DNA of 64,000 nucleotides. Source: Candidatus Omnitrophota bacterium. GTDB taxonomy: Bacteria; Omnitrophota; Gorgyraeia; Gygaellales; Profunditerraquicolaceae. The DNA lies in the NCBI GenBank assembly GCA_026387315.1, contig JAPLLY010000008.1, positions 50,069 through 114,068 of the forward strand, given 5' to 3'. The notes under the pieces were generated by a model. That model was not told the origin of the DNA, did not search any database, and saw only the letters and a program-made list of their open reading frames with translations. Numbering within the stretch: the first letter of the stretch is position 1; every line of letters starts with the position of its first letter. Shown piece after piece: positions 1 to 64,000 of this stretch. Position numbers and translations under genes: made by a program.

Positions 1-1792
1 TCGTTTCTACAACTGCTTGATTGTGCGCTTCTGCCCAAGATAGCCCCTGCTTCCGAAACTTTATTTCCTGCTGCTCGTGTTCCAAGGTATCTTTGTTTCG
101 CAACTCTGATTCAAAACCAACGATCATCCAGACACCATCTTTACCTTGGAAGTTTACTGCTTTTACTCCTCCCTCCGGATTTATTACCCACCCCTGTATA
201 GCTTCAATGAATCTTCGCGCTGTCTCATCGGGATGATTCAAGGCACTGTTGTTTATGGTTATAATTACATTGCCATCTTCATCTGTTGTAGTAGCAATAA
301 ACCCTTTTACTTCTAAATAGTTGAGACAGAATTCCATAATATCTCTATCAGGAGTACTTTCTAGTATCTCGGGCACATTCTCGCTTCTTCTAAGGACATT
401 AAGGAGCTTTAAGAGGCGGTCTAAATGCTTAACACGGACTACCTGGGCGCCGAGGTTGGGTTGGCTGGCGGTAGGTGCAACAGAAGAGGCGCCTGATTGA
501 AGGCCTCCGGCTGGCAAACCTGAAGGTGAGGGCGCCTCTTCTGTTATTGTTACCTTAGTCTCTGATGGATCCATTGTGTTACCGCCAACAGCTAAGGCAC
601 CTACAATGCTCTCGGTTCGCGGCAATGGGCTGTGTTCGGCATCGCCTAAAATAGCAGTGACTTTAGTCGGGCCTTCTGTTCTTTCCGCAACAACACCCAG
701 GCCTGGAACTGCCGGCATAGGGACATTACAAACAAATCCTCCGCTAAAATAATTTCTTATAGTCTGGCCATAAGGAGTAGAAATTGGCTGCCGGGTATTG
801 TATTCGCCATCCTTAAAGGATTTTTGATAGGCTTTAAAATAGGTTGTCTTTGACCATGAGATTTTGGAAGTTAAACCTTGGAGGCTTTTCTTATCTATAA
901 GCGAAGAATAAAGCCCGGCCTTACCGTAGAATCTGGCCTTAAACCATTGGGCAAGAATAAGTGAATAGTAAACTTGCCTTAAAGGAGCGTACCTTTGAGA
1001 AGTATTTACCTCTTGGGTTAACTTAGGGATGATAAGGTCTCTTATAAGTTGGCTTGAGTATTCATTCAGAGTTTTTAGCCGCGGGTCATCAAAATTGTAG
1101 GTAGCTGAATTTTTCAGGTAGTCTTGCTCTAACATTACCTTGAGGGTTGCCTTGTAGATATAGGCGCTTGGCCCTTCGACGCGCTTCGCTTGCTCAGGCC
1201 CGCTGGCCGCGCCAGCGGTTTCGCGGATAATGATTTCACCCGGAACTATCCAAGGCCGGGTTAGAGTAGGAATGGTAATGTTTTCATACCCTAAGAGCTC
1301 TCCTGCTTTCTGATAGAGCTTATCCCAATATTTCTTGCCTTCGGGAGTTTCCGGAGAAGTAAACTTGGCGGTATCTTTCTTTAGTTGCAGGTCTGCTTCT
1401 AGAAGAATTTTTCCGACATCAGTTGTAGCTAAATCAGAATCAATGATATTATTCTCTGAGTCAGGCCTTAAGTTAACCCAAAAAGCGTCATTGGGTAAGG
1501 TTAACCCGACAAAAAAGTAATTTAGAAGGGTCTTGGTTGTGGCCTCTAATTCTGGCTTTTTAGGATTCTTTAAGTCGCCTTTATCGAGCAATAACCTGAA
1601 GTTATTTTGGCTTTTATCATAACCTAGAGAGCGTAGATGCAGCGGCCGGAATTTATCTTGGATAAGAGAATCGCGAAAAGCGGCAATATGGCCTGATATA
1701 TCCAACGTGCCTGCGACTTGAGCAAAACCAGCCTGCTCAAATAAAAGGCAAAAACATAATAAAAAAGATAAAATCTTACTTTTTCTGAGCAT
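1..1792 (-). CDS. Partial CDS (C-terminus beyond left edge): secreted hypothetical protein, at least 597 aa
   Basis: Absent from the ORF track because it has no stop in the window. My reverse-complement read from the ATG at 1792 stays open to base 1. The N-terminus MLRKSKILSFLLCFCLLFEQAGFAQ looks like a signal peptide. No family recognised. Confidence 0.6.
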   Translation of the reverse strand, partial: MLRKSKILSFLLCFCLLFEQAGFAQVAGTLDISGHIAAFRDSLIQDKFRPLHLRSLGYDKSQNNFRLLLDKGDLKNPKKPELEATTKTLLNYFFVGLTLPNDAFWVNLRPDSENNIIDSDLATTDVGKILLEADLQLKKDTAKFTSPETPEGKKYWDKLYQKAGELLGYENITIPTLTRPWIVPGEIIIRETAGAASGPEQAKRVEGPSAYIYKATLKVMLEQDYLKNSATYNFDDPRLKTLNEYSSQLIRDLIIPKLTQEVNTSQRYAPLRQVYYSLILAQWFKARFYGKAGLYSSLIDKKSLQGLTSKISWSKTTYFKAYQKSFKDGEYNTRQPISTPYGQTIRNYFSGGFVCNVPMPAVPGLGVVAERTEGPTKVTAILGDAEHSPLPRTESIVGALAVGGNTMDPSETKVTITEEAPSPSGLPAGGLQSGASSVAPTASQPNLGAQVVRVKHLDRLLKLLNVLRRSENVPEILESTPDRDIMEFCLNYLEVKGFIATTTDEDGNVIITINNSALNHPDETARRFIEAIQGWVINPEGGVKAVNFQGKDGVWMIVGFESELRNKDTLEHEQQEIKFRKQGLSWAEAHNQAVVET

Positions 1793-2060
1793 TTTTTCTT
1801 ATCTGTTGGTGGAATTTTCGGCTGCCAGCCGTATGTTACTTCAAGTATACAATATAGGTAAGTGATTTCAAGGTATTTTGGGATAGTTTTGAAAGCGCTA
1901 CCTTTTGGCATGGCATAAACAGTACATAAGAAATCCGCCAAATAAACTTGCTATTCAGCCAGTAATTCCCGTTATATTGCTGTATAACCGCGGCACTAAC
2001 CTTAAGAAACTAATAGCCAATACCAAGATAAAAAAATAGGCGGGGGAGATTTACGTGGAC

Positions 2061-2447
2061 TTAACTACTATTATCTAAAATTTCTTTAACCTGACTTGAT
2101 AGCGATTCCGGATCAAAGGGTTTATGAAAATATGCTACTGCTCCCATTTGCTTGGCCTTTTCTTCTAAATCTATTCCCTGTTGCGCTGTTAATACTAAAA
2201 CCGGTATATCAAGAGTTTCAACAGAGTTTTTTAGGTTCTCTAAGACATAGAGGCCTCCGCCCGCGGGTAAACCTAAATCTAAAATTATTAAATCCGGTTT
2301 TTCTTTATGCGCTAAACTTATGCCGAATACACTATCATAAGCTGCGATAATTAAATATCCTTGCTGCTTAAGCAAAGTAGTTAAACCGAACACTAATTCT
2401 TTCTCATCTTCTATCAGGAGTATTTTTCTAGAAACCTTTTCTTGCAT
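2061..2447 (-). CDS. Single-domain response regulator (CheY-like receiver)
   Basis: KILLIEDE..., phospho-acceptor context DLIILDLGLP, PVLVLTA, HKPF. Lies 5 nt downstream of a histidine kinase gene. Confidence 0.85.
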   Translation of the reverse strand: MQEKVSRKILLIEDEKELVFGLTTLLKQQGYLIIAAYDSVFGISLAHKEKPDLIILDLGLPAGGGLYVLENLKNSVETLDIPVLVLTAQQGIDLEEKAKQMGAVAYFHKPFDPESLSSQVKEILDNSS

Positions 2448-2452
2448 AATAT

Positions 2453-3442
2453 CTACCTTCTGGTTAATCTAAGGTCGCGAGGCAGTATAATGATAAACTT
2501 GCTGCCTTTGCCAACTTGGCTCTCTACCAAGACCTTGCCCTTGTGCATTTCCACTATGTCCTTAGTGATGGCGAGCCCTAAGCCCGTGCCTTCCTTTGTA
2601 GCATTGAGCCGCTCAAATTTATTAAAAAGCACGCCAATTTTATCATCTGGTATCCCGGGGCCGGTATCTATACACTCTAATTTCACGAATTTATCATCAG
2701 GATAAATTTTCAAAGTTACAGTTCCGTTCTCAGGAGTAAATTTTATACCATTACTCAAAAGATTAACAATCGCCTGAGAAAGCTTATCTTCATCTCCCCA
2801 GACGGATAAGCTTTCATCCAAGAATTCTTTAATTATCTTTATATTCTTTTTATCAGCCAAAGTTTGCAATTCTTTTATTTGCCTTCCTGAGATTTCTGCG
2901 AGATTAAGCCTGTTTCTTTTAACCTCAATAACCCCCGCCTCGATTTTATGTAAATCCAATAGGCCATTTACTAAACGAACCTTCCGTTCAATTGTTAACT
3001 GACAAAACCCCAGGACCTTTTTCTGATCTTCGCTTATCTGGCCGATAAAACCCGCGAAAATATTATAAATATTGATTTTAATTGACGCCAGGGGATTCTT
3101 TAGTTCGTGGGATACTGTTGCGACAAAGGTTGACTTTAGCTGGTCGCTATGTTTTGCTTGGACGGCATAAGCTAAAATCGTATTAAAAATATTCTTTAAA
3201 ATGCTATAAGCGGTATAATACCCGCATAGAGAAATAAAGAAAGCGGTGGCCAGAATGAAACCGGTATTGCCAATCAAAACATCTAAGGTAAATAACCTAC
3301 TTATTAAAAGATAGAGAAACACTAAAAAGGGCACAATAACCATTAAAGAAAAAGCTATATTAAGCTTCTTATAGGGGTTTTCTTTTAACTCTTGCATAAC
3401 TAACTTGCAATCTATTTTGTTGGTTTTACCTTGTTTGGCCAT
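2453..3442 (-). CDS. Membrane sensor histidine kinase (HisKA + HATPase_c)
   Basis: H-box SHELKNPLASI, G-boxes IDTGPGIP and GTGLGLAI, and N-terminal hydrophobic segments. Confidence 0.85.
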   Translation of the reverse strand: MAKQGKTNKIDCKLVMQELKENPYKKLNIAFSLMVIVPFLVFLYLLISRLFTLDVLIGNTGFILATAFFISLCGYYTAYSILKNIFNTILAYAVQAKHSDQLKSTFVATVSHELKNPLASIKINIYNIFAGFIGQISEDQKKVLGFCQLTIERKVRLVNGLLDLHKIEAGVIEVKRNRLNLAEISGRQIKELQTLADKKNIKIIKEFLDESLSVWGDEDKLSQAIVNLLSNGIKFTPENGTVTLKIYPDDKFVKLECIDTGPGIPDDKIGVLFNKFERLNATKEGTGLGLAITKDIVEMHKGKVLVESQVGKGSKFIIILPRDLRLTRR

Positions 3443-3555
3443 AATTTCATTTACAGTAAAGTTGCGGCGTTTTAAATATAAATACCGGATATACTTTGCG
3501 CGCGTTGCTATGGGTAATAACTGTACCTTTCAATGCGCACAGGTTAATCATAAAA

Positions 3556-4302
3556 TCATCTACCAGCAACATTAAGTAATTTTGTTTTCTTTTTTAGAAT
3601 AAAGAAAGTTAAATATATGCCTAAACCAATAACAAAGAAGGCTATCCAAGAATTATGCACAATAAAACGTCCTTGAGTTAACAAGTTAGTTAAGATCTCT
3701 AAGAAGAAGAATGTTGCAACAATAGAAAAGAATGAGGAGAACTCTCTTCTAAGAACAGTTTTAAAAGAAAAAGCTAACTCGGGTTTCTTCCAGTTTTTAA
3801 AACGAGGAATTATAATTGGCGTATTTTTGGCCCATTTCATAAATTGATCTTTGAATTTATTTCTCAAAAACTCTTCTTCGGTGAAAATAATGCGTTCATA
3901 ATAAAGCCAAAATCCGAACCAAACTAGTAAAGCTAACCACCACACTTGAATAAATAATGTAACACCTAAAACAATGATAAAATTACTCAGATAGAGAGGA
4001 TTTCTCGTAATGGAGTACATACCAGTCGTATTAAGCGTATCCGCTACTTGTGACTGAGTATTTCTTCCTGATGTACCCCGAGGCGCATACCCTACGGTAA
4101 AACAGCGAACAATAAGACCAAAAAAAGATATTATAATCGCAAAGATTCCCCAGTAGTCACCTACTGAATCCCCAAATTTCTTTTCTAATATTCCCGACTG
4201 TCTTATTGCAATAATGAAAATCGGAATACCTAAAAGCGGTAAATAGCTTCTCCACCTAAAAAGCCAGCTGCCTTGTTTTTCAATATCTTCACGTAATGCC
4301 AT
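3556..4302 (-). CDS. Polytopic membrane protein, isoprenylcysteine carboxyl / phospholipid methyltransferase-like
   Basis: Multiple hydrophobic helices. TGMYSITRNPLYLSNF resembles the RNP(L/M)Y motif of the ICMT/PEMT family. Confidence 0.55.
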   Translation of the reverse strand: MALREDIEKQGSWLFRWRSYLPLLGIPIFIIAIRQSGILEKKFGDSVGDYWGIFAIIISFFGLIVRCFTVGYAPRGTSGRNTQSQVADTLNTTGMYSITRNPLYLSNFIIVLGVTLFIQVWWLALLVWFGFWLYYERIIFTEEEFLRNKFKDQFMKWAKNTPIIIPRFKNWKKPELAFSFKTVLRREFSSFFSIVATFFFLEILTNLLTQGRFIVHNSWIAFFVIGLGIYLTFFILKKKTKLLNVAGR

Positions 4303-4379
4303 TTTTCCTTTCAGGGAAGATTCCTCAGAGAGGCTCCATCTTTTTATATCCTTATCCTACCCACCTATCTTGGACGAGT

Positions 4380-4946
4380 TCAGAATTTTACTTCGGGAAC
4401 AGTTTTTGCTTTTTCTTCCGCTTTAAAGTATTCTGTGGCCGCCTTATAACCAAACATTCCCGCTACGACATTACCCGGAAACATTCTGACAGTAACATTA
4501 TAATCTCTGACCGCCTCGTTATACCGCATCCTTTCTACGGAAATACGATTTTCAGTCCCAGACAGTTCATCCATAAGTTTCAAAAATGTCTGGTCTGCTT
4601 TTAAATTTGGATAATTTTCCGTAACCAAAAGCAGGCGGCCCAATGCTTTATCTATTGCCCCGGCTGCTTTAACTTTCTCTTCCGCTGAACTTGCTTTTGC
4701 CCATTGAGAACGGGCATTGGTAATATCTTCCAAAACAGTTTTCTCATGTAGAGCGTAACCTTTAACGGTATTGACTAAATTTGGTATCAAATCATTGCGC
4801 CTCTGCAATTGATTTTCTACCTGCGCCCATTTGGCAGTAATTGTTTCCTGTTTTGAGACAATACTATTATAGACTCCCGCGAAACCCATGATAACCAAAA
4901 CTACGATAAGAATAACTACCCCTAACCCCACAAGAATACCTTTCAT
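4380..4946 (-). CDS. lemA: LemA family protein
   Basis: VENQLQRRNDLIPNLVNTVKGYALHEK is a typical LemA sequence. I moved the start to the ATG at 4946 (MKGILVGLG..., one TM helix) with RBS GAAAGGAGAA. The longer track ORF runs into the Gly-rich tail of the upstream gene. Confidence 0.85.
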   Translation of the reverse strand: MKGILVGLGVVILIVVLVIMGFAGVYNSIVSKQETITAKWAQVENQLQRRNDLIPNLVNTVKGYALHEKTVLEDITNARSQWAKASSAEEKVKAAGAIDKALGRLLLVTENYPNLKADQTFLKLMDELSGTENRISVERMRYNEAVRDYNVTVRMFPGNVVAGMFGYKAATEYFKAEEKAKTVPEVKF

Positions 4947-4959
4947 TTTTTTCTCCTTT

Positions 4960-5706
4960 CTAGAATCCGCCTCCGGCACCGCCCCCACCGCCTCCCCCTC
5001 CGCCAAAGCCTCCGAAACCGCCGCCACCGCCTCCAAAACCACCACCCCCGGAGCCGCCATAATAACCGCCACCGTAATATCCATTTCTGTATCTTCCTAA
5101 ATTGCTTATCATTATAAATAATACAATAAAAATGAAAATAATCACCGATGCTAAACTATTAGGAAGGGTTGATAAAGATTGGTTTTCCGGAGCAATTTCT
5201 TGAAAATTACCCAGCGCAGCTAAAGTAACCTGCGCATCTTTAGCAATAATATTCGCGATAGCGCGTATACCTTGATATAAGCCTTCCCCAAACTTAGCTT
5301 CCTTAAAATACGACGCCATATAGTTACGGCCAATCTCGCCGCACAAACCATCTGGCAGGATTCCTTCCACTCCATATCCAGTCTCAATGCGCCAGCGTCT
5401 TTCTTTAACCGCTAGGAGTACTAGCACACCATTGTCTTTTCCTTTCTTCCCCGGCTTCCAATTATCAAAAAGCATTCGCGCATATTCCTTTTCATCATAA
5501 GGGGCGATGGAATTAACTATTACTACAGCAATTTCCGTAGTGGTCTTTTGTTCTACTTCTTCAATTAAAGAGCTTAGTTTATCAGCATTTCCTTGATCAA
5601 TGACATTGGCAAAGTCATTGACCCGGCCTACCGGTTGGGGAACATTTTGGGCGTAACCCAAAAAAGGTAGAAAAAGAAAAACAAGTGTAAGAAATGTTTT
5701 ACGCAT
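4960..5706 (-). CDS. TPM-domain protein (TLP18.3/Psb32/MOLO-1 type) with C-terminal TM helix and Gly-rich tail
   Basis: VNDFANVIDQGNADKLSSLIEEVEQKTTTEIAVVIV is characteristic. Signal peptide MRKTFLTLVFLFLPFLGYAQ from the ATG at 5706. LemA-TPM pairing is a conserved operon. Confidence 0.8.
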   Translation of the reverse strand: MRKTFLTLVFLFLPFLGYAQNVPQPVGRVNDFANVIDQGNADKLSSLIEEVEQKTTTEIAVVIVNSIAPYDEKEYARMLFDNWKPGKKGKDNGVLVLLAVKERRWRIETGYGVEGILPDGLCGEIGRNYMASYFKEAKFGEGLYQGIRAIANIIAKDAQVTLAALGNFQEIAPENQSLSTLPNSLASVIIFIFIVLFIMISNLGRYRNGYYGGGYYGGSGGGGFGGGGGGFGGFGGGGGGGGGAGGGF

Positions 5707-5710
5707 ATGC

Positions 5711-6433
5711 TTACAACTTATCAACAATTGTAACTATCAACTCTAATTCTCTAACAAAACTAATGAATAATTGTTCAATTCCTCTTCCAGTTAATTTGAT
5801 CTTTTTATTTTTAGCTGACAATATTTTTCCCCAAACACCTATATCAATTTTAAACTCAAGAGCCAATTTCTCAAGAACCTCATGTTTTAAATAAGGCGGT
5901 TTTCTCCCCTTTATGCGTAAGACATTACGTAATATATGCAGAACAGAAGTAAAAGACATAAATAATAAACTACGCAATGCGGGCGTATTATTATTTAGCA
6001 GCAAATATGCCTGCCTTAGTTTAATAAGCTTTGCCTTTAACTCATGTTCACACTGAAACCGTAAATTACGAATGTCAACTTGGATGTCTTTTAAAACATC
6101 CTTACCATTTAGCACAAAATAATTCTCCCGCATATCCAGAAATTCAATCGGAAAAATATCCGTAGAATTAGCAATATAATCCTCAGTCAGAAATAAGGTG
6201 TTGATCCTTTTAAACTTATGTATAAATTTTGATGATTTTTTTATTACCTCTAAATCGGTATTTTTCAATACGGCAAGCAAATTCAGATTGGAATGTTTAT
6301 CTACAAATTCACCGCTTACGGCGCTTCCATAAAGAATAAGTGACAGTAATTCTTCACGGTAGATACCTTTTAAACCCTGAGTAAGGTTTCGAAGAATATT
6401 TTTATACTGACCTGCTATCTTTAAACGCTCCAT
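5711..6433 (-). CDS. Nucleotidyltransferase-fold-like protein (degenerate active-site motif)
   Basis: LILYGSAVSGEFVDKHSNLNLLAVL matches the hG[GS]-x(9-13)-DxD NTase pattern, except that Asn occupies both Asp positions. RBS GGAGG lies before the ATG at 6433. Confidence 0.5.
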   Translation of the reverse strand: MERLKIAGQYKNILRNLTQGLKGIYREELLSLILYGSAVSGEFVDKHSNLNLLAVLKNTDLEVIKKSSKFIHKFKRINTLFLTEDYIANSTDIFPIEFLDMRENYFVLNGKDVLKDIQVDIRNLRFQCEHELKAKLIKLRQAYLLLNNNTPALRSLLFMSFTSVLHILRNVLRIKGRKPPYLKHEVLEKLALEFKIDIGVWGKILSAKNKKIKLTGRGIEQLFISFVRELELIVTIVDKL

Positions 6434-6469
6434 AAGTACCTCCTGGTAAGTTACGCTACTTTTTTTTGA

Positions 6470-6672
6470 CTACTTGAACAAGAAATAGGTAACAACCATT
6501 ATTAATAGTGCCACAAAATACACAGGCGGTGGTTTTACAAACCCGAAAGGTTTAGCTAGCGGAGTAAATGGGATAGCAATGCCCATAGAAACTATAAGCA
6601 TAGACAACAACATCAAAAACCTACGATATGCTCATTAGCGCGTAGAGCATGAATTACTTTTTCTTTTTGCAT
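6470..6672 (-). pseudogene. Remnant of an MgtA-like P-type ATPase (two short frame-broken fragments)
   Basis: Fragment 1 is MQKEKVIHALRANEHIVGF*, which resembles E. coli MgtA KERIVTLLKREGHVVGF just before GDGINDAPAL (recalled from memory). Fragment 2 is ...PFTPLAKPFGFVKPPPVYFVALLIMVVTYFLFK*, which resembles the MgtA C-terminal helix. Everything between and upstream is missing. Confidence 0.5.
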
Positions 6673-6678
6673 AATAGT

Positions 6679-6711
6679 AAACAAAAGGACTGAACGGTTA
6701 AGTCCAGTCCT
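6679..6711 (-). terminator. Hairpin AGGACTG-N12-CAGTCCT followed by TTTTGTTT on the minus strand
   Basis: Read directly from the sequence. It sits just upstream of the ATPase remnant and after a 10-codon mini-ORF that has a GGGAGG RBS. Confidence 0.4.
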
Positions 6712-7200
6712 ACGCCTTCTAAGTCTTTATGTATCTTTTACCTGTTGCTTCAGCCGACGCATAAGACTTTTTATACCTCCCTTCTTATCTTTTATTCTAC
6801 AAACCCGCTGACACTTTAATGGATTTGGCCGTTTTGGTGCCATCCTGATTCGTAATGTATTCTATGTTAACTTTATCATCCTTGCCTATCCAATTCAAAG
6901 TAGCTGAATTTCCGTCTTTGTCGAGGAAAACTCCTTAAAGAACTTGTAATAATTTAGTTAAATTATTACTACTGATACAGTTTTTCTGACTCACTTTACC
7001 ACAAAAAACCAGACTATTTCTGTTCTGGAGTATAGCTGCCTTAAGAGTTTATTCTTCGATATAATTTTGGTCATATTAATATACGGAACTCTACCCAATT
7101 GTCGTTTTATGCTACCACTTTTCAGCCTAACGTCAAGAAAATTGAATTATTGATAGTAACTTTTTTGCCGTCTGGTACAAAATCCTCATTTTATATTTTC

Positions 7201-7485
7201 TCATCTTCTCTTTTGGCTATTCTTCAATGCCATTTTATCGGCCTTCATTTTACGAATATCCTGCTGTAGTTTTTGCCGAACGGATTTTATTGCCCCCCGT
7301 GCTCCTGATTCCTGCGCAGATTTCAGAATCCGGTGATCCACTTCAATAACCTGTTTGTCCATAATGATCGCTGGATTCTTATTTATATCAATAGAAGGCT
7401 GAGCATATATTTTTAATGGCAAAGCTGCCATAAAAAACCCACCCATAATAATCGCGAAGGTTATTACGCGCTTGAAAACCTTCAC
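7201..7485 (-). CDS. Small secreted hypothetical protein
   Basis: GTG at 7485 lies 5 nt after AGGAGG. Signal-like KVFKRVITFAIIMGGFFMAALPLKIYAQ with a basic C-terminus. No family recognised. Confidence 0.45.
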   Translation of the reverse strand: MKVFKRVITFAIIMGGFFMAALPLKIYAQPSIDINKNPAIIMDKQVIEVDHRILKSAQESGARGAIKSVRQKLQQDIRKMKADKMALKNSQKRR

Positions 7486-7695
7486 AGCCACCTCCTGATT
7501 CCCTACTTTGTTCGTCGCTGTTACCCCGAATACGCGGGAACGAACTCCCCGCGCCCTTTTGCTTCTCGTCCATGCTATAAAGATTTAATTGCCCGCCTTG
7601 GACGGTTTTCGAACCACAGGATCGGAAGTCCTGCTTATAAAGCTCTATAAACACCACAAAAAGGGCATTTTGCTGTCGTTGGGACAACCTCTTAA

Positions 7696-8754
7696 TTAAT
7701 CAGAAATCTTATAATAAGCGCTTCTGCCTTTTCCTACAAGCTCAATCAGTTTTGCATCTATCAGCTTAGAAATCTCTTTCAACATTGCTTGGCGCGTTAT
7801 CCCAAACATATCTCTTAAATCTTTATTGCTGACCTTACCTTTTTCTTTAATCCGCCCTAAAATCGTTATCTGCTTTTGGGTTAACTCGATTCTTTCGCCT
7901 TCTGCTATCTTTGGAGAAAGTCCGAGTTTTTCAATAAGCTCTTTGACCTTGTTTATTGAATACAAAACACCATCTATAAAATATTCAAGCCACTTTGTAA
8001 TATCACCCTTGTTTATCTGGGCTGTTTTTAGTGCGGCATAATAGGCGGACCTGTTCTCATCGTAAAAATCGTCAAGCGCAAAGAATCTCCGATGATCAAA
8101 TCCGCTTTTATACAAAACTAATGACGCCATCAAACGCGCTGTTCTTCCATTGCCATCAATAAACGGATGAATTCTTGCGATTTCATAATGAACAATGCCT
8201 GCAAGAATAACGGGATTTATTTCCTTTATCTCATCTGAATTGAGCCAATCTAAGAATTCATTTACCAAACGGGGAACATCTTTTGTCCCCGGAGGCATAT
8301 ATTCTACAATTTCCTTGAAGCTCGTTCCGTCAAAGATGCGCCTGCCTACAAAAACCTGTCGATCTCTAAAAACTCCACAATCTTTGCTATTTTGTAGAGT
8401 TTCGGCAGTAACGGTTTCATGAATCTTAAGGAAGAGCTTAACATCGATAACTTTTTTGCTTGCGTATTCGGGAATCGAATCTAATGCCTTAAGATAGCTT
8501 AAAACCTCTTTCTTATCTTTTTCTGTAGCGACAACCTCTTTATTCTCCGAAAGTGCTTTTACCTGTTCAAGCGTTAATTTATTTCCCTCAATACTTGTAG
8601 ATGAATGGGCATTATGAATTCTGGCTTCTTTTTTTAGCTTCAACTCCCATTTAGGAATAAGCTTGGAATGCTCAATAACCTCTCTCCCAGCCATAATCCG
8701 GGAGATATTGTTAAGGATTTTATTGGTAATTTTATATTTTGGCTCAAATGGCAT
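7696..8754 (-). CDS. Fic/DOC family protein with C-terminal winged-helix DNA-binding domain
   Basis: Canonical Fic motif HPFIDGNGRTARL. The C-terminal ...ILGRIKEKGKVSNKDLRDMFGITRQAMLKEISKLIDAKLIELVGKGRSAYY is wHTH-like. Confidence 0.85.
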   Translation of the reverse strand: MPFEPKYKITNKILNNISRIMAGREVIEHSKLIPKWELKLKKEARIHNAHSSTSIEGNKLTLEQVKALSENKEVVATEKDKKEVLSYLKALDSIPEYASKKVIDVKLFLKIHETVTAETLQNSKDCGVFRDRQVFVGRRIFDGTSFKEIVEYMPPGTKDVPRLVNEFLDWLNSDEIKEINPVILAGIVHYEIARIHPFIDGNGRTARLMASLVLYKSGFDHRRFFALDDFYDENRSAYYAALKTAQINKGDITKWLEYFIDGVLYSINKVKELIEKLGLSPKIAEGERIELTQKQITILGRIKEKGKVSNKDLRDMFGITRQAMLKEISKLIDAKLIELVGKGRSAYYKISD

Positions 8755-8760
8755 AGTCCT

Positions 8761-8804
8761 ATTATAACAAATGACAACCTAAATGACAACCTAAATGACA
8801 ACCT
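8761..8804 (-). promoter_or_regulatory. Putative fic promoter/operator: TATAAT (8761-8766, minus) plus three perfect 12-bp tandem repeats AGGTTGTCATTT (8769-8804)
   Basis: The repeats were read directly. The TTGTCA inside repeat 2 lies 17 nt upstream of TATAAT. The -10 element ends only 6 nt before the ATG at 8754. Confidence 0.55.
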
Positions 8805-8820
8805 AAAAATATAGAATTGC

Positions 8821-9093
8821 TCATTCTTTATTAAAAACTTTATTATTAACCACATTGGCTGTTGCTCTTGCTATATTTTCTACTTCGCTTTTAACTTTAT
8901 CAGGAAAATTATAATTGGTATTATAAAAGTATTGTCGGATTGTTTGCGCAGAATTATGAATATACTGCGCATTACTTTTTAATTGTTTATTTTCGATCGT
9001 AATGACTGAGGCTTTAAACAATCCTATTATGCCTACGATGCATCCCAGTAAACCTATAAAATACCCAATATAATCTTTAAATGTAATTTTCAT
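8821..9093 (-). CDS. Small membrane protein (one N-terminal TM helix), hypothetical
   Basis: 90-aa ORF with the hydrophobic segment YIGYFIGLLGCIVGIIGLF. Lies in a tandem of three small ORFs. Confidence 0.45.
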   Translation of the reverse strand: MKITFKDYIGYFIGLLGCIVGIIGLFKASVITIENKQLKSNAQYIHNSAQTIRQYFYNTNYNFPDKVKSEVENIARATANVVNNKVFNKE

Positions 9094-9098
9094 GGCTA

Positions 9099-9356
9099 TT
9101 ATTTTTTCTTCAACACCCTAATCGCCCAAATAATAAAGCGAGTAAGAAGATAAAATGGATACCCTAAGTATAGGAAAAACAATCCAGCCAATCTAATACC
9201 ATTAAAATTGGCATGAGTCTCTTGGGGACGGGCAAGAAGATCTATAGGGCGAGAATACAAATAATTCTCAAAAAACAATAATATCAATCCAAACATTAAC
9301 AAGCTCAAAAAAATAAGTCCCTCTCTTGCAATGATCTTCTTTATTTTATTATCCAT
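9099..9356 (-). CDS. Small membrane protein (two TM helices), hypothetical
   Basis: 85 aa, with LIFLSLLMFGLILLFF and LAGLFFLYLGYPFYLL. Overlaps the upstream ORF by 8 nt. Confidence 0.45.
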   Translation of the reverse strand: MDNKIKKIIAREGLIFLSLLMFGLILLFFENYLYSRPIDLLARPQETHANFNGIRLAGLFFLYLGYPFYLLTRFIIWAIRVLKKK

Positions 9357-9552
9357 TGGATCCGCGACTCCTTGATTTTTGCAATACTTCAGAAATAAGC
9401 ATCAAACCGAAGCCGGCAAACATAAATCCCCATCCCAAGATATTAAGCAATATTATTTTGGGGCGAATTCCGGAACCCCATAAAGTCACTTGGGGCTGGA
9501 ATCCCAGAATAGCAACGCCAATCATATTAAAAATTAAACCTAATATACTCAT
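9349..9552 (-). CDS. Small membrane protein (two TM helices), hypothetical
   Basis: 67 aa, with ILGLIFNMIGVAILGF and ILGWGFMFAGFGLMLI. First gene downstream of tRNA-Gln. Confidence 0.45.
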   Translation of the reverse strand: MSILGLIFNMIGVAILGFQPQVTLWGSGIRPKIILLNILGWGFMFAGFGLMLISEVLQKSRSRGSNG

Positions 9553-9587
9553 TTCCCCTCTCTATTGGTTTGAATGAGCGTCCAAAG

Positions 9588-9662
9588 TGGTTGCCCCGCA
9601 TGGACTCGAACCATGGTAGTCAGATCCAGAATCTGAAGTCCTACCGATTAGACGACAGGGCA
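9588..9662 (-). tRNA. tRNA-Gln (anticodon CUG), CCA encoded
   Basis: Hand-folded cloverleaf: acceptor TGCCCTG/CGGGGCA (U1-A72), anticodon arm TCAGA-TTCTGGA-TCTGA, T arm CATGG-TTCGAGT-CCATG. Confidence 0.85.
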
Positions 9663-9781
9663 ATAATCTGCGTAACTCTGCTTGTTTGAAAGACTTAGGT
9701 CTTAAACAGTTTTTTCTACTATAGCTTCATTTGACTCTTGTGACCAAATTGTGGCCAAAATTTACCCGTACGCCTTATTAT

Positions 9782-10699
9782 CTACTTTAGAACACCCAGA
9801 AGCTCAAGCTCTCCCATTTCTTTTAAAGACGCAAGAGCTTTTGCTTGCCATTTTAAAAACATACAATTTAAGAATTTTTTGGTTGTTGCTAACTCTCCCT
9901 TATCTATTAACGCTCTTAGTATCCTCACTGCCTGTTCTTTGTCTTCGGCTTTTTTATCTTTGTTTTTTCTAATCTGAGCTACTATCAACTTATGAAAAGC
10001 AAAGACAGCCGGATGGGGCAGGGAAATCTTAACCCCTTCAACTTCTGCATTGATAACACGCTGAGTAAGCAGACTTACTGAGCCTCCGATAAATAATGGG
10101 TACATTGGTGGCCTAGATTTGAGCCTGATGCAAGGCGCGACGACGAGACAGTAGTCAAGGCGCTACGGCCAGGAGGGAGCAACGCGGCAGCAGGCCAAAG
10201 CTAGGCCACCCCGAAGGGGCTGGCCGCTTTTGGGCTGCGACTGCGTCGCTCGTCCTTGGCGTAGTGCAAGACTACGCCGGCGTCCTCTCTCCATTATTTA
10301 TTGGAGGCTCAGTTAATATCTCAAAGGCTGAGCGTTGATACTTAATTCTTTCACAGGAAACGGCTTATCTGATCCGCGGCCCTTCTCAGGAACTAAAAAC
10401 TCAATGGCAGGATCGGGGTGCTCAAGCCTAATATAACCTTCTCTCCCTTGAAACCCGACCACAAATCCCAGATCTTTTAATAACTCCAACAAATCAACCT
10501 TGGCCTTAACCTTAATTGATCCAGGAACCATAAAATCAATATCTCTGCTACGTATAGAAGATGAATATTTTACCGTCTTAAAGTAGCCTTGATAAAACGG
10601 TATACACCAACTCCCAACCAAGATAAGATTCTTTAATGCTCCCGCCTTATCTAACCTACGCAGAACTTCAACGCATAATTCATACTGCTGCTTTTCCAC
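9782..10699 (-). pseudogene. Nucleotidyltransferase-fold gene (GSU2403/AbiEii-like by my recollection) split into 128-aa and 107-aa ORFs by an inserted element
   Basis: The N-terminal part carries the NTase motif LVGSW...SRDIDFMV. The C-terminal part carries ...PHPAVFAFHKLIVAQIRKNKDK.... Both ORFs share one reading frame and are separated by 207 nt containing three in-frame stops. Confidence 0.55.
10078..10312. mobile_element. MITE-like 235-bp element with 22-bp terminal inverted repeats, flanked by TTA on both sides
   Basis: CTGAGCCTCCGATAAATAATGG (10078-10099) matches the reverse complement of 10291-10312 at 21 of 22 positions. The interior is visibly GC-rich, with a long stem GGTGGCCTAG-a-TTTG-a-GCCTG / CAGGC-CAAA-g-CTAGGCCACC and the hairpin GGCGTAGT-gcaag-ACTACGCC. 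Confidence 0.6.
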
Positions 10700-11000
10700 G
10701 CAAAGAACTCCTCAAAAATTTAACTTGCTTTTTAAGCTTAGATAATGACTTCCGGTACTTATCTTTATATTCCTTATCTTCCTTGTATTTTTTTATCTGA
10801 TCATCTGATAGTTTACCCTTATATACATATCTTAGCTTATCTTTTTCTCTATTTACCAAATAGTAATACTTATGGCCTTTGATATTCTTCAGAGAAAGGC
10901 ACCCTTTCGGAAGTTTATTTAGCGCAATTTTATACTCCTTCTCCATGCGCAGAGAATTCTGTAATTCTTCGGCTAAAACCCCTTTAATTGCGCCTTTCAT
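10680..11000 (-). CDS. Small basic hypothetical protein, upstream partner of the split NTase gene
   Basis: ATG at 11000 lies 5 nt after GGAGAA. Lys-rich (…KYKEDKEYKDKYRKSLSKLKKQ…). Its 3' end overlaps the NTase ORF start by 20 nt, which suggests an operon. Confidence 0.5.
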   Translation of the reverse strand: MKGAIKGVLAEELQNSLRMEKEYKIALNKLPKGCLSLKNIKGHKYYYLVNREKDKLRYVYKGKLSDDQIKKYKEDKEYKDKYRKSLSKLKKQVKFLRSSLRGKAAV

Positions 11001-11011
11001 ACGTTCTCCAT

Positions 11012-11113
11012 GGTTAACCAACAATTACACAAATAATATACCCTGCTGGTTAACAAATGTCAATAAAATATGTTAACCAACAAAAACGATAATTATCAAT
11101 TTTGTTGGTTAAC
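11012..11113. promoter_or_regulatory. Four GTTAAC-core sites, including a perfect 14-bp inverted repeat (11072-11085 / 11100-11113)
   Basis: GGTTAACCAACAA (11012-11024), CTGGTTAACAAA (11046-11057), and GTTAACCAACAAAA ... TTTTGTTGGTTAAC. All lie at or upstream of the start of the 10680-11000 gene. Confidence 0.5.
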
Positions 11114-11361
11114 TAAACTTCTGGGGTAATTGGCTAAATGTTCGAGATTGGATCTATTTTATGGCCTGGAGTATTTTATTTTAATTTACCGTAACCATGG
11201 TTTCGGTAAACACTTGTAACTCTTCTGCTTTTTTATCTGTTTTATCAATCGGCTCTTGTGACCATATTACACTTTAATGGGCCGTTTTATAATTATAGCA
11301 ACCAGCCAAAATATATACCCGCGCCCCAAGAGATTGCTCTAAAAAATACCTGATTTGAAGG

Positions 11362-11388
11362 AAATAAAAAGCCGGGATAAACCCGGCT
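11362..11388 (-). terminator. Rho-independent terminator (AGCCGGG-tttat-CCCGGCT + TTTTTATTT on the minus strand)
   Basis: Read directly. Lies about 50 nt downstream of the small lipoprotein ORF. Confidence 0.6.
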
Positions 11389-11435
11389 CAAGCTAACTTA
11401 TCTAAAGACTGATCAATTATTAGTTTACTTTAAAA

Positions 11436-11603
11436 TTACCAGAGATTCTCTTTTACCCAGGCATCAGCAGCATTAACCGCCTTGGCGTCTTCTTTAAATC
11501 CTTCCTTGGCACCTTGCGCGAATCCCGTTGTCCCTTTAACCAGGGTGCACCCGCTAGTCAAAAAAACAAAAAGGATAAACAACAAAAATGACTTTTTAAC
11601 CAT
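11436..11603 (-). CDS. 55-aa lipoprotein (below the ORF-track size cutoff)
   Basis: MVKKSFLLFILFVFLTSGCTLVKG... with lipobox LTSGC. RBS AGAGGGGG lies upstream and a terminator follows. Confidence 0.55.
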   Translation of the reverse strand: MVKKSFLLFILFVFLTSGCTLVKGTTGFAQGAKEGFKEDAKAVNAADAWVKENLW

Positions 11604-11968
11604 TATTGCCCCCTCTTGGTTAGGCTTAAATTATTATCTTGCATTTAATATTATTATGAATCTAACACTATAATATCAGATTCTAATAATTTATCAAGCT
11701 TTCCTGTAAAAATTAATAGTACATAAGAAGAAGGCTGTTCTAACTTTGACATAGAAAAAATAGAAAGGCAAGGGGGAAATTCTATTGGCTTTTATTTCTG
11801 GGCATTGCCTGCCCGCTGGTAGTTTACCCCTTGCCTTTAACTATATTAACCTTACTAAGTAAATATAACACAAATTTACTACCAATTTCAAGGGACGAAA
11901 AAAATACTTTTAAGCTTAGGCTATTGGCCCTCTTCTATCTAATTTAAACATAGGCGTCTGGCTAAAAC

Positions 11969-13261
11969 CTATTTTACCCATTTTAATAATCTCTTTCGGC
12001 TGCGCTCTTTTCCCAGGTAATAAATTACTTCAAATAGCCCTGGCCCGATAGTCTTACCGGTAAGAGCAACGCGGATAGGATGAATTAATTTTTTAGCCTC
12101 AATACCCAGCTCTGCCACTAACTCTCGAAAACTGCCCTCGATATTAATAATCTCAAAACTGGACAGATTATCCAACCTTTGAGCAAACAGGTTAAATTCT
12201 TTGGATAAATCCTGGGCCAGATATTTCTCTTTTGCCGCCTCTTCAATAACCGGCTCATCCAGAAAGAAGAAATCCGCCCAATCTAAAAAATCATTAAGCC
12301 GGGGAAGCCTGGTTTGAAATAATTTCACTAAAACTAAGAGATAACCGCGATCAAAGTTATCTCTATTTATATAATGCTTTGCCTCAAGCAATGGGATAAG
12401 TTCATCAGCTAGCTTTTCCGGATCAGCACCTTTAAGATATTGGTTATTTATCCAATCCAATTTCTTTAAATCAAAGGCAGCTTGAGTTTTATTCACGTTT
12501 TTTATATCAAATAATTTCACTGCCTCTTGGACGCTGATTAATTCGCGATTATCACCCGGGGCCCAACTAAGCAGTAACAGATAATTTAACAACGCCTCAG
12601 ATAAATATCCCATTTTACGATAATCACTAATCGCGGTAGCGCCTGTCCTCTTAGAAAGCCTGCCCCCATCTACCCCCATAATCAAAGGCAGGTGCGCGAA
12701 TTGCGGCAACCCAAATCCCAGAGCCTCATAGAGAAGGATTTGCTTGGGCGTGTTAGAAATATGGTCATCTCCGCGAATAATATGCGTAATATTCATCTGG
12801 GCATCATCTACCACGCAGGCAAAATTATAAGTGGGAGTTCCGTCGGACTTAATTAACACCTGATCCTTAATCAGGCTGGAATCAAACTCAATCTCCCCGC
12901 GAATTAAATCTCGCGCTTTAATTTTCCGCGCGGGTACCTTGTAAATTATCGCTTCTTTTCCTTCAGGAGATTTTTCAATATAGGCTAAACCGGCTTTAAG
13001 CAGCCTATCCGCGTGCAATCGATATTGATCAAAACGTTCACTCTGATAATAAAGCTCATCCCAATTAAAACCCAGCCACTTAAGGCTATCGAGTATTTCA
13101 TCCACAAATTCTTGCTTAGAGCGTTCCCTGTCTGTGTCTTCAATCCTTAAAATAAACTTGCCTTTTTGCGACTGGGAAAAAAGCCAATTAAACAACGCGG
13201 TGCGCCCTCCGCCAATATGCAAATTTCCCGTTGGACTAGGCGCGAACCTGACTCTAACCAT
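11969..13261 (-). CDS. gltX: Glutamyl-tRNA synthetase (short form, 430 aa)
   Basis: VRFAPSPTGNLHIGGGRTALFNWL (HIGH motif) and LSKRTG (KMSKS-type motif). Confidence 0.9.
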   Translation of the reverse strand: MVRVRFAPSPTGNLHIGGGRTALFNWLFSQSQKGKFILRIEDTDRERSKQEFVDEILDSLKWLGFNWDELYYQSERFDQYRLHADRLLKAGLAYIEKSPEGKEAIIYKVPARKIKARDLIRGEIEFDSSLIKDQVLIKSDGTPTYNFACVVDDAQMNITHIIRGDDHISNTPKQILLYEALGFGLPQFAHLPLIMGVDGGRLSKRTGATAISDYRKMGYLSEALLNYLLLLSWAPGDNRELISVQEAVKLFDIKNVNKTQAAFDLKKLDWINNQYLKGADPEKLADELIPLLEAKHYINRDNFDRGYLLVLVKLFQTRLPRLNDFLDWADFFFLDEPVIEEAAKEKYLAQDLSKEFNLFAQRLDNLSSFEIINIEGSFRELVAELGIEAKKLIHPIRVALTGKTIGPGLFEVIYYLGKERSRKRLLKWVK

Positions 13262-13790
13262 GATTTAATTTTGCTCCTTCTGCTAAAGCTAACTCATTAA
13301 CCTCTAAAATTTTTAAATTACCGGCCGGAGCCATAGATCTAAACACTTTTAAAATATTTTTAACCTTGATAATTTTCTTAGCCGCGGCAAAACAACCTAA
13401 GGCTGCCATATTGGCAACTTTAATGTTGCCTAATTTTATGGCAATATCCGTAAATGGAAATTGTAATATTTCTACCTGATCAGATGTATCAATTTTAGCT
13501 AACGAAGAATTGAGAATTAACAACCCATTATTTTTAACCTTACCTTTGAATCTTTCTAATGAGGGATTATTTAAAATTATCAGCGTATCTGCCTGAGTTA
13601 TATATGGTGAGCCAATCTCTTGATCAGAGATGATCACCATACAGTAGCTGGCCCCTCCGCGCACCTCCGGCCCATAAGCCGGAAACCAGGTAACCTGCTT
13701 ACCTTCAAGCATGGCGGTTTGCGCTAAAACCTTACCCAAAAGCATTACTCCCTGGCCGCCGCTGCCGGCGATAATTATACGTTCAAGCAT
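13254..13790 (-). CDS. 2-oxoacid:ferredoxin oxidoreductase, gamma subunit
   Basis: [19 protein letters not shown]...YGPEVRGG is typical of the POR/KOR gamma subunit. Overlaps its neighbours in an operon. Substrate not assignable. Confidence 0.8.
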
Positions 13791-14512
13791 TTAATCCTTC
13801 CCAAGGGAAATTCCTTCCGCATAACAATCCTAATCCAATCCAATGATTCCTTAGGGGATAATCCCCAATAAGTCGGGCAGGGAGAAAGTATTTCCACTAA
13901 AGAAAACCCTAAATTGTTTATTTGATTTTCAAATGCCTGCTTAATTGCGCGTTTAGCTTTTAACACTTCTTGAGGGCTCTGTAAAGAAACCCGCTCGATA
14001 TAACAAACGCCGGGCAATAACGCCAGCATCTCAGAAATTTTTAAAGGATGGCCGTGAGCTTTTTTCTCTCTACCCTCAATAGAAGTAGAGGTCTTCTGGC
14101 CTAAAAGCGTAGTCGGAGCAAGCTGCCCTCCGGTCATGCCATATACCGCGTTATTGATAAAAACTACCGAGAGATTTTCTCCGCGATTTGCCGCGTGAAT
14201 AGTTTCATTGGTGCCAATCGCGGCTAAATCTCCGTCCCCTTGATAAGTAAAAACAATGTTCTGCGGATGTACTCTTTTTATCGCTGTGGCCACCGCCAGG
14301 GCCCGGCCATGCGCAGCCTCTGAACAATCAAAATTCCAATAATCATAAGCCACCACCGCGCAACCTACCGGAGCAATACCAATAGTTTTCTCTCTAATGC
14401 CTAGCTCTTGGACTACTTCCGCCACCAGCCGATGGGCAATACCATGCCCGCAACCCGGGCAATAATGCGTAGGCACATCATATAAAGATTGGCAATGTTT
14501 AAGTGTCTTCAT
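13775..14512 (-). CDS. 2-oxoacid:ferredoxin oxidoreductase, beta (TPP-binding) subunit
   Basis: [12 protein letters not shown] and GDGD...[14 protein letters not shown]-binding motifs. Confidence 0.85.
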
Positions 14513-15579
14513 TATAATATTTTCTTAATCATATTAATAATCTGTTCTTCGCTAGGAACTCCGCCGCCTGAACGGCCAAGAAACTCGACCTGCTGCCTGC
14601 CGCCAACCGCCAGCCGAACATCTTCAAGCATCTGGCCGCTAGACATCTCAATTACCAGAAATGACGGATGACGGATGACGGATGACGGATGACGAAACGC
14701 ATTTACAGGAAAAGGCCACAGAAAAATTGGCCTGATTAACCCAACTTTATATCCTTCTTTTCTAAGCTTAAACATAGCGCCTCTTGCTATCCTCGCCATT
14801 GTGCCATAGGCGACCAGAATAACCTTTGCGTCGGAGGAAAATAAATCTTCATAACGCTCTTCTTTCTTCCTAATAATTTCATAATTTCTTTGCAGCTTCA
14901 GGTTAGCTTCCTCCAAAGCTCCTTCGCGCAGAAAGAACGACTTAACGATATTGGGCTTTCTTCCTTGGCAACCAGTAAGCGCCCACGGTTTTATTTTTTG
15001 TTTCCGTATTCCGTATTCCGTATTCCGTCTTCTGATAATTACCGGCTCCATCATTTGGCCTAATATGCCATCACCCAAAATCATAACCGGAATACGATAT
15101 TTATCCGCTAAATCAAAACCGGTTTGCGTAAGATCATAAGCTTCTTGCACGCAAGCCGGAGCTAAGACTATCAAGTGATAGTCTCCGTGCCCTCCGCCGC
15201 GCGTAGCTTGAAAATAATCCGATTGCGCGGGAGCGATATTCCCCAAACCCGGCCCGCCGCGCATAATATTGACAATCACCGCCGGAAGCTGTGAGCCGGC
15301 AATATAAGATATTCCTTCCTGCATTAAGCTTATTCCCGGGCTTGAAGATGAAGTTATTGCCCTTGCCCCGGCAGCCGAAGCCCCATAAACCATATTAATC
15401 GCGGCCAGTTCTGACTCTGCCTGAATAAAGACACCTTGCTTAGGCATGTGTTTTGCCATATAGGCAATAATTTCATTCTGCGGAGTAATCGGATACCCGG
15501 CATAAAAACTACAACCCGCCTGAATTGCTCCCTGGGCAATTGCTTCATTACCACTTAATAGTATTTTTGTCTTAACCAT
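14512..15579 (-). CDS. 2-oxoacid:ferredoxin oxidoreductase, alpha subunit
   Basis: [31 protein letters not shown] is a typical alpha-subunit N-terminus. Contains two in-frame heptamer arrays. Confidence 0.85.
14661..14695. repeat. Five tandem heptamers ATGACGG(A) inside the alpha-subunit CDS
   Basis: Read directly. Translated as ...[12 protein letters not shown].... Confidence 0.9.
15004..15031. repeat. Four tandem heptamers CCGTATT/CCGTCTT inside the alpha-subunit CDS
   Basis: Read directly. Translated as ...[11 protein letters not shown].... The unit is a near reverse complement of the 14661 array (ACGGAAT versus ACGGATG). Confidence 0.9.
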
Positions 15580-15600
15580 AATTTTAAATTCTAAACAATA

Positions 15601-15677
15601 GTTGTAAGTTATAAGTTATAAACTTACCGCTTACGACTTACCGCTTACGACTTACGACTTACCGCTTACGACTTACT
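15601..15677. repeat. Heptamer-periodic imperfect palindrome (GTAAGTT... / ...CTTACCG CTTACGA)
   Basis: Left arm has TAAG-containing units and right arm has CTTAC-containing units. It fills the gap between the delta and alpha subunit genes and supplies the last codons (VSRKR*) of the ferredoxin gene. Confidence 0.8.
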
Positions 15678-15883
15678 CGTTCTTTATACACCTCAATACA
15701 GCAATCCGGACAAATCACCGCGCACTGCATACAACCGATACAATCACCATTTAAATCATACTCCACGAAATTCAATCCCTGTTTATTTAATTTTACGCTT
15801 TTCTTAATCAAGCCCTTGGGACAAAAATTTACGCATAAAAAACAACCCTTGCACCTATTCTGATTAATTATAATTTTAGCCAT
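15659..15883 (-). CDS. 4Fe-4S dicluster ferredoxin (oxidoreductase delta subunit)
   Basis: Two Cys clusters, CKGCFLCVNFCP and CIGCMQCAVICP. Confidence 0.8.
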   Translation of the reverse strand: MAKIIINQNRCKGCFLCVNFCPKGLIKKSVKLNKQGLNFVEYDLNGDCIGCMQCAVICPDCCIEVYKERVSRKR

Positions 15884-17741
15884 TATTTTTTATCACCTGC
15901 TGAATATTCGCGGCAATCCCGCTAGCCGTAAGTTTATATTTTTCCAAAAGCAATCCTCTGGCGCCATGTGGAATAAATTCAAATGGCAAGCCGAGGCGTT
16001 CCACCGGCTTATTTAACTGCTGGGCAACCGCGCTGCCAAAACCCGCGTCCCTTATCCCTTCTTCAATGGTAAAAATAAATTTTCCCTCCCCGCAAACTCG
16101 ACTAATTAATTCCATATCCAGCGGCGCGGCAAACCGGGCATCGATTAAACTGCCGGATAACCCTTCCTGATTTAATAACTCCAGGGCTCCCTTAGCCGCC
16201 AGGACCATGCTGCCTAAAGCAATAATTGTGAAATCCTTGCCCTCTTTAATTAATTGCCCCTGCCCTAATTTCAAGGGAGCCGCAAGATTACCCTCCCAAG
16301 AAGCCTCTGCGCGAGGATATCTTATGGCTACCGGCTTATCTAACTGCAAAGCAAACTCTAACATCTGCTCCAGCTGGCGGCCATCTCCAGGAGCCATGAC
16401 CACCAAATTCGGAATACTCCTTAAATAAGCAATATCAAATATGCCTTGATGGGTAACTCCGTCTTCTCCCACAATTCCCGCCCGGTCAATGGCAAAAATT
16501 ACCGGCAGCTCTTGTAATGAAACCTCCTGAATAATCTGGTCATACGCGCGCTGTAAGAATGTAGAGTATATTGCCACTACCGGCTTAAGCCCCTGTTTAG
16601 CCAGCCCGGCGGCAAAACAAACCGCATGGGCCTCGGCAATGCCGCAATCAAAAAATCTTTCCGGGAAACAATCCCGGAATTTATCCAGACCTGTTCCCTC
16701 CGGCATCGCGGCAGTAATCGCCACAATCCGTTTATCACTTTGCGCCAACCGCGCTATTTTATCACGAAATATTTCAGTATAGCTTTTTATTCCGGGTGAA
16801 GATTTCTTAATTACCACTTCACCCGTATGGATATCAAAGTGGCTGACCCCATGGAACCTTACCGGATCTTTTTCAGCAAACGAACAACCCTTGCCTTTTT
16901 TAGTCACGATATGCAAAAGGCGGGGGCCTTTAATCCCCAGGATATTTTTTAATGTAGAAATTAAGGCGCTTAGATCGTGCCCATCGATAGGGCCAAAATA
17001 GCGGAATCCCAGTTCTTCGAACAATATACCGGGAACGAATAATCCTTTTAATCCTTCTTCAAACTTAGCCATAAGTTTTATCAGGCGGCTGCCGCGCGGA
17101 ACACGGGTTTTTAAAAAATTCTCCAAATTATCGTGGAAACGGTTATACACCGGTAAAGAAATAATTTTATTCAAATAATTACTAATCGCCCCCACATTCG
17201 GAGCAATACTTAATTCATTGGTGTTTAAAACCACTAAAATATCTTTTTTCAAATGCCCGGTATTATTCAGGCCTTCAAAACAAAGGCCGCCGCTTAAAGA
17301 TCCATCCCCAATCACACAAGCAACTTTAAATTGCTCCTCTTTAGGCAAAAAATCCCTGGCGCAGGCAAGCCCTAAGCCTAAAGAAACCGCGCTGGAGCTA
17401 TGGCCGCAAGTAAAGGGATCATAAACTGACTCATCTTTTGAAGGAAAACCGCTTAACCCCTGATACTGCCTAAGCGTGGAAAAATTTCTGTTGCGCCCGG
17501 TTAATATTTTGTGCGCGTAAGCCTGATGCCCCACATCAAAAATAATTTTATCTTTAGGGGTATTCAAGCAATAATGCAAAGCCACGATTAACTCCACTGC
17601 CCCCAGGCTAGAAGCCAAATGCCCGCCGGTTACAGAAACAACTTCGATCAGCCTCTGGCGAATCTCCGCGCTAAGGCAGCCAAGCTGATCCAAGTTTAAA
17701 TTCTTTAAATCCAATGGTGAATTTATTTTTTCTAAAAGCAT
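15876..17741 (-). CDS. dxs: 1-deoxy-D-xylulose-5-phosphate synthase
   Basis: TGGHLASSLGAVELIVALHY, GDGSLSGG, and full-length transketolase-like architecture (621 aa). Confidence 0.9.
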   Translation of the reverse strand: MLLEKINSPLDLKNLNLDQLGCLSAEIRQRLIEVVSVTGGHLASSLGAVELIVALHYCLNTPKDKIIFDVGHQAYAHKILTGRNRNFSTLRQYQGLSGFPSKDESVYDPFTCGHSSSAVSLGLGLACARDFLPKEEQFKVACVIGDGSLSGGLCFEGLNNTGHLKKDILVVLNTNELSIAPNVGAISNYLNKIISLPVYNRFHDNLENFLKTRVPRGSRLIKLMAKFEEGLKGLFVPGILFEELGFRYFGPIDGHDLSALISTLKNILGIKGPRLLHIVTKKGKGCSFAEKDPVRFHGVSHFDIHTGEVVIKKSSPGIKSYTEIFRDKIARLAQSDKRIVAITAAMPEGTGLDKFRDCFPERFFDCGIAEAHAVCFAAGLAKQGLKPVVAIYSTFLQRAYDQIIQEVSLQELPVIFAIDRAGIVGEDGVTHQGIFDIAYLRSIPNLVVMAPGDGRQLEQMLEFALQLDKPVAIRYPRAEASWEGNLAAPLKLGQGQLIKEGKDFTIIALGSMVLAAKGALELLNQEGLSGSLIDARFAAPLDMELISRVCGEGKFIFTIEEGIRDAGFGSAVAQQLNKPVERLGLPFEFIPHGARGLLLEKYKLTASGIAANIQQVIKNNG

Positions 17742-17744
17742 CCC

Positions 17745-17984
17745 TTATCTTTCTTCCGGGTCCACGTCGTCAAATTTTTCTAAAGAAATTTTACCGTCTT
17801 TTTTCATCAACAGCTCTACTTTTCGCTGCGCCTCGGTTAAGGCCAAAGAACAAGATTGCGCGATTTTAACCCCCTCTTCATATTTTTTAAGCGACTCGCC
17901 TAAAGTAATTTTTCCGCTGGAAAGATCCTCAACAATCTTCTGCAGCTTTTTTAAATCTTCCTCAAACACCGGTTTTTCTTTCAC
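17745..17984 (-). CDS. xseB: Exodeoxyribonuclease VII small subunit
   Basis: FEEDLKKLQKIVEDLSSGKITLGESLKKYEEGVKI. GTG start. Adjacent to xseA. Confidence 0.85.
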   Translation of the reverse strand: MKEKPVFEEDLKKLQKIVEDLSSGKITLGESLKKYEEGVKIAQSCSLALTEAQRKVELLMKKDGKISLEKFDDVDPEER

Positions 17985-18097
17985 CCCGCACCTTCTTTCT
18001 TATTTAATTCACCCCGCGCCTTTTGTTCATTTATTCTAACCCCCGCGCCTTTCTATATTTAAATATCCAGAAGGTGCGGGATTTAGAAGGTGCGGGG
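17982..18097. repeat. CCCCGC(A/G)CC(T)TTCT family: three forward and two reverse copies
   Basis: Forward copies at 17982-17996, 18010-18024 and 18039-18055. Reverse copies (AGAAGGTGCGGG) at 18069-18080 and 18085-18097. The outer copies overlap the xseB start codon and the last codons plus stop of xseA. Confidence 0.85.
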
Positions 18098-19303
18098 TTC
18101 ATCGCCAAATACCTCCAAAACGGCGCTAGTAAATGCGCCTTTATGTAAAACTGTTTTTAATTTATCCCCCGGTTTTAGCGCGCAGGCGTCTTTAAGGATT
18201 GCGCCTTGTGGTATAAGCACGCTTAAGCTATAACCGCGGGATAATATCGCTAGCGGGCTTAATGCTTCCAGCCTTTGAATTAACGCGCTGGAGCGCTGCG
18301 CCGCCAGCTCTAAAGCATGCCGCATATTGTAATTTAATCCGGAAAATAATTCATCTATTTGCTGCTGTTTTTCCAATAAATGATCATGCGGGCTTTTAAG
18401 CATATGCGTAAAAGCAGTAAGCCTGTTTTTTAAATCACTGATTGTATTGTTAATAGAAAAATCCAGTTGATACCTAAACCCTGCCAACTGGGCTAATAAG
18501 GCATTCTTTTTTTCCACAATCATCTTGGCTGCCGCTGATGGCGTCTCCACGAAAACATCCGCCGCTAAATCAGATAATGTAGTGTTAATCTGATGGCCTA
18601 CCGCGGAAATAACCGGCAGCCTGGAATTATAAATTGCCCGCGCCACAATCTCCTCATTAAAACTCCAGAGATCCTCAATGCTACCTCCCCCCCGGCTGAC
18701 AATAATTAAATCTAAATGCTTAAGGTTATTTAGGTCCGCTATTGCCCCAGCAATTTCACCGGCTGCCTGTTCACCCTGCACGCGCACAGAACGTAAGATC
18801 ACATCCACTCCCGAAGCGCCTTTCTTAAGAATCTGCAGAATATCACGTACTGCCGCCCCCGAACTCGAGGTAACTATCCCCACCGTAAAAGGCATTTGGG
18901 GCAGGGGCTTTTTATGGCCAGCGTCAAATAAGCCTTCTTGATCTAATTTTTTCTTTAATTGTTCAAAGGCTAATTGTTGCGCGCCGACTCCTTTGGGCTC
19001 AATCCTCTCGACAATAATCTGATACTGCCCGCGCGGCCCATACACATCAACTTTACCAAAACAAATAACCTTTAAACCATCCTCGAGCTTAAATTTTAGG
19101 CTCTTATTAGCATGAGCAAACATCGCCCCCAGAATAAGCGCCCCTTGATCTTTAAGTGAAAAATAAAAATGCCCGCTGGCAGCGGCTTTAAAGTTAGAGA
19201 TTTCCCCTTCCAGCCAAATCTCACCAACCTTTTCCTCAAGCAAACCCTTAATCACCTGAGTAATTTCAGAGACAGTGTAAATATGTTTACTTAGTTTCTG
19301 CAT
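18083..19303 (-). CDS. xseA: Exodeoxyribonuclease VII large subunit
   Basis: YTVSEITQVIKGLLEEKVGEIWLEGEISNFK (OB fold) followed by the catalytic region. Confidence 0.9.
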   Translation of the reverse strand: MQKLSKHIYTVSEITQVIKGLLEEKVGEIWLEGEISNFKAAASGHFYFSLKDQGALILGAMFAHANKSLKFKLEDGLKVICFGKVDVYGPRGQYQIIVERIEPKGVGAQQLAFEQLKKKLDQEGLFDAGHKKPLPQMPFTVGIVTSSSGAAVRDILQILKKGASGVDVILRSVRVQGEQAAGEIAGAIADLNNLKHLDLIIVSRGGGSIEDLWSFNEEIVARAIYNSRLPVISAVGHQINTTLSDLAADVFVETPSAAAKMIVEKKNALLAQLAGFRYQLDFSINNTISDLKNRLTAFTHMLKSPHDHLLEKQQQIDELFSGLNYNMRHALELAAQRSSALIQRLEALSPLAILSRGYSLSVLIPQGAILKDACALKPGDKLKTVLHKGAFTSAVLEVFGDEPRTF

Positions 19304-21110
19304 TGCTTATCTCTTTAAGCGGAGGTTTCTCTTCCGGCTTGACTTCAGCCTGCAAGGCTGTGCCTGCCTGCCGGTCAGGCAGGGTTGGGCTTTCGCTAGC
19401 CAAAGCCGGTTTCTTCTTAAAAACTAAAAGTTGAACTGAATAAGGGCTTAATTCCATTGTCTCAACATAACCCTGGTTAAAATCCAACTCTTTTTCTAAG
19501 CTTGGTTTAAATTCACAATTTCGGCCGCAGTTGCTATCCATCACATATTTACTCAGGACGTAAATATCTTTTAAGCCTTTTAAAGAAACCTTGATTTTAC
19601 GATTCATCGTGGAAAATTTATTGGCCAAACTATTTAATTCTATAGCGCGGCTAAGCATCCCTTTAGTTTTGACGCTTAGCCGCAAAGTAGCCAGGTTCAA
19701 CTGGCCGGCGAGGATCTTCTTCATTCGATCAGACTTAACTATGCTTAAAATTGCCTTTTGTTGGGCGCTATTTAAATAAACTATATTATGAGAAATATAA
19801 TTCATGGCCGCTTGCGGATCAATATAGTTGTAAATAAGCAAGGCCAGATAATCGGCTGACTTGGTAGAAATTACCCCCACAAATTCATCGTTAAATTTAA
19901 CCGTGAACAAATCCTGGCCCAACAGGCCGAGCATACGCCAGACATTATAATTAGCTTTAGCGTACCCCTTATTCTCCGGCCGGGCCAGATCAAATGAAAA
20001 AATACCCAAATTTCGAATTGCCCCGGCCTGGTTATCTCCAAAATCCTCAAGACAGAAATAGGTCTGATAATCTATTCCGGCTTCATACATGTTTTTAAGC
20101 CGCGCCGGTATATAACTAGCGGAGATATGCGCATTTTTAGCTCTTTCGGCTAAAATATTCGCGGAGCCGTCAAAGCTCCATTCGCTAATCAGCAATGGAA
20201 TATTACTATTGAATTTAAAATAAGTTAACCACTCGCGGATAAGCTCAACAAAAGGTTTATTATAAATTGTGTCCTGCTTTTCTTCTGCCGGATCACTGGA
20301 ATAGGCGTGCCAGGAAATAAAATCCAAGGGCAGCCGATAGCTATAGCAATATTTTATCAATTCATAAATCAGGCTGCGTTCAGGTGTTAGTATATTATTG
20401 GGCTCAATATTCCTAAACCAAGAACTGACCGAAGGCCCGCCTAAAGGTATATTGATTTTAGTTTCTTGACGCAGTTCTTTTACCGCCTCACCCACAATAC
20501 GGTAAAGATTAAAATACTCTGGTCGTCCCCCCAAAAAGAAATCTCCTAGATCCGGGGCATTCCAAACTTCATACCAAATATTATATTTTTTCTCACAACT
20601 AAGGTTGCGAATAGTATTCTTAACTAGTTCTTTGTATATTTTTAAATTATGAGGGGCGCTATTTTTATCCAACACTTCGCCTAAACCATCAGGGGTACCG
20701 AATAAATCTAGGATTACTGTCCCCCCGCTATCACTTATTTTTTTAATTATCTCTTCATAATTACTCAAGAGCTTCTGGTAGGAATCTTTGTCGTTAACTA
20801 GCTGTTGGATTTCCCAGAGATTATATTGAATACGGTAAAAATTACGGAAACCTAAATCCGCCTGCCAGGCAGCCAAGGCATCAGCCGAGCCTAGTGTTTG
20901 CGGCAAGGTTAAATCACGCTGCTTACCTCGGCCGCTTAAATCCACGCTTGATCTATATATTTTAGGAAGGTTGGCTACGGGAGAATTTAAATCTAAATTA
21001 AACTCTAACTCCTCTGGAATTTGAGCAAAAGAAGCCGCCAGTCCAAAGGACAAAGAAAGGATTAAAAATAACAAAACACCATGTAGAATAACCGGCAGTT
21101 TTTTAATCAT
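19287..21110 (-). CDS. Secreted TIM-barrel glycoside-hydrolase-like protein (clan GH-A-like), acid/base position substituted
   Basis: Signal peptide. WYEVWNAPD stands where GH-A enzymes carry WN-E-P. LLISEWSF is nucleophile-like. The family call is tentative. Confidence 0.4.
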   Translation of the reverse strand: MIKKLPVILHGVLLFLILSLSFGLAASFAQIPEELEFNLDLNSPVANLPKIYRSSVDLSGRGKQRDLTLPQTLGSADALAAWQADLGFRNFYRIQYNLWEIQQLVNDKDSYQKLLSNYEEIIKKISDSGGTVILDLFGTPDGLGEVLDKNSAPHNLKIYKELVKNTIRNLSCEKKYNIWYEVWNAPDLGDFFLGGRPEYFNLYRIVGEAVKELRQETKINIPLGGPSVSSWFRNIEPNNILTPERSLIYELIKYCYSYRLPLDFISWHAYSSDPAEEKQDTIYNKPFVELIREWLTYFKFNSNIPLLISEWSFDGSANILAERAKNAHISASYIPARLKNMYEAGIDYQTYFCLEDFGDNQAGAIRNLGIFSFDLARPENKGYAKANYNVWRMLGLLGQDLFTVKFNDEFVGVISTKSADYLALLIYNYIDPQAAMNYISHNIVYLNSAQQKAILSIVKSDRMKKILAGQLNLATLRLSVKTKGMLSRAIELNSLANKFSTMNRKIKVSLKGLKDIYVLSKYVMDSNCGRNCEFKPSLEKELDFNQGYVETMELSPYSVQLLVFKKKPALASESPTLPDRQAGTALQAEVKPEEKPPLKEISNAETK

Positions 21111-21890
21111 CTAAATTTTTTTCTGAATTCTTAAAATCGAGCGCGCCTTACCAGTGACCTCATCTATTTCTACAAGCGCGCCATGTAATTGGATGTTGCC
21201 TTCGGCAACTTGGAATCTAACCGGAATAGAGCTTAAGAAACGGGTAAGCACATCGTCCACCCTTCTACCAATCACCGAATCATAAGGGCCGGTCATACCC
21301 ACATCAGTTATATAGGCAGTACCTTGGGGAAGAATTTTTTCATCGGCAGTCTGAATATGCGTGTGTGTGCCAAAAATGGCGGAAACCTTGCCATCCAGAT
21401 ACCAGCCTAAAGCTATTTTTTCAGAGGTAGCTTCCGCGTGTATATCTACGATGATAATTTTAGTTTCTACTGCCAGTTCCTCAGCCGCCTTAAGCGCGGC
21501 CTTAAAAGGGCACTCCAGCGCCTCCATAAAAACCCGGCCATTAATATTAATCACCCCTACCTTAGCTCCATTTTGGGCTTTAAATACGCTTGCGCCGCGC
21601 CCGGGCGCTCCGCTGGGAAAATTCAGCGGGCGTAAAATTCTTTCCTCCTGGTTAATCAGCTCGAAAATCTCAGGCTTCTTCCAAATATGATCTCCGGAAG
21701 TAAGCACATCCGCTCCGGAAGCAAAAAGTTCAGCGGCCACCTTAGAAGTAATCCCTGAGCCGCCGGAGGAATTTTCGGCATTAGCAATTACAAAATCAAT
21801 TCCTAATTCCTGCTTAAGAGGGACAACTAGCCTTTTAATTGCCTCCCTGCCCGGGCTGCCAACAATATCTCCAATAAAAAGTATTTTCAT
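21111..21890 (-). CDS. ymdB: YmdB-type metallophosphoesterase (TIGR00282 family)
   Basis: MKILFIGDIVGSPGR..., GDHIWK, and conserved position downstream of rny. Confidence 0.85.
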   Translation of the reverse strand: MKILFIGDIVGSPGREAIKRLVVPLKQELGIDFVIANAENSSGGSGITSKVAAELFASGADVLTSGDHIWKKPEIFELINQEERILRPLNFPSGAPGRGASVFKAQNGAKVGVININGRVFMEALECPFKAALKAAEELAVETKIIIVDIHAEATSEKIALGWYLDGKVSAIFGTHTHIQTADEKILPQGTAYITDVGMTGPYDSVIGRRVDDVLTRFLSSIPVRFQVAEGNIQLHGALVEIDEVTGKARSILRIQKKI

Positions 21891-21950
21891 AGTTTTAATG
21901 AGCGCTTGGCTTACGAACGCGACAGCGTGAGTAAGTCAATGCGCGAATTA

Positions 21951-22004
21951 ACCCCGCACCAATTGTATATTTAGCTTTAAACTATGCTTCAATTGGTGCG
22001 GGGT
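21951..22004. repeat. 15-bp perfect hairpin ACCCCGCACCAATTG / CAATTGGTGCGGGGT
   Basis: Read directly. Lies between rny and ymdB. Shares the CCCCGCACC core with the 17982-18097 family and with 24402-24410. Confidence 0.8.
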
Positions 22005-22067
22005 AAGTTCGGACATTAAGTTACGTCGTAGCTAATTAGTAATCATCTCCGTAACTTAAGTCCTCAC

Positions 22068-23624
22068 TTACTTAGCATACTCAATCGTGCGTATCTCGCG
22101 GATTACTGTAACCTTGATCTGGCCGGGATACTCCATCCCCTCTTCAATCTTCTTACGTATATCCCTGCACATCGTCACCGCTTCATTATCGTTTATTTTC
22201 TCCGGCTGCACAATGACCCGGATCTCTCGCCCGGCCTGAATGGCAAAAGATTTTTCCACTCCCTTAAAAAGATTAGCAATTGACTCTAACTTATCCAAAC
22301 GCTTAACATATATCTCCAACGTTTCCCTTCTGGCCCCGGGGCGCGCGGCGCTAACCGCGTCAGCGGCGATGGCTAAAACCGCGTACATGCTCTGCGCGGG
22401 CGCCTCTTCATGATGCGATTCAACCGCGGTGACTACCTCGGCGCTTTCATTATATTTCTTGGCTAGATCCGCCCCCAACTTAGCGTGCGTACCTTCAACC
22501 TGATGATCCACGGCTTTACCAATATCATGCAAGAGCCCGATTCTTCGGCCAAGCTTAAAATCCAGGCCTAACTCTGAAGCCATAATTCCCAATAGAAAAG
22601 AAACTTCTTTGGAATGTTGCAAAGCATTCTGGCCATAGCTGGTGCGATACTTAAGCCGGCCCAAAAGCTTGATTATCTCCGGGTGCAAACCATTAATCCC
22701 TGCCTCAAAAGCAGCCCGCTCGCCTTCCTCGCGGATCTTCTCATCCATTTCTTTCTTGGTCTTTTCCACAATTTCTTCAATCCGCCCGGGATGAATTCTT
22801 CCATCAGAAATAAGCTTCTCTAAACTCAAACGGGCAATTTCCCGGCGCACAGCATCAAATCCGGACAAAGTAACCGCTCCGGGCGTATCATCAATAATCA
22901 CATCTACCCCGGTGGCCATCTCTAATGCCCGGATATTTCTTCCTTCCCTGCCGATGATCCGGCCCTTCATCTCATCATTAGGCAAGGTCACCACGCTGAC
23001 CGTTGATTCTACGGTATGTTCTGCCGCGCAGCGCTGAATAGCTAAGCTTAAAATTTCGCGGGCCTTCTTATCCGCGATACTGCGCACCTCTTCTTCCTGG
23101 CGCCTAATAAATACCGCCTTTTCATTATTTAATTCTTCATTCAAACGGCCCAGGAGGATTTGCTTGGCTTCCTCCGCGGATAAAGAAGAAATCTTCTGCA
23201 GGCGCTCTTTTTCCTCGGCAATTAAAGCATGCAATTGATTTTCTTTTGATTTTAAAGATTCTTCCTGCTTCTTAATATTATCATTGCGCGCCTCGATCTC
23301 TTTCTCTTTTTTTTCAACCAGATCAATCCGGCGGTCAATATTCTCTTCTTTTTGGGTTAATCTTTTTTCAAGATTGACAATCTCTAGCTTGCGATCTTTA
23401 ATCTCGCGCTCAAAATCCTGGCGCATACGATATAAAAGATCTTTAGCTTCTAACTCTGCTTCCCGGCGCTTATCCAAAACATCTTTTTTAGCTACCTCCA
23501 GGATATGCTCAGCTTGCAGTTCAGCGCTTTTTATTCTTTTCTCCGCGATATATTTTCTTAGGAAATAGCCGCAATACGCGGCAACCAGGGCAACGAATAT
23601 GGGTACCACTATGTTAAGAATCAT
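22068..23624 (-). CDS. rny: Ribonuclease Y
   Basis: N-terminal TM helix, coiled coil, KH domain ([15 protein letters not shown]), HD domain (LLHDIGKA). Confidence 0.9.
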
Positions 23625-23640
23625 TTCTCTTCCTCCCTCA

Positions 23641-23766
23641 TTTTTTCCCTGCCTCCGGCGCTTGGGGAAAAATGACCCCGAGCTCCCGCGAGGGGGAGAA
23701 TTTTTTCCCTGCCTCCGGGCCTCCGGCGCTTGGGGAAAAATGACCCCGAGCTCCCGCGAGGGGGAA
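23641..23766. repeat. Two tandem copies of a roughly 60-nt GC-rich repeat in the rny 5' leader
   Basis: TTTTTTCCCTGCCTCCGGCGCTTGGGGAAAAATGACCCCGAGCTCCCGCGAGGGGGA occurs twice, and the second copy carries a 7-nt internal duplication. The same unit occurs at 39750-39807. Confidence 0.9.
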
Positions 23767-23810
23767 ACATTACTTTACTTAGTTTTTAAGCCTTTTTAGG
23801 AGTACTACAG

Positions 23811-24374
23811 TTAGGAAAAGATAATTTTCTTGACGCTGACATCATAGCAGGTGGTGGGGACTAGGGGTAAGATTTGGAAATCAAAAGCCAAACCTATGGA
23901 AGGCGTATCTTCAGAAAGCGAACACAAGAAACGATCGTAGCAACCTTTACCGCGGCCCAAACGATTACCCTTTTTATCAAAAGCTAGGCCGGGGACAATA
24001 ACAAGATCCAGGTCCCCTGGTTTAACCTGAGTTCGCGCTACAGGCTCTAAAACACCATAAGGGCCTTTTTTTAATTTAGCGCGATCTTCTAATATGGCTG
24101 GCTGCATAGTTTCTTTATCTTTTCCGCAAACTGGCACGCATATAAGCTTGCCTATTTTTTTAGCTTCCCTAATCATACTTTCAGTATTTACTTCACCACC
24201 AAAAGCGATGTAAAACATCACTATCTTGGCCTTTTTAAAAACCTTATTCCTTAAAAGTTTATCTGTAATCAGCTTACTTTTTCGGCTTCGGTCTTCCTCC
24301 TTCTGTGTTTTTAATCTTAAAAGAATGTTACTCCGTATTTGAGCTTTTGTCAATGGTTCGACTTTGCTCACCAT
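23811..24374 (-). CDS. 5-formyltetrahydrofolate cyclo-ligase
   Basis: PYGVLEP..., DLVIVPGLAFDKKGNRLGRGKGCYDRFL. The start is placed at the ATG at 24374; the longer ORF reads through a palindromic repeat and overlaps iscU. Confidence 0.75.
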   Translation of the reverse strand: MVSKVEPLTKAQIRSNILLRLKTQKEEDRSRKSKLITDKLLRNKVFKKAKIVMFYIAFGGEVNTESMIREAKKIGKLICVPVCGKDKETMQPAILEDRAKLKKGPYGVLEPVARTQVKPGDLDLVIVPGLAFDKKGNRLGRGKGCYDRFLCSLSEDTPSIGLAFDFQILPLVPTTCYDVSVKKIIFS

Positions 24375-24417
24375 TGACCCTGAGCTAAGTCGAAGGGTCA
24401 ACCCCGCACCTTTTACT

Positions 24418-24834
24418 TTATTCATGCCCTTTGTCTTCAAGCGGGACAGGTAAACCTTGTTTTTTATAATAATCTTTTAATGCGGAACGTAAGGCCTCCT
24501 CCGCTAAAACCGAACAATGCATTTTAATTATGGGCAAGCCTCCTAATGCTTCTGCCACTGCCTGATTAGTAATCTTTAATGCTTCAGCGATACTCTTTCC
24601 TTTAACCATTTCCGTGACCATAGAACTGGTGGCTACTGCCGCGCCACATCCAAAAGTTTTGAATTTAATATCCACAATAATATTATTCTCTATTTTAAGA
24701 TACATTTTCATCACATCCCCGCAAATCGCGTTGCCGACGATGCCAACTCCGCTAGCATCCACGATTTCGCCAACATTACGCGGATTAGTAAAATGATCCA
24801 TAACTTTTTCGCTATAAGGCAATTGTCCAGTCAT
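24418..24834 (-). CDS. iscU: Fe-S cluster assembly scaffold (IscU/NifU N-terminal type)
   Basis: YSEKVMDHFTNPRNVG, GNAICGD, KTFGCGAAVATSS, MHCSVLAE. Confidence 0.8.
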   Translation of the reverse strand: MTGQLPYSEKVMDHFTNPRNVGEIVDASGVGIVGNAICGDVMKMYLKIENNIIVDIKFKTFGCGAAVATSSMVTEMVKGKSIAEALKITNQAVAEALGGLPIIKMHCSVLAEEALRSALKDYYKKQGLPVPLEDKGHE

Positions 24835-24835
24835 T

Positions 24836-25489
24836 TTATTTACACATTATCAATTGATGCGGTTTGCCTGACTTCTTAAAATCTTTGGGCTTACGAATTA
24901 CTCTTAATGATTCTAATTTCTTATTTTTTTCCAATTCCCTGTAAATTAACACCCAAGCGCAATCCTGCTGGTTATCTACTTCGCATTTGCCCTGATTTAC
25001 TCCGCCGCAAGGGCCGTTAAGCAGGCTCTTGGGGCATAGCGTAATCGGGCAAATTCCCGCAGTTTCATCTAAAACACATTCCGCGCACATCGAACATTTT
25101 TCAAAAAAATTACCTTGCGCGTCCATTACCGCGCCAAACAGGGTATCGCAAGCAGGCAAAACCGCTAAATTCAGGCGCTGATTATCTTTAAATGACGCAA
25201 CCCCTAAACCACAGGCTAAAATCAAAACTACCTCTGATTGAGCTAAAGCTTTTATATTTTTAGCTAACTCTGTTTTAAGTTTCGCGGCTACGCAAGGCGC
25301 GGACGGAATACATGAGCCGGTAATAACTTTACCCGCCGCCTCCAACTCCCGCTGCATTTTTGCAATCTCGGGTTGGCCCCCGCTCTTACAAGCGGTTGCG
25401 CACTCACCACAACCCACTAAGAATATTTTGTTATACTCTTTAAGGCTGGATAATAAATCCTTTAAAGGCTTTTGCTGGCTGATAATCAT
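24836..25489 (-). CDS. Cys-rich protein resembling the methylene-THF reductase C-terminal (MetV-like) domain
   Basis: GCGECATACKSGG..., CPITLCPKSLLNGPCGG. Assigned from memory of the Pfam MTHFR_C pattern. Confidence 0.5.
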   Translation of the reverse strand: MIISQQKPLKDLLSSLKEYNKIFLVGCGECATACKSGGQPEIAKMQRELEAAGKVITGSCIPSAPCVAAKLKTELAKNIKALAQSEVVLILACGLGVASFKDNQRLNLAVLPACDTLFGAVMDAQGNFFEKCSMCAECVLDETAGICPITLCPKSLLNGPCGGVNQGKCEVDNQQDCAWVLIYRELEKNKKLESLRVIRKPKDFKKSGKPHQLIMCK

Positions 25490-25535
25490 ATAAGAAATTT
25501 TAACACACTTTCAGGCCTATCTCAAGATAAATCAA

Positions 25536-25638
25536 GGGGACGGTTCTATTGTTCTTTAGAATCTAGGGGACGGTTCTATTGTTTATATATAAAAAATAGA
25601 ACCGTCCCCTTGTTTTTCGGAGAAAGAGAACCGTCCCC
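25536..25638. repeat. GGGGACGGTTCT hairpin family: two forward and two reverse copies (nested or alternative hairpins)
   Basis: Forward copies at 25536-25547 and 25566-25577. Reverse copies at 25598-25609 and 25627-25638. Begins 5 nt after the helicase stop codon. Confidence 0.9.
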
Positions 25639-25643
25639 TAGAT

Positions 25644-27581
25644 TTACAGTTCATCCGTGTTGCTGGCGTTCCGTACATCTACAAACTCTTCCAACAAACC
25701 ACCCTGCTCTAGAAAACGAGATACCCGGGTAAACACTGGGCCGGAGCCATCCGCGAAACTTCTGAAAGAACGGTCAATCCGCGGTTTTAATAACAATAAA
25801 TTTACTTTAGCCCGGGTAGCGGCAACATAAAACAAACGGCGCTCTTCTTCGATCTGATCTTCTGTGGCTAAAGATAGATAAGAGGGCAAATGCCCCTCGG
25901 CAACATAAATTAAAAACACTGTATGCCATTCCAGCCCCTTAGCCGAATGTATCGTCGAGAGAGTAAGCGGGGCACTCTCTTTATCCAGCCTGTCCGGCTC
26001 AACCAGCATCCTTTCCGGAGGCTCCAGAGCCATATCCACTAAAAATTGCTCGGTTGTTTTATAGCGTTGGGCGATTCTTAATAGTGAATCCAGGTCATTT
26101 AAACGCTTGTTAAAATCATCATACTTAATTTTTAATAACGGCTGATAATAACTAAGAAATCTGGAGATAATCTCAAACGGCGTATCAGTTTGAAGATCTA
26201 TGTTTTTCAATAACTCAAACAGTTTCTTAAGTTCGTCGCTCTTCTGCCACAGCTGTTCTAACCTGGGCTGATCTAGAATTGACTCGATGATTTTAGCCGC
26301 GGTTTTAGGGCCAATTCTAGGAATTAATTCCAGAGCGCGCAGCCAACTAACCTGATCCAGCCGATTGTAGGCAATGCGTAAATAACTCACCAGGTCTTTG
26401 ATGTGCGCGGCCTCCACAAATTTTTGCCCGCCATATTTGGCGAAAGGAATATTCCGGCCGGCTAATTCGATCTCTAAATCATTAGAGTGCCACCCGGAAC
26501 GAAACAGCACGGCCATATCTTTTAAAGCGACGCCCTCTTCTCTTAATTCTAAAATTTTTTCCGCCACAAAAACGGATTGCGCGTTTTCATCTAAACAATC
26601 AATAAAAACCGGAACTTCTCCCCCCTGCTTTTTAGTATAGAGGTTCTTCTGGAATTTTTCTTTGGCTTGAGCGATGACCGCGTTGGTCAAATTCAGGATC
26701 GGCTGGGTGGAACGGTAATTCTCTTCTAGAGTAATAATCTTAGCGCCTTTAAATATCTGGGGAAAATCAATAATATTTCTAAAATTTGCCCCCCGGAAAG
26801 AATAAATACTCTGCGCGTCATCACCCACGACCATAATATTGGCATGATCCGCGGCCAACAGACAGGCAATCTGCGCCTGAAGTTTATTAGTATCCTGATA
26901 CTCATCGACCATAATATATTTGTATTTAGCGCCCAGGCTGGCGCGCACAACTTCATGCTTGGTAAGCAAGTTTTTTAAAAAAACTAGCAAATCATCATAA
27001 TCCAGGAGAGATTTTTGATGTTTATATTTATTATATTCGTCGCGAATTTTCTTAATCTCTTCGGCAAATTCAATAAACTGCGGATATTCATCAAACAACA
27101 CCCCGGAAATCTCTTCGGATTTATTCACACTTTTAGAGATAACCTCTAAAATAGCATGTTTACGCGGAAAGCATTTCTCGGATTTATAAAAATTCAACTG
27201 TGTACGTATTAAATTTACCACATTTTCGGCATCCGCCTGATCAAGAATAGTAAAATTACTGCTAATTTCTAAAAGCTTGGCGTATTTTCTTAAGATCATG
27301 TTGGCGAAAGAATGAAAGGTGCCGCCGGAAACATTCTTACAGCGCTCATCCAACAGGAGGCTAGCCCGGCGCAGCATCTCTTGGGCTGAACGGCGCGTAA
27401 AAGTAAGTAAAAGAATCTGCTCGGGCGCTATGCCTTGTTGGACCAGATAGGCAACCCGGTGCACTAAAACCCGCGTCTTGCCGCTTCCGGCTCCGGCAAT
27501 CACCAGGTGCGGGCCAGAGATAGACTCCACGGCTTTAAGCTGCGCGGGATTTAGTTGGCGGTGATAATTTATTTTTTCCAT
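25644..27581 (-). CDS. UvrD/PcrA/Rep-family ATP-dependent DNA helicase
   Basis: LNPAQLKAVE, Walker A AGAGSGKT, and the motifs VDEYQDT, GDDAQSIYSFRGA, TIHSAKGLEW. Confidence 0.85.
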   Translation of the reverse strand: MEKINYHRQLNPAQLKAVESISGPHLVIAGAGSGKTRVLVHRVAYLVQQGIAPEQILLLTFTRRSAQEMLRRASLLLDERCKNVSGGTFHSFANMILRKYAKLLEISSNFTILDQADAENVVNLIRTQLNFYKSEKCFPRKHAILEVISKSVNKSEEISGVLFDEYPQFIEFAEEIKKIRDEYNKYKHQKSLLDYDDLLVFLKNLLTKHEVVRASLGAKYKYIMVDEYQDTNKLQAQIACLLAADHANIMVVGDDAQSIYSFRGANFRNIIDFPQIFKGAKIITLEENYRSTQPILNLTNAVIAQAKEKFQKNLYTKKQGGEVPVFIDCLDENAQSVFVAEKILELREEGVALKDMAVLFRSGWHSNDLEIELAGRNIPFAKYGGQKFVEAAHIKDLVSYLRIAYNRLDQVSWLRALELIPRIGPKTAAKIIESILDQPRLEQLWQKSDELKKLFELLKNIDLQTDTPFEIISRFLSYYQPLLKIKYDDFNKRLNDLDSLLRIAQRYKTTEQFLVDMALEPPERMLVEPDRLDKESAPLTLSTIHSAKGLEWHTVFLIYVAEGHLPSYLSLATEDQIEEERRLFYVAATRAKVNLLLLKPRIDRSFRSFADGSGPVFTRVSRFLEQGGLLEEFVDVRNASNTDEL

Positions 27582-27602
27582 GAACTATTCTATTAAATAA
27601 AA

Positions 27603-27657
27603 GGGGACGGTTCTGTTTTTCAATAAAATCATACGACGGAAAAACAGAACCGTCCCC
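27603..27657. repeat. GGGGACGGTTCT family hairpin (18-bp perfect stem)
   Basis: GGGGACGGTTCTGTTTTT (27603-27620) / AAAAACAGAACCGTCCCC (27640-27657), followed by TAGATTTC. Confidence 0.9.
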
Positions 27658-27675
27658 TAGATTTCTAAGTTTATT

Positions 27676-28227
27676 TTAAATGCTGGGTTTTATATACGCT
27701 CGATTGATCTTCTGTTGAACAGTTGGCCGGTCATTAGCATCCACCGGAGTATTTTCAATCTTTCTCACTACCTCTAAACCGGAAACAACCTCGCCAAAAA
27801 TGGTATGGCGCATATTTAACCAGGGTGTTTTAGCGCAGGTAATAAAAAACTGGCTGCCATTTGTATTGGGCCCGCTATTGGCCATCGCTAAAACACCTTC
27901 CGCGTCAAACTTGGCTTGCGGAGTTACTTCATCTTCAAAAGGCTTTCCCCAGATAGAAGAGCCTCCCATTCCAGTTCCCGTAGGGTCACCGCCTTGAATC
28001 ATAAAACCTTTAATCACCCGGTGAAAAATCAGGCCGTTATAATAACCCTTTTCTACTAATTTTGTAAAATTTTCACAGGCCTTGGGCGCGATATCGTTTT
28101 TCAACTTAATTTCAATGTTTCCTTGATTAGTTTCTAAAACCACAATTGTTTCATTCATCGCGAAAATCCCTCCGTAACCAAAGGTTAAACTCAACGCTAA
28201 TAATGCCGTAAATATTTTCTTTTTCAT
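27676..28227 (-). CDS. Cyclophilin-type peptidyl-prolyl isomerase, secreted
   Basis: FHRVIKGFMIQGGDP, GSQFFI, and an N-terminal signal peptide. Confidence 0.85.
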   Translation of the reverse strand: MKKKIFTALLALSLTFGYGGIFAMNETIVVLETNQGNIEIKLKNDIAPKACENFTKLVEKGYYNGLIFHRVIKGFMIQGGDPTGTGMGGSSIWGKPFEDEVTPQAKFDAEGVLAMANSGPNTNGSQFFITCAKTPWLNMRHTIFGEVVSGLEVVRKIENTPVDANDRPTVQQKINRAYIKPSI

Positions 28228-28260
28228 CGTCCGTATCCTTTCTTTTCCTTTCTTTTATTT

Positions 28261-29154
28261 CTATTCTTCTGTTTCTTCTGTCTTCTTCTCTATGTTCTCT
28301 TCTGGAGCCTTAAGCTCTTCTACCAGCTTAATTTCTTCTGGTTTGGATTCTTCAAGAGCAGTTTCTGCGGATTTAGTTTCTTCCGTAGGAATAGTTTCTG
28401 GTAACTTAACCTCTTCCGCAAGCGGCGCTTTCTTATCGGTCAACTGCCGCGAACGCGCAATCTCGGCAGCAAAACTCTTCAATCTCTCTTGGCTAGCTTC
28501 TAAATCTTTCTCTAATTTTGTGTACTCTTCATTTAATTGGCTAAACTCTGATTTAGGCACCCACTCACTGATTTTTTCTTTACGATTAAACTCAGCAATC
28601 GCCGCCAAATACTCATTAATACTTTTAAGCTGGCTTTCGATTTGATGTTTCTGCGCCTGCAACTGATCTTCTTTAAGCCGGCAAGCCATCTCTTTTGCTT
28701 CCAGGGCGGTTTTTATTTCACGCATCTGGCGGGTAAAATTTACATTTTTGGTAAACTCTTCCTGCAGTTCATTTTCCTTAGTAATAAACTTATTTTTTAA
28801 ATCTGAATTTTCTGCTTTGATCTTGGTTAACTCTGCCTCCGCTTTAGCCACCCACTCTTCTCTGCGCTTTAACTCTACAGAAAATTCCGCCTCTTTTTCT
28901 TTAACTGTCATTAATCCGGATTTTTCCTCCACAGAGGCAACTTTGGCCTGTCCTAACTGGCTTTCTAACTTAGCTATCTGGCTTTGTAAGCGCTGGATTT
29001 TTTGCTCTTTACCGGAATCTTCCGCAAGTAATAGCTGATCCTGGATTTTTTGCTTTTGAGGGGTTTGCGGCTTACCAGATGTAAATACCCCAAAAACAGC
29101 ATAAATAACTACACCCACGCCTAAAGCTACCAATATTTGCATGATGAGCATCAT
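28261..29154 (-). CDS. Membrane-anchored coiled-coil protein, hypothetical
   Basis: One N-terminal TM helix followed by a long heptad-like E/K/Q-rich sequence. Overlaps the rarA stop by 4 nt. Confidence 0.5.
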   Translation of the reverse strand: MMLIMQILVALGVGVVIYAVFGVFTSGKPQTPQKQKIQDQLLLAEDSGKEQKIQRLQSQIAKLESQLGQAKVASVEEKSGLMTVKEKEAEFSVELKRREEWVAKAEAELTKIKAENSDLKNKFITKENELQEEFTKNVNFTRQMREIKTALEAKEMACRLKEDQLQAQKHQIESQLKSINEYLAAIAEFNRKEKISEWVPKSEFSQLNEEYTKLEKDLEASQERLKSFAAEIARSRQLTDKKAPLAEEVKLPETIPTEETKSAETALEESKPEEIKLVEELKAPEENIEKKTEETEE

Positions 29155-30506
29155 TTTGACTTATCCTTTCCCCCTATGTCCCCACACCCAGCGGAGGAGA
29201 CTTGCCGCAATTTTTCTAAACGCTCTTTAATTTTAGCTTCATGGCCTGAATCTGTCGGTTCATAATAGCATACTTTTTTAGGTGTATACTGTTGTTTTAC
29301 ATAATGGCCCGGATAATCATGGCTATATTTATATCCTAAGCCATGCCCGAGTTCCTCGGCGCCGCTGTAAGAAGCATCCTTAAGGTGATCCGGAACCTCT
29401 TGTACTTTATTTTCCTTAATATCCTGAGCAGCTCTTTCCACCGCCAAATAACAGGCATTGGATTTAGGAGCGCAACTGACATAGATCACTGCCTGGGCCA
29501 AAGGAATCCTGGCTTCGGGCATGCCCACAAATTCAGAGATCTGTAAAGCCGCGTTGGCTAAAACTAAAGCCAGAGGATCGGCATTGCCTACGTCCTCGGC
29601 GGCTAAGATACAAACTCGCCGGGCGATAAAACGCGGGTCTTCTCCGGCATATAACATCTTGGCCATCCAATAAATTGCCGCGTCCGGATCAGAACCACGC
29701 ATGGATTTAATGAAAGCCGAAGCCGTATCGTAATGGCCGTCCCCATCGCGATCATAAACCACTGCCTTCTTCTGGATAGACTCCTGAGCAATCTCTAAAT
29801 CAAAATTAATATAACCATCTTTAGCCGCCGGGGTAGTTAAAACTCCCAACTCCAGGGCAGACAAAGCCCGGCGCGCGTCACCTTCGCAGCTCTTGGCTAA
29901 AAAATCAAGCGCGTTTTTATCAAGTTTAACCTTAAAATTACCCAGCCCTCTTTCTTTATCCGTTAAAGCGTTATTAATTATGTTAATTAAATCCGCGCTC
30001 TGAAGCGCTTTTAATTCACAAACAATTGACCGGGAAAGCAGGGCGGCGGTAAGCGAAAAATACGGATTATGCACTGTGGCGCCAATTAATACCAAACGGC
30101 CCTCTTCAACATCAGGCAAAAGCACATCCTGCTGGGCTTTATTAAAACGGTGGATTTCATCGATAAAAAGAATGGTTTTAGTTTTTCCTTCTTTTGTTCT
30201 TAGTTTAGAAGCGGCAATAATTTTTCTTAATTCTTCAACATTAGAGGTGGTAGCGTTAATCGCCGCGTAGTTTGCCTGAGTAATCCTGGCAATACACCAA
30301 GCCAAAGAGGTTTTGCCTGTTCCCGGAGGGCCGAACAGAATAAGCGAAGTTAGCCGGTCAGCTTCAATAGCGCGACGTAATAATTTATTTTTACCTAATA
30401 TTTGATCCTGGCCAAATAGTTGATCAAGCCTGGTTGGCCGCAGGCGCACTGCCAAGGGGAGATTTTTATCCTGGGTATTTAAAGTTTCTTGGCTGAATAA
30501 ATCCAT
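29151..30506 (-). CDS. rarA: Replication-associated recombination protein A (MgsA/RarA AAA+ ATPase)
   Basis: LILFGPPGTGKTSLA, LFIDEIHRFNKAQQD, and the C-terminal MgsA domain (HLKDASYSGAEELGHGLGYKYSHDY). Confidence 0.9.
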   Translation of the reverse strand: MDLFSQETLNTQDKNLPLAVRLRPTRLDQLFGQDQILGKNKLLRRAIEADRLTSLILFGPPGTGKTSLAWCIARITQANYAAINATTSNVEELRKIIAASKLRTKEGKTKTILFIDEIHRFNKAQQDVLLPDVEEGRLVLIGATVHNPYFSLTAALLSRSIVCELKALQSADLINIINNALTDKERGLGNFKVKLDKNALDFLAKSCEGDARRALSALELGVLTTPAAKDGYINFDLEIAQESIQKKAVVYDRDGDGHYDTASAFIKSMRGSDPDAAIYWMAKMLYAGEDPRFIARRVCILAAEDVGNADPLALVLANAALQISEFVGMPEARIPLAQAVIYVSCAPKSNACYLAVERAAQDIKENKVQEVPDHLKDASYSGAEELGHGLGYKYSHDYPGHYVKQQYTPKKVCYYEPTDSGHEAKIKERLEKLRQVSSAGCGDIGGKDKSK

Positions 30507-30978
30507 ATGATTGATCAGGACAGTGTAATAAACCTACCCAAAAATATTGTGGCAGACAAAAAAATCCCCGCAAAAGTGCCGTTGGACTGATAGTCTGAAC
30601 CGATTTGGCTTCAGGTGGGTGCCCTATCTTTAGGCACGCGTGCTTAAAGAATAATGGGGCTCCCGTGAAAATAGTGTTGGTTCAACAATTATCAAATTTC
30701 CAACGCGCACCGCAGGGATATTTAAAAGAGCTCTCTAATTCTAGAAAAAGTATAGCACATATTAATAACGAAATCAATCCTCGCTGTATTATTGAATGGA
30801 CTTCTCTTGAACGTCGCAAAGCACACCAAATCCTTTTTATTCCTGTGCTCAATCCCCATTCCAACGTCGCAAAAAGTCTACTTTTGCGACAGTCAGCTAA
30901 CACCAAAGCTCAGCGGCGCGCCTTGTTCGGCTCCTAGAATTCGTGAATCGAAAATCCTTACACCCCAAAGCATACTTA

Positions 30979-31575
30979 TTAGTTCTTGACGGCTTTCTTA
31001 ACCACATCCGCCAACCTTTCCGCCAACGGGTCTTGGCAATCATTAAGGTTGTAGGTCACCTCTCCATCTTCTAAAATGTTTCTAACGGATGGTATCAGAT
31101 CTACGTCAGGGGGGACTCCTGTACCGTAAATCCATGGCCCCCTAAAATAATAAGAGACGTTGATAAAGACGTGCAGGATAAGTCCATCGGCCTTGGGAGA
31201 TGTGAAGAGTCCCATCTGATCTAACCCGGCGATTATTCGTCGTCGTGGGCCGGAGGGATCAAATGATGGTAAAGGAAAAGGTAGCCCCCTGGGGGTGGGG
31301 GGCTGCTCCACGTCTATAGCGATCTGCCTTATCTTCATGCTCCGCAACTTCTCGGCGATTCGCCTCGATGTCCCCTCCTTTTGTTTTTGCAACTCCGCAA
31401 TTTTGGATTCTGCTTGTGGGCGGAATTCTGAGTGAGGATGACTTTGAATAAACTCATCGTAAGAATATATGGTGTCCCGTGTCTGAGCTGTTTTCCAGTC
31501 TTTTTGGACAGTGGAACAGCCTACAAGGATGATTACCGCACTCATTGTCGCTACCATTCTGAATGCCTTTGACAT
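30979..31575 (-). CDS. Lipoprotein, hypothetical
   Basis: MSKAFRMVATMSAVIILVGCSTV carries a lipobox. No family recognised. Confidence 0.5.
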   Translation of the reverse strand: MSKAFRMVATMSAVIILVGCSTVQKDWKTAQTRDTIYSYDEFIQSHPHSEFRPQAESKIAELQKQKEGTSRRIAEKLRSMKIRQIAIDVEQPPTPRGLPFPLPSFDPSGPRRRIIAGLDQMGLFTSPKADGLILHVFINVSYYFRGPWIYGTGVPPDVDLIPSVRNILEDGEVTYNLNDCQDPLAERLADVVKKAVKN

Positions 31576-31871
31576 TTTCTTCTCCTTTCCGTTTGTTGCC
31601 GAACAATTAATAGACGAACTTCCTTTTTTCTATTGCTTCTTCTCTATTTCTGATCAAAATAGAATATTTCTCGAGAAAAACTAAAGATTTTTGAACCCAT
31701 TATTCGTAATTCCTCTATAATAGCAGAAAATGCGTAGTTCGTATAACACCTAAAAATTCCCTTGTAAGGATTAAATTACTTTTCCGTCAACACCTCTGCC
31801 GCCTCTTCTAAATCTTCCGGAAACACATCCGCATAATACCCTTAATCTTTTTTCAGAGGCATTTGATGAAT

Positions 31872-32150
31872 TTACGCCGCGCTTTCGACGATATTTCCGT
31901 TTGCGTATTTATGCAGCACGCTTGATATCAATGTTTGATAAGGCAGCCCGTTTTCTACGGCCTTACGCTGAATATGCACTATATCTGTTTCCGATATCCT
32001 GATATTTATCCTCTTATTCTTGCGCAAATTAGACTTTGCATATTCACGATACCGCGCGATTTCTTTTTTAACATTTGGAATGGATTTAAGAGTGCCCCGC
32101 TCATAAGCCTCAAGAATTTCTTTTTCTTCTTCCTTTATTTTCATATTCAT
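31872..32150 (-). CDS. brnA: BrnA-like antitoxin (CopG/RHH-type)
   Basis: ...KRINIRISETDIVHIQRKAVENGLPYQTLISSVLHKY is typical of BrnA. The ATG overlaps the brnT TGA (TGATG). Confidence 0.7.
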   Translation of the reverse strand: MNMKIKEEEKEILEAYERGTLKSIPNVKKEIARYREYAKSNLRKNKRINIRISETDIVHIQRKAVENGLPYQTLISSVLHKYANGNIVESAA

Positions 32151-32422
32151 CACCCCTTCAGGTATTTTTTCGTTGCCTTACGGCTTGGAATTATTGTCTT
32201 TAAAAAGATTTTATCTTCACTCTCTATAAAAGGAACTAAATACGCGTAGTTTTCGATGTTTATTATAAACATCCTCTGCCCGGAATATTTACTTTGCTGG
32301 GGGTGTGGAATAATATCCAACACATCTCCTCTATCAATGTAAAATACAATATCTTCAAAGGATACCCCGCGTTCATCTTTTAATTGAGTATTCTTTTCGC
32401 TGTTCCATTCGAATAATTTCAT
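32150..32422 (-). CDS. brnT: BrnT-family ribonuclease toxin (DUF497)
   Basis: FEWNSEKNTQLKDERGVSFEDIVFYIDRG...MFIINIENYAYLVPF matches the BrnT pattern. Confidence 0.75.
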   Translation of the reverse strand: MKLFEWNSEKNTQLKDERGVSFEDIVFYIDRGDVLDIIPHPQQSKYSGQRMFIINIENYAYLVPFIESEDKIFLKTIIPSRKATKKYLKG

Positions 32423-32514
32423 TCTGTTATAATTGTAACATCTTGTGTGCCTTTTGTCAACAAGTATTTTCTCTTATTCTAGCACCAGCATCTCTGCCGC
32501 TTCCTCCAGAGAAA

Positions 32515-32587
32515 GGGGACGGTTTTGTTTCTTTAGAATCTAGGGGACGGTTCTCTTTTTTATATTATAAAAAAGAGAACCGTCCCC
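32515..32587. repeat. GGGGACGG family: degenerate forward copy plus 19-bp hairpin, flanked by T-runs (bidirectional terminator-like)
   Basis: GGGGACGGTTTTG (32515-32527), then CTTTAGAATCTA, then GGGGACGGTTCTCTTTTTT / AAAAAAGAGAACCGTCCCC (32543-32587). Ends 1 nt before the pheT stop codon. Confidence 0.9.
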
Positions 32588-32588
32588 T

Positions 32589-34640
32589 TTATTTTCGTAA
32601 TTCTATGCCAAACCGCTCTTTTAATAAAGAACAAATATCATTACGCGCCGGAGCAATTTCCTCTTCGGTCAACGTGCGGCTATCCATCCGATAGATACAA
32701 GATATGGTTAAACCCTTAAACCCCGCCGGGATTTGCGGGCCCTGATAATAATCTACGATTTTGGCCTGGACTAATAACGGAGCGCCTTTTGCCTCTATCG
32801 CCCCCAATACCTCTTGCACCGAAATATCCTCATTAATCACCAAACTTATATCCCGAGTAATCGCCGGATATTTAGGAATAGCTAAAAACTTTTTTCCTAA
32901 ATTTATACTACTAAATAACTTTTCTAAATTAACCTGGGCCAAGACAACTTGCCGATTTTTAATATCAAAGGCCCCTAAGATTTGCGGGCTTAAATCCAGC
33001 ATAAAACCTGCCTGTTTCTGGTTAATCACAATATCTATTTTATTATCTTCTTGACGCCAGAAATCAAAGTTTTCAACTCCCAGCCGATTAAATAGGGTTT
33101 CTAAAATACCTTTTAAATGCAGCAGTATAATTTCGTCTCTGACTAAGCCTTGTTTAGTAAAGAAGGTATTAACCCCGCATAAAGCCAGGCCCAGCAAAGG
33201 CTCTTGCGCGACTGCATTTGCTTGGCCGGAAAAAATATTGGCGATCTCAAAAATACTTACTCTCTCCTGCTGCTGATCTAAGTTATAGGCCAGAGCGCGA
33301 ATAAGACTGGGAAAAAGCGCGGGACGCAGAACCTCCTGCTCTTTGCTTAAAGGATTCAAAATTTCAATTAACCCGGCATCAATATTAAGCCCGGATTTTT
33401 TAAGCAGGCCGCGATCCACCAAGCTATAGGTAATTACCTCAAATAAACCTAAACCAGATAAGATATTTTTTATCCCGCAGATGAAGCCTCTTTTATCCGA
33501 AACTTCTTGGCCGGGCTTTACCGCCGGAAGGGTTTGGGGAATTTTTCCATAACCATAAATACGCGCAACTTCCTCCACCAAATCTACCGGTAACTTTAAA
33601 TCCTGACGGAAACTAGGCGCCCCCACGGTTAAAATATTCTTAGTTTTAGTTTTTACCCGCAGGCCTAACCGGTTTAAAATTTGCTTAATCTTGAAAACAG
33701 GAATGGCTGTACCCAATACTTTATTTAAATAAGCAGCATCCAAATTAATCACCGGATGAATTACTTTAGATACGCCTAAGCTGCTGAACCCGGAAGGTTT
33801 GCCAGAAGCTAACTTTAAAATTAACTCTCCCGCTGCCCAAGAAGCGCTCCTGACCGCTTCCAAATCTACCCCTCTTTCAAAGCGATAGGCGGATTCGGAT
33901 TGCAATCCTAATTTTTGTTTGGCCCGCCGCACGAGCAGGGGATTAAATACCGCGCCTTCCAGTAAAATGTTGCGCGTCTTAACCGTAACTTCAGTTTCTT
34001 TACCCCCCATAATCCCGGCAATGGCTACTGCTTTATGCGTATCGGCAATCACTAAAATTTCCGGGCTCAATATCTTGGTTTGGCCATCAATAGTAATGAT
34101 CTTTTCATCCGCGTTAGCCCGGCGCACTCTAATTTCTTTTTGGCTCAATTTATCTAAATCAAAGGCGTGCAGCGGTTGGCCTAACTCAAATAAACAATAA
34201 TTAGTAATATCCACGATATTATTGACACTGCGGCAACCTAAAGACTCCAATCTCCTCTTGAGCCACTCCGGAGACGGGCCAACTTTTACATTTTCAATTA
34301 TTCGAGCGGTATAAAGAGGGCAATCTTTTTTGTCTTCAATGGTAATTAGGTTCTTGGTGCTAGGTTCTAGGTTCTTGGGTTTACCCCTAACATCGAACAC
34401 CTTACACCTAGCACCTAAATTTATTTTTTTTCCGGTTATTGCCGCTACTTCCCTGGCAATTCCCAAAACACTTAACCAATCGGGCCGATTTGAAGTTATC
34501 TCAATCTCTAAAACAAAATCCTCCCCTGTTTTTTCCAGAGCAACTACCTCCAGCCCGGCCATAGTCAGTTTTTCTGCCAAAGCTTGAGGCGGAATTTTAA
34601 TATTTACGAAATCTTTTAGCCAATTATAAGTAACTTTCAC
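32589..34640 (-). CDS. pheT: Phenylalanyl-tRNA synthetase beta subunit
   Basis: (V)KVTYNWLKDFV is a typical N-terminus. I prefer the GTG at 34640 (GGAGG 10 nt upstream) over the ATG at 34667, which lacks an RBS. The B3/4, B5 and FDX-ACB regions are present. Confidence 0.85.
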   Translation of the reverse strand: MKVTYNWLKDFVNIKIPPQALAEKLTMAGLEVVALEKTGEDFVLEIEITSNRPDWLSVLGIAREVAAITGKKINLGARCKVFDVRGKPKNLEPSTKNLITIEDKKDCPLYTARIIENVKVGPSPEWLKRRLESLGCRSVNNIVDITNYCLFELGQPLHAFDLDKLSQKEIRVRRANADEKIITIDGQTKILSPEILVIADTHKAVAIAGIMGGKETEVTVKTRNILLEGAVFNPLLVRRAKQKLGLQSESAYRFERGVDLEAVRSASWAAGELILKLASGKPSGFSSLGVSKVIHPVINLDAAYLNKVLGTAIPVFKIKQILNRLGLRVKTKTKNILTVGAPSFRQDLKLPVDLVEEVARIYGYGKIPQTLPAVKPGQEVSDKRGFICGIKNILSGLGLFEVITYSLVDRGLLKKSGLNIDAGLIEILNPLSKEQEVLRPALFPSLIRALAYNLDQQQERVSIFEIANIFSGQANAVAQEPLLGLALCGVNTFFTKQGLVRDEIILLHLKGILETLFNRLGVENFDFWRQEDNKIDIVINQKQAGFMLDLSPQILGAFDIKNRQVVLAQVNLEKLFSSINLGKKFLAIPKYPAITRDISLVINEDISVQEVLGAIEAKGAPLLVQAKIVDYYQGPQIPAGFKGLTISCIYRMDSRTLTEEEIAPARNDICSLLKERFGIELRK
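34348..34420. repeat. Heptamer-periodic palindrome inside pheT (AGGTTCT TGGTGCT AGGTTCT AGGTTCT ... GAACACC TTACACC TAGCACC)
   Basis: Read directly. Translated in frame as ...GARCKVFDVRGKPKNLEPSTKNL.... Confidence 0.8.
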
Positions 34641-34696
34641 CCCGTTACAACCTCCAATAAACCCCATTACAAAAGTTTGTAACGGGGTAAGTTATT

Positions 34697-35710
34697 TTAA
34701 AACTGTTTTAGAAATCTTAAATCGTTCTCAAAAAACAACCGGATATCATTAATTCCGTATTTTAACATCGCGATCCTCTCTACCCCCATACCGAAAGCAA
34801 AACCCGTATAAATCTTATGCCCGTAACCCACCTGTTTAAAAACATTCGGATGAATCATGCCCGCGCCCAGAATCTCCAGCCAGCCTTTGGCGCCGCAGAC
34901 AGAACAACCCTTCCCCTTACAAATAATGCAAGAAATATCTACTTCCACTGATGGCTCGGTAAAGGGGAAAAAGTGCGGCCTAAAACGCATTCTAATATCC
35001 TGCCCAAAAACACTCTGAGCAAAAAGTTCCAAAATTCCTTTTAAATCGGAAAACCTGATATTTTCATCAACTAGAAATCCTTCAATCTGGTGGAACATGA
35101 AAAGATGGCTGGCATCCACCGCGTCCGGACGATATACTCTGCCCGGCACAACCATAGCCAAAGGAGGTTCGCGTGTTTTCATTACGCGCACCTGCACCGG
35201 CGAGGTGTGGCTGCGCAAAAGCAGCTTAGCATAATCTTTTAAATAAAAAGTATCAAAGGCATCGCGGGAAGGATGCTCTAACGGTATATTCAGGCCGGTG
35301 AAATTATTATATTCTGTCTCCACTTCCGGGCCTTGGACTACTGAAAAACCCAGACGATTAAATATCGCGCAGATTTCATCAATAATTTGAGTAATCGGAT
35401 GGATGTGCCCAAGCTCCTGAGCAATCCCCGGCATCCCTATATCTAAATTATTCTTCTTTAAAACGCTACTTTTAGTTTTTAAAGTTTTTTCTTTTTCCGC
35501 AAGCAGCCCCAGAAGTTTATGTTTTAAAGCATTAACCTGTTTACCAAAGATTCCTCTTTGCTCAACCGCCAGTCCGGGGATGGAGCTGGTCAACTCCGCG
35601 ATCAAGCCCTTCCTGCCCAGATACTTAACCCGCGCCTCTTCTAAGGCCTGCGCGGAAGTAATCTTGGCTAAATCACTTTCTGCTTGTACTTGAATAGAAT
35701 TAATATCCAT
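34697..35710 (-). CDS. pheS: Phenylalanyl-tRNA synthetase alpha subunit
   Basis: Class II motifs (HPITQ..., FRPHFFPFTEPS, GFAFGMGVERIAML). Confidence 0.9.
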   Translation of the reverse strand: MDINSIQVQAESDLAKITSAQALEEARVKYLGRKGLIAELTSSIPGLAVEQRGIFGKQVNALKHKLLGLLAEKEKTLKTKSSVLKKNNLDIGMPGIAQELGHIHPITQIIDEICAIFNRLGFSVVQGPEVETEYNNFTGLNIPLEHPSRDAFDTFYLKDYAKLLLRSHTSPVQVRVMKTREPPLAMVVPGRVYRPDAVDASHLFMFHQIEGFLVDENIRFSDLKGILELFAQSVFGQDIRMRFRPHFFPFTEPSVEVDISCIICKGKGCSVCGAKGWLEILGAGMIHPNVFKQVGYGHKIYTGFAFGMGVERIAMLKYGINDIRLFFENDLRFLKQF

Positions 35711-36228
35711 ATTAAGAATAACGCCCCCAGTAAAATAAGGCTTAGACTTACTTTATCAAAATTTAGCTTCTCCTTAACTATCCTTCCATTTCCAATCTTA
35801 CGTAAACTCTGCGCGTGAATATCTAAATCTCCGCCATGTTCAAGGCAAGCCCGGTGAAATACACCCACAATCTCCAGGCTATCACCCCGAGATTTATAAT
35901 TTCCCGTAAATTTTATTTCTTTCGCCAAAGCAGCGCTCATCCAGGCGCCTAGCGCGTTCTGGCCATCATTTATATTTACCCAGGCAAATTCACCCCGCAA
36001 CATTACATCTCCGATGACTTCTCCGGAATAGGCAATTAATTTACCATCATATTCTTGGGCATGGTTGATTAATTCACTACTAGATATGGATTGTGCGAAT
36101 AACAAAACTAATAAACTAAAGAACGAAAGAACTAAAGAACTAAAGAACAAAAGAACACCTGTTCTTAAGTTTTTCAGTTTTTCAGTTTTTAAGTTCTTCA
36201 GTTCTTCAGTTCTTTCGTTATCTATCAT
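35668..36228 (-). CDS. Hypothetical exported/membrane protein between trkH and pheS
   Basis: ATGA overlap with the trkH stop. N-terminal hydrophobic stretch plus a C-terminal TM helix. The first ~45 codons are encoded by an octamer-repeat palindrome. Confidence 0.45.
   Translation of the reverse strand: MIDNERTEELKNLKTEKLKNLRTGVLLFFSSLVLSFFSLLVLLFAQSISSSELINHAQEYDGKLIAYSGEVIGDVMLRGEFAWVNINDGQNALGAWMSAALAKEIKFTGNYKSRGDSLEIVGVFHRACLEHGGDLDIHAQSLRKIGNGRIVKEKLNFDKVSLSLILLGALFLIWILILFKYKQKVI
36117..36216. repeat. Octamer-periodic palindrome: five units of (T/G/A)AAAGAAC, then ACCT, then seven GTT-type units (GTTCTTAA, GTTTTTCA, GTTCTTCA ...)
   Basis: Read directly. Lies entirely inside the 5' end of the 35668-36228 ORF. 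Confidence 0.85.
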
Positions 36229-37727
36229 TTCCCTTTAATATTGGCAAATAAAAATCCCAGAATAGTAAATACTGACATAAACTCCAAACGGCCAGCCCAC
36301 ATCTGTAATATATAGGTAACCTTGAGCGCGGCCGGCATGGCAATATTGGTAATGCCGCAAGATAATCCCACGTTAGCCGCGGCAGAGGTAGACTCAAAAA
36401 GTGCCCCTAAAAAAGGATAACCATAAAACATCCCGGCCAGCGCGCCTAAACCATATAAAATTATATAAGCCAGGGTAATCATTAAAGCTCCTCTGACCAA
36501 CTTATCCTCTAAAAACACCTCTCTGATATGGTGGAACTTTTCAACGACAATCGCCCTCTCCGGCATAATGATTCTTTTGAGATCCTCTTTAAAGGCTTTA
36601 AAAATAATCCCGATGCGCAGCATCTTAATTGCCCCGGTAGTCGAACAGACTGCTCCGCCTAGAGCCATAGCCAAAATTACTCCTACCAATGCCAATTGAT
36701 TCCAATCCGTGCCAAACTGCTGGGCATAAATAGTCTGAAAACCAGTCCCGGTGTGGCCGGAGATAAGCTGATAAAATCCCTTACGGAAAAGCATTGCTGC
36801 CGCCGGATAAATTCCCGTCTGCGCTAAACCCACCGCCACAATAGAAAAAGTAGCAATAATGGTGACAAAAAGTGTCCGCGTTTCAATATTTTTAATCAGC
36901 TCCTTACGATTCCCCATCCATAAATGGTAATGCAGTTTAAAATTAAGCGCCCCCAGAACCATCAGGATTACGGTAATCACTTCATAAGCAAAACTATGGT
37001 AATAAAGTATATTTTGCGACTGCGGGCTGAATCCTCCGGTATCAAAAGCCGCCATAAATATGCAGGCGCCATGAAAAAACGAATTAAGCGGCTTCATCCC
37101 GTTAAATATCCCGGTTAGGCCTAAAGCCAGGGTACCCAAAATCAGATAAACAATGCTTACCAGCCAAATAAACCTGGAGGTATTAATGACATTGGGCATA
37201 ATTTTCTCGTCCCGCGCCTCACCCACATACATTTTAAACGCGCCGGAAAATCCGCGCACAAAGAAAGAAAGCGCGATCACTACAATCCCCTGGCCTCCCA
37301 AAAACATAATCAGATGCCGCCAAAGGTTATGCGCGTAAGAAAGGTGGTCCAAATCCTGAACCAGGGCCAGGCCGGTGGTAGCAAATCCGCTCATCGCGTC
37401 AAAACACGCGTCTAAAAAGGATTTCCAGTGGCCGCTCAAATATAATGGAATCGCTCCTAAAATCATTGCCATCACCCAGGATAAACTGACTACAATCATA
37501 CCCTGCATCCAATTTAAATCCTCCTGTGTCTGGCAGATTTTAATTAAGAGTAATCCTAATAAAACAGATATTTCGATACTAATGAAAAAATCCAGGGCGG
37601 GGTTTATCTCTGAAAAACAGGCGGCAATCAAAATAGGAATAACCATGGTCAAGGCTAATCCCAAAATTATTTTCCCCAGGTAAAAACCAATGATCTTTAA
37701 ATCTTGGAGGCGGGGTTTAAGAATCAT
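36225..37727 (-). CDS. trkH: TrkH/KtrB-family potassium uptake membrane subunit
   Basis: 500-aa polytopic protein with repeated M1-P-M2 units (GFATTG, TGGF, GTGF, ANVGLS selectivity-filter-like glycines). Confidence 0.85.
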   Translation of the reverse strand: MILKPRLQDLKIIGFYLGKIILGLALTMVIPILIAACFSEINPALDFFISIEISVLLGLLLIKICQTQEDLNWMQGMIVVSLSWVMAMILGAIPLYLSGHWKSFLDACFDAMSGFATTGLALVQDLDHLSYAHNLWRHLIMFLGGQGIVVIALSFFVRGFSGAFKMYVGEARDEKIMPNVINTSRFIWLVSIVYLILGTLALGLTGIFNGMKPLNSFFHGACIFMAAFDTGGFSPQSQNILYYHSFAYEVITVILMVLGALNFKLHYHLWMGNRKELIKNIETRTLFVTIIATFSIVAVGLAQTGIYPAAAMLFRKGFYQLISGHTGTGFQTIYAQQFGTDWNQLALVGVILAMALGGAVCSTTGAIKMLRIGIIFKAFKEDLKRIIMPERAIVVEKFHHIREVFLEDKLVRGALMITLAYIILYGLGALAGMFYGYPFLGALFESTSAAANVGLSCGITNIAMPAALKVTYILQMWAGRLEFMSVFTILGFLFANIKGK

Positions 37728-37840
37728 AACTTAAAATATATTGCCCAGCAGATCAAAAACGCTGCCAGCATGATAAAACAAACATAAAAAATTTCTGTGG
37801 TTATCCCGAATATAATATTTAAGGCAGGTTTAAATCTCAT
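37724..37840 (-). CDS. Possible 38-aa hydrophobic peptide translationally coupled to trkH
   Basis: MRFKPALNIIFGITTEIFYVCFIMLAAFLICWAIYFKL*. Its TGA overlaps the trkH ATG (ATGA). No clear RBS, so this is tentative. Confidence 0.3.
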   Translation of the reverse strand: MRFKPALNIIFGITTEIFYVCFIMLAAFLICWAIYFKL

Positions 37841-37934
37841 GTATTTTAAGAGATTGCTGTATTGTTTAGAATCTTTCAGCAATCTCTAATTAGAGAGCGC
37901 TGATATAGTTTTTAATAATTTTTCGGCGCTCTCT

Positions 37935-38597
37935 TTAAAGCTTCCCGGCTAAAAGGCTGAGTAGCTGCGGCTCGTTACCGATTAAAGTAAGCGCAATCAC
38001 ATCATCCCCGGTTTTAAGCACAGTATCGCCTTTAGGAAGAATGACCTCTTCTCCCCTGACAATCGAAACTAATACCGCGTCTTTGGGTAAAGCGATATCT
38101 TTTACCTGCCGATTAATTACCGGGGCATCATCCGGAAGATCCACGCGCACAATCGCCAGCTTGCCGCGCTTAAAACTCATTAGATTTACGAAATCCGAGA
38201 AAGAGACTTCTTCTTCAATAATTTTGGCAATAATCTTAGTGGAATCAACCGGCACATCAATACCTAACTCATTAAAGGTATGTTCATTATCGGGATTATT
38301 TACCCGGCCCACCGTACGCTGCAGGTTAAATTTTTCTTTAGCCAACTGACAGATAATCAGATTATCTTCATCGTCACCGGTGACCGCGGCTAAAACATCC
38401 GCCCTGGCGATCCCGGCTTCCTCCAGTATTTTTGGGTCGCAGGCATCGCCATTAACTACCAGAGCATCTAATTCCTTGGCCAGTTCTTCACAAATCTGGC
38501 GGTCTTTATCCACGACACTTACCGTATGCTTACCCTGACAAAGCCTTCTGGCCAGAAAATAACCCACTTTACCCGCGCCGACAATTAAGATATACAT
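37935..38597 (-). CDS. trkA: TrkA/KtrA-type RCK protein (NAD-binding N domain plus C domain)
   Basis: MYILIVGAGKVGYFLARRL Rossmann motif and an RCK_C-like C-terminus. Confidence 0.85.
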   Translation of the reverse strand: MYILIVGAGKVGYFLARRLCQGKHTVSVVDKDRQICEELAKELDALVVNGDACDPKILEEAGIARADVLAAVTGDDEDNLIICQLAKEKFNLQRTVGRVNNPDNEHTFNELGIDVPVDSTKIIAKIIEEEVSFSDFVNLMSFKRGKLAIVRVDLPDDAPVINRQVKDIALPKDAVLVSIVRGEEVILPKGDTVLKTGDDVIALTLIGNEPQLLSLLAGKL

Positions 38598-38616
38598 CCC
38601 GTTACAAACCTCCGAT

Positions 38617-39270
38617 CTATTTTTCTCCCAAGTGAAACTTTTCTCTGACCGCTTGGAGGCTAGAAACTTTTACCACCCCCATTAGAATATCTTTATTTTT
38701 TAAAACGGTTTTAGGTTCAGGGATCACAACTCCCTGCATTCTACGCAAGGCCACGACAATAAAATCTCCCGGGATATTTATATCCTGAATGGTTTTACCG
38801 ACTAAATCATTCTTGGCTTCAATTTCAATAACTCCTAAATCCTTGGATTCAATTAAATAACTGGAGAACCTGCTCTCAATAATTTTATCTCTAAGCATAG
38901 CTGAAAAAAGCATTGTGCCGCTGATAATATCCAAACCCAGAGCCGCGTAAATATGAGCGCGCTGCGGATCATAAACCCGGGCAAAAACTTTGGGCACGCA
39001 AAAAATCTTTTTAGCCACCTGGGCGCTAATTAAGTTGGTATTATCTCCATCGGTTACCGCGCAAAAAGCATCCGCTTTTTCAATGCCTACCTGTTTTAGA
39101 AGAGCTAGGTCAAAACCATTACCGACCATGGTCAGCCCATTAAAAGTATCCCCCAGCCGCTTAAGCGCCTCCTGCGTTTTATCAATAACTACCACATCGT
39201 GGCCTTCACCGGATAAAAGCTTGGCCAGCTCCGCGCCCACTCTTCCACAACCTACAATAATTACATACAT
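38617..39270 (-). CDS. trkA: TrkA/KtrA-type RCK protein (second copy)
   Basis: MYVIIVGCGRVGAELAKLL Rossmann motif and an RCK_C-like C-terminus. Confidence 0.85.
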   Translation of the reverse strand: MYVIIVGCGRVGAELAKLLSGEGHDVVVIDKTQEALKRLGDTFNGLTMVGNGFDLALLKQVGIEKADAFCAVTDGDNTNLISAQVAKKIFCVPKVFARVYDPQRAHIYAALGLDIISGTMLFSAMLRDKIIESRFSSYLIESKDLGVIEIEAKNDLVGKTIQDINIPGDFIVVALRRMQGVVIPEPKTVLKNKDILMGVVKVSSLQAVREKFHLGEK

Positions 39271-39307
39271 GATTTCTCCGGTTTTAACTAAATCTTAAAC
39301 AAAAGCC

Positions 39308-39387
39308 TTAAGCTGTAAGCTGTAAGCTGTAAGTTTTAAGCTGTAAGTTTTAAGCTTACCGCTTACGACTTACCGCTTACAACTTAC
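39308..39387. repeat. Heptamer-periodic palindrome (TAAGCTG x3, TAAGTTT, TAAGCTG, TAAGTTT, TAAGCTT | ACCGCTT ACGACTT ACCGCTT ACAACTT)
   Basis: Read directly. Fills the rplT-trkA gap and ends at the rplT stop codon. Confidence 0.9.
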
Positions 39388-39735
39388 TCATTCTTTTATC
39401 TTTTCAACTAACTTTCTAAACGCAGCATTATTTCTTACTGCTAAATCCGCCAAAATCTTGCGGTCTAGAGTAATCTTCGATCTCTTAAGCCCATTCATAA
39501 ATACGCTATAGGAAATCCCCACTTCTCGGCAAGCCGCGTTAATCCGGGCAATCCAGAGGCTGCGGAATTCACGCTTCTTATTCCGGCGATCCCGGTAGGC
39601 ATATCTGAGCGCGTGTACCAATACTCTTTTGGCCTGCTGGTATTGCTTACTATGATCACCCCAGAACCCCTTAGCCTGTTTTAGAACCTTCTTCTTTCTT
39701 TTCCGCGTTGCTACACTGTGTTTAGCCTTTGCCAT
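39388..39735 (-). CDS. rplT: 50S ribosomal protein L20
   Basis: [26 protein letters not shown]... Start at the ATG at 39735, with GAGGAG upstream. Confidence 0.9.
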
Positions 39736-39749
39736 TATTATTCTCCTCA

Positions 39750-39905
39750 TTTTTCCCCAGCCACCGGCGCTTGGGGAAAAATGACCCCGAGCTCCCGCGA
39801 GGGGGAGAGTTTTTCCCCAGCCTCTCCGCCGCTGGCGGAGTCCGCCACAGGCGTGACCGGCGCCTGAGGAAAATAACCCTTAAGCCCCCCCCGAGGGGGA
39901 AATAT
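39750..39905. repeat. The same ~60-nt GC-rich repeat as at 23641 (one close copy plus one diverged copy), in the rpmI-rplT spacer
   Basis: 39750-39807 is nearly identical to 23641-23698. 39810-39900 keeps the ends (TTTTTCCCCAGCC ... CCGAGGGGGAAA) but has a different GC-rich interior. Confidence 0.9.
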
Positions 39906-39920
39906 TATTTTACATAGATC

Positions 39921-40121
39921 CTACCCATAAGGTAACATAGATTTGATAAATCTTACTTCTTTTTTACCCGCCAGCGTCCTACGCCTCCTTAAATTTCTTA
40001 TTTTTTTTGTTTTCTTAGAAGAAGCTAAATGGCTTTTTCCGCCAGGCGAATACTTAACTTTACCTTTTTTGGTAATTTTAAAACGTTTAGCTACCCCGCG
40101 TTTTGTTTTTAACTTTGGCAT
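39921..40121 (-). CDS. rpmI: 50S ribosomal protein L35
   Basis: MPKLKTKRGVAKRFKITKKGKV... Confidence 0.9.
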   Translation of the reverse strand: MPKLKTKRGVAKRFKITKKGKVKYSPGGKSHLASSKKTKKIRNLRRRRTLAGKKEVRFIKSMLPYG

Positions 40122-40216
40122 TTTCTCACTCCATTAAATAGTTAGCACTAAAAAACCTACTTTCCCACCTATCGTCATTCTGAGGAGCCCGCCGGAATCT
40201 CTTCTACGGAAATCCC

Positions 40217-40274
40217 GGGGACGGTTCTATTGTTTCTTCACGCTAATGACGGTAGAAAAAATAGAACCGTCCCC
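40217..40274. repeat. GGGGACGGTTCT family hairpin (15-bp stem)
   Basis: GGGGACGGTTCTATT (40217-40231) / AATAGAACCGTCCCC (40260-40274), followed by TTGATTC. Lies between infC and rpmI. Confidence 0.9.
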
Positions 40275-40309
40275 TTGATTCTAATTAGCGCAGGGTATCT
40301 TATTATATC

Positions 40310-40816
40310 CTACTTTGGGGCAATTACAAAAGACATAATCCTGCCTTCAAGTGACGGTGTCTTTTCTACCTGCCCATCATTCTGCGTATCAAGAATAAAT
40401 TTATCTAAAACCTTTCTTCCTAGATCTAAATGCTCCATCTGCCTGCCGCGGAAGAAAAGGTTAACTTTAACTTTATCTTTTTTCTTTAAAAAACTTATTA
40501 CCTGTTTAACCTTGGTTTCAAAGTCATGTTCGTCAATATTGGGCTTAAGGCGGATTTCTTTAAGCCGTCCCTGTTTCTGATGTTTTTTAGATTCCCGCTC
40601 TTTTTTCTCCAGGTCATATCTAAATTTACTGTACTCAACAATCCGACAAACCGGCGGAGCAGCCGCGGGGGCAACCTCTACTAAATCTAACTCATGCTGA
40701 TTGGCAATCTCTAAAGCCCTCTGCACAGACATTACTCCTAGCTGGCTCCCATCATGGCCGATAACCCGAACTTGTGGTGAACTAATTCTGTCGTTAATAC
40801 GCGTGAACTTTTTTAT
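40310..40816 (-). CDS. infC: Translation initiation factor IF-3, non-canonical ATA start
   Basis: The reading frame is open upstream of the track's Met: IKKFTRINDRISSPQVRVIGHDGSQLGVMSVQRAL... GGAGG lies 5 nt before the ATA at 40816. Confidence 0.8.
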   Translation of the reverse strand: MKKFTRINDRISSPQVRVIGHDGSQLGVMSVQRALEIANQHELDLVEVAPAAAPPVCRIVEYSKFRYDLEKKERESKKHQKQGRLKEIRLKPNIDEHDFETKVKQVISFLKKKDKVKVNLFFRGRQMEHLDLGRKVLDKFILDTQNDGQVEKTPSLEGRIMSFVIAPK

Positions 40817-40831
40817 AGCTTCCTCCCTCTT

Positions 40832-42619
40832 TTATTTATGTTCCTGAATCTGATTAATTAAAATCCCCATAAACTCCTCCAAAACAACCGCGCCCTGATC
40901 CCCGCTTCCTTTTTTACGAACACTCACTTGCTGCTGTTTAGCCTCCCGGCCACCTAAAATCAAACAATAAGGAATTTTATTGATTTCGGCATTGCGAATG
41001 CGTTTATCCAGGGTTTCATTACGCGAATCTATATCTACGCGTATATTGTTTTGCAATAGCTTTTCTTTTACTTCTTGCGCGTAAGCACCAACTGTATCTT
41101 TAACCCCGTTAGAGACAGGCTGCCGCGGGCAGCCGTCGGACACCTTCGGTGTCCTGTCTCTAACGGGGTGAATTGGAATCAACAAGACCTGCGTTGGAGC
41201 CAACCATAAAGGAAGCTCTCCCTTGTAATGCTCAATCAGGGCGCCGATAAAACGCTCCAGGCTGCCTAACAAAACCCGGTGCAGCATAATCGGCTGCTTT
41301 TCTTTACCCGTCTCATCAATATAAGCTAAATTAAACCTTTTGGGAAGAGCAAAATCACATTGAATGGTCGCGCACTGCCAACTTCTTTTGAGCGCGTCTT
41401 TTAATTTTATATCAATTTTCGGGCCGTAAAAAGCGCCTTCTTGCGCGCGCAGATCATACTTTAGCCCTTTTTCTTTCAATGCCGCTTCTAAAGCTGCCGT
41501 GGCGCTCTGCCAATCCTCATCCGAACCGATAGATTTTTCCGGACGCGTACTTAATTCGATGCCTAACGTATCAAATCCAAAAACTTTCATCGTTTCGAAA
41601 ACAAAATCAATAATTTCCTTAATCTCACCGGATAATTGTTCCGGTAAGCAAAAAATATGCGCGTCATCTTGAGTAAACCCGCGCACCCGCAATAACCCAT
41701 GTAAAACCCCGGCTTTTTCCCGGCGATAAACTGTACCCAGCTCGAAATACCGAATAGGTAAATCTTTATAACTCCTGGTTTTAGATTTATAAATCAAAAT
41801 ATGGCCCGGGCAATTCATGGGTTTTAAAACATACTCCTGTTCATCCACATTAAGGGTGAACATACTATCTTTGTAATAATCATAGTGGCCGCTGGTCTTC
41901 CATAAACCCGCCTGCATAATATGCGGAGTAATTACCATTTCGTAGCCGCGTTTTAGATGCTCCTTTTTTTCATAATCCTCAATGATGGCGCGTAAAAGCG
42001 CTCCCTTGGGGTGATAAAAGACTAACCCGGCACCCGCCTCTTCATGATAAATATCAAAGAACCCTAAACTGGTCCCCAGCTTCCTATGGTCGCGCAATTT
42101 TGCTTCATCTAAATTCTTTAAATGCTCATCCAATTCTTTTTTGCTCTCAAAACAAGTGCCGTAAATTCTCTGAAGCATCGGGTTTGTTTCTAGGCCATGC
42201 CAATACGCTCCGGCTACCGATAATAATTTAAAAGCCTTAATCTCGCCGGTTGATTTTATATGCGGCCCGCGGCATAAATCCAGGAAGCCTTCGCCGGTTT
42301 TATAAACGCTCACCTGCTCGTCGGCAATACCCTGCAAAAGATCTAGCTTATATGGTTCCTTGAGGCCTTGAAATAATTTAATCGCGCCGGCCTTGGAAAG
42401 CTCTTGGCGGATAAACGGTTTATCTTGGGCAATTATCTTTAACATTTCCGCCTCGATTTTCGCCAAATCTTCGCCGGTAAACGGCTCTTGTTTATCGAAG
42501 TCATAGTAGAAGCCGTCTTCAATAGCCGGCCCAATGGCTAATTTTACCTCCGGCCAAAGCCCCTTTACCGCTTGGGCCATAATGTGCGAACAGGAATGTC
42601 TTAAAATGTTTAGATCCAT
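40832..42619 (-). CDS. thrS: Threonyl-tRNA synthetase lacking the N-terminal TGS domain
   Basis: Starts MDLNILRHSCSHIMAQAV (editing-domain HxxxH). Class II core and anticodon-binding domain are present. The track's longer ORF runs into tRNA-Val. Confidence 0.9.
   Translation of the reverse strand: MDLNILRHSCSHIMAQAVKGLWPEVKLAIGPAIEDGFYYDFDKQEPFTGEDLAKIEAEMLKIIAQDKPFIRQELSKAGAIKLFQGLKEPYKLDLLQGIADEQVSVYKTGEGFLDLCRGPHIKSTGEIKAFKLLSVAGAYWHGLETNPMLQRIYGTCFESKKELDEHLKNLDEAKLRDHRKLGTSLGFFDIYHEEAGAGLVFYHPKGALLRAIIEDYEKKEHLKRGYEMVITPHIMQAGLWKTSGHYDYYKDSMFTLNVDEQEYVLKPMNCPGHILIYKSKTRSYKDLPIRYFELGTVYRREKAGVLHGLLRVRGFTQDDAHIFCLPEQLSGEIKEIIDFVFETMKVFGFDTLGIELSTRPEKSIGSDEDWQSATAALEAALKEKGLKYDLRAQEGAFYGPKIDIKLKDALKRSWQCATIQCDFALPKRFNLAYIDETGKEKQPIMLHRVLLGSLERFIGALIEHYKGELPLWLAPTQVLLIPIHPVRDRTPKVSDGCPRQPVSNGVKDTVGAYAQEVKEKLLQNNIRVDIDSRNETLDKRIRNAEINKIPYCLILGGREAKQQQVSVRKKGSGDQGAVVLEEFMGILINQIQEHK
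41104..41168. repeat. 65-nt GC-rich multi-hairpin palindrome inside thrS
   Basis: CCCCGTTAGAGACAGG (41104-41119) / CCTGTCTCTAACGGGG (41153-41168), enclosing CTGCC-gcg-GGCAG and GGACAC-cttcg-GTGTCC. Confidence 0.9.
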
Positions 42620-42624
42620 AATTA

Positions 42625-42701
42625 TGGTGGGCAGTACAGGACTCGAACCTGCGACCCTCACAATGTCAATGTGATGCTCTAACCAGCTGAGCTAACCGCC
42701 C
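42625..42701 (-). tRNA. tRNA-Val (anticodon GAC), CCA encoded
   Basis: Hand-folded: GGGCGGT acceptor, D arm GCTC/GAGC, anticodon arm TCACA-TTGACAT-TGTGA, T loop TTCGAGT. Confidence 0.85.
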
Positions 42702-42809
42702 GAAAATTGTGGTTTGATTCCACTCATGGCAAACCCTACATCTCCAAGAGATTTAACTACTTGTGAAAACGACTTTCCACAAAGTTAGACGAAGGTTCAT
42801 GTATTTCAC

Positions 42810-43454
42810 CTAAATTTGCTTCTGCTTCTTCTCTCGAATACTTTTCAACAGAAAAGGTGCGGCTTCTTCGTATGTTTTCCCTGATTTTATAGAATTACAA
42901 ACCAAACAACACGTTTTCAAATTATCCTTGTTGTGTTTCCCGCCTTTACTCTGCGGATTCAAATGATCAAGAGTAGCGTTTTTGTCTGTTACCTTATCGC
43001 CACAATAATGACAAAGCCATTTATCACGTTCAAAAATTATTTTTCTTCGCTCGGGATCGGTAAAATAATCTTCAAGAGGTTCTTTTTTTAGATCTCCGTT
43101 CTTCTCATTCTTTAATTTTAGGCTTTCTTCTACTTCTGATGGCAACTTCACCTTATAGATTTTACCATTACGATTAATTTCTATTATATCTACGTGTCCT
43201 TTCTTCGCCAAATCTCTAATACAATCACTAACCGTGCTTGGAGCTAACCCCTTAGATTTGGAAAGTTTTCCTTTAGCTGGTTTGCTAACCTCTTTAGCGA
43301 GGGTTCTGTCGCCAACCTGAACTTGGTTTTTCCCATTCTCTAAATAGGACCAACGTAAAAGGTAATTATAAATGGATTGTTCTGTTGGAGTCTGAAGTGG
43401 TGATAAATAATCAATAACATCTTTGACAATTTTTATGAGTTCTTTAGCATCCAT
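42810..43454 (-). CDS. wHTH plus HNH endonuclease domain protein
   Basis: C-terminal CHYCG...TLDHLNPQSKGG...NL..CCLVCNSIK (HNH). The N-terminal ...STVSDCIRDLAKKGHVDIIE... is winged-helix-like. Confidence 0.7.
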   Translation of the reverse strand: MDAKELIKIVKDVIDYLSPLQTPTEQSIYNYLLRWSYLENGKNQVQVGDRTLAKEVSKPAKGKLSKSKGLAPSTVSDCIRDLAKKGHVDIIEINRNGKIYKVKLPSEVEESLKLKNEKNGDLKKEPLEDYFTDPERRKIIFERDKWLCHYCGDKVTDKNATLDHLNPQSKGGKHNKDNLKTCCLVCNSIKSGKTYEEAAPFLLKSIREKKQKQI

Positions 43455-43458
43455 ATCT

Positions 43459-44292
43459 TTATTCCAATAGTTTTTTATTTTGCGGCAATTTTCGATAATT
43501 TTCCTTACTAATCACCTTCTTGCCGCTTTTGCGTTCCAATTCTTTTCTGGCATTACCAGCTACAGCGCCGCCTTCAAAGGCGGCCTGTTTATTCTCCACA
43601 AAACCTTGAGCATCCTTATTAATGGCGATCTCTTTCGTTGATGCCTCGCCAAGCATTGAAAAGATAAGCTCTAAATCGGTCATATGGTCTCTAAGATTCT
43701 CCCGCTTTAAACCTTTATGCTTTTTATAAGCGGACGGGGTCATTTCGAAAGTTGCCTTTGATATTTCAGCGGTTAATATTTCGTATTCTTTTTGCTCCTT
43801 TATACCACGCTTCTGCCACTGATCGGTTAACTCCTCGCGAATAGCGATTCCGCGCACCCGCTTCTCAATCCATTCATCACTATACCCTTTTGCCTTATAT
43901 AAAGCCCTTGTCCTCTTTGTGGCAAGTTCCGGATTCTCGATCTCCTGAATCCGCTCATAACCTACCCGGGCTAACCATCGTTTAAAAGGCTCGGCTTTAG
44001 GAGATGGTATAGACTGAATAATGCGAAAGATGCCTTCCGTATTAGCACTAATCATCTGCTGTTTACCACCCGCGGTTTCAATAGCAAGGGTATGTACAAT
44101 TTGTACCCACCCTTTAGCGAGTTCCTGATCTCGCTGTTTCATTCTTTGGATATACTGTTTTGGATCATTTGAATCGGTCAGAGCCAAAACCACATCCTCA
44201 ACCACAAACCACCACTCGTTTTTATGAATAGCCTTGCGAATTTCACGCTTCCTGAAAATCGCGATTTTAGTCGTGGTTATTTCTTTATTCAC
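43459..44292 (-). CDS. Bro-N domain protein (DinD/antirepressor-like)
   Basis: IRKAIHKNEWWFVVEDVVLALTDSNDPKQYI fits Bro-N. The C-terminal ...NLRDHMTDLELIFSMLGE... resembles DinD-like proteins. GTG start; lies 4 nt upstream of the HNH gene. Confidence 0.6.
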   Translation of the reverse strand: MNKEITTTKIAIFRKREIRKAIHKNEWWFVVEDVVLALTDSNDPKQYIQRMKQRDQELAKGWVQIVHTLAIETAGGKQQMISANTEGIFRIIQSIPSPKAEPFKRWLARVGYERIQEIENPELATKRTRALYKAKGYSDEWIEKRVRGIAIREELTDQWQKRGIKEQKEYEILTAEISKATFEMTPSAYKKHKGLKRENLRDHMTDLELIFSMLGEASTKEIAINKDAQGFVENKQAAFEGGAVAGNARKELERKSGKKVISKENYRKLPQNKKLLE

Positions 44293-44363
44293 ACTTCCTC
44301 ATTTCGGCTGGCTCATAACGACCCCAGCAACTTTACTGCCAGGGTTCGCTTGAGCGTCAATCA

Positions 44364-44395
44364 TGGGCAAGAAGGGAGTCGGACCCTTGCTACCC
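44364..44395 (-). ncRNA. tRNA-like minihelix or tRNA 3'-half remnant
   Basis: Minus strand: GGGTAGCAAGGG-TCCGACT-CCCTTCTTGCCC-A. This is a 12-bp helix (one mismatch, two G-U pairs) with a 7-nt T-loop-like loop and an unpaired A. Starts 9 nt after tRNA-Leu. Confidence 0.4.
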
Positions 44396-44404
44396 TTTAG
44401 CAAA

Positions 44405-44488
44405 TGCCAGGAGAGGGACTTGAACCCTCAAGACCTTGCGGCCGCGAGATTTTAAGTCTCGTGCGTTTGCCAATTTCGCCATCCCGGC
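44405..44488 (-). tRNA. tRNA-Leu (anticodon UAA), long variable arm, no encoded CCA
   Basis: Hand-folded: GCCGGGA acceptor, anticodon arm CGAGA-CTTAAAA-TCTCG, variable arm CGGCCGCAAGGTCT, T arm GAGGG-TTCAAGT-CCCTC. Confidence 0.85.
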
Positions 44489-44496
44489 AAATTCTT

Positions 44497-45171
44497 TTAA
44501 TTAAATACCGTTTTGCTTCTATCCCAACCGCTATATGATCTGCTACATTCTTGGGCTAATTTTATCTTTCTCTCTAAACCGAAACAATTTTTATAATAAC
44601 ATTTCTCAGCAATTTTCCTCGCCGCCATTTTACCGTATTTTAGTGTATAAATAGGGTTGATGCGATCAGGCCTTAATGCAGAATGTATCTTTCCTCTACA
44701 ACACAAAGATGCTTCTATTGCGGCTTGCAGCCATTTGATAAATGCTTCAGATGCTGAAAATACACTCAAAGACCATTGTATGTGCAAATTTGTAGTATGC
44801 CGCCAACTACGCAATGAACCATCACCGTCTATTAAACCCCTTAGAAAATCATTAAAAAATTCTTTGGAAATATCAAGTCTGTCTAAAGTTAAGGACTTAT
44901 TTGGAATTAAACCAATTGATAACAAAAAATCATAAAAATTCTTATTGGATATCTGTATATAATAAGCCAGGTTGATTTTTTCTTTATTCTTAATGCCTAT
45001 TCTGTTTGTTAAACTAAATTTGTTTTTTATTTTGCTAAGAAATTCATAGTCGCTAGATGTAATATCTATATGCCTGCCGTCTTTTGACAAACACCCATCG
45101 CTCGTAATCAACCCCACCAAATACCAAAGATTAGGCCCTTTAATATTTAATTCTTTTCTGTGAGCTGGCAT
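44497..45171 (-). CDS. Free-standing double-motif LAGLIDADG homing endonuclease
   Basis: Two motifs, LVGLITSDGCL and LRGLIDGDGSL. Bounded by tRNA-Cys (6 nt upstream) and tRNA-Leu (8 nt downstream). Confidence 0.75.
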   Translation of the reverse strand: MPAHRKELNIKGPNLWYLVGLITSDGCLSKDGRHIDITSSDYEFLSKIKNKFSLTNRIGIKNKEKINLAYYIQISNKNFYDFLLSIGLIPNKSLTLDRLDISKEFFNDFLRGLIDGDGSLRSWRHTTNLHIQWSLSVFSASEAFIKWLQAAIEASLCCRGKIHSALRPDRINPIYTLKYGKMAARKIAEKCYYKNCFGLERKIKLAQECSRSYSGWDRSKTVFN

Positions 45172-45177
45172 TTTTAT

Positions 45178-45252
45178 TGGAGGCGCGGAGCGGATTCGAA
45201 CCGCTGAATAGCGGTTTTGCAGACCGCTGCCTTGCCACTTGGCTACCGCGCC
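45178..45252 (-). tRNA. tRNA-Cys (anticodon GCA), CCA encoded
   Basis: Hand-folded: GGCGCGG acceptor, anticodon arm GCGGT-CTGCAAA-ACCGC, T arm GCGGT?-TTCGAAT region (AGCGG-TTCGAAT-CCGCT). Confidence 0.85.
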
Positions 45253-45257
45253 AAAAA

Positions 45258-45803
45258 CTATAATAATTTTTTAACTTCTTTTACGATCTGGTCAGTCTCT
45301 GCTAAACAACCTACTCCCACTTTGCCGCAAGCAAGTAAACCTTTAGCCGGCGCAATAAACTTATAACCGCAGCTCTTTAATTTCGCGATATTACTTTGGG
45401 TTATTTTATTTTGATACATATTCTCATTCATCGCCGGAGCAATTAAAACCTTGGCCTTACTCGCGCAAACTGTACAACTTAAAAGATCATCACAGATGCC
45501 GGCGGCAAGTTTAGCAATAATATTAGCGGTGGCCGGAGCAATTAAAATTAAATCCGCTTTGGCCGCCAAAGCCACATGCGCGATATCCCAGGTATCCGGC
45601 GCCTCAAATATACCCGCGGAATAAACCCGGTTACCGCTTAAACTCTGAAAAACAACCGGCTTAATTAATTCCTGCGCTTCTTTAGTCATCACCACCTGCA
45701 CTGCCAACCCGCATTCTCTAAGTGAGCGGATAAGGCCGCAGGACTTGTAAATAGCAATACTGGCAGTTATACCTAAGATGATATTTTTTTCGGTTTTTTT
45801 CAC
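45258..45803 (-). CDS. coaC: Flavoprotein, phosphopantothenoylcysteine decarboxylase-like (CoaC domain only)
   Basis: IILGITASIAIYKSCGLIRSL..., PAMNENMY. Only 181 aa, with no CoaB half. GTG start. Confidence 0.65.
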   Translation of the reverse strand: MKKTEKNIILGITASIAIYKSCGLIRSLRECGLAVQVVMTKEAQELIKPVVFQSLSGNRVYSAGIFEAPDTWDIAHVALAAKADLILIAPATANIIAKLAAGICDDLLSCTVCASKAKVLIAPAMNENMYQNKITQSNIAKLKSCGYKFIAPAKGLLACGKVGVGCLAETDQIVKEVKKLL

Positions 45804-45872
45804 CTGAAAATCCTCTTTTTAATCCCCCCATTCCCCCCTTTTCCAAAGGGGGGCGAGGGGGGATTTTCATTT

Positions 45873-46106
45873 TCATTGGTGCCCCGCTAACAGCGGGGCA
45901 TGAATGGCTTTAATTTTTCTGGCCTCAACCTTGCCGGCGGCAATTTCATGTAAAGCTACAGTCGAGGGTTTTACTGAATTATCATCCGCCACTAATTTCG
46001 GCTGGCCTTCGGCAATCTCTAAAGCCCTTTTAGAAGCCAAAATTACCAGTTTATAAATTGATCCCATACTCTTATCTAAAAGTTTTTCTCTTCCCTGATA
46101 ATCCAT
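45873..46106 (-). CDS. rpoZ: DNA-directed RNA polymerase omega subunit
   Basis: SIYKLVILASKRALEIAEG, and the conserved gmk-rpoZ pairing. Confidence 0.8.
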   Translation of the reverse strand: MDYQGREKLLDKSMGSIYKLVILASKRALEIAEGQPKLVADDNSVKPSTVALHEIAAGKVEARKIKAIHAPLLAGHQ

Positions 46107-46127
46107 TTTTTACCCCCAATTGATATG

Positions 46128-46727
46128 TTAAGCACCGCTCTCCCGCAAAAAAATACTTTTTAATTCTTTAAGCGCCGCTGGCAAATTTTGATTCAAAATA
46201 CAATAGTCAAATTTTCCGGCTGCCTGAAGCTCTCTGCGTGCTAACAGCATACGCCGCGCCACTTCTAACTGATTAGTATACCGGCAACGATTCTGAATCC
46301 TTTCCTTAAGCACGCTCAAAGAAGGCGGTAAAACAAAAATTGTTACTGTATTTTTAGGATATATTTTTTTTAAAATTCTAACGCCTTTAAGATCCAAGCA
46401 CAAACCAACGTTCTTGGAGCCCTTAAGCTGCTTTTCCAACGGCTCTTTTAACGTTCCGTAATAATAACCCAAATACCGGGTCCATTCAAGAATTTTTTTC
46501 GCTTTTAACCGGCGCCTAAACTCCAAAAGCGTGACAAAAAAATATTCCTTGGCCTCTCTCTCTTGCGAACGTTTAGGGCGCGTAGTCACAGAACAAGATT
46601 TTACTAATAATTTCCCGATTTTTTTATCTTGAATGAGGCTGGTCAAAAGAGTGGTTTTGCCTGAGCCCGACGGCCCGCTGATCACAAAAATTTTACCCAG
46701 CTTATTTTGTCTTTTAGCGGCTTTCAC
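46128..46727 (-). CDS. gmk: Guanylate kinase
   Basis: VISGPSGSGKTTL, TTRPKRSQEREAKEYFFV. Confidence 0.85.
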   Translation of the reverse strand: MKAAKRQNKLGKIFVISGPSGSGKTTLLTSLIQDKKIGKLLVKSCSVTTRPKRSQEREAKEYFFVTLLEFRRRLKAKKILEWTRYLGYYYGTLKEPLEKQLKGSKNVGLCLDLKGVRILKKIYPKNTVTIFVLPPSLSVLKERIQNRCRYTNQLEVARRMLLARRELQAAGKFDYCILNQNLPAALKELKSIFLRESGA

Positions 46728-47563
46728 TACTCGATATTCTGCACTTGTTCGCGAATCTTCTCAATCTGGCTCTTCATTTCTACGGCCCGTCCCGAAATAA
46801 TTAGGTCAAACGATTTAGCGGCCAAAGTGTTAGCCTCCCGCTGCATTTCTTGGGTAATAAAATCCAACTCCTTACCCACCGCGCCTCCCTGGGCAATCTT
46901 ATGCCCAAAATTATTGATATGAAAATACAAACGGTCCGTCTCTTCAGCGACATCCGCGCCTTTTAAAAAAGCCACACGCTCATCCTCCAATTGAATCTTT
47001 TCAAGCCTATTTTTTACTGCCACCCCAAAACGCCGTTTAATAAAAACTAGGTCCTTCTTTAACAGGGCGCTTCTTTTATTTAACAAAACTGCCAGAGCCC
47101 TGCCTTCTTTTTGGCGCGCCGCTAATAAATTCGTAAGCGCTTGCAAAAAAACAGGCTTAAGCCGCTCCCAAATATGCGCGCCTATGGCGTTATCTTCTTT
47201 GAGCGACAAAATCCCCGGCAAACGAATTAATGAATCCAAAGTTAAACCATCATTAATTTTAAACTCCTTCTTGACGCTATTAAGTTCATGTAAATAATTC
47301 TTCAGCAGTTTTCGGTTAACAAAAATCCCTTGAGCAAGCTGCCCTTTGATGTTGATCGCGCAATAAATTCTTCCTCTTTTGATTCTGGCCTCAATTTCTT
47401 TCTTCAACTTATCCTCTAAAGCAAGCAGGCCTTCCGGTAAATGAAAAACACTTTCAGAAAATTTATGATTAGTGCACCTTAACTCTACGCTGATTCTGCC
47501 GATAGAGTCAAACTCAACCTCATGGCTGCCAAAACCCGTCATGCTGTTAATTAGATTCTTCAT
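46727..47563 (-). CDS. yicC: YicC-family stress-induced protein
   Basis: SMTGFG N-terminus and C-terminal DFITQEMQREANTLAAKS. Confidence 0.8.
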   Translation of the reverse strand: MKNLINSMTGFGSHEVEFDSIGRISVELRCTNHKFSESVFHLPEGLLALEDKLKKEIEARIKRGRIYCAINIKGQLAQGIFVNRKLLKNYLHELNSVKKEFKINDGLTLDSLIRLPGILSLKEDNAIGAHIWERLKPVFLQALTNLLAARQKEGRALAVLLNKRSALLKKDLVFIKRRFGVAVKNRLEKIQLEDERVAFLKGADVAEETDRLYFHINNFGHKIAQGGAVGKELDFITQEMQREANTLAAKSFDLIISGRAVEMKSQIEKIREQVQNIE

Positions 47564-48070
47564 TTATCCCCCCCAAATTTTATTCGGAAATTCCTTAAAC
47601 ACCACTTCTTTGGTTGCGTAAAGATCGACGATAATTTCATTGGGCGAAAACCAAAGCTTAATCTCTCTTTCCGCTTCAGCAGGATTAGATGAAACATGAA
47701 CTACATTTTCATAAACGCCATTAGTAGTAATCCGGCCATAAGCGCCCCGAATCGAGGTCGACTCCGCTTCCTCAGGGTTGGTGGCTCCGGCTAAATCTCG
47801 GCATTTAGTTATGGCATCGCTGCCCCAATAAACCAAAGCCATAACTTTTTTGCGGTCATGTAAATCTCCCTGTAAATATTGAACAATCTCGCCAAAAAAA
47901 GGCTTATCTTTTAAGTGCTTATAATGCTCTTGCGCTAACTCTTGAGAAACCCGCACCATCTTGGCCGCTACAATTTCAAGCTTGGTTTCAGATAGACGGG
48001 TAAGGATATTACCCGTAAGCGATTTTTTCAACCCATCGGGTTTAATTAAAATTAAAACTGCCTGGCCCAT
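47564..48070 (-). CDS. ndk: Nucleoside-diphosphate kinase
   Basis: LILIKPDG..., NVVHVSSNPAEAEREIKLWF (active-site His). Confidence 0.8.
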   Translation of the reverse strand: MGQAVLILIKPDGLKKSLTGNILTRLSETKLEIVAAKMVRVSQELAQEHYKHLKDKPFFGEIVQYLQGDLHDRKKVMALVYWGSDAITKCRDLAGATNPEEAESTSIRGAYGRITTNGVYENVVHVSSNPAEAEREIKLWFSPNEIIVDLYATKEVVFKEFPNKIWGG

Positions 48071-48948
48071 TATTTGCCTCCCCCTTTAATTACATTAACG
48101 ATCCGCTCTAAATCCTCTGGTGAATAAAATTCAATATTAATATGCCCCCGTTTTTTTCTTTTAATTACGCGCACCTTGGTGGCTAAGGCCTGCTGCATTT
48201 GCTCCTCAAGAATCAAAACTAGCGGCTCTTTCTGTCCCTGGCCAACCTTACGCCTTAATCCTTTTGGCCGAGAACTCTTAATTAAACTTTCCAATTCCCG
48301 CACAGAAAGGCCTTTGGTAATAATATCTTGCGCCAATCTCCGTTGTTGGTTGGCATCGTCAATTTCAAGTAAGGCGCGGCCATGCGCAAAACTGATACGG
48401 TTATTTTTCATCTCCTGTTGAATTTCATGCGGGAGCTTAAGTAAACGTAAAGTATTGGTGATGGTAGATCTAGCCTTTCCTAACACTTCACTTATCTTTT
48501 CTTGAGTAACTTGAAATTTATCCATCAGGTGCTGATAAGCATGGGCTTCTTCAATTGGATTCAAACTTTCTCTTTGGACATTTTCAATTAAAGCCAATTC
48601 TAAAGAATCTTGGTCTGAAACATCGCGCACAATAATCGGTATCTCTTTGAGCCCCAAAGAGTTAGCAGCGCGAAGCCTCCGTTCTCCGGCAATAAGTTCA
48701 TAATTTTCCCCTTTACGCCTAACTAAAAGCGGCTGAATAACCCCTTTTTCTTTAATAGATTGCGCTAATTCTTCAATACTTGTTTGATTAAAATATTCGC
48801 GAGGCTGGAAAGGATTGGGTTTTATTTGTCCAGATTGGACATAAACAATCTCTTCTTTATGAACCGTATCATCATTAATAACCGTATCATCAACTATTCG
48901 TTCAGGAATTAACGCACCAAGGCCTTTTCCTAATGCTCTTCTTTCCAT
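48070..48948 (-). CDS. parB: Chromosome partitioning protein ParB/Spo0J
   Basis: LGKGLGALI, IQPLLVRR...YELIAGERRLRAA, and an HTH region. Confidence 0.9.
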   Translation of the reverse strand: MERRALGKGLGALIPERIVDDTVINDDTVHKEEIVYVQSGQIKPNPFQPREYFNQTSIEELAQSIKEKGVIQPLLVRRKGENYELIAGERRLRAANSLGLKEIPIIVRDVSDQDSLELALIENVQRESLNPIEEAHAYQHLMDKFQVTQEKISEVLGKARSTITNTLRLLKLPHEIQQEMKNNRISFAHGRALLEIDDANQQRRLAQDIITKGLSVRELESLIKSSRPKGLRRKVGQGQKEPLVLILEEQMQQALATKVRVIKRKKRGHINIEFYSPEDLERIVNVIKGGGK

Positions 48949-48959
48949 TGTACCTCTCC

Positions 48960-49751
48960 TTACCCTTGAGGGATTTTTAAACTCATCTTAATATCTAAAC
49001 CTAAAATCTCTTTACTTAATTCCGCGTATTTTTGTGCTCCGAGAGAATTGGCATCATATAAAACAATAGGTTTCCCAAAACTCGGCGCTTCAGTTAATCG
49101 AATATTGCGCGGAATAACAGTATTATAAACTTTATCTTTAAAATGATTGCGCGCTTCTTGAATAACTTCTTTGGTAAGATTGGTACGAAAATCCGCCATA
49201 GTTAAGAGCAACCCTTCAATAACCAAAGCGGGATTAAGGTTTTCTTTCACAAGTCTAACAGTATTATGGAGTTGCGTTAATCCTTCTAATGCATAATATT
49301 CACATTGTACCGGAATAATTACTGAATCAGCGGCACATAAACCATTAATAGTAAGCAGTCCCAATGATGGCGGGGAATCAATAATCATAAAATCATAATT
49401 ATCTTTTTCAAATTGTAAAGCCCTCTTTAACCTATATTCTCGGCCTAATGCTCCGACTAACTCCACTTCAGCCCCGGTTAAATCCAAATTAGAAGGAGCA
49501 AGCATAAGATTATCAATCGCGGTTTTCTGCAAAATATCAACAAACTTTGCTTCTTCAAGTAGGACATGATAGGTACTTTTTTGAACATCGTGTTTGTTTA
49601 TTCCAATGCCGCTAGTAGCATTGGCCTGGGGATCTAAATCTATAAGCACAATCTTCTTGCCTGCCATAGCCAGGTAAGCTGAAAGGTTAATGGAAGTAGT
49701 GGTTTTGCCTACCCCACCCTTCTGATTACAAATTACAATTATTTTACCCAT
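48960..49751 (-). CDS. parA: Chromosome partitioning ATPase ParA/Soj
   Basis: MGKIIVICNQKGGVGKTT deviant Walker A. Start set at the ATG at 49751; no obvious RBS for either candidate start. Confidence 0.85.
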   Translation of the reverse strand: MGKIIVICNQKGGVGKTTTSINLSAYLAMAGKKIVLIDLDPQANATSGIGINKHDVQKSTYHVLLEEAKFVDILQKTAIDNLMLAPSNLDLTGAEVELVGALGREYRLKRALQFEKDNYDFMIIDSPPSLGLLTINGLCAADSVIIPVQCEYYALEGLTQLHNTVRLVKENLNPALVIEGLLLTMADFRTNLTKEVIQEARNHFKDKVYNTVIPRNIRLTEAPSFGKPIVLYDANSLGAQKYAELSKEILGLDIKMSLKIPQG

Positions 49752-49832
49752 TGATATTATTATAGTTAAGTTATGTTCCCCGGGAAACACCCCTTTTTAA
49801 CTATATTAATTATCTCAAAATTACAATGCTTG

Positions 49833-50033
49833 TCAAGTATTTTCTTTACCAGGAATCACGCTTACGCGCACTTTAGTTGGCTTAGCCCCCGCCATACCAA
49901 AAAGGCCTTTTTTCTCCTCGGATAGCGTTTCAACTCTCACGCGCTTACGTGACAGTTTCAATATCTGCAATGCCTTTTCAATGGCTTCTTCTACTGTTTT
50001 GCCTTCAGCTTCTACATATCTCTCATTTTTCAT
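49833..50033 (-). CDS. Jag_N-domain-only protein (truncated Jag/KhpB homologue)
   Basis: VEAEGKTVEEAIEKALQILKLSRKRVRVETLSEEKKGLFG matches the Jag N-terminal domain. No KH or R3H part. ATGA overlap with yidC. Confidence 0.6.
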   Translation of the reverse strand: MKNERYVEAEGKTVEEAIEKALQILKLSRKRVRVETLSEEKKGLFGMAGAKPTKVRVSVIPGKENT

Positions 50034-51568
50034 TTTTGACTATTAATGCGAAACTGGTATGTAAGCATCAACACGCTATTAACAAACCAATAGAGCACTA
50101 ACCCTGATGGCATCTGATAAAAAATTACCCCAAACATAATCGGCATAATAATCGACATCATCTGTTGCTGCTGAGCAGCTTCTCCAGTGGCTTTCGCCAT
50201 CGAAATCTTTTGCTGCACAAACATACCGATTGCCATTAAAATTGGTAGAATATTTACCTGATTACCCAAAAATGGTATTGAATTTTTGAAAACAACGGCC
50301 TTATCAGGCGAAGAAAGATCTTTAATCCATAAAAAATGCGCTCCCCTTAAAGCAACTGAGCGAATTAAAGCCTGATAAAGAGCAAAAAATATAGGCATCT
50401 GCAATAAAAGCGGCAAACAACCACCAAGCGGATTGACTTTATGCTCCTTATAAAGTTCCATTATTTCTTTATTTAATTTTTGCGGGTTATCTTTAAGCTC
50501 TTTACGTAAGGCTTCAATTTTTGGTTGTAAAATCTGCATCTCTTTCATTGAGCGCATTTGCTTTATGGAAAGAGGAAAAAGTATAAAATACACGGCAATA
50601 CTTAATATAATAATGGCTAATCCCCAATTATGCACTAAACTATAGAAAAATCCCAATAATTGTAAAAGTAACTGCGCGATAAAATCAATAAAATCAAAAG
50701 AACCATAGCGAATAATTGATGTCCATTCTGGTTTAATGTTGTCTATTATCTTTAAATCTTGAGGCCCCAAATAGATACGAAATGAATGTCCAATCTGAGT
50801 ACCAGGTTTTAAATTCGTCTCACTCATAAATAAACCAACTTCAGACTCCTGGGGTGTAATTTTCTTAATGTAAGCACTGGTCACCATATTGACCGGTTCA
50901 ACAATAGTACAAAAATACTGATCACGCAAACCAATAAATTTTATGTCCAAACTACTAAAATCTTTTCCCGCGGAAACATGCCTAGGTTTTTCTTGGTTCA
51001 CCAGAAAAACATCCTGATATCGCGATTGCGTATTTTTTACAGATAAATCTAACCGGCCTAAAACTAATTGCGGATTGAGTAATAAGGGAGAGAGGGATAA
51101 ATTTTGAATCTGTATCTCTAAATCTATGACATAACTATTGTTAGGAATAATAAATTTCTTAATAATACGTTTATTTTGATCTTCATATATAAATGAAATT
51201 GAATCTTTAGTTACACTTTGCTGCTTAAAAGAAAGGTTACTATCAGTAAGAAAACCTATTTTAAGTGGTAAATGGTGCTCAAGACCGTCTTTAAAAACTA
51301 CATCTACAATCGCCGCCATAACCGGATTAAAAGTTATCTCCCGGCTGTCTTGAGTAAATTTTACCGTCTCCTTGACAAAATCTACAGACGGCGGCATTGC
51401 TACCGAGGGCATTACAACAGAAGATATTTTCTGTGGGGATGTTACTAATTGGGATTTATTTGCTATAACAACATTATTATCAACTAGTTGTGGCTTAGGG
51501 GCTAAAGCTGACCAACTTAATAATACCAAAAGTGACAAAGCAATCGCCAAAACTAAACGTTTTTCCAT
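50030..51568 (-). CDS. yidC: Membrane protein insertase YidC
   Basis: Large periplasmic domain plus C-terminal core (NPLGGCLPLLLQMPIFFALY, YWFVNSVL). Confidence 0.9.
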   Translation of the reverse strand: MEKRLVLAIALSLLVLLSWSALAPKPQLVDNNVVIANKSQLVTSPQKISSVVMPSVAMPPSVDFVKETVKFTQDSREITFNPVMAAIVDVVFKDGLEHHLPLKIGFLTDSNLSFKQQSVTKDSISFIYEDQNKRIIKKFIIPNNSYVIDLEIQIQNLSLSPLLLNPQLVLGRLDLSVKNTQSRYQDVFLVNQEKPRHVSAGKDFSSLDIKFIGLRDQYFCTIVEPVNMVTSAYIKKITPQESEVGLFMSETNLKPGTQIGHSFRIYLGPQDLKIIDNIKPEWTSIIRYGSFDFIDFIAQLLLQLLGFFYSLVHNWGLAIIILSIAVYFILFPLSIKQMRSMKEMQILQPKIEALRKELKDNPQKLNKEIMELYKEHKVNPLGGCLPLLLQMPIFFALYQALIRSVALRGAHFLWIKDLSSPDKAVVFKNSIPFLGNQVNILPILMAIGMFVQQKISMAKATGEAAQQQQMMSIIMPIMFGVIFYQMPSGLVLYWFVNSVLMLTYQFRINSQK

Positions 51569-51573
51569 AGATT

Positions 51574-51810
51574 TTATATCAAGGGATCATAACCTGACTT
51601 GCCAAAAAACGGATGGCAGCGCGATATTCTGATTAACCCCTTAAATACTCCTTTAATTAATCCGTATTTTAAAATTGCCTGTTTTGTATATTCAGAACAG
51701 CCCGGTTCAAAGCGGCAACCTGCCGGAATACACGGCCTTAAATATTTTTGATACGCCGTGATCAGCTTAAACGCTAAGCTTGCTGGACTCAAACGCAAAG
51801 CCCCCCCCAT
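51574..51810 (-). CDS. yidD: Membrane protein insertion efficiency factor YidD
   Basis: AYQKYLRPCIPAGCRFEPGCSEYTKQAI...CHPF. ATG at 51810 overlaps the rpmH stop (TAATG) and is followed by a G8 run. Confidence 0.85.
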   Translation of the reverse strand: MGGALRLSPASLAFKLITAYQKYLRPCIPAGCRFEPGCSEYTKQAILKYGLIKGVFKGLIRISRCHPFFGKSGYDPLI

Positions 51811-51947
51811 TACACACAAAGACGTTTTCTCCCCTTAGCCCGTCGACGTGCCAGAAGCTTACGTCCGCTCTTGGTAGCCATTTTACTGCGGAATCCATGG
51901 CGCCTCTTGCCCACAATATTTGATGGCGTCTTTAAATTTTTTTTCAT
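51810..51947 (-). CDS. rpmH: 50S ribosomal protein L34 (below the ORF-track cutoff)
   Basis: [51 protein letters not shown] lies 8 nt upstream. Confidence 0.9.
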
Positions 51948-52437
51948 TTCAAAATCTCCTTATCTACCTAGATAACACCGGCGCAAATCCAATAAGCGCC
52001 GGGTGCCTATGTTTATCCCCTGGGGTCTTTTACGCAAACAATTCTAAGGGGATGTGAAAATTACCCACAATTTAAAAAAGCAATTTTCTTAATTTTGTGA
52101 ATTGTAACACACATTTATGTCGTGGTCAAGTTTTTTATTGACGCCTGTGAATATTATTGTATAATAACTAACGTTTATCTTTTTTACTTGCCCCGCTAGA
52201 TAGTTTATGATATTCTATTAAAACATATCTAAAAGGTTTGCAGGGTTTTTAGTCTTTGTTATAATTAACTTTTTTTAGCGAAACCAGATTCAACGTTTTA
52301 TCCACAGATTTATACAAGCTGTGCATAAACTGTTAATTCTGTTATTCACTCTTTAATCGCGGGCAAATCTCCCTGATGAATATGCTGCTCATAGGATAAA
52401 CTCAGGGGGAATTTAATATTTTCTCTTGGGGACGATA
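51948..52437. promoter_or_regulatory. Probable oriC / dnaA control region
   Basis: Divergent rpmH|dnaA junction. Perfect DnaA box TTATCCACA (52298-52306). Relaxed boxes TTACCCACA (52061-52069) and TGTGCATAA (52320-52328). AT-rich tracts. Confidence 0.7.
52138..52165 (+). promoter_or_regulatory. Near-consensus sigma70-type promoter (TTGACG-16 nt-TATAAT)
   Basis: Read directly. Lies about 270 nt upstream of dnaA, with DnaA boxes in between. Confidence 0.6.
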
Positions 52438-53775
52438 ATGTTGGAGCTGACCAAAAACTGGGAAGAGGCGCTAAGGGATTTAAAGATTAGGCTGGGAGAA
52501 ACTACCTACGCTACCTGGATAGCGCCGCTTAAATTCTCTAGTCAAGATAGCCAGAGCATAGATTTGGGGGCGCCGGATCAATTTTTTAAAGACTGGGTAG
52601 AAAAACACTACTTAAGGCTTATCCAGGAAACCTTAAAGCTCAAAGGTTTGGACAATCTATTAGTAAAATTGGTGGTCAGCGATACTCCGAACAATTCCAT
52701 TGTTCTCAATACTCCGCCTGAAGCAAATATAAAGAACTTACCCACCGTGGGTTTCATGAATCTTAACTCGCGTTATACATTTGAAAACTTTGTGGTGGGC
52801 GGGGCAAACCGGCATGCTCATGCTTATTCACTGGCAGTAGCTAATGGGCCGGCCAAAACATATAATCCCTTATTTATTTACGGTGGCGTGGGCTTAGGTA
52901 AAACACATCTCATTCAAGCTATTTGCCATCAAATTAAAAATAACTCTTCTTCTGGGGTAAAAATATGTTATGTTTCAAGCGAAAAATTTACTAACGAACT
53001 AATTGACGCTATTGTGCATCATTCTACTTCGGCTTTCCGCCAAAAATACCGCAACCTTGATGTTTTAGTCATTGATGATATCCATTTTATCGCCGGCAAG
53101 GAATCTACCCAGGAAGAATTTTTCCACACTTTTAACACTTTATATGACGCGCATAAACAAATTGTGTTTTCTTCAGACCGGCCGCCTAAAGAAATCACTA
53201 ATTTACAAGAAAGATTGGTTTCGCGGTTTGGTTGGGGATTAGCCACAGATATTCAACCTCCGGATTTAGAAACCCGGGCGGCGATTCTCAAGAAAAAAAT
53301 TGAACGCGAACCGGTCAATGTTCCTGATGACGTAATTTTTTTTATCGCTCAATTAATTAAAACCAATATCCGCGAATTAGAAGGGGCTTTAATCAGAACG
53401 ATTGCTTATTCTTTACTGGAAGAGGTTCCGGTTACTTTACAACTTACCAAAGAAGTGCTTAAGGATTTGCTTAAGGAACCGACAAAATTGATTACTATAG
53501 ATTTTATTCAGCGCTGCGTAGTTGAAGAGTTTGGAATTTCCTTGCAAGATCTAAAAACTAAACGGCGCAATAAACAAGTAGTTTTCCCGCGGCAAATTGC
53601 CATGTATTTAAGTAGGGAGTTAACGGAGCTATCTTTACCTGAAATTGGGGAACTTTTTGGCGGTAAAGACCATACTACGGTTTTACATTCTTACAAAAAA
53701 ATTAAGCAAGACTTAAGTAATAATCCGGAGTTAAAAGAAAGGGTAGATAAAGTTATTCAGGTTATTAAACAGTAA
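52438..53775 (+). CDS. dnaA: Chromosomal replication initiator DnaA
   Basis: YNPLFIYGGVGLGKTHL, VLVIDDIHF, and C-terminal DNA-binding HTTV. Start taken at the ATG at 52438. Confidence 0.9.
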   Translation: MLELTKNWEEALRDLKIRLGETTYATWIAPLKFSSQDSQSIDLGAPDQFFKDWVEKHYLRLIQETLKLKGLDNLLVKLVVSDTPNNSIVLNTPPEANIKNLPTVGFMNLNSRYTFENFVVGGANRHAHAYSLAVANGPAKTYNPLFIYGGVGLGKTHLIQAICHQIKNNSSSGVKICYVSSEKFTNELIDAIVHHSTSAFRQKYRNLDVLVIDDIHFIAGKESTQEEFFHTFNTLYDAHKQIVFSSDRPPKEITNLQERLVSRFGWGLATDIQPPDLETRAAILKKKIEREPVNVPDDVIFFIAQLIKTNIRELEGALIRTIAYSLLEEVPVTLQLTKEVLKDLLKEPTKLITIDFIQRCVVEEFGISLQDLKTKRRNKQVVFPRQIAMYLSRELTELSLPEIGELFGGKDHTTVLHSYKKIKQDLSNNPELKERVDKVIQVIKQ

Positions 53776-53965
53776 TTCCCAGGTTATGTGGTTATGTTTT
53801 TTGTTGTAAATCTTTTAAATATAATGTGTTATATTTTTATACACAAAAATGGTCTTATATTATGATTACTACGATTTTAAGTTTTTAAATATATATTAAT
53901 AATAGACACCCCGCGCTAATTGGTATTGCGCGGGGTGTTGTCTAGGTAGACAAGGAGAGTTTAAA
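53776..53965. promoter_or_regulatory. AT-rich dnaA-dnaN spacer with DnaA box TTATACACA (53837-53845) and an 11-bp GC hairpin (53906-53938)
   Basis: Read directly. Could be a second oriC module or DNA-unwinding element (DUE), or simply the dnaA terminator plus dnaN promoter. Confidence 0.4.
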
Positions 53966-55057
53966 ATGAAATTTAAAGTAGAAAAGATTAAATTAGTTAA
54001 TGCTATTGGAACCGTACAAAACGTGATTACCACAAAATCCGCCCTACCTATTCTTTCTAATATCTTAATTGAAGCCCAGGCAGGTACTTTAAAATTAACT
54101 GCTACGGATTTAGATATAGGAATAACCTGTGTAATCCCTGTGGATATTCAGGAAGCGGGCGCTATTACTATCCCCGCTAAGAGATTTAGTGATATTATTA
54201 AAGAATTTCCTTTAGAGGTGATTAGTGTTACTACTAAGAAAAACAACCAGGTAACCATTGATTCGGATATGTGTCAATTTAAGATTATGGGATTAATTAA
54301 AGAAGAATTTCCTAAGCTGCCTGAGTTTCAGGATAAGCAGGCGATTAAGATTGACCAGGGGGTTTTTAAGCAAATGCTATCCTTAACTGCTTTCGCGGTA
54401 TCTTTGGATGAAACACGCTATGTTTTAAATGGTATTCTTTTTAAAATTAACAAAAGCCTGCTAACCTTAGTATCTACTGATGGCAAAAGGTTGGCCCTAG
54501 CAGAGAGGAAATTAACCCTAGAACCAGGTGTGGATATAAGTATGATTGTGCCGCTTAAAACAATTCAGGAATTAAATCGTAATCTTAAAGATGAGGGTGA
54601 GTTATCGTTGGTGGTGAGTAGTAATCAGGCGTTTTTTGATCTGGGTAATGTGGGGATTATTTCGCGTTTAATTGAAGGAGAATTCCCGGATTATAAACAA
54701 GTTGTTCCGCCTGTCTCGGAAAATAAGATGAAGGTGGCGCGCGGCCAGTTATTATTAGCGGTAAAAAGAGCGGCGCTCCTGGCTACGCCGGATTACCAAG
54801 CGGTTAAATTGGAGGTCTTTAAGAATAAATTGGTAATTTCTAAATCTACACCAGATGTTGGGGAGTTTCATGAAGAATTGGCGGTAGAGTACCAGGGCAG
54901 AGAGATGGTGATTGGCTTTAACCCTGTTTATTTAATCGATATTTTAAAGAACCTGAATGAAGAAACAATCAGTTTAGAGTTGACCGATGGAGAGAAGCCG
55001 GGGGTTATCCGGATTAGCGATTATGTCTACATAGTTTTACCTATGCGGCTAAATTAA
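53966..55057 (+). CDS. dnaN: DNA polymerase III beta sliding clamp
   Basis: Three-domain, 363-aa protein with a typical N-terminus (MKFKVEK..L..A...V) and C-terminus PMRL. Confidence 0.9.
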   Translation: MKFKVEKIKLVNAIGTVQNVITTKSALPILSNILIEAQAGTLKLTATDLDIGITCVIPVDIQEAGAITIPAKRFSDIIKEFPLEVISVTTKKNNQVTIDSDMCQFKIMGLIKEEFPKLPEFQDKQAIKIDQGVFKQMLSLTAFAVSLDETRYVLNGILFKINKSLLTLVSTDGKRLALAERKLTLEPGVDISMIVPLKTIQELNRNLKDEGELSLVVSSNQAFFDLGNVGIISRLIEGEFPDYKQVVPPVSENKMKVARGQLLLAVKRAALLATPDYQAVKLEVFKNKLVISKSTPDVGEFHEELAVEYQGREMVIGFNPVYLIDILKNLNEETISLELTDGEKPGVIRISDYVYIVLPMRLN

Positions 55058-55066
55058 AAATAGTAT

Positions 55067-55354
55067 ATGGAGCTTTTAAAAAACACACTAGATGATGTTA
55101 TGCGTCAGTTGAGTGCTAAAAAAACCGTTTTTCAGGATACTGGCCCACAACAGTGGTTAAAAAAAACCTTGACAAAGAAGGAGTTGGAGCATATAAAAGT
55201 TAAATATTTCAGCAAAGGGATTCTGGGTTTAAGCGTAGATTCTTCGGCCTGGTTATATATTTTAAGCTTAAAAAAAGAAGAGCTGCTTAGGGAGCTAAAA
55301 AAAGAAAATCCGGAATTAAAAAATATCTATTTCCGTATCGGAGAAATTTCGTGA
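55067..55354 (+). CDS. DUF721 (DciA-like) small protein
   Basis: 95 aa in the usual position after dnaN. ...GILGLSVDSSAWLYILSLKKEELLREL fits the DUF721 pattern as I recall it. Confidence 0.5.
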   Translation: MELLKNTLDDVMRQLSAKKTVFQDTGPQQWLKKTLTKKELEHIKVKYFSKGILGLSVDSSAWLYILSLKKEELLRELKKENPELKNIYFRIGEIS

Positions 55355-55376
55355 CCCATTCGATGGTTCGACATAG

Positions 55377-57893
<2,517 letters not shown>

Positions 57894-57904
57894 TGTTAAA
57901 TCCA

Positions 57905-58034
57905 AAACTCGAAACCCTAAATTCTAAATAAGCGGTAAGCTGTAAGCCTACTGCTTACCGCTTAAAACTTAATGCTTAAAGTTTTAGTTTCGGATTTAGG
58001 ATTTGTTTAGAGTTTAGGACCTAGGGTTTAAAAC
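57905..58034. repeat. Long imperfect palindrome with TAAGC/GCTTA heptamer core in the gyrB-gyrA spacer
   Basis: AAACCCTAAATTCTAAAT ... GGTAAGCTGTAAGCC-tact-GCTTACCGCTTA ... TTTAGGACCTAGGGTTT. Confidence 0.75.
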
Positions 58035-60467
58035 ATGTATACGCGTAACGAAAAAATAATTCAGGTTTATATTGAGGATGAGGTTAAGGATTCTTACTTA
58101 AATTACGCCATGAGCGTAATTGTCGGCCGGGCTCTGCCGGATGTGCGTGATGGCTTAAAGCCTGTGCACCGCCGGATTCTTTACGCGATGCAAGAGCTTA
58201 ATCTGGAACACTCTAAGCCCTATAAGAAATGCGCGCGTATTGTGGGCGAAACTATGGGTAAGTACCATCCGCATGGGGACGTGGCAATTTATGATACCTT
58301 AGTCAGAATGGCCCAGGATTTTTCTTTACGTTATCCATTGGTGGACGGCCAAGGAAATTTCGGATCAGTTGATGGTGACGCAGCAGCAGCTATGCGCTAC
58401 ACAGAGGCGCGCCTGGCCGCGGTTAGCGACGAGATGTTGGCTGATATTGAAAAAGAAACCGTAAATTTTGGGCCAAATTTCGATTCTTCTTTAAAAGAGC
58501 CTTTGCTTTTACCGGCGGCCCTGCCTAATCTTTTGGTTAATGGTTCAAGCGGGATTGCCGTGGGCATGGCGACGAATATCCCGCCGCATAATTTAAATGA
58601 AGTTTGCGAGGCGATTATGTATCTGCTGGATCACCCGGAGGCGGAAATTAAAGACCTGATGCGTTATATTAAGGGCCCGGATTTTCCCACTGGCGGCTTA
58701 ATTTGCGGTAAGGCCGGGATTAAGGACGCGTATATGACTGGCCGGGGCAAACTTCTGGTGCGGGCTAAGGCCACTGTGGAGCACCAGAAGAACGGCAAAG
58801 ATTTAATTATTTTTACCGAGATTCCTTATCAGGTGCAAAAATCCGGGCTAATTGAGTCCATTGCCGGTTTAGTGGATGATAAAAAAATCGAAGGTATATC
58901 CGATATTCGCGATGAATCCGATAAAGACGGTATGCGCATTGTGGTTGAGCTTAAGCGCGATACCGAATCTCAGATTGTTTTAAATCAGCTTTTTAAGCAC
59001 ACGCAATTAGAAAATACCTTTGGGATTATTATGCTGGCCTTGGTGGATAACCGGCCAAAAGTTTTAAATTTACGCCAGGTATTAGATTGTTATATCGAAC
59101 ATCGCAGAGTGGTTATCCGCAGGCGCACGCAGTTTGAACTGGATAAAGCTTTAAAGCGCGCGCATATCTTAGAAGGTTTAAAAATCGCGCTTAAATTTAT
59201 TGACCGGATTATTAAAGTGATTAAAACCTCTAAAAGCGTGGAAGCGGCTAAACTAAATTTAATGCAGGAGTTTGAACTTTCTGAACTTCAGTCGCAGGCC
59301 ATCTTAGAAATGCAGCTGCAGCGCCTTACGGCTCTGGAGCGCGATAAGCTTGATGCAGAATATGCCGAGCTCCTCAAGAAGATCGAATTATGCCGGGCGA
59401 TTTTAGCCTCACTTAAAAAGATCGAAGCAATTATTAAGGAAGAGCTGCTGGATTTAATGAAAAAATATGGGGACAGCCGCCGCACGGATATTGTGGGAGA
59501 GACAGAGGAGCTGGAAGTTGAAGATTTAATTGCCGATGAGGATGTGGTGGTTACCATCAGCCACGGCGGTTATATTAAACGCTTGCCGGTAAGTTCGTAT
59601 CGTAAACAAAAGCGCGGAGGAACCGGAGCCATGGGGGCGGAATTAAAAGATGAAGATTTTAGCGAGCATCTTTTTGTAGCCTCCACTAAAGATTACCTGC
59701 TTATTTTTACGGATAAAGGACAGGTGCATTGGTTGAAGGTTTATGAAATCCCTCAAGCTAGCCGCATATCTAAGGGGAAAGCTATTGTTAATTTGGTGCA
59801 GATGGAGCAGTCAGCTAAAGTTAGCTCGACCATTCCGGTTAAAGAATTTTCTGCCGATAAATACCTGGTAATGGTTACCAAGCTGGGGCAAATTAAGAAG
59901 ACTAAACTTGACGCGTACGGTAATCCGCGCAAAGGAGGAATTATCGGGATTACTTTAGATAAATTGGACGCGTTGATTGGCGTGGAGATGACCGATGGAA
60001 AACAAGAGCTGCTCATTGGAACCCGGCAAGGCAAGGCCATAAGATTCTCTGAAGAAAAAGTGCGCGAAATGGGCAGGGGGGCGCGCGGGGTGCGGGGAAT
60101 ATCTTTGGCTAAAAAAGATGAAGTTATTGATATGGTGGTTCCGCAAAAGGCTTCCACTATTCTGACCGTGACCGAGCTGGGTTTTGCCAAACGTACCACC
60201 ATCGACGAGTACCGGCTAACCAGCCGCGGCGGTAAAGGGGTAATCAATGTTAAGGTTACCAATAAAAACGGCCAGGCAGTAAATTTAAAAACTGTAAATG
60301 ATAAAGATGAACTTATGGTCATTACTCAGAATGGAATATTCTTGCGCTGCGCGATAAAAGATATCCGTGAAACCGGGCGCTCATCGCAAGGGGTACGTTT
60401 AATTAAGCTGCAGGATAAAGATCGAGTTTCCTGTGTTGCTCCGGTAATCGCGGAGGAGGAAACATGA
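58035..60467 (+). CDS. gyrA: DNA gyrase subunit A
   Basis: [24 protein letters not shown], the active-site [10 protein letters not shown], and a C-terminal beta-pinwheel. Confidence 0.95.
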
Positions 60468-60599
60468 AACCCGACCCTGTCGTCTTCCCGCCAGATTATT
60501 AGAGGGTAGGCGGGATCCCGTTTCCAAAATATAAAATCTAGGGAAATGGGAAGCCTGGTGTCAGGTAATGTAACTATTGTATATTATGACGTATATTAT

Positions 60600-60674
60600 G
60601 ACCCCATCGTCTAGCCTGGTCTAGGACAAGAGCTTTTCAAGCTCTCGACACGGGTCCAAATCCCGTTGGGGTCA
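60600..60674 (+). tRNA. tRNA-Glu (anticodon UUC), no encoded CCA
   Basis: Hand-folded: GACCCCA acceptor, anticodon arm AGAGC-TTTTCAA-GCTCT, T arm ACGGG-TCCAAAT-CCCGT. Confidence 0.85.
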
Positions 60675-60693
60675 TTAAATTTAAGGTGCTATT

Positions 60694-62532
60694 GTGTGCG
60701 GAATAGTCGGATATATCGGGGCGCAAGAAGCGCAGCCTATTCTTTTAACCGGTTTGAAACGCCTGGAATATCGCGGCTATGATTCAAGCGGTATAGCATT
60801 AATCTCCCCCAAAAAAAATAGCATAGGAATAAGAAAAGCCCCCGGAAAAATCAGCGCGTTAGAAAAATTAGTTAAAAACAAGCCTCTTAGCGGTGTAGTT
60901 GGTATTGCGCATACGCGCTGGGCAACGCATGGAGCCCCTACGCAGGCTAACGCTCACCCGCACCATGATTGTGCCGGGCAGATTGCTGTTGTGCACAATG
61001 GAATTATTGAAAATTATGAAGCGCTTAAAATCCAGCTGATTAAAGAAGGGCATATCTTTCGCAGCCAGACGGATACCGAAGTAATCGTACATTTAATTGA
61101 AAAATTTTATAAAAATATTCCTCTGGAAGAAGCAGTATCTATGGCGCTTAAGCTGTTAGTGGGTTCATTTGCTATCGGAGTAATTTCAACTAATGAGCCA
61201 AATAAGCTAGTGGGGGCCCGGCTAGGCAGTCCCTTAATTATCGGGGTGGGCAAAGGGGAAAATTTTCTGGCCTCGGATGTTCCGGCAGTCCTGGGTTTTA
61301 CCAAAGAGGTTGTGTTTCTTGACGAAAATGAAATTGTAGTTTTAGATAAAGATCATTTTAAAATTAGTAACCTTGAGGGAAAAACTGTTTTTAAGGCAAC
61401 CACGCATATTAGCTGGGATATTGATCAGGCAGAAAAATCAGGGTTTGATCATTTTATGCTTAAAGAAATTAATGAACAGCCCGAAATTCTGGAAAATTTA
61501 ATTAATTCCCGCATACATAAGAAAACCGGTAAGATATTTTTCCAAGAGCAGAACATTCCGGAAACCAAACTCCAAGATATAAAAAATATTTTTATTGTCG
61601 CTTGCGGTACCGCCTATCATGCCGGCATAGTCGCTAAATACGCGCTGGAATCACTTTGCCAGGTCCCCGCGCAAATCGATGTTTCCAGCGAATTCAGGTA
61701 TCGGGATCTTTTGATTGGACCGGAGACACTGGTAATTGCCATCAGTCAGTCTGGCGAGACCGCGGATACTTTAGCCGGTGTTCGGGAGGCTAAGCGGCGC
61801 GGCTGCAGCGTAATTTCTATATGTAATGTTTTAGGTTCAACGCTGACCCGTGAATCCGACGGCGTAATTTATATTCATGCCGGCCCGGAGATCGGAGTTG
61901 CCTCGACTAAAGCTTACACCGCTCAACTAACCGCGCTGTACTTATTTGCTTTTTATCTGGCCCAGATCAAAGGAGTTTTATCTAGCGCCAGGATTAATAA
62001 ATTATTAACACAGCTGCGCAAGGTTCCTCAATATCAGACGGAGATTCTTAAAGAGCAGAAACGTATTGCTGTTTTAGCGCGTAAACATTCGCACTTGGGG
62101 TCGTTTCTATATTTAGGCAGGAACGTAAATTACCCTTCGGCTTTAGAAGGGGCCTTGAAACTAAAAGAGATCTCCTATATTCCGGCCGAAGGTTACGCGG
62201 CCGGAGAGATGAAGCATGGGCCAATTGCTTTAATTGATGAATATCGGGCGGTGGTTTGTATCGCGCCCGTCTCTAAGGTTTACGAAAAGATGGTTTCTAA
62301 TATTCAGGAGATTCGTTCCCGTAAAGGAAAAATTATTGCCATTGCCACCGCCGGCGACCAAGAGATTAAAGAATTAACCCGTGAAGTAATTTATATCCCC
62401 AAAATAGAGGAAATATTTTCTCCGCTTTTAGTGGTTCTGCCGCTACAGTTGATGGCCTATCATATTGCTGTCAAGCGCGGGTGCGATGTGGATCAGCCGC
62501 GCAATTTAGCCAAGTCAGTAACCGTGGAATGA
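60694..62532 (+). CDS. glmS: Glutamine--fructose-6-phosphate aminotransferase
   Basis: (M)CGIVGYIG N-terminal nucleophile, two SIS domains, and C-terminal AKSVTVE. GTG start after AAGGTG. Confidence 0.95.
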   Translation: MCGIVGYIGAQEAQPILLTGLKRLEYRGYDSSGIALISPKKNSIGIRKAPGKISALEKLVKNKPLSGVVGIAHTRWATHGAPTQANAHPHHDCAGQIAVVHNGIIENYEALKIQLIKEGHIFRSQTDTEVIVHLIEKFYKNIPLEEAVSMALKLLVGSFAIGVISTNEPNKLVGARLGSPLIIGVGKGENFLASDVPAVLGFTKEVVFLDENEIVVLDKDHFKISNLEGKTVFKATTHISWDIDQAEKSGFDHFMLKEINEQPEILENLINSRIHKKTGKIFFQEQNIPETKLQDIKNIFIVACGTAYHAGIVAKYALESLCQVPAQIDVSSEFRYRDLLIGPETLVIAISQSGETADTLAGVREAKRRGCSVISICNVLGSTLTRESDGVIYIHAGPEIGVASTKAYTAQLTALYLFAFYLAQIKGVLSSARINKLLTQLRKVPQYQTEILKEQKRIAVLARKHSHLGSFLYLGRNVNYPSALEGALKLKEISYIPAEGYAAGEMKHGPIALIDEYRAVVCIAPVSKVYEKMVSNIQEIRSRKGKIIAIATAGDQEIKELTREVIYIPKIEEIFSPLLVVLPLQLMAYHIAVKRGCDVDQPRNLAKSVTVE

Positions 62533-62542
62533 TAAATCCGAG

Positions 62543-62598
62543 ATAAGCCGTAAGTCTTAAGCTGTAAGCTTAAATCTTATAACTTACAACTTACCGCT
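62543..62598. repeat. Eight heptamer units forming an imperfect palindrome (ATAAGCC GTAAGTC TTAAGCT GTAAGCT TAAATCT TATAACT TACAACT TACCGCT)
   Basis: Read directly. Lies in the glmS-rsmI spacer. Confidence 0.85.
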
Positions 62599-62608
62599 AA
62601 ATTTAAAT

Positions 62609-63262
62609 ATGTTATATATTGTCGCAACCCCCATTGGCAATTTAAAGGATATAACCTTCCGAGCTATAGAGGTTCTTAAATTCGTAGACCTGATTGCCTG
62701 TGAAGATACGCGGCACACTAAAATCTTACTGCGGCATTATGAGATTAAAACTCCCACTACCAGCTTTTTTCAGCACAACCGGTTTACCAAGGGTGAGTAT
62801 TTACTGGGTTTATTAAAAGCAGGGAAAAATATTGCTTTGGTTTCGGATGCCGGCACCCCGGGGATTCTGGATCCCGGATATAATTTAATTAACCTGGCGA
62901 TACAAAATAACCTAAAGATGACTTTTATTCCCGGCGCCACGGCTTTTATAAATGCGCTCGTATTGTCAGGGAAACCGGCTCATGAATTTTATTTTGCCGT
63001 GTTTTTACTTAACCGCACCGGCGCGCGCAAAAATCAACTTGAGAAATTAAAGCAACTTAAGCGCACCCTGGTTTTTTATGAATCCTGCCATAGGATTTTG
63101 GCTAGCCTGGAGGATATTAGCTTGGTTTTTGGGGATAAGGAAATTACGGTAGCCAGGGAGTTAACTAAGAAATTTGAGGAGATCCTGCGCGCTAGCCCTA
63201 AAATTATTCAAGAAAAGCTGAGCGCAAATAAGCCTCGCGGTGAGTTTGTAATTGTAATTTAA
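62609..63262 (+). CDS. rsmI: 16S rRNA (cytidine1402-2'-O)-methyltransferase
   Basis: MLYIVATPIGNLKDITFRAIEVLKFVDLIACEDTRHT, SDAGTPGI. Confidence 0.9.
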   Translation: MLYIVATPIGNLKDITFRAIEVLKFVDLIACEDTRHTKILLRHYEIKTPTTSFFQHNRFTKGEYLLGLLKAGKNIALVSDAGTPGILDPGYNLINLAIQNNLKMTFIPGATAFINALVLSGKPAHEFYFAVFLLNRTGARKNQLEKLKQLKRTLVFYESCHRILASLEDISLVFGDKEITVARELTKKFEEILRASPKIIQEKLSANKPRGEFVIVI

Positions 63263-63280
63263 ATAAATATTCATAAAAAT

Positions 63281-63321
63281 CCAGGGGACGGCTCTCTTTT
63301 TTTAAGAGAACCGTCCCCTGG
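63281..63321 (+). terminator. GGGGACGG family hairpin after rsmI (18-bp stem, one mismatch)
   Basis: CCAGGGGACGGCTCTCTT-ttttt-AAGAGAACCGTCCCCTGG, followed by ATTC. Confidence 0.7.
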
Positions 63322-63349
63322 ATTCTAAGCTTAAAGCTTAAAACTTTCC

Positions 63350-63377
63350 TTGACAAAGAGGAAGCAAATGATATACT
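63350..63377 (+). promoter_or_regulatory. Sigma70-type promoter TTGACA-16 nt-TATACT
   Basis: Read directly. Confidence 0.55.
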
Positions 63378-63429
63378 TAAATAAGGTTAACCTTTAAGCC
63401 CGGCTCAGAGAAGCTGGTAAGGTGTGAAA

Positions 63430-63498
63430 ATGAATAAAATAAAGTTGCAGAATATGAGCCCTTGGCCAACAAAGCCAGGGGTATTTTTTTGTCACTGA
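63430..63498 (+). CDS. Possible 22-aa mini-ORF (MNKIKLQNMSPWPTKPGVFFCH*) within a short promoter-terminator unit
   Basis: AAGGTG lies 6 nt upstream of the ATG. Its 3' half is the terminator hairpin. The unit could equally be a non-coding sRNA. Confidence 0.25.
   Translation: MNKIKLQNMSPWPTKPGVFFCH
63459..63490 (+). terminator. Rho-independent terminator CCCTTGGC-caacaaa-GCCAGGGG + TATTTTTTT
   Basis: Read directly. Confidence 0.65.
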
Positions 63499-63530
63499 GA
63501 TACTGAAAAAGACTGGGGCACTGAGGCGCT
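63491..63530. repeat. Two forward CACTGAG-type boxes upstream of the GxxExxY gene
   Basis: GTCACTGAGATACTGAAAAA (63491-63510) and GCACTGAGGCGCT (63518-63530). Confidence 0.8.
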
Positions 63531-63538
63531 AAAATAAA

Positions 63539-63919
63539 TTGGCAATAGATAATAAATATTTATACAGCGAGATAACCGATAAAATTATAGAATTAGCAAT
63601 AAAAGTACATAAAACACTTGGACCGGGGTTTATTGAAAAATTTTATGAAAAGGCACTAATATTTGAATTTTCTAAAAATAATGTAGAATACGTTATTCAA
63701 AAAACAATAAATGTTAAATACGGGGATCTTTTACTTGGAATTCAAAGGATTGATTTGGTGGTTGAAAACAAGGTTATCGTAGAACTGAAAGTTGTGTCAG
63801 AGATTAACGATATAAACGTTGCCCAAATCGTTTCTTATCTTAAGGCTTCGGGATTTAAAATAGGGTTGGTATTAAATTTTGCAAAGAATAAATTAGAAAT
63901 TAAGCGAATAATTACATAA
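63539..63919 (+). CDS. GxxExxY family protein (PD-(D/E)XK-like)
   Basis: LGPGFIEKFYEKALIFEF (GxxExxY), DLVVENKVIVELK, and a typical length of about 125 aa. TTG start. Confidence 0.75.
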   Translation: MAIDNKYLYSEITDKIIELAIKVHKTLGPGFIEKFYEKALIFEFSKNNVEYVIQKTINVKYGDLLLGIQRIDLVVENKVIVELKVVSEINDINVAQIVSYLKASGFKIGLVLNFAKNKLEIKRIIT

Positions 63920-63920
63920 C

Positions 63921-63994
63921 TCAGCGCCTCAGTGACAAAAAATGAAACACTAAAAAAATTTCAGTACCTCATGTTTTTTCAGCGCCTCAGTGAC
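63921..63994. repeat. Three reverse CACTGAG-type boxes downstream of the GxxExxY gene
   Basis: TCAGCGCCTCAGTGAC (63921-63936), TTTCAGTACCTCATG (63958-63972) and TCAGCGCCTCAGTGAC (63979-63994). All are inverted relative to the upstream boxes. Confidence 0.8.
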
Positions 63995-64000
63995 AAAAGA

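Follow-up and report, generated by a model that had tools for sequence, protein, structure and literature searches.

An in-frame 65-nt palindrome in the threonyl-tRNA synthetase gene of an Omnitrophota bacterium is very probably a non-autonomous DNA transposon

Introduction

Classical bacterial MITEs, such as Correia/NEMIS of Neisseria, have their origin in DDE insertion sequences and lie for the most part between genes (PMC10969869). The palindromic elements known as RPEs, of about 100-150 bp and restricted to Rickettsia (Ogata et al. 2000 Science 290:347, as summarised in PMC10969869), are in-frame palindromes residing in unrelated and often essential genes, where they are translated as surface peptides compatible with the function of the protein (PMC10969869). 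REP and REPIN sequences are short multi-copy palindromes, some of them in replication and repair genes, and their mobilisation in trans is ascribed to RAYT transposases of the Y1/HUH type (PMC3733652). The Ssn single-strand nucleases, of the GIY-YIG type, are flanked by the hairpin repeats NTS/SRM, and the IS-like layout NTS-ssnA-NTS was remarked by the authors of that work (Chenal et al. 2025, PMC11893778). The NTS repeats are seldom intragenic (2%, PMC11893778).

In the 64-kb stretch of DNA analysed here (the window), a 65-nt palindrome, CCCCGTTAGAGACAGGCTGCCGCGGGCAGCCGTCGGACACCTTCGGTGTCCTGTCTCTAACGGGG, was found at positions 41104-41168 within the thrS gene (minus strand) of an Omnitrophota bacterium. 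We consider this palindrome to be, very probably, a non-autonomous DNA transposon (MITE) that would be translated in frame and whose family is probably mobilised by a GIY-YIG protein. Terminal inverted repeats, a 4-bp target duplication, an empty site in a close relative, dispersed copies and the lack of a transposase gene are all shared with classical MITEs, but the family is far shorter, its length is quantised at 3n+2 and its sole candidate parent is a 279-nt GIY-YIG unit. Like the RPEs, the family consists of a palindromic repeat in frame within protein-coding genes. The thrS element is however less than half as long as an RPE, and its family, of 38-68 nt over many phyla, shows a clear 4-bp duplication, terminal inverted repeats of 11-16 bp and ends in common with the GIY-YIG unit. 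The likeness to the RPEs, already pointed out in an earlier note on this DNA, concerns the in-frame location of copies in numerous genes; the host being an Omnitrophota, it is treated here as an analogy and not as family membership.

With the REP and REPIN sequences the family has in common short palindromes in many copies, some intragenic, for which a dedicated hairpin-recognising enzyme is envisaged. In contrast, a GTAG (or CGTC) tag marks one end of a REP, inverted repeats of 11-16 bp are absent from its borders, no target duplication is made and the partner is a tyrosine (HUH) transposase; an assignment to REP/RAYT was rejected on the basis of the 4-bp duplication, the CCCCGTTAGAG ends and the GIY-YIG candidate partner of the thrS element. 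The Ssn/SRM systems also combine a tiny single-domain GIY-YIG gene placed between hairpin-forming repeats with scattered gene-less repeats. They differ from the present family, in which at least 36% of the copies are in frame inside ORFs, terminal inverted repeats and a 4-bp duplication are present, and the nuclease ORF ends within the right repeat. The published SRM motif HGTCWY..YYVSBRH..WNVSBRG..RNCYNB (PMC11893778) was detected in 0 of 123 family copies, and neither in the element, the 279-nt unit nor the 64-kb window. An integron attC site (RYYYAAC ... GTTRRRY) was also considered and rejected: the element, GTTAGAG...CTCTAAC, has the opposite polarity, is flanked by a duplication and lies inside ORFs.

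Results

The terminal 16 nt at each end of the palindrome are perfectly complementary, and its GC content, 68%, exceeds the 41% of the window. The predicted fold of the coding-strand RNA is composed of an outer stem of 14-16 bp and two inner 7-bp hairpins. The two arms of the outer stem (41104-41117, pairing with 41155-41168) are the terminal inverted repeats; in an alignment of 13 family members 99.5% of the cells of this helix are paired. Inner hairpin 1 (GGCTGCC gcg GGCAGCC, 41118-41134) and inner hairpin 2 (GGACACC ttc GGTGTCC, 41138-41154) show compensatory changes at 5-6 of their 7 pairs, and the loop of one of them is UUCG-like when read on the + strand. The predicted minimum free energy is -51.3 kcal/mol, compared with -22.7 +/- 3.2 for 200 shuffled sequences, none of which was as good (z = -8.9). 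These results are in agreement with the earlier note, which had described a GC-rich multi-hairpin palindrome in frame in thrS, with perfect 16-bp outer ends, a UUCG-type loop and a very stable RNA structure. A search of Rfam with the element returned sub-threshold miRNA-like hairpin matches only. The window contains one copy of the element, and no second site for its 16-mer end was found in the 64 kb with 3 mismatches allowed. The linker before inner hairpin 2 is unpaired and mostly conserved; the C-GTC at 41134-41137 recalls the CGTC-tagged REPs (Di Nocera et al. 2013, PMC3733652).

The host gene (40832-42619, minus strand) codes for a threonyl-tRNA synthetase of 595 aa from the Met at 42619 (E = 3e-162 to ThrRS 6vu9; Pfam tRNA_SAD, tRNA-synt_2b and HGTP_anticodon). 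Its ORF (40832-42661) is uninterrupted across the palindrome and open up to 42661, and the region of the palindrome reads ...IHPVRDRTPKVSDGCPRQPVSNGVKD... in the thrS frame. Together with the 4-bp duplication the palindrome accounts for 69 nt, or 23 codons (HPVRDRTPKVSDGCPRQPVSNGV), which correspond to residues 484-506; the earlier estimate of about 22 extra residues was thus one short. Within the anticodon-binding domain, the insert separates strand 1 from helix 1. In the alignment with E. coli ThrRS (1qf6), residues 497 and 520 of the query both pair with residue 547, and in the unoccupied orthologues ...LLIPI joins KDTV... directly, with no loop. The view that ThrRS runs from strand to helix when the insert is missing is therefore borne out, and no conserved loop of equal length appears in the orthologue alignment. 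In an AlphaFold model, which was used for the local secondary structure and confidence near the insert only, the ThrRS as a whole being poorly modelled (mean pLDDT 58.6), the insert is a coil of pLDDT < 50 between a strand (478-482) and a helix (509-523), whereas the rest of the anticodon-binding domain reaches 81-89. This model is compatible with a 23-residue surface loop.

The closest relative is a sister genome (loci L001/L002), whose ThrRS is 92% identical over 561 columns (SH-aLRT 100). Its site is empty, CCGATCAAAGAT, with the codons CCG ATC|AAA GAT and a single target tetranucleotide TCAA (CCGA-TCAA-AGAT), and BLASTN against it revealed a net insertion of 69 nt in the window at 41102-41171. 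The palindrome is bordered by TTAA at 41100-41103 (+ strand), which on the coding strand follows the element within the codons GTT AAA, and by TGAA at 41169-41172 (+ strand; TTCA on the coding strand). The latter differs from the former by one mismatch, which changes the usual Asn codon to His. The repeat origin that had been proposed for the extra ThrRS residues is thus supported by an empty sister site and a target duplication, to which a dispersed and often in-frame family is added below.

The same codon junction is filled in 9 of 120 Omnitrophota ThrRS, the other 111 having no insert. The nine occupied enzymes fall in at least 5-6 separate lineages, with differing duplications and element subtypes, and the tree calls for 7 state changes if the different insert of P0006 is counted as a state of its own. 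The duplications are perfect in L003 (TCAA/TCAA) and in L006, L007 and L008 (TAAA/TAAA), and have one mismatch in the window and L004 (TTCA/TTAA) and in L005 (TTAA/TGAA). At 6 of 7 loci, the third base of the Ile codon goes with the third base of the Val codon. One thrS gene harbors two identical 65-nt copies at two sites, with a perfect duplication at each. A scan of metagenomes for the thrS-type right junction highlighted 39 loci, one of them in a thrS that was already in the set, and no further insertion at the thrS site.

The use of a single codon junction by all the occupied alleles, and the common orientation of the four 65-nt thrS copies, could also be understood if one ancient insertion in an Omnitrophota ancestor had been inherited vertically and lost precisely many times between the 4-bp repeats, the window keeping the old loop. 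Palindromes between short direct repeats are indeed precisely deleted by replication slippage. We nevertheless consider this history very unlikely. Besides the 111 empty orthologues, each occupied lineage has a strongly supported empty sister, and monophyly of the nine insert-bearing rows is rejected at a cost of 494 lnL units (p-AU 2.4e-5). The duplication copies agree within a lineage and differ between lineages (TCAA, TAAA and TTAA-type), which drift from one event would not yield. Moreover, three element types with unrelated interiors (65, 62 and 53 nt) share the site, and the flanking protein sequence tracks the species tree and not the insert. These data are in favour of independent insertions of a mobile element at one position.

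The target of the family, Y-N-N-R, is too loose to account for the repeated use of one thrS codon junction. The thrS site is also without the flanking G and C preferred by the family.

Since palindromes and repeats can mislead assemblers, and reads cover the element 4-5 times as deeply as its flanks, an assembly or chimera artefact was considered. Unitigs from four DNA runs of two independent studies (2022 and 2025), among them X1 record 3 (40823-41276) and X6 record 28, span both junctions with 0 differences. No contig joining the thrS flanks without the element was present in the four runs, and independent assemblies of other species hold related inserts at the same codon. The probability of an artefact is thus negligible. 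The additional reads carry other flanking sequences, indicating that similar copies are present in the same communities.

At least 120 stretches matching the element, with the ends CCCCGTTAGAG...CTCTAACGGGG, were detected in contigs of species genomes, and 39 more in metagenome contigs. Among the matches listed, 28 belong to Planctomycetota, 23 to Omnitrophota and others to about 50 Patescibacteria lineages, to Nitrospirota and to further groups. The 4-bp duplication is perfect in 77 of the 123 copies listed and has one mismatch in 19; the first position of the target is T in 87% and the last is A in 80%. Copies of 38-68 nt are accompanied by longer variants, of up to about 134 nt. The terminal inverted repeats measure 11-16 bp, the 11-nt ends of the 123 analysed copies being set by the search pattern, and positions 12-14 of the outer stem covary. 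The two inner hairpins covary: compensatory changes occur at 13 pairs, and the share of paired cells is 93%. Shuffling gives 83%, the observed value being reached in 0 of 500 shuffles, and pairing falls to 35-46% of the cells when the partner is slid.

These covarying structures, and the high predicted stability of the thrS copy, would also be expected if the hairpin had been recruited in thrS. It could then serve at the RNA or DNA level, for instance by pausing ribosomes at the boundary between domains, by offering a site to RNase III or by stabilising the thrS-infC-rpmI-rplT transcript, or else act as a functional peptide loop; the repeated occupation of the junction could be taken in the same sense. 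However, structured and covarying copies also occur in unrelated genes and in intergenic DNA of other phyla, so that the constraint is that of the element and not of thrS. The insert is absent from most ThrRS orthologues, the 92%-identical sister among them, and in other subfamilies (L007, L008) the interiors found at the thrS site are unstructured. In addition, templated (quasi-palindrome) mutation can make perfect hairpins without selection. Recruitment therefore appears improbable, and the fold is better attributed to a transposable element.

The copy length is 3n+2 in 93 of the 123 copies listed (76%). With the 4-bp duplication, a 65-nt element (3n+2) adds 69 nt and hence whole codons. At least 36% of the copies (44 of 123) lie in ORFs that remain open for 40 aa or more to either side; of these 44, 43 are 3n+2. 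The ends of the element are free of stops in two of the three frames (x-PVR...SNG-x or x-PLE...LTG-x), and in these two frames stops are depleted: out of 352 reading modes 265 are open, and shuffled sequences give 226 +/- 8. The host genes confirmed by Pfam include those for DnaE, LigA, GltB, RecD, ComEC, TsaD, Sua5, YchF, TatD and a class II aaRS.

This bias bears on the fate of the segment in the mRNA. The strong stem places both junctions side by side, and the segment could then be cut from the RNA like a mini-intron or be bypassed, leaving a protein of 572 aa. A length of 3n and a lack of stops would be needless in that case, yet the intragenic copies keep the frame almost without exception. 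The RNA runs analysed gave no coverage of thrS itself. Contigs of lake metatranscriptomes hold a paralogous copy together with both flanks, which speaks for retention of that copy, although carry-over of DNA is possible there, and no Rfam family is matched. To our knowledge, no bacterial splicing system acts on such hairpins. Taken together, these data make removal from the RNA extremely unlikely.

The search for an autonomous partner gave no linked DDE transposase in about 1 Mb of family loci. At the same loci there were neither long inverted-repeat pairs around a large ORF nor a recurring neighbour gene family, the biggest cluster covering 5 of 120 loci. A phage vector was rejected, one match having been obtained in 2.9 million viral contigs. 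Nothing relevant on the end sequences, or on MITEs in these phyla, was found in the full-text literature.

A candidate partner is provided by a 279-nt unit (L131:1174-1452), which has the same 13-bp ends as the element, CCCCGTTAGAGAT, and a TAAA/TAAA duplication. Its sole protein is an 86-aa GIY-YIG ORF (PF01541, E = 2.5e-16), the final six residues of which are encoded by the right end of the unit. Both element ends bracket a small GIY-YIG gene in L131, L170 and L178, and the right end only is seen in L077, where the locus is cut; a clean duplication is missing in 2 of the 4 nuclease units inspected (L170, TTTA/TAGA; L178, TAAG/TAGA). A deletion derivative, L144, has kept the start of the ORF. 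The 86-aa protein has 3116 homologues at E <= 1e-10, and a [S/P]LTG C-terminus, whose LTG is repeat-encoded, is present in 104 of the best 120 of them. Its best relative of solved structure is UPF0213 BH0048 (1zg2, E = 4e-4), and NCBIfam gave a sub-threshold match to a group-I-intron endonuclease only. No GIY-YIG gene was found in the 64-kb window. The 86-aa nuclease of the 279-nt units is the probable agent that mobilises the family in trans. We know of no GIY-YIG protein that has been shown to work as a transposase, and we infer both the role of this protein in moving the element and the manner of the movement.

Discussion

The data can be assembled in the following scheme. The MITE would have entered thrS after its lineage had split from the closest sampled relative, at a T-N-A-A sequence across two codons, Ile and Lys, where the anticodon-binding domain begins, with duplication of these 4 bp. 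The thrS frame was kept because 65 nt and the 4 bp of the duplication make 69 nt, because the ends are stop-free in two frames and because the interior is stop-free in the frame used; thrS would then stay open and the element be translated as a 23-residue loop. This loop would follow strand 1 and precede helix 1 of the anticodon-binding domain, a place in which ThrRS may be tolerant. The permissive junction would have been struck independently in several Omnitrophota lineages, and we assume that selection for a permissive site in thrS lies behind this repeated occupation. The GIY-YIG nuclease would be supplied in trans by the 279-nt units, which share the 13-bp ends and have a like 4-bp duplication.

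A bolder reading, which we advance tentatively and about which we remain almost equally divided, is that the thrS palindrome represents the gene-less form of an undescribed class of autonomous prokaryotic transposon, about 279 bp long, adapted to coding sequence and having as its sole protein an 86-aa GIY-YIG polypeptide with a repeat-encoded C-terminus. Under such an adaptation, the 3n+2 length, the 4-bp duplication, the two stop-free end frames and the stop-poor interior would mean that an insertion adds a loop and does not kill the gene. If correct, this would account for the colonised essential genes in Planctomycetota, Omnitrophota and Patescibacteria, as well as for the repeated landing at the ThrRS domain linker.

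If the transposon interpretation is true, a frame-neutral mobile hairpin remodels essential enzymes of uncultivated bacteria and performs a natural insertion scan of permissive loops, here where the catalytic domain of ThrRS joins the anticodon-binding one. The presence of selfish DNA within protein-coding genes, hitherto a Rickettsia curiosity, would then be widespread in deep-branching phyla, and the 279-nt GIY-YIG unit would be a concrete candidate, open to experiment, for a novel type of very small transposon that is akin to Ssn/SRM and yet distinct from it. Such inserts inflate the variation in protein length and can mislead the annotation or alignment of marker genes in metagenome-assembled genomes.

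Two other hairpins of the window, at about 34640-34690 and at 38599-38610, have the ends CCCCGTTACAA and are not flanked by a duplication; with pheT and trkA they overlap at the ribosome-binding site and the start. The earlier note had attributed to them (34641-34690 and 38599-38610) a core, CCCCGTTA, in common with the thrS palindrome. This claim did not hold, as the core has 4 matches in comparison with 2.0 expected and 16 of 100 shuffles also reach 4. The pheT and trkA hairpins should be, at best, distant relatives of the thrS element. In the sister genome, the pheS-pheT spacer holds a different repeat.

The 65-nt palindrome in thrS

The palindrome at 41104-41168 (CCCCGTTAGAGACAGGCTGCCGCGGGCAGCCGTCGGACACCTTCGGTGTCCTGTCTCTAACGGGG) is a miniature mobile element in the threonyl-tRNA synthetase (ThrRS) gene of an Omnitrophota bacterium, where it has inserted, with the frame kept, into the linker that joins the catalytic domain to the anticodon-binding domain. 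Its 16-nt ends are mutually complementary with no mismatch, and no second match to them was found within the 64-kb window with up to three mismatches allowed. The coding-strand RNA folds into two 7-bp hairpins within the outer stem, with a minimum free energy of -51.3 kcal/mol compared with -22.7 +/- 3.2 for 200 dinucleotide shuffles (z = -8.9; 0/200 equal), and the G+C content is 68% against 41% for the window. The thrS reading frame (40832-42661, minus strand) is uninterrupted and stays open through this strongly folded segment, in agreement with the in-frame position given in the earlier note.

The product was identified as ThrRS by its similarity to 6vu9 (E = 3e-162) and to the E. coli enzyme 1qf6 (E = 1.4e-154). 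The alignment to the latter breaks precisely at the element, with E. coli residue 547, the meeting point of the strand ...VVIMNI and the helix TDSQSEYVNEL, matched by query residue 497 and again by 520. Both edges of the insert thus fall on one residue, and E. coli ThrRS passes from strand to helix with no loop, as the earlier note states. The extra residues announced by the earlier note are present, and their number is 23 instead of about 22, the inserted 69 nt (65-nt palindrome plus 4 nt) encoding HPVRDRTPKVSDGCPRQPVSNGV, which occupies positions 484-506 in the 595-aa protein. At the other end of the gene, ThrRS of this clade (572 aa minus insert) begins at the equivalent of E. coli residue 68 (window start 42619) and therefore misses the N-terminal TGS domain.

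An AlphaFold2 model computed from 46 orthologues was poor overall (mean pLDDT 58.6), the anticodon-binding domain being modelled well (pLDDT 81-89). In this model the insert is a coil (pLDDT < 50) preceded by the strand 478-482 (VLLIP) and followed by the helix 509-523, which fits a predicted surface loop where the HGTP anticodon-binding domain begins. Judging from the intact reading frame and from the repeated occupancy of the junction, including by a different palindrome in another orthologue (P0006, locus L009), ThrRS would tolerate the insert. We infer both the translation of the insert and an activity of the enzyme that carries it, as well as the chemistry of transposition.

Empty sites and reads

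Most of the 120 closest ThrRS orthologues are loop-free at the junction, the majority form having 572 aa and a continuous LLIPI-KDTV. The nearest relative of the window ThrRS (P0003; 92% identity over 561 columns, SH-aLRT 100) is encoded in contigs L001/L002 of a sister genome, syntenic with the window. Its junction reads CCG ATC AAA GAT versus CCA ATT CA-CCCC...GGGG-TT AAA GAT in the window, and the BLASTN alignment of L001 with the window stops at 41172 and 41101, for a net insertion of 69 nt. The empty site in a 92%-identical relative, the loop-free orthologues and the dispersed element family described below all uphold the repeat origin proposed for the extra residues.

The reads, where the earlier note had suggested looking for heterogeneity, gave one structure: in four DNA runs, taken from two studies, Logan unitigs read through both junctions with 0 differences (record 3 of read-assembly set X1, 40823-41276; record 28 of set X6), and no contig joining the thrS flanks without the element was found in the DNA runs examined. 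Over 41103-41164 the depth rises 4-5 fold with loose ends into other flanks, indicating similar copies elsewhere in the same communities. In three metatranscriptomes, in which thrS was uncovered, RNA contigs contained a paralogous copy with both its flanks.

Independent insertions at one ThrRS junction

An insert starting N/H-P-V-R and ending S-N-G-V is present at the same junction in nine of the 120 closest orthologues. A tenth, P0006, carries an unrelated sequence between the same Ile and Lys: its thrS (L009:~4180-4240) has 19 additional residues, NPRVNHNIAKDNCVNSAEA, bounded by short inverted ends resembling CCTCGCG/CGCGGAGG, which suggests that more than one element family can be accommodated at this junction.

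Junction DNA was read for seven insert-bearing lineages. The coding-strand flanks form a perfect 4-bp target-site duplication in thrS of contigs L003 (TCAA/TCAA), L006, L007 and L008 (TAAA/TAAA each), and show one mismatch in the window and L004 (TTCA/TTAA each) and in L005 (TTAA/TGAA). The duplicated tetranucleotide takes two bases from the end of the Ile codon and two from the start of the Lys codon. For this reason the base at the third position of ATN (Ile) tracks that of GTN (Val), with a match in 6/7 lineages. A single ancient insertion followed by drift would not give such tracking. In addition, the junction holds three kinds of element: one of 65 nt that has two inner hairpins, one of 62 nt and one of 53 nt. 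In a ThrRS tree computed with the insert columns left out, the insert-bearing rows are dispersed, with an empty sister beside each, and seven state changes are required when the P0006 insert is scored as a separate state; a tree constrained to group the nine insert rows is worse by 494 log-likelihood units (p-AU 2.4e-5). The protein sequence flanking the insert tracks the species tree, so there is no sign of allele spread via recombination. The window insertion is one of several independent insertions at this ThrRS junction.

Direct evidence of recent movement comes from the L006 thrS (P0043), where two identical 65-nt copies lie in opposite orientation (L006:1919-1983 and L006:541-605), one at the Ile/Lys junction and the other near the N-terminus, with perfect duplications TAAA and TTTA, respectively. 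The second copy is translated in an alternative open frame (TPLE...LTG, the other reading PVR...SNG). In the L005 thrS (P0079, 2957-3057), the second hairpin of the 65-nt element harbours a further palindrome of 36 nt whose ends are related (CCCGTTAGAAG...CTTCTAAACGGG), giving a 35-residue insert with the frame kept.

A frame-preserving family across phyla

One genome per prokaryotic species was scanned with the pattern CCCCGTTAGAG-N(16-46)-CTCTAACGGGG. At least 120 stretches matched, against about 2 expected by chance by our own estimate. Hosts among the matches listed were Planctomycetota (28), Omnitrophota (23), Saccharimonadota (17), many further Patescibacteria lineages, Nitrospirota (3), single Elusimicrobiota, Cloacimonadota and others, and two archaeal MAGs; viral contigs yielded one copy only. 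Sub-families track phyla (50-nt type in Patescibacteria, 38-nt type in Phycisphaerae, 65-nt type in Omnitrophota, Planctomycetota and Terrybacteria), which argues against bin contamination. Among 123 copies the 4-bp duplication was perfect in 77 and had one mismatch in 19. The reconstructed target is Y-N-N-R, with T at position 1 in 87% and A at position 4 in 80%, preceded by G and followed by C in about 45-50% each. Seven copies from unrelated hosts (L020, L024, L060, L061, L078, L109 and L116) have the flank pair TTTA...TGAA (complement TTCA...TAAA) in place of a true duplication, too frequent for random decay.

Copy length is 2 mod 3 in 93/123 copies (15 in each remaining class), so that element plus duplication adds whole codons. 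The ends contain TAG or TAA in a single frame, the other two reading PVR...SNG or PLE...LTG in both orientations. Stop codons are underrepresented in the interiors in these two frames, with 265 open reading modes out of 352 versus 226 +/- 8 in 500 shuffles (maximum 254). Forty-four copies lie within ORFs open for >=40 aa on each side, and 43 of them are 2 mod 3. Pfam analysis confirmed the host ORFs as genuine, often essential genes: DNA polymerase III alpha, NAD-dependent ligase, glutamate synthase, RecD, ComEC, TsaD, Sua5, YchF, TatD, a class II aaRS, a Y-family polymerase, GcvT, a radical SAM enzyme, glycosyltransferases and O-antigen ligases. A single Omnitrophota MAG has copies in thrS (L004), another aaRS and gltB (L048, L060). 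These figures bear out the analogy drawn with Rickettsia palindromic elements, for which in-frame palindromes in genes were first reported (PMC10969869); the present family shares this intragenic pattern but is much shorter, has a clear duplication and spans many phyla. It was not found described in the searchable literature.

Conserved fold of the 65-nt type

The alignment comprised thirteen copies of 65 nt, drawn both from thrS and from unrelated sites in three phyla. The outer stem and both 7-bp inner hairpins are kept despite changed hairpin sequence, with compensatory changes at 13 pairs. Paired cells amount to 93.4% versus 83.4% after shuffling (0/500 reach the observed value) and 35-46% with the partner column slid. 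The unpaired linker GACG (CGTC on the opposite strand, window 41134-41137) is kept in 10/13 copies. This covariation belongs to the element and not to thrS; it could result from recognition of a folded single strand or from templated quasi-palindrome mutation. Interiors of other sub-families are unstructured, leaving the ends as the sole universal feature.

A GIY-YIG unit as candidate parent

The family, phylum-spanning and frame-preserving, has its ends in common with a 279-nt unit (L131:1174-1452), which has 13-bp ends (CCCCGTTAGAGAT/ATCTCTAACGGGG) and lies between perfect TAAA duplicates. Its sole ORF encodes an 86-aa GIY-YIG nuclease (PF01541, E = 2.5e-16, 60 bits for a cutoff of 22.6); the right repeat codes for the six C-terminal residues, FLSLTG, and the duplicated target provides the stop codon. 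An Omnitrophota MAG (L077) has a GIY-YIG gene 82% identical to it, ending in the same repeat, together with a 65-nt copy closely resembling the window element, and L144 is a 134-nt deletion derivative retaining the first 26 codons. For the 86-aa protein, 3116 homologues reach E <= 1e-10, their annotations naming Omnitrophota, Planctomycetota and others; among the best 120 of these, 104 end in [S/P]LTG. Both repeats flank a GIY-YIG gene in two more contigs (one from Planctomycetes, one from Omnitrophota), where a clean duplication is absent. No GIY-YIG unit occurs in the 64-kb window; diverged ones are present in metagenomes containing its organism. We regard the 279-nt unit as a candidate parent element of the family.

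Among published systems, the Ssn family comes closest: its members are small GIY-YIG nucleases specific for single strands, and NTS/SRM hairpin repeats bracket their genes in a layout that its authors remark to be IS-like (PMC11893778). Both systems have a small GIY-YIG gene between repeats. However, the published SRM search motif matches 0/123 copies, NTS repeats are seldom inside genes (2%; PMC11893778), and the main text of that paper never mentions a duplication, whereas the present family has one of 4 bp. We thus regard the family as a relative in kind of Ssn and not as a member.

Other repeats and neighbouring features

A different insertion, a 45-nt double hairpin translated (G)KPAKNIGGSAENRG(G), lies at codons 261-275 of the L003 thrS; counting P0119, P0023, P0033, P0036 and P0058, six Omnitrophota ThrRS have it in frame within the catalytic domain. 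It is probably another frame-preserving palindromic family. The pheS-pheT spacer of the window holds a 48-nt hairpin with two alternative pairings (34640-34687; CCCCGTTACAA...TTGTAACGGGG), which contains a GGAGG ribosome-binding site and adjoins the GTG start of pheT. In the sister genome this spacer contains another palindromic repeat, of the GGGGACGGTTCT family. Repeats with this core (GGGGACGGTTCT / AGAACCGTCCCC) lie in several intergenic spacers of both genomes, in the window at 25534-25648, 27588-27667, 32529-32597, 40202-40284 and 63270-63328. Immediately upstream of thrS, a stretch of about 1.76 kb (42620-44384) is missing from the sister contig L001. It contains two ORFs, of 277 aa and 214 aa, the latter with an HNH-like motif at its C-terminus. 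Many related contigs have a LAGLIDADG-like ORF upstream of thrS.
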